From Promethearchaeota archaeon (GTDB lineage Archaea; Asgardarchaeota; Lokiarchaeia; Sigyniarchaeales; SOKP01), in NCBI GenBank assembly GCA_048938005.1, contig JBHLMQ010000079.1, positions 1 to 10,787 of the forward strand: 10,787 nt of DNA. The letters run 5' to 3'. The first letter of the stretch is position 1. Each line of letters starts with the position of its first letter. This document shows, piece after piece, positions 1 to 10,787 of this stretch. The position numbers and the translations under genes are program-made. The notes under the pieces are model-generated. The model was not told the origin of the DNA, ran no database searches, and saw only the letters and a list, made by a program, of their open reading frames with translations.

Positions 1-1
1 G

Positions 2-322
2 TATCGAATAAAACTTGATAGTATGTGTTGTGGTGCTGGTGGTGGAGTTAGGGCGGGATATCCTGAATTTTCTCTCAAGACCGCAAGTCTTCGATGTGAT
101 GAAGCGAATGCTGTTGGAGCTGATATTTTAACGACAGAATGCCCCTTCTGTTGGAGAAATTTAAGTGACGCAAATGAGATGTATAATCATGGCATGGTTG
201 TTATGGGAATTCTTCAAATGATTACAGAATATAATCTTTTAGAGATTTTAGAAAAACCAGATGAAAAAGATTTCTTAACACCATCTATTAGAGAGATAAT
301 GGAAGAAAAGCCAAAAAAGTGA
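2..322 (+). CDS. CCG-domain (cysteine-rich) Fe-S oxidoreductase, HdrD/GlpC-like, C-terminal fragment (5' truncated)
   Basis: The frame is open from base 2 (YRIKLDSMCCGAGGG...), so ATG 23 is probably internal. CC-x36-CPFC (CCGAGGG...TECPFC) matches the second half of the CCG motif CX31-39CCX35/36CXXC. Stop is TGA at 320-322. Confidence 0.88.
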   Translation, partial: YRIKLDSMCCGAGGGVRAGYPEFSLKTASLRCDEANAVGADILTTECPFCWRNLSDANEMYNHGMVVMGILQMITEYNLLEILEKPDEKDFLTPSIREIMEEKPKK

Positions 323-346
323 GCTAATAGCTCTTTTATTTTTTTT
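321..346 (+). terminator. Probable terminator: short hairpin plus oligo-T tract
   Basis: GAGCT-AAT-AGCTC inverted repeat (321-333) overlaps the stop codon and is followed directly by TTTTATTTTTTTT (334-346). Confidence 0.55.
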
Positions 347-477
347 CTCGATTATTGTATTTTATATGTTTTTTAATTGAATTTTCATAAAAAGTTCTAT
401 AAATTAAAAGTTAGATTTAAAAATTCAATTATACTATTTTGTTATTAATTTATTAACCTTGATTTATGTGAATTTTT

Positions 478-1998
478 ATGAATAAAAAAATACTTATTCC
501 AGTTATAGTATTAGTTTTTAGTGTAGTCTTGATTATCACCTTAGTTGTAGTTTTCCTTCCGATACAACCACCTTTAGGGCCAGGATCTCGAAAAGCAATT
601 ATACTCAGCAGTGCAAATGATTATTATAGAAAAGATGGGGAACCTGATTTTAATGATGGAGAAGATTCAAAATTTGATATTGAAAGTCCAGGTCCATCTA
701 GGTGGGTAGAAATTGGTTTTAATGGTAGTGGAGGAATTGAAAACTCACTCCCCGGTCATGATACTCTTGGATTTATATTTTTATATGCAAACCTTTCTGG
801 GCCCCAGCCCACATATGTTAATAAAGAATTCGTGTACAATTGGACAAATCATTATGAATTATTTAAGTTTGCAGCGTATAATCTTTCTGGCTGGGTTAAT
901 ATCTCAACTAATTTAAATTTCCCACCTATTAAGCCTGCGAATATAACAGATCCCGGGGTAAGAATAGGACTACGTTGGTTAAATTCTAGCAATGATATAG
1001 TGAGAACAGATTGGTCGAAAGGATTAAATGGAGATTTTTTCGGATGGACATTTTTGAATGTAACCGGAATTGCCGATAATTCCACTCTAAATGAAATAAC
1101 TCAATTACATTTAGTTTTAGCAGTTGAGGGTTTTATGAATGGTACACGAGGTGACGTAGTACTTTTTGATGACATTAAAGTACAATATTGGTTCCCACCT
1201 CCAATACCAAGCCCGCCTCCTAGTAATGTAGATTCTGATGGTTTTCCTGCTCAAGCGCTTCAAGTTTACTGGGTTTTAAAGAATCACGGATATACTGATG
1301 ATAATATATTCTTAATGCTTTATCACACGGGAGATGATATAATAGATATAGAAGCAAATGATGGTATCTTTAATGATTTAAATAGATCTGGTATTCTTGC
1401 AGAGGTAGATGTAGAGAATGATGATGTCAATGCTAGTAGGTTTAAGCAAGAATTAGATATATCAATTCCCGGTTCATTTGCATCTGGTATAAAATCAAAT
1501 GACCAGTTAATAATTTATATGGTAGATCATGGCTCAAATAAAGTACTTGGGGATGGCAATGCAACGTTTCATTTCGAAGCAGACGATAGTTACATTAGCG
1601 AAATGGAATTTTTTAATCTAGTAAAATTAATTAATTGTGAACGAATGTTGATAAATATAGATATTTGTTTCAGCGGTAATTTTTTAAATGTAGGTCCAAA
1701 TATAGGATTAAGTTGGTATAATATACCCAAATCTATATTAATTACTTCAACAACAGATATTCTTTCATGGTATTGGCGAGATAACACCAATGCTGATGGT
1801 TTTGCTGGATCTTGGTTTTTCCATCAATTTTGGGATCAATTAAATCAAAATCAGACGATAGGAACCGCTTTCAATAATGCTATAAATTATATACCTTCTG
1901 GACAACCGATGACAATAAATAGTATTCAAACACCTTTAATTAAGGATTATTTAGGAATTAAAGATACTTGGGGTTTTAGTGGCAATCCTCAATTATAA
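478..1998 (+). CDS. Membrane-anchored extracellular C13-family (legumain/GPI8-like, caspase-hemoglobinase fold) cysteine peptidase with inserted beta-sandwich domain
   Basis: N-terminal MNKK plus an approximately 23-aa hydrophobic anchor. First strand RKAIILSSANDYYR. Helix/strand ALQVYWVLKNHGYTDDNIFLMLY resembles legumain [20 protein letters not shown]. Catalytic His351 lies in LIIYMVDHG (codon 1528-1530) and catalytic Cys397 in MLINIDICFSG (codon 1666-1668). About 14 N-x-S/T sequons. Confidence 0.82.
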   Translation: MNKKILIPVIVLVFSVVLIITLVVVFLPIQPPLGPGSRKAIILSSANDYYRKDGEPDFNDGEDSKFDIESPGPSRWVEIGFNGSGGIENSLPGHDTLGFIFLYANLSGPQPTYVNKEFVYNWTNHYELFKFAAYNLSGWVNISTNLNFPPIKPANITDPGVRIGLRWLNSSNDIVRTDWSKGLNGDFFGWTFLNVTGIADNSTLNEITQLHLVLAVEGFMNGTRGDVVLFDDIKVQYWFPPPIPSPPPSNVDSDGFPAQALQVYWVLKNHGYTDDNIFLMLYHTGDDIIDIEANDGIFNDLNRSGILAEVDVENDDVNASRFKQELDISIPGSFASGIKSNDQLIIYMVDHGSNKVLGDGNATFHFEADDSYISEMEFFNLVKLINCERMLINIDICFSGNFLNVGPNIGLSWYNIPKSILITSTTDILSWYWRDNTNADGFAGSWFFHQFWDQLNQNQTIGTAFNNAINYIPSGQPMTINSIQTPLIKDYLGIKDTWGFSGNPQL

Positions 1999-2001
1999 TT
2001 A

Positions 2002-2030
2002 TTTTTTTTTTTCTATTTTTCTTTATTTTT
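2002..2030 (+). terminator. Archaeal-type oligo-T terminator
   Basis: T11 at 2002-2012, starting 4 nt after the stop codon, followed by further T5 runs. Confidence 0.6.
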
Positions 2031-2122
2031 CAAAGTTCTTTTAACATCAAGATTTTAACTTTATAATAAGATTTCTTGAATTATCAGATTTTGTAAATAT
2101 TTGAATTTTTGATGACTTAAAA

Positions 2123-2150
2123 TTTATATTAAGCTTAGAATTAATTCTAA
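2123..2150 (+). promoter_or_regulatory. Putative TATA box followed by a perfect 16-bp palindrome (candidate operator)
   Basis: TTTATA at 2123-2128, then TTAGAATTAATTCTAA at 2135-2150 (perfect palindrome), ending 28 nt before GTG 2179. Confidence 0.4.
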
Positions 2151-2178
2151 TTTAAGAAAGTATTTACAAAAACCTTCT

Positions 2179-2847
2179 GTGAAAATGGTGCATAAACAGA
2201 AAGGAATCATGAAAATTCTAACAATTCTCACTTATTTTATTTTAATTATGGCAAATTTCATATTACTTAATCTGATTCTACCTTTCAATTTAGATCATGT
2301 TATAGAAGATGGAGATTCTATAAATAACAATACTTTCCAAAACTTGTTAATTACTCCTAAAATTGCTAATAATGACACAACAGCACCAATTATTACATTT
2401 ATTCAACCTTCAAAAAATTATACGACAATAACACAAAATTCTTACACTATAATAGTAAATATTAGTGATGAGAATCCCCCTTTGTATGGGAATGTTACTA
2501 TTAAGATTTCTAATTTGACAAACACATTATTTGATACTCTAATGAATAACACAGAAGGAGAACAATGGGTTTTTTATTGGGAAAATATAAGCTTATACCC
2601 GAATTACAAAACATATATCCTCCAAGTTTGGGCAAAAGATTCGTCATCAAGTGGGAATGGTATTTGGTCAGAAGAATTTTATGTATATATATCTGTCTCA
2701 GAAGCTCCTCCTCTCTTAAACATCATTCTCTATTTTATTGCTGTTTCAGTCATTTTTGCCGTGATTATAGTTTACATGAATAGAAAAGTACTGCGGAAAT
2801 CATATAAAAAAGAACGAAAACAAACTGATGGATTTCTTGAAGAATAA
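2179..2847 (+). CDS. Type-I membrane surface glycoprotein with a single Ig-like beta-sandwich domain
   Basis: N-terminal hydrophobic signal (ILTILTYFILIMANFILLNLILP). DTTAPIITFIQP...YTIIVNISD...WVFYW...YILQVWAKDSSSSGN is a typical prokaryotic Ig-like pattern. C-terminal TM helix LLNIILYFIAVSVIFAVIIVYM plus basic tail NRKVLRKSYKKERK. About 8 sequons. The start is uncertain (GTG 2179, ATG 2185 or ATG 2209). Confidence 0.75.
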   Translation: MKMVHKQKGIMKILTILTYFILIMANFILLNLILPFNLDHVIEDGDSINNNTFQNLLITPKIANNDTTAPIITFIQPSKNYTTITQNSYTIIVNISDENPPLYGNVTIKISNLTNTLFDTLMNNTEGEQWVFYWENISLYPNYKTYILQVWAKDSSSSGNGIWSEEFYVYISVSEAPPLLNIILYFIAVSVIFAVIIVYMNRKVLRKSYKKERKQTDGFLEE

Positions 2848-3013
2848 CAATTTTTTAGACTCTTTAGTGTTTCATCCTTCTAGGCTTTATATGTTATGCT
2901 TATCATTTTAACAAAATTTCAATGTAAATTCGTGGTATTTATTTAAATACTCTCTGGTTCTCTTGTTAGTAGAAATATCATTAAAAGCAATATTTATTAT
3001 TCCAAAAAAATAA

Positions 3014-6000
3014 ATGTTAATATTTTCATTAATAACAAAATATAATTTTATCATTTTTGGAGTCAATTTAATATTGATTAATGTAGAAGAGAAATCTGCT
3101 TACCCGTATATCACAAAGTTCAAAAAAGAACCATTTGAATCTTTTATTAGTATAAATGGGAGAGATATAAGAAACTTTTATTATAGTAAATATAATAAGT
3201 TAGATGGTTTTTATCAGTTTTTTAATCAAAATATATTAGAGCTCCCAAAGTTAAATTTAGAGACTGTTTTTTGGTTTCTCTTACTCCGAAAATATACGAA
3301 AAAAGATAATAAAGAAAAAAGAGAGGATTTATTTAAATTTATAAAAAAATGCGAAATTCAACAATATGATCAGTTAGGTTTCAAAATATCACCTGATTCT
3401 CAGAAAATACCTGATATCTATTCTACTTATCTAGCATTAGCTTGTCTAAAAAATTTGGGACTTTTGAGAGAATATTTATTATCTGATGCTCAGAATCAAT
3501 TTAAAGATGAAATTAAAAACTTCTTATTATCCCATAAGAAAGGAAGTATATTTTTACATTGTCATGATAAAGAGTGTGATATCTGTAAGAAAATATCACC
3601 TACACAAACATTCTATTATGTTTTGGAAATCTTCTCACTTTTAGGTATTGATGTTCGAATTAATAGAGACCAATTTCGTTCATATTTAGGCGATAGAAAG
3701 AGAGAACCATCTTTAATTTTTAGAGAAATTTGCCTTAAATTTTTAGATTTAGATTTAGAAGTTAAAGATAAGGAAATCCAATTCCTTCAACAACTTCAAA
3801 AAGGAAATGGTGGCTTTAGTTTTAATCAAATGGATAATATTGATACTACTTTTTGGTTAGTTTATGTTCTTGAACTTTATTCATGGTTATTAGATTATAA
3901 TCCTGCAGGGATTTATTCTTTTATAAATTTAAAATTAAAAGAAATTATAAATGCTCAAGATAAATGGAATTCTGTCAACTTAAATGTAACTTCAAAATTA
4001 ATAATTCTTTTATCTCTGATTTGGAAAAAATTCATTGATGAAATTGAAAGAGTATTATTTAAACAATTAGAAAAAGAAAAATTTGTAGATCTGAGTCAAT
4101 TAAAAACCACATTTGGTTCGGCAGAATATTATGAAGAAGTAATCTCTTATATTAATTTAAATTACAATTTCAAATTAACAATTTTAGATAATGATAACGA
4201 ATTTAAGAAATATATTAGTAATTTTAGCCATGGAAAGAGAGAATTTTTTCAAAATTTCTATGACAAAATCCAGAAAAATAGTATTGTTTCTCTTTCTGAG
4301 CTTTTCAAACAATATAGAGCGCTTAATTATGAACCATTGAAATTAAAAGAAGAAATTTTTCCTATAATAAAAGATATGGTATATAAAAATTATTTTAAAG
4401 GAAGTATTAGAACAAAAAAAGCCTTTTTAGGTTTGAAAACAAAATACCACTTCTATTTGAACAAGGTTTTGAAAAAGATTATAGTCTCTAATGTAGACAT
4501 AAATACAGATAGACTATATGAAGAGAAAGAAAAATTGGAAGATTTTAAGAATGATATCTATAATATGACGTTAAAATTAAAGAATGTGTCTATTCAGATA
4601 CAGGAAGAAATCGAGAGTTATCTTTTAATTGATGAGATAGATTATGCAAGAGATAGATTAAAATTTATTTTACGTAATGCTTTAATGGAAGCAGATTTTT
4701 TAAATGAAAATATTGAAAACTCATTTAATGAAGTTCTAGTATATATTAATTTTCAAACAGTTTTAGATTCTGAAATTGCTCAGTGGAATAAATTATATAC
4801 AGATTTACAAAAAAGGCTCACAGAATTAGATTCTTATCTTAAAGGGAAAATCCAAGAGAAAGAAGAATTAAGAAATTTAGATAATTTATTGGATACCCTC
4901 AAAGAAAAAGTGATCATTGTTGAAGAGGATTTGAACAAGAAACTTGATTCTTTCAAAAAGGTTTTTAATGAAAACCTTGAAAGAGATTATAGTAATGAAA
5001 AATTCAATTTTATTATTCATGAATTAAATAAGCTCTCTCAAGACATAAGAAAATACGATCAAATAGTATATAACGTCTCTCAGCAGGTTAAAACCAAAGA
5101 AAAAAAAATTATTAAAAAACATAAGAAAGTAATTGATAATTGGATAAGAGTTAAAGAGGAATTCGAGACAGAACTTAACTATTATACAGATGGTTTTCAA
5201 TTTTTTAACACTAATTTTAAAAAGATTGAGGAGATTAACGAAATTATAAAATTTGAGATAGAAAAAATCAGTGAAAAAGCGAAAACTGAAATTATCAAAA
5301 ACCAATTTCAAGATGCCTTTGAAATCATCAAAAAAGAATCAGATCTTTTATTGAACACAAAAATTAACGAGATCAAAGAGTTCCAATCTATTATAAAGAA
5401 AGAGATAAAAAGCAAGCAAAAACTCTATTTACTTTATCGTCATTTACAGGATAAACTAGAAAACTTAGAAGCTAATGTGATTGAATTAATCTCTGATCAA
5501 ATGAAATCTTTAAAGGCTAAAGTTATTGAAGAAAGAAATAGGGCTAAAATCGAAGATTTTGATAATTTTATTTCTCAAGAGATGTTTAAATTTAAAACAG
5601 AGTTAAATTCAGTTAAAACAGAATTAGATCATTCGAGTAATCTAAAAATTGAAGATGTTATTAAAAAATTCGATAATCTTCATAACAATTATGATAGAAC
5701 AAACAAAATATATTTAAAAAAGTTAAATGAATATAGTAAAAGCATTGAAGAATTTAATGAAAAATCAAAATTAAGTATTGTACAATGGGAAAAATTTAAT
5801 GATTTTTTTGCTAGTGAATTACCAATATTAAAAGAGGGATGCATTAACAATATAATTTTAAATAAAATACACGTAATGGCTATTGAAAAGAAAACAAATT
5901 ACATTAAATTAATCGATTTAAAGAATGAAATAAAATTATCATGTAAAGTTCTCATTAATAGATTAAGGGATATGATCGATATTTCGAAGATTAATGCAAA

Positions 6001-7483
6001 ACTTAATGAAGAGGAGAAATCTATTTTAGTATTTACAGATGATTATTATTTAAATAAAGAACTTAAGAATTATACTGACAATAACATATTAAAATTAAAT
6101 AGAGAGAGAATCGGAAAGATTTTAGCTTTATATGATTCGAGTGTAAGGAATAGAACATTGAAAACAAATATCTTAGAACTTGAAAATAGAATCAATGATT
6201 TAAGAATTTTTGAAAATGTTCTACCGAAACAGTTTTATGAAAAAGTTAAAACCCTTCAAATTAATCAAGGAAGAGAAGAATTTCTTCAAACCAAAGAATA
6301 TTTTGAATCAATTTTAGAAAATGAAAGAGCAGCTATAAAGAGGATAAAATATAGTTTAGAAGTATTTGGAAAAATGCAGAATTTCATCGAACAACAATTC
6401 AATACTCTTAATATTGAATTAAAAAAATATACTAATAAAGTTTTCAAAGGAGTAGAAGGGCATGATAATTATTTAAAAACTCAGGAAACTTTTGAAAGTA
6501 AAAAGAAAGATTTTAAGGAAAACTTAATAAAATCTCAAGAAAAGATTGAAGAACAAATAAATATCTTATCAAATAAACCTGGCGATTCAAGTAAATTAGT
6601 ACCTGAACTAAGGGAGTTATATGTCAAAGCAAAAAATAATTTTTCAAACGAATACAATAAAAAAATACAAAAAATTAGTGATTATGTTATTATATTAAAG
6701 AATGAATCATTCCGAGAACAAACATTGAACTTTATCAATAATAATAAAATACATTTGAGTCAATTGCTTGGTAATTTAGAAAGAAAAGTTGCAGACAATA
6801 TAGAAATTAAAGAATTCAAGAAATGTAATGTATTAATTCAAAAGAGAGCAAAAAGTATTGATTTAGAGATTAGGGAGATTAATAGACAACTTGATGCTAT
6901 GATAAAAGATTTTTCTAGACAGTCAAAAAATTTTGGCCAAATCTCAAAATTTATACTAGAAGACTTCAATAAATTTATTGATGAATATTCAGAGATTTTG
7001 AGTGAAAAAGTGAAAGCTTTGGAACGATTAATACTAAAATCGTACATTGATATGACCATTAAGGCTGTAGCAAACGAATATTTAACAATTGGTTTCTTAA
7101 ATAATGAACTAAAAATAAAAAAACAAAATATCCAGGACCATTTACTATTTCTAATAAGTGCTAGAGAATTAGAGGGTAAGTTTGACCCAAGGTTCATGAT
7201 CTACTTTGAAAATCCAGAAGTATTAGATGAATTAGATGAAACTGAATTAGAAGTAATAAAAAGTACTAATTATAAGCTGAATATGATGTTACGTCATCTA
7301 AAGAATTTTGCTAGCCAATATGGAAGCATTATCGCTTTTTTTGCTTCAATAATAACAATTTCATATTACTTATTCCTTTTCAGTGGAGGGAATCCTGCTG
7401 TAATTGCATTCCCTTTAATAATTACCATATTTGTTTTAGTGTATTACTTTCTAAAAAAAGGAAAAGAGGAAAAAATTGAATAA
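3014..7483 (+). CDS. Large uncharacterised protein: prenyltransferase/squalene-cyclase-repeat-like N-terminus, PCI-like winged helices, long coiled coils, C-terminal two-TM anchor
   Basis: Uninterrupted 1489-codon ORF. Repeats FIKKCE...GF...PDIYSTYLALACLKNLG and FLQQLQKGNGGFSF...DTTFWLVYVL. K/E/L/I-rich heptad regions. WH-like segments near 4270-4460, 5897-6045 and 7079-7213. Hydrophobic hairpin at 7319-7452. The real start may be TTG 3074 (GGAG at 3059-3062 upstream). Confidence 0.8.
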   Translation: MLIFSLITKYNFIIFGVNLILINVEEKSAYPYITKFKKEPFESFISINGRDIRNFYYSKYNKLDGFYQFFNQNILELPKLNLETVFWFLLLRKYTKKDNKEKREDLFKFIKKCEIQQYDQLGFKISPDSQKIPDIYSTYLALACLKNLGLLREYLLSDAQNQFKDEIKNFLLSHKKGSIFLHCHDKECDICKKISPTQTFYYVLEIFSLLGIDVRINRDQFRSYLGDRKREPSLIFREICLKFLDLDLEVKDKEIQFLQQLQKGNGGFSFNQMDNIDTTFWLVYVLELYSWLLDYNPAGIYSFINLKLKEIINAQDKWNSVNLNVTSKLIILLSLIWKKFIDEIERVLFKQLEKEKFVDLSQLKTTFGSAEYYEEVISYINLNYNFKLTILDNDNEFKKYISNFSHGKREFFQNFYDKIQKNSIVSLSELFKQYRALNYEPLKLKEEIFPIIKDMVYKNYFKGSIRTKKAFLGLKTKYHFYLNKVLKKIIVSNVDINTDRLYEEKEKLEDFKNDIYNMTLKLKNVSIQIQEEIESYLLIDEIDYARDRLKFILRNALMEADFLNENIENSFNEVLVYINFQTVLDSEIAQWNKLYTDLQKRLTELDSYLKGKIQEKEELRNLDNLLDTLKEKVIIVEEDLNKKLDSFKKVFNENLERDYSNEKFNFIIHELNKLSQDIRKYDQIVYNVSQQVKTKEKKIIKKHKKVIDNWIRVKEEFETELNYYTDGFQFFNTNFKKIEEINEIIKFEIEKISEKAKTEIIKNQFQDAFEIIKKESDLLLNTKINEIKEFQSIIKKEIKSKQKLYLLYRHLQDKLENLEANVIELISDQMKSLKAKVIEERNRAKIEDFDNFISQEMFKFKTELNSVKTELDHSSNLKIEDVIKKFDNLHNNYDRTNKIYLKKLNEYSKSIEEFNEKSKLSIVQWEKFNDFFASELPILKEGCINNIILNKIHVMAIEKKTNYIKLIDLKNEIKLSCKVLINRLRDMIDISKINAKLNEEEKSILVFTDDYYLNKELKNYTDNNILKLNRERIGKILALYDSSVRNRTLKTNILELENRINDLRIFENVLPKQFYEKVKTLQINQGREEFLQTKEYFESILENERAAIKRIKYSLEVFGKMQNFIEQQFNTLNIELKKYTNKVFKGVEGHDNYLKTQETFESKKKDFKENLIKSQEKIEEQINILSNKPGDSSKLVPELRELYVKAKNNFSNEYNKKIQKISDYVIILKNESFREQTLNFINNNKIHLSQLLGNLERKVADNIEIKEFKKCNVLIQKRAKSIDLEIREINRQLDAMIKDFSRQSKNFGQISKFILEDFNKFIDEYSEILSEKVKALERLILKSYIDMTIKAVANEYLTIGFLNNELKIKKQNIQDHLLFLISARELEGKFDPRFMIYFENPEVLDELDETELEVIKSTNYKLNMMLRHLKNFASQYGSIIAFFASIITISYYLFLFSGGNPAVIAFPLIITIFVLVYYFLKKGKEEKIE

Positions 7484-7538
7484 TTTTTAATTTTTTATTG
7501 GCCTATACTTTTTTTTTAATTAGAAATAATTTTCTAAT
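7484..7538 (+). terminator. T-rich terminator region between convergent genes, with an 8-bp inverted repeat
   Basis: T runs follow the stop codon, including T9 at 7509-7517. ATTAGAAA-TAAT-TTTCTAAT lies at 7519-7538, just before the helicase stop. Confidence 0.5.
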
Positions 7539-7542
7539 CTAG

Positions 7543-9696
7543 TTATTCATAGTCCATAATAAAATGAACATAATTATCGAGTTTTTTAAGGTATCCGAGA
7601 AAACATGCTTGATTGAAATGAAGATTGAATTTACGATCTATTATATCTTCATTACGAGCAAGCTCTTGAAATCTATTATAAGCTAACTTGCCATTCACTC
7701 CATAGGTTTTAATAATATTAATTAAGGATTTTATATTTTTATTTAAATAAATCTTCTGCTTATTAAATCTCTTACTTTTATTACTCTTCAATTTTATTAG
7801 TTTTTCTTTAAGGAGAGGTTCATCAAATTTCATTAAATCTGAATAAAATGTTATACCACAATCCTTGAGATATTTATATTCTTCACTATTACAGAAACTA
7901 TCTAATTGAGTAAGAATGTCTTCTATAGAACGGTTTACTAAATATTTTTGTTCTAATTCTTTTCTTTCTCGAAAATTTTTAATAACTTGGGATTTTAGGT
8001 ATTTATCATTTTGGATAGGGAATTGAATTTTCTTACGTTCAAGGGTCTTTATTAGGTTTAATTGCGTAGGATCAGATAGGACTGAGTTCATGGAACGTTG
8101 TTTTCGTTGGGCAACAATAAAAAAAGGAATATCTACTGTTTCTTCGGTCAAAAGTATATAGCATCTGCCCGGGGCATATCTACCAGTTCTTCCACGTCTT
8201 TGAATTAATCTAATTTCCGAAGGAACAGGTTCATAAAAGATTATTGCATCTACATTAGGAATATCTAAACCTTCTTCAGCAACACTTGTAGCGATTAAAA
8301 TGTTTATATTTCCTTCTCTAAATTGTTTCAATATTTCTATTTGTAATCGCTGGGGAAATCCATTATCTTCTTTTTTAGTTGCTTGACCGATGAATTTTTC
8401 GATTTTGAGTTGCTCTTTAAATTCATTTTTTAATTTAATCTTAAGATTTTCTGCCATTTCTCTGTATTGAGTGAAAACTAAAATTTTTTTATTATTAAAT
8501 TCTTCAATTTCCTCTTTGATAATTGAGATAACCTTTTTTAATTTAGGATGGGATAGATCTTTTTGTTCTTTGCTTTCAATTATGGAACTTATATGAGCAA
8601 AATGCTCTGAATTGATAATTCTTTTTGCAGATAAAATATCTTTATTCGCTTTATATTTAATTTTATTTAGAAAAGATTTAAAGAGAGAGATTTCTTGTGT
8701 TTCTATTAAATCTTTAGCATGAAGTATAGATATGCAACTTGAACAATAGGAATATACAGAAGGGATATCAAGTTTGTTTTGTTTAACTATCTCTATAATC
8801 CTTGGAGATTTATAGTATAACCATTCAAGGTATTCGTCCTCAGATAAATCTAATTCTTCCCCTTTTTCGTATTGAATAGATAATGTTAAATCTCGGGCAA
8901 TTCCTAAGAAATCTAATTTAGAGTAATACGGTTTATTTGGAGGAAGAAGATTATTTTTAACAAACCATCTCAAATATTTTTCAAATAAATTGTACCAAAT
9001 TGCACTTAACACTCTTAATTCAATAGGTAAATCTATTAAATTAATGAATGTATCAATATCATATATATAATTTCTTACATCCTTATCTTGATAACTTTTA
9101 AAGATAACATTTTCAATATACAAATTATCACAAATTTGCTGAATCCGCTCATAATCCTTTCCCGGTGAAGCTGTTAAACCTAATATCAATGGATCTGAAC
9201 AAGTATTAATATACTCATTTGAAATGAAATTATAAGCATAATTTCTCCTGGTTTTATGAGCTTCATCAAATATTATCAATGAAACATGTGTTAAATCATA
9301 GCGACCCCTCATCAAATCATTCTTAATTACTTGGGGTGTAGAAACTATAATTCTTGAGTTTTGATATAGTAGAATTCTTTTCTCTGGAGGTATTTTCCCT
9401 GTAAATGATGTAATTTCTACAAAGTCAATATCAAGGAACTTCTCACAAGAAGCTTTATGCTGTGAGACTAAAGGTCGTGTGGGGGCAAGAATTATGATTT
9501 TTGCTTTGGGATACTTTTTTAAACAATTAGATATTACTAAAATTCCAATTATTGTTTTTCCTAAACCAGTTGGTAAAACTACGAGAGAATTTTTACTTTT
9601 ACAAGAAGAAACAATATTCTTTTGATAGTCTCTATAAAATATTTGGTCTTTTTTCAAGAATGGCCCATTTAAATATGATTTAGGCTCTTTTTGCAT
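7543..9696 (-). CDS. hef: Hef/FANCM/Mph1-family SF2 DEAH helicase, without ERCC4 nuclease domain
   Basis: Q motif RDYQ, motif I VLPTGLGKT, Ia LAPTRPLVSQH, Ib STPQVIKND, II DEAH, III LTASPG, IV LVFTQYRE, V ATSVAEEGLDIP, VI QRRGRTGR. HPKL and FYEPVPSEIRLIQR are characteristic of archaeal Hef. Confidence 0.92.
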   Translation of the reverse strand: MQKEPKSYLNGPFLKKDQIFYRDYQKNIVSSCKSKNSLVVLPTGLGKTIIGILVISNCLKKYPKAKIIILAPTRPLVSQHKASCEKFLDIDFVEITSFTGKIPPEKRILLYQNSRIIVSTPQVIKNDLMRGRYDLTHVSLIIFDEAHKTRRNYAYNFISNEYINTCSDPLILGLTASPGKDYERIQQICDNLYIENVIFKSYQDKDVRNYIYDIDTFINLIDLPIELRVLSAIWYNLFEKYLRWFVKNNLLPPNKPYYSKLDFLGIARDLTLSIQYEKGEELDLSEDEYLEWLYYKSPRIIEIVKQNKLDIPSVYSYCSSCISILHAKDLIETQEISLFKSFLNKIKYKANKDILSAKRIINSEHFAHISSIIESKEQKDLSHPKLKKVISIIKEEIEEFNNKKILVFTQYREMAENLKIKLKNEFKEQLKIEKFIGQATKKEDNGFPQRLQIEILKQFREGNINILIATSVAEEGLDIPNVDAIIFYEPVPSEIRLIQRRGRTGRYAPGRCYILLTEETVDIPFFIVAQRKQRSMNSVLSDPTQLNLIKTLERKKIQFPIQNDKYLKSQVIKNFRERKELEQKYLVNRSIEDILTQLDSFCNSEEYKYLKDCGITFYSDLMKFDEPLLKEKLIKLKSNKSKRFNKQKIYLNKNIKSLINIIKTYGVNGKLAYNRFQELARNEDIIDRKFNLHFNQACFLGYLKKLDNYVHFIMDYE

Positions 9697-9722
9697 ATTA
9701 AGTATAACTGTAGATTAATTAC

Positions 9723-9730
9723 TTTTAAAA
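9723..9730 (-). promoter_or_regulatory. Possible TATA box for the helicase gene (leaderless or short leader)
   Basis: TTTTAAAA lies 27-34 nt upstream of ATG 9696, the expected spacing for an archaeal leaderless transcript. Support is weak given the AT content. Confidence 0.3.
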
Positions 9731-9842
9731 ATAATATCGCTGTAAGATTTTTATAATATATTATTGACAATTTACTAATAGAAACTAATTATTAATTTAA
9801 AAATAACTTAATAAATTCCATGTCAACTAGAAATATTATATA

Positions 9843-10787
9843 CTAAATAGGGAAGAATAAAATCTTATTTTTAGCTACTTGTCGTTTTATTTGGTGATTT
9901 TTTTCAAGTTTTTTTAATGTGAGTACAACCCACCCTCGTGCTACAGTATGTAAGAACTTGCTTTCAGTAGGGTAAATTGTTTTTATAATACCTTTTGGAG
10001 ATATTCCTTGTTCTGAATTTTTATGTACTATATCTAAAACTTGTTGTTCTCTTTCTTTTCTATGTTTCAAGATTTCATCAAGTCTTTCATGTGGATTTTC
10101 TATTGGACTTCCATGCGCCGAGAGAATTAATTTAAGATTTGGTAGTTTTTGAAATTGTTCAATAGAGGCAATATAATCATCAATATTTGATTCTGGTGGG
10201 CCTAGCCAAGTAGTTATTGATCTTAATACATTATCACCTGAAAATAAAATTCCTTTCTGCTCATTATAAAGGGAAATATGATCCTTACAATGTCCAGGTG
10301 AAGGAAAAATTCTCCAACTCTCTTCGTTAATCAGAATTTCTGAATTTTCTTCTATGATTTCATCTGGATCATCTAAAAAGGAAACTCCATACATGCGTTG
10401 ATAAAACAATTTTGAGCCTAAAAGTCGAAGAAAATTCCTAATCTTATGTTTTACTTTTTTACTAATCCTTAGGTAATCTTCAAAATCATCTGCCTCAAAG
10501 CTTTTGTAGAAACTCTCTTTATCTCTTATAACATTAGCCATTTTTTTTGTTAAAATCGTTTTTAACCCTAAAGAATCTCGTAATCTTTTTAATCCACTAA
10601 AATGGTCAGGATGACTATGACTTGGTAAGATTCTAGTAAGTCTAAACTCTTTATTTTGGGCTTTATAATAGTTTTCAATTTCTTTTAATTCTTTAAAAAC
10701 ATGTTTAAGGGCTTTTTTAGTTCCATAACCCGCATCGTATATTATACCATCAGAACCAGCGATTACATATATGTTTTCTGGAGGTTT
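9843..10787 (-). CDS. Metallo-beta-lactamase-fold hydrolase, LACTB2-like with C-terminal winged helix (5' truncated)
   Basis: The frame stays open from the window end to the listed ATG 10541: KPPENIYVIAGSDGIIYDAGYG...ILPSHSHPDHFSG (HxHxDH at 10602-10619). Then PGHCKDH, LFSGDNVL and LSAHG follow. The C-terminal SPKGIIKTIYP...VVLTLKKLEKNHQI is WH-like. The supplied 232-aa ORF omits the active-site motif. Confidence 0.9.
   Translation of the reverse strand, partial: KPPENIYVIAGSDGIIYDAGYGTKKALKHVFKELKEIENYYKAQNKEFRLTRILPSHSHPDHFSGLKRLRDSLGLKTILTKKMANVIRDKESFYKSFEADDFEDYLRISKKVKHKIRNFLRLLGSKLFYQRMYGVSFLDDPDEIIEENSEILINEESWRIFPSPGHCKDHISLYNEQKGILFSGDNVLRSITTWLGPPESNIDDYIASIEQFQKLPNLKLILSAHGSPIENPHERLDEILKHRKEREQQVLDIVHKNSEQGISPKGIIKTIYPTESKFLHTVARGWVVLTLKKLEKNHQIKRQVAKNKILFFPI

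Follow-up and report, generated by a model that had tools for sequence, protein, structure and literature searches.

The window analysed here, a 10,787-nucleotide stretch of DNA from a Promethearchaeota archaeon, encodes a large protein whose family is very well conserved in one Asgard class. AF2 models place along a single chain a toroid of the protein prenyltransferase type, two winged helices (WHs), two rods of spectrin-like three-helix bundles that are each followed by a PCI-like winged helix, and a C-terminal membrane hairpin. The reading we favour, at about an even chance, is that this is a fixed-length, tail-anchored cytoplasmic rod that serves as a scaffold or tether, and not a golgin-like coiled coil. 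The initial annotation had proposed a long, C-terminally anchored helical rod with a distal prenyltransferase-type head by analogy with golgins. The anchored rod and its distal toroid are upheld by AF2 models and hydropathy; the golgin analogy is not, since in the models the rods consist of spectrin-like three-helix bundles. The features are as follows.

3014..7483, + strand: open reading frame, open over 1489 codons
3014..3073, + strand: AT-rich conserved upstream DNA, a probable false N-terminal extension, with GGAG at 3059-3062
3074..7483, + strand: probable coding sequence of 1469 aa, from a TTG start up to and including the stop codon
3179..4036, + strand: alpha/alpha toroid head, protein prenyltransferase beta-subunit type, residues about 56-341
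3557..3586, + strand: H-C-x4-C-x2-C motif (H182, C183, C188, C191), putative zinc knuckle
4082..4189, + strand: winged helix a (WH-a), residues 357-392, from DSSP of the AF2 head model
4283..4489, + strand: winged helix b (WH-b), basic, residues 424-492, from DSSP of the AF2 head model
4505..5890, + strand: rod 1, four predicted spectrin-like three-helix bundles, residues 498-959, about 460 aa of helices
5900..6031, + strand: winged helix c (WH-c), PCI-like, residues 963-1006, from the AF2 model
6038..7057, + strand: rod 2, three predicted spectrin-like three-helix bundles, residues 1009-1348, about 340 aa of helices
7079..7207, + strand: winged helix d (WH-d), PCI-like, residues 1356-1398, from the AF2 model
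7322..7453, + strand: membrane hairpin, two hydrophobic helices (residues 1437-1456 and 1462-1480) with loop SGGNP
7454..7480, + strand: short charged C-terminal tail, KKGKEEKIE

The gene and its family

The open reading frame annotated initially is far above chance, with 217 homologues at E <= 0.001. The best 120 of these 217 all have E = 0 and are mostly full length (about 1465-1490 aa), with some twelve partial products (1213-1448 aa) among them. When the whole protein is the query, the family to which the window belongs has the gene in 67 of the 68 genomes searched, a sister family in five of seven and a third family in its one genome, whereas the remaining 224 genomes searched in the phylum give no match. 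With the head's profile as query, matches occur in 128 of 134 genomes of the own family, 12 of 14 of the sister family and 10 of 12 over five further families of the class; outside the class, the rest of the phylum yields weak toroid matches only. Sequence comparison presents a real, very well conserved gene whose family was found in one Asgard class. It is usually single copy, with one match per genome. Within the same order, two genomes that are complete on a single contig (G213 and G315) have an orthologue too, which may bring localisation and cryo-tomography within reach.

Conservation is even over the full length of the protein, and domain lengths are near-invariant (standard deviation 3.3 aa for rod 1 and 1.5 aa for rod 2), which holds at 16-22% identity. 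The initial annotation had called for a search across Asgard genomes for conserved domain order and synteny. Domain lengths are kept as just described. No conserved operon partner was found: only a Hef-type helicase gene recurs, convergent (tail to tail) in 28 of the 39 loci examined, including those of three orthologues of 25-44% identity. Apart from this gene, the neighbours of distant orthologues differ (CBS, FMN reductase, CCG/Fe-S, LarA, GDPD and radical SAM).

Although an ATG at 3014 opens the reading frame, the start used is probably TTG 3074, and codons 1-20 are probably untranslated. The N-terminal motif could be located in 29 loci, namely the window and 28 homologous ones. In-frame stops occur in the stretch equivalent to 3014..3073 in 19 of the 29, and a TTG three codons 5' of V/I-E-E-K recurs in most. 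The GGAG of the window lies 11 nt 5' of TTG 3074, and 3014..3073 would hold the promoter and the ribosome-binding site. The product that the gene caller reports, P0002, has 1469 aa; residue numbers given here for domains follow the 1489-aa reading frame. A signal or anchor at the N-terminus was considered and dismissed, since codons 1-20, which would encode a hydrophobic stretch, show no conservation as coding sequence.

Anti-phage defence models (PADLOC) do not match the protein, which makes a defence system unlikely; near-universal, usually single-copy presence, together with this lack of a defence-model match, supports a core cellular role. NCBIfam also gives no match, and the ESM Atlas returned the protein's own cluster alone (192 members, "hypothetical protein"). 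Full-text literature searches found no paper on the family, which supplementary tables may list, perhaps among Asgard orthologous groups. In agreement with the initial annotation, which recognised the architecture from no characterised protein, we found no characterised relative of the full-length protein.

The prenyltransferase-like head

The N-terminal helical-repeat head was correctly anticipated as an alpha/alpha toroid. It scores 34.3 bits against Pfam PF00432 (cut-off 26.5) and has an AF2 model of pLDDT 89.7 and pTM 0.87, so that both its fold and a score above the gathering cut-off place it in PF00432. The toroid is closest specifically to protein prenyltransferase beta subunits, which favours a ligand-binding pocket. 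The eukaryotic beta subunits of FTase, GGTase-I and RabGGTase/GGTase-III have the toroid in common with it, but here some 1150 more residues and a membrane anchor follow in the same chain.

This likeness raises the question of catalysis. We consider it unlikely that the protein is a membrane-tethered enzyme, that is, a cyclase or a prenyl- or alkyl-transferase that depends on zinc and needs no alpha subunit to act on cysteine-bearing proteins or isoprenoid lipids, with the rod merely positioning the toroid. The head does retain GGF...D..(S/T)(T)(Y/F/W) repeats, and a conserved His/Cys cluster, which may bind zinc, sits in the class of loop that holds the zinc ligands of prenyltransferases. This H-C-x4-C-x2-C motif lies in the loop that joins a GGF-type hairpin to the next toroid helix and is conserved at H182 in 38 of 39 rows, at C183 and C188 in 36 each, and at C191 in 27 (D in nine). 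However, three distant orthologues that are otherwise complete carry a deletion of the motif, and its four possible ligands make it look structural rather than catalytic. The catalytic zinc site of protein prenyltransferases is Asp-x-Cys ... His. Here, the Asp-x-Cys signature is conserved in no repeat of a repeat-level alignment; the P-D-V-C of RabGGTase beta aligns with the family's P-D-I-x, in which x is not a conserved Cys, at repeat level and out of register. The family has its own, different H-C-x4-C-x2-C/D insert.

The genome provides a further argument. No alpha-subunit gene (PF01239, PPTA repeats) was found in the genome from which the window comes, whose completeness is rated at 95.28%, and in this the protein differs from the heterodimeric prenyltransferases. 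Other PF00432 proteins of the genome have a hydrophobic N-terminal segment resembling a signal peptide, and the single complete ORF among them has a C-terminal anchor as well; since they look extracellular, the fold appears to serve here outside prenylation. A catalytic role is disfavoured because Asp-x-Cys is not conserved in the repeat-level alignment and no PF01239 gene was found in the genome; for the head, binding is a more probable function than catalysis.

Winged helices, rods and membrane anchor

The winged-helix segments of the initial annotation are recovered in the AF2 models, two after the head and one PCI-like copy after each rod. WH-a is preceded by a 36-residue connecting helix (320-355), and a profile search of PDB sequences with WH-a and WH-b found nothing. 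WH-d is among the protein's best conserved stretches. PF01399 scores 28.4 bits (cut-off 22) at the WH-c place of orthologue P0010 and exceeds the cut-off at WH-d in five orthologues; scores in six orthologues, five of them chosen for precomputed PCI hits, span 26.2-37.8 bits. A PCI match at E <= 0.01 occurs in 25 of 37 orthologous C-terminal halves, hhalign relates WH-c to WH-d with probability 90, and in the window's own protein both copies fall below the PF01399 reporting threshold. While these orthologue scores suggest a likeness of WH-c and WH-d to the PCI proteins of the proteasome lid, COP9 signalosome and eIF3, here the winged helix follows a spectrin-like bundle rather than a TPR-like solenoid, and there are two copies per chain.

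Winged-helix folds commonly bind nucleic acids, and all four could bind DNA or RNA and fasten either to the membrane. We regard such a nucleic-acid or chromatin tether as very unlikely. The tail-to-tail Hef-type helicase gene would fit it, as would WH-b, which is basic in all orthologues examined (net charge +7.4 +/- 2.5 over 38 sequences), but WH-a, WH-c and WH-d are not basic, convergent genes lack a common transcript, and the synteny may be simply inherited. Moreover, a paper on archaeal ESCRT systems (PMC10936438) describes the PCI type of winged helix, which WH-c and WH-d resemble, as an oligomerisation module.

Both helical regions described initially are present, at about 460 and 340 aa, but they model as chains of three-helix bundles and not as long continuous coiled coils. 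The AF2 monomer model of residues 480-1489 has a pLDDT of 81.7 (mostly 75-93) and a pTM of 0.36, and this low pTM leaves the overall shape open. Rod helices in the model alternate between about 70 and about 32 residues, and units of about 108 aa align in register (R4-R7 at probability 91.5, R6-R7 at 80, R2-R4 at 79). The best VIA matches of the rods are multi-repeat fragments of spectrin, plectin, desmoplakin, alpha-actinin and nesprin, with near full-length alignments to two- and three-repeat crystal structures (311/321, 303/317 and 205/205). At model level, the rods have the spectrin arrangement, a three-helix bundle of about 106 aa whose helix C runs into the next helix A. The rod would still be extended, as first proposed, but built of spectrin-like bundles, an outcome that the initial annotation had itself listed as counting against its reading.

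PF00435 does not match the protein at E <= 1, and a PF00435 scan of its own genome misses the gene; the likeness to spectrin repeats may well be convergent. Pro/Gly enrichment at predicted inter-helix loops is weak, so bundle boundaries gain no independent support from it. Foldseek with the 1010-residue model found nothing at E <= 0.001, its weak rows being PCI proteins (CSN, Rpn and eIF3 subunits) and large solenoids, and a PDB-sequence profile search with the C-terminal half returned coiled-coil noise and a weak DDRGK1 winged-helix row (E 0.02). The Walker A motif, already reported missing, is indeed absent by regular expression ([AG]xxxxGK[ST]) over the whole protein, as is any such Pfam domain, and the protein has no NTPase head of the SMC or Rad50 type.

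At the C-terminus, the two hydrophobic helices and short charged tail noted initially are confirmed by hydropathy (peaks 2.06 and 2.58) and by the AF2 model. Membrane anchoring stands, by a two-helix hairpin instead of a single tail anchor. The first membrane helix is strongly conserved, and hairpin and tail also occur in the four orthologues of 21-27% identity examined; both hairpin flanks are basic, and the tail has a mean net charge of +2.9 (34 sequences). With the corrected start, the protein has neither an N-terminal hydrophobic segment nor a signal peptide; most of it is therefore predicted to be cytoplasmic, and the C-terminus would come back to that side of the membrane. Conservation of the first membrane helix and of WH-d suggests specific partners. 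A complex prediction that paired residues 1229-1489, covering the last repeat, WH-d and the hairpin, with a second copy of themselves (score 0.00, mark 0.42) speaks neither for nor against a homodimer.

These results make it highly improbable that the protein is a golgin-like vesicle tether, a parallel dimeric coiled coil capturing vesicles or bridging membranes through a lipid-binding head. A C-terminal anchor, a long helical region and a distal head are what such a tether would have, but in the model the helical regions fold into three-helix bundles, broken at regular intervals, and a long parallel two-stranded coiled coil is not seen at the level of the monomer AF2 model. Sequence and length are tightly conserved, which is not known to be usual for golgin coiled coils, and the anchor is a hairpin.

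Possible roles at the membrane

The rods resemble those of spectrin, alpha-actinin and plakins at model level, but comprise only 4 + 3 repeats interrupted by winged helices, and the toroid head replaces calponin-homology domains. Nesprins and other KASH proteins are alike in overall layout, yet have one helix and a luminal KASH peptide where this protein has a hairpin with a 5-residue loop. EzrA of Gram-positive bacteria is also a prokaryotic, membrane-anchored, cytoplasmic protein with spectrin-like repeats; it is anchored N-terminally, whereas the protein here is anchored C-terminally, and it lacks a toroid or winged helices. Its absence from the 50 VIA rows listed does not exclude similarity.

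EzrA probably acts in bacteria as a bracket, and a comparable arch is conceivable here, if rather unlikely. The protein would lie along the membrane or fold at WH-c, bringing the head, WH-a and WH-b back to the membrane, and its four- and three-repeat rods would confine actin-like, ESCRT-III or tubulin-like filaments. Two rods of unequal but fixed length, split by a compact winged helix, would suit such a scaffold, the basic WH-b could bind acidic lipid head groups, and the low pTM leaves room for it. However, no rod-rod contact is predicted, and both membrane binding by the N-terminal part and a filament partner are hypothetical.

Under the favoured scaffold or tether reading, a structural protein of about 1469 aa would be held at the inner membrane face by its C-terminal hairpin. 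From the membrane outwards there would follow a PCI-like winged helix, three bundles, a PCI-like winged helix, four bundles, two winged helices (one basic) and, at the far end, the toroid with its probable zinc knuckle. The rod would act as a ruler or tether that sets a ligand-binding pocket and four winged-helix docking sites at fixed distances from the membrane. A spectrin repeat is about 5 nm long, and on this basis full extension would span several tens of nanometres. Even conservation, near-invariant domain lengths and the lack of an NTPase motif and of a PF01239 gene back such a structural role. As for partners and purpose, we infer that the protein may organise a partner at the membrane, for example a protein complex, a filament or the surface of another membrane. 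Weighing against this reading are the lack of a conserved operon partner, the strong conservation of the first membrane helix and of WH-d, which points to specific partners that the reading leaves unnamed, and the fact that the window's own protein gives no PCI match.

More speculatively, and with little confidence, the protein could belong to a membrane skeleton in archaea. As a spacer made of spectrin repeats and fixed in length, it would join the Lokiarchaeial membrane to cytoskeletal or ESCRT-type filaments, in the manner of nesprin or spectrin, with PCI-like winged helices linking molecules into a lattice and the head gripping a prenyl chain or protein tail. If this were true, the eukaryotic protein prenyltransferase beta subunit would also have, in this toroid, its nearest structural relative among prokaryotes.

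Asgard archaea are investigated as the closest prokaryotic relatives of eukaryotes, and how their membranes and protrusions are shaped is an open question. Since the family was not found outside its class, it has little direct bearing on the ancestor of eukaryotes. It does bring together, in one anchored chain, three modules familiar chiefly from the cell biology of eukaryotes: a protein-prenyltransferase-type toroid, predicted spectrin-like repeats and PCI-like winged helices. Such a membrane-anchored chain has apparently not been described so far, and the protein is a concrete candidate for a membrane-associated scaffold in Asgard archaea.

The rod gene, its start and its neighbours

The window (25% G+C) holds a single very long ORF, the rod gene, whose product combines a prenyltransferase-like head, four winged helices (WH-a to WH-d from N- to C-terminus), two rods and a membrane anchor, a parts list that the initial annotation had essentially right. 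The genes discussed here are as follows.

478-1998, + strand: membrane protein with a C13 (legumain-type) peptidase domain, upstream of the rod gene
2179-2847, + strand: small membrane protein, rich in N-x-S/T sites and with hydrophobic helices at each terminus, also upstream
3014-7483, + strand: rod gene ORF, 1489 codons
7543-9696, - strand: Hef-type SF2 helicase, downstream of the rod gene and tail to tail with it

The open frame at 3014-7483 is as first proposed, but its start is more likely the TTG at 3074. Homologues begin with M/V-E-E-K-S-A-Y-P-Y, or three residues earlier. In the window E-E-K is preceded by GTA, not a start codon, and the TTG lies three codons further upstream, with GGAG at 3059-3062. 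This N-terminal motif was located in 29 loci (the window and 28 homologous loci), of which 19 have in-frame stops upstream of the start point, and TTG recurs in most, so that the rod protein is most likely 1469 aa long, matching the called product P0002 of the protein collection. Despite the stops in those 19 loci, 3014-3073 is so well conserved in the genus that it can be read as a common peptide (M-x-I-F-S-L-I-T-K...), and the hydrophobic "N-terminus" that it gives the 1489-codon frame is probably conserved non-coding DNA, comprising promoter and ribosome-binding region. Residue numbers below follow the 1489-codon frame.

The two upstream membrane-protein genes are conserved next to the rod gene mainly within the genus. 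The helicase scores 546 bits with NF010337, below the cut-off of 610, and its Pfam hits include no nuclease domain. The helicase and the rod gene stand tail to tail in 28 of 39 loci, among them those of three orthologues with 25-44% identity; the convergent genes do not share a transcript. Distant orthologues otherwise have unrelated metabolic genes next to them, and we saw no operon partner among the loci of the window and its orthologues, nor any defence signature for the rod gene.

The prenyltransferase-like head

An AF2 model of residues 24-500, built from 49 aligned sequences (pLDDT 89.7, pTM 0.87), places an alpha/alpha toroid at about residues 56-341. The best Foldseek rows against the PDB are all protein prenyltransferase beta subunits (probability 1.0, E 5.7e-5 and up), and PF00432 matches the protein at 34.3 bits (cut-off 26.5). 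Model, structural search and Pfam match thus bear out the prenyltransferase-type toroid proposed for the N-terminus. Three copies of the repeat motif G-G-F...D..(S/T)-T-(Y/F/W)..A/V-L are visible.

Would the head retain catalysis? Searched against PDB sequences, the head profile finds RabGGTase beta (E 4.6e-6) in an alignment that is repeat-on-repeat only and out of register; there the P-D-V-C segment, which we take to provide two zinc ligands of that enzyme, lies opposite P-D-I-x in the head, where x is no conserved cysteine. The family has a His/Cys cluster of its own, H182-C183-x4-C188-x2-C191, in the loop past the second GGF-type hairpin. In an alignment of 39 rows, made up of the window, 37 orthologues and a single paralogue, 38 rows have the histidine, 36 have C183 and 36 have C188; at the last position 27 have C191 and 9 have D; three distant orthologues have the cluster cleanly deleted and keep the remainder of the protein. 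An alpha-subunit gene (PF01239) was not found in the window's genome, rated 95% complete. We read the head as a prenyltransferase-derived binding module with a putative structural zinc knuckle. Head catalysis is the candidate alternative; with no alpha-subunit gene found in this genome, a tethered enzyme appears quite unlikely.

Other PF00432 toroid proteins are encoded in the same genome, at L049:922-2013 (-) and L049:2170-3240 (-) on contig C72 and at L047:1084-3321 (+) on contig C74. These have a hydrophobic, signal-peptide-like N-terminal segment, and the one complete ORF among them, on L049, is also C-terminally anchored, so to judge from their sequences they look extracellular. The L049 ORF adjoins an ORF resembling, by eye, an actin-fold protein with CxxC zinc-ribbon inserts.

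Rods, winged helices and membrane anchor

The remainder of the protein is laid out as follows.

Residues 357-392: WH-a, to which a connecting helix of 36 residues leads (AF2 head model)
Residues 424-492: WH-b, reached via a further helix (AF2 head model)
Residues 498-959: rod 1
Residues 1009-1348: rod 2
Residues 1438-1456 and 1462-1480: hydrophobic helices joined by S-G-G-N-P, then KKGKEEKIE

The AF2 model of residues 480-1489, from 47 sequences, has a pLDDT of 81.7 and a pTM of only 0.36, and hence does not fix the relative placement of domains. In it, rod 1 is made of helices of about 40, 30, 73, 30, 65, 36, 71, 32 and 41 residues, and rod 2 of helices of 37, 32, 62, 34, 73, 36 and 37 residues, each followed by a WH. 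Such alternation of long and short helices, as modelled, marks a chain of three-helix bundles, with each bundle's final helix running on as the opening helix of its successor. Proline and glycine are only slightly enriched in predicted loops relative to helices, which leaves the AF2 model as the basis for the bundle boundaries. A structural search with the rods had plectin, desmoplakin, alpha-actinin, nesprin-2 and single three-helix bundles among the matches listed. The initial annotation had likened this region to the long coiled coils of golgins; model and structural search instead give spectrin-like bundles, and a golgin-like coiled coil now seems highly improbable. Because the Pfam spectrin model has no sequence match in the rod protein, the likeness to eukaryotic spectrin repeats is one of fold, and we make no claim of homology.

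When the seven units (R1-R7, about 108 aa apiece) were compared profile against profile, their similarity was weak but in register (probability 91.5 for R4-R7, 80 for R6-R7, 79 for R2-R4, 76 for R4-R5 and 73 for R3-R7), and WH-c and WH-d match at a probability of 90. These similarities suggest that the rod goes back to an ancient internal duplication of [repeats + WH].

WH-b is basic across all orthologues examined (net charge +7.4 +/- 2.5), and the other WHs are near neutral. A nucleic-acid tether, for which the charge of WH-b would speak and that of the others would not, is in our view very unlikely. WH-c and WH-d have the pattern of PCI winged helices. Those of the window itself have no Pfam match to PCI; among the C-terminal halves of 37 orthologues, 25 match PF01399 at E <= 0.01 (the lowest E being 9.6e-12), and in six orthologues, five of them picked for precomputed PCI hits, PF01399 scores 26-38 bits (cut-off 22) at WH-c or WH-d. 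In the available text of a paper on archaeal ESCRT systems (PMC10936438), the PCI variant of the WH is an oligomerisation module and WHs plus coiled coils are recurrent archaeal building blocks; that text does not mention the rod-protein family. Elsewhere in the window's genome, a 795-codon open frame (stop to stop; L051:430-2814 (-), contig C82) starts with Cys-rich zinc-ribbon-like motifs and has two PF01399 matches and, by eye, about five tandem WH-like segments; WH-d matches it by BLASTP (E 2e-5).

Basic residues flank the C-terminal hairpin on both sides and a signal peptide is absent, so by the positive-inside rule the whole rod protein should lie on the cytoplasmic side. All four orthologues inspected at 21-27% identity keep hairpin and tail.

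Distribution, constancy and proposed role

A word-indexed search returned 217 proteins at E <= 0.001. The best 120 of these are mostly 1465-1490 aa (about a dozen are partial), all come from Asgard metagenome bins, and their names include "hypothetical protein" and "conserved membrane protein of unknown function". Among 1.84 billion representatives the head matched only 44 proteins, which are full-length relatives (about 1420-1500 aa) or shorter and apparently partial, so that, the paralogue excepted, no other kind of protein was seen to carry the head; the sole multi-stretch match (737 aa) is marginal. Across 301 genomes of the phylum, the whole protein was matched in 67 of 68 from the window's family, 5 of 7 from a sister family of the same order (25-27% identity over full length) and the one genome of another family of the class (22%), with no match in the 224 others. 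A head-profile query of 400 genomes gave 128 of 134 for the window's family, 12 of 14 for the sister family and 10 of 12 over five additional families in the class; beyond the class, where absence means not found among the genomes searched, only 11 weak matches appeared, perhaps other toroid proteins (lowest E 3.3e-9). Some of the proteins from the word-indexed search, 58-70% identical, carry source labels of other Asgard groups, at odds with this genome-based tally. Most genomes have one match, second matches being contig-end pieces or the paralogue.

The paralogous family (L038:5857-9609 (+), G144:C2, with like frames of 1251-1253 aa in genomes G261 and G322) has a PF00432 head (60.3 bits), a PCI-like WH (29.2 bits) and a C-terminal globular domain of ~150 aa with no Pfam match, and is without membrane helices. 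None was seen in the window's own genome.

We found nothing on the rod protein in the literature or the ESM Atlas; supplementary tables of Asgard orthologue surveys may list it without function. Known counterparts exist for the single modules (the beta toroid of prenyltransferases, spectrin-like bundles and the PCI-like WH), but no characterised protein was found to share the architecture, and the initial annotation had recognised none. The layout recalls nesprins and, among prokaryotes, EzrA, but the rod protein appears to differ from each family compared in some of that family's defining features. An arch-like, EzrA-style variant is the nearest rival, though a fairly unlikely one. The known kind that it would belong to is the membrane-anchored repeat-rod scaffold, and we give about an even chance to its being a scaffold or tether; partners, oligomers and cellular role are all inferred.

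Conservation is even along the protein, and domain lengths in 32 orthologues are near constant (rod 1 461-480 aa, rod 2 334-343 aa, each WH within +/- 1 residue), persisting at 16-22% identity. A ruler would behave in this way, as would a surface in use over the full length of the protein, but a loose spacer would not. The scaffold or tether would be a cytoplasmic rod of fixed length, about 35-50 nm at full extension, tail-anchored in the membrane, which may hold a ligand pocket at its far end and WH docking sites between pocket and membrane.
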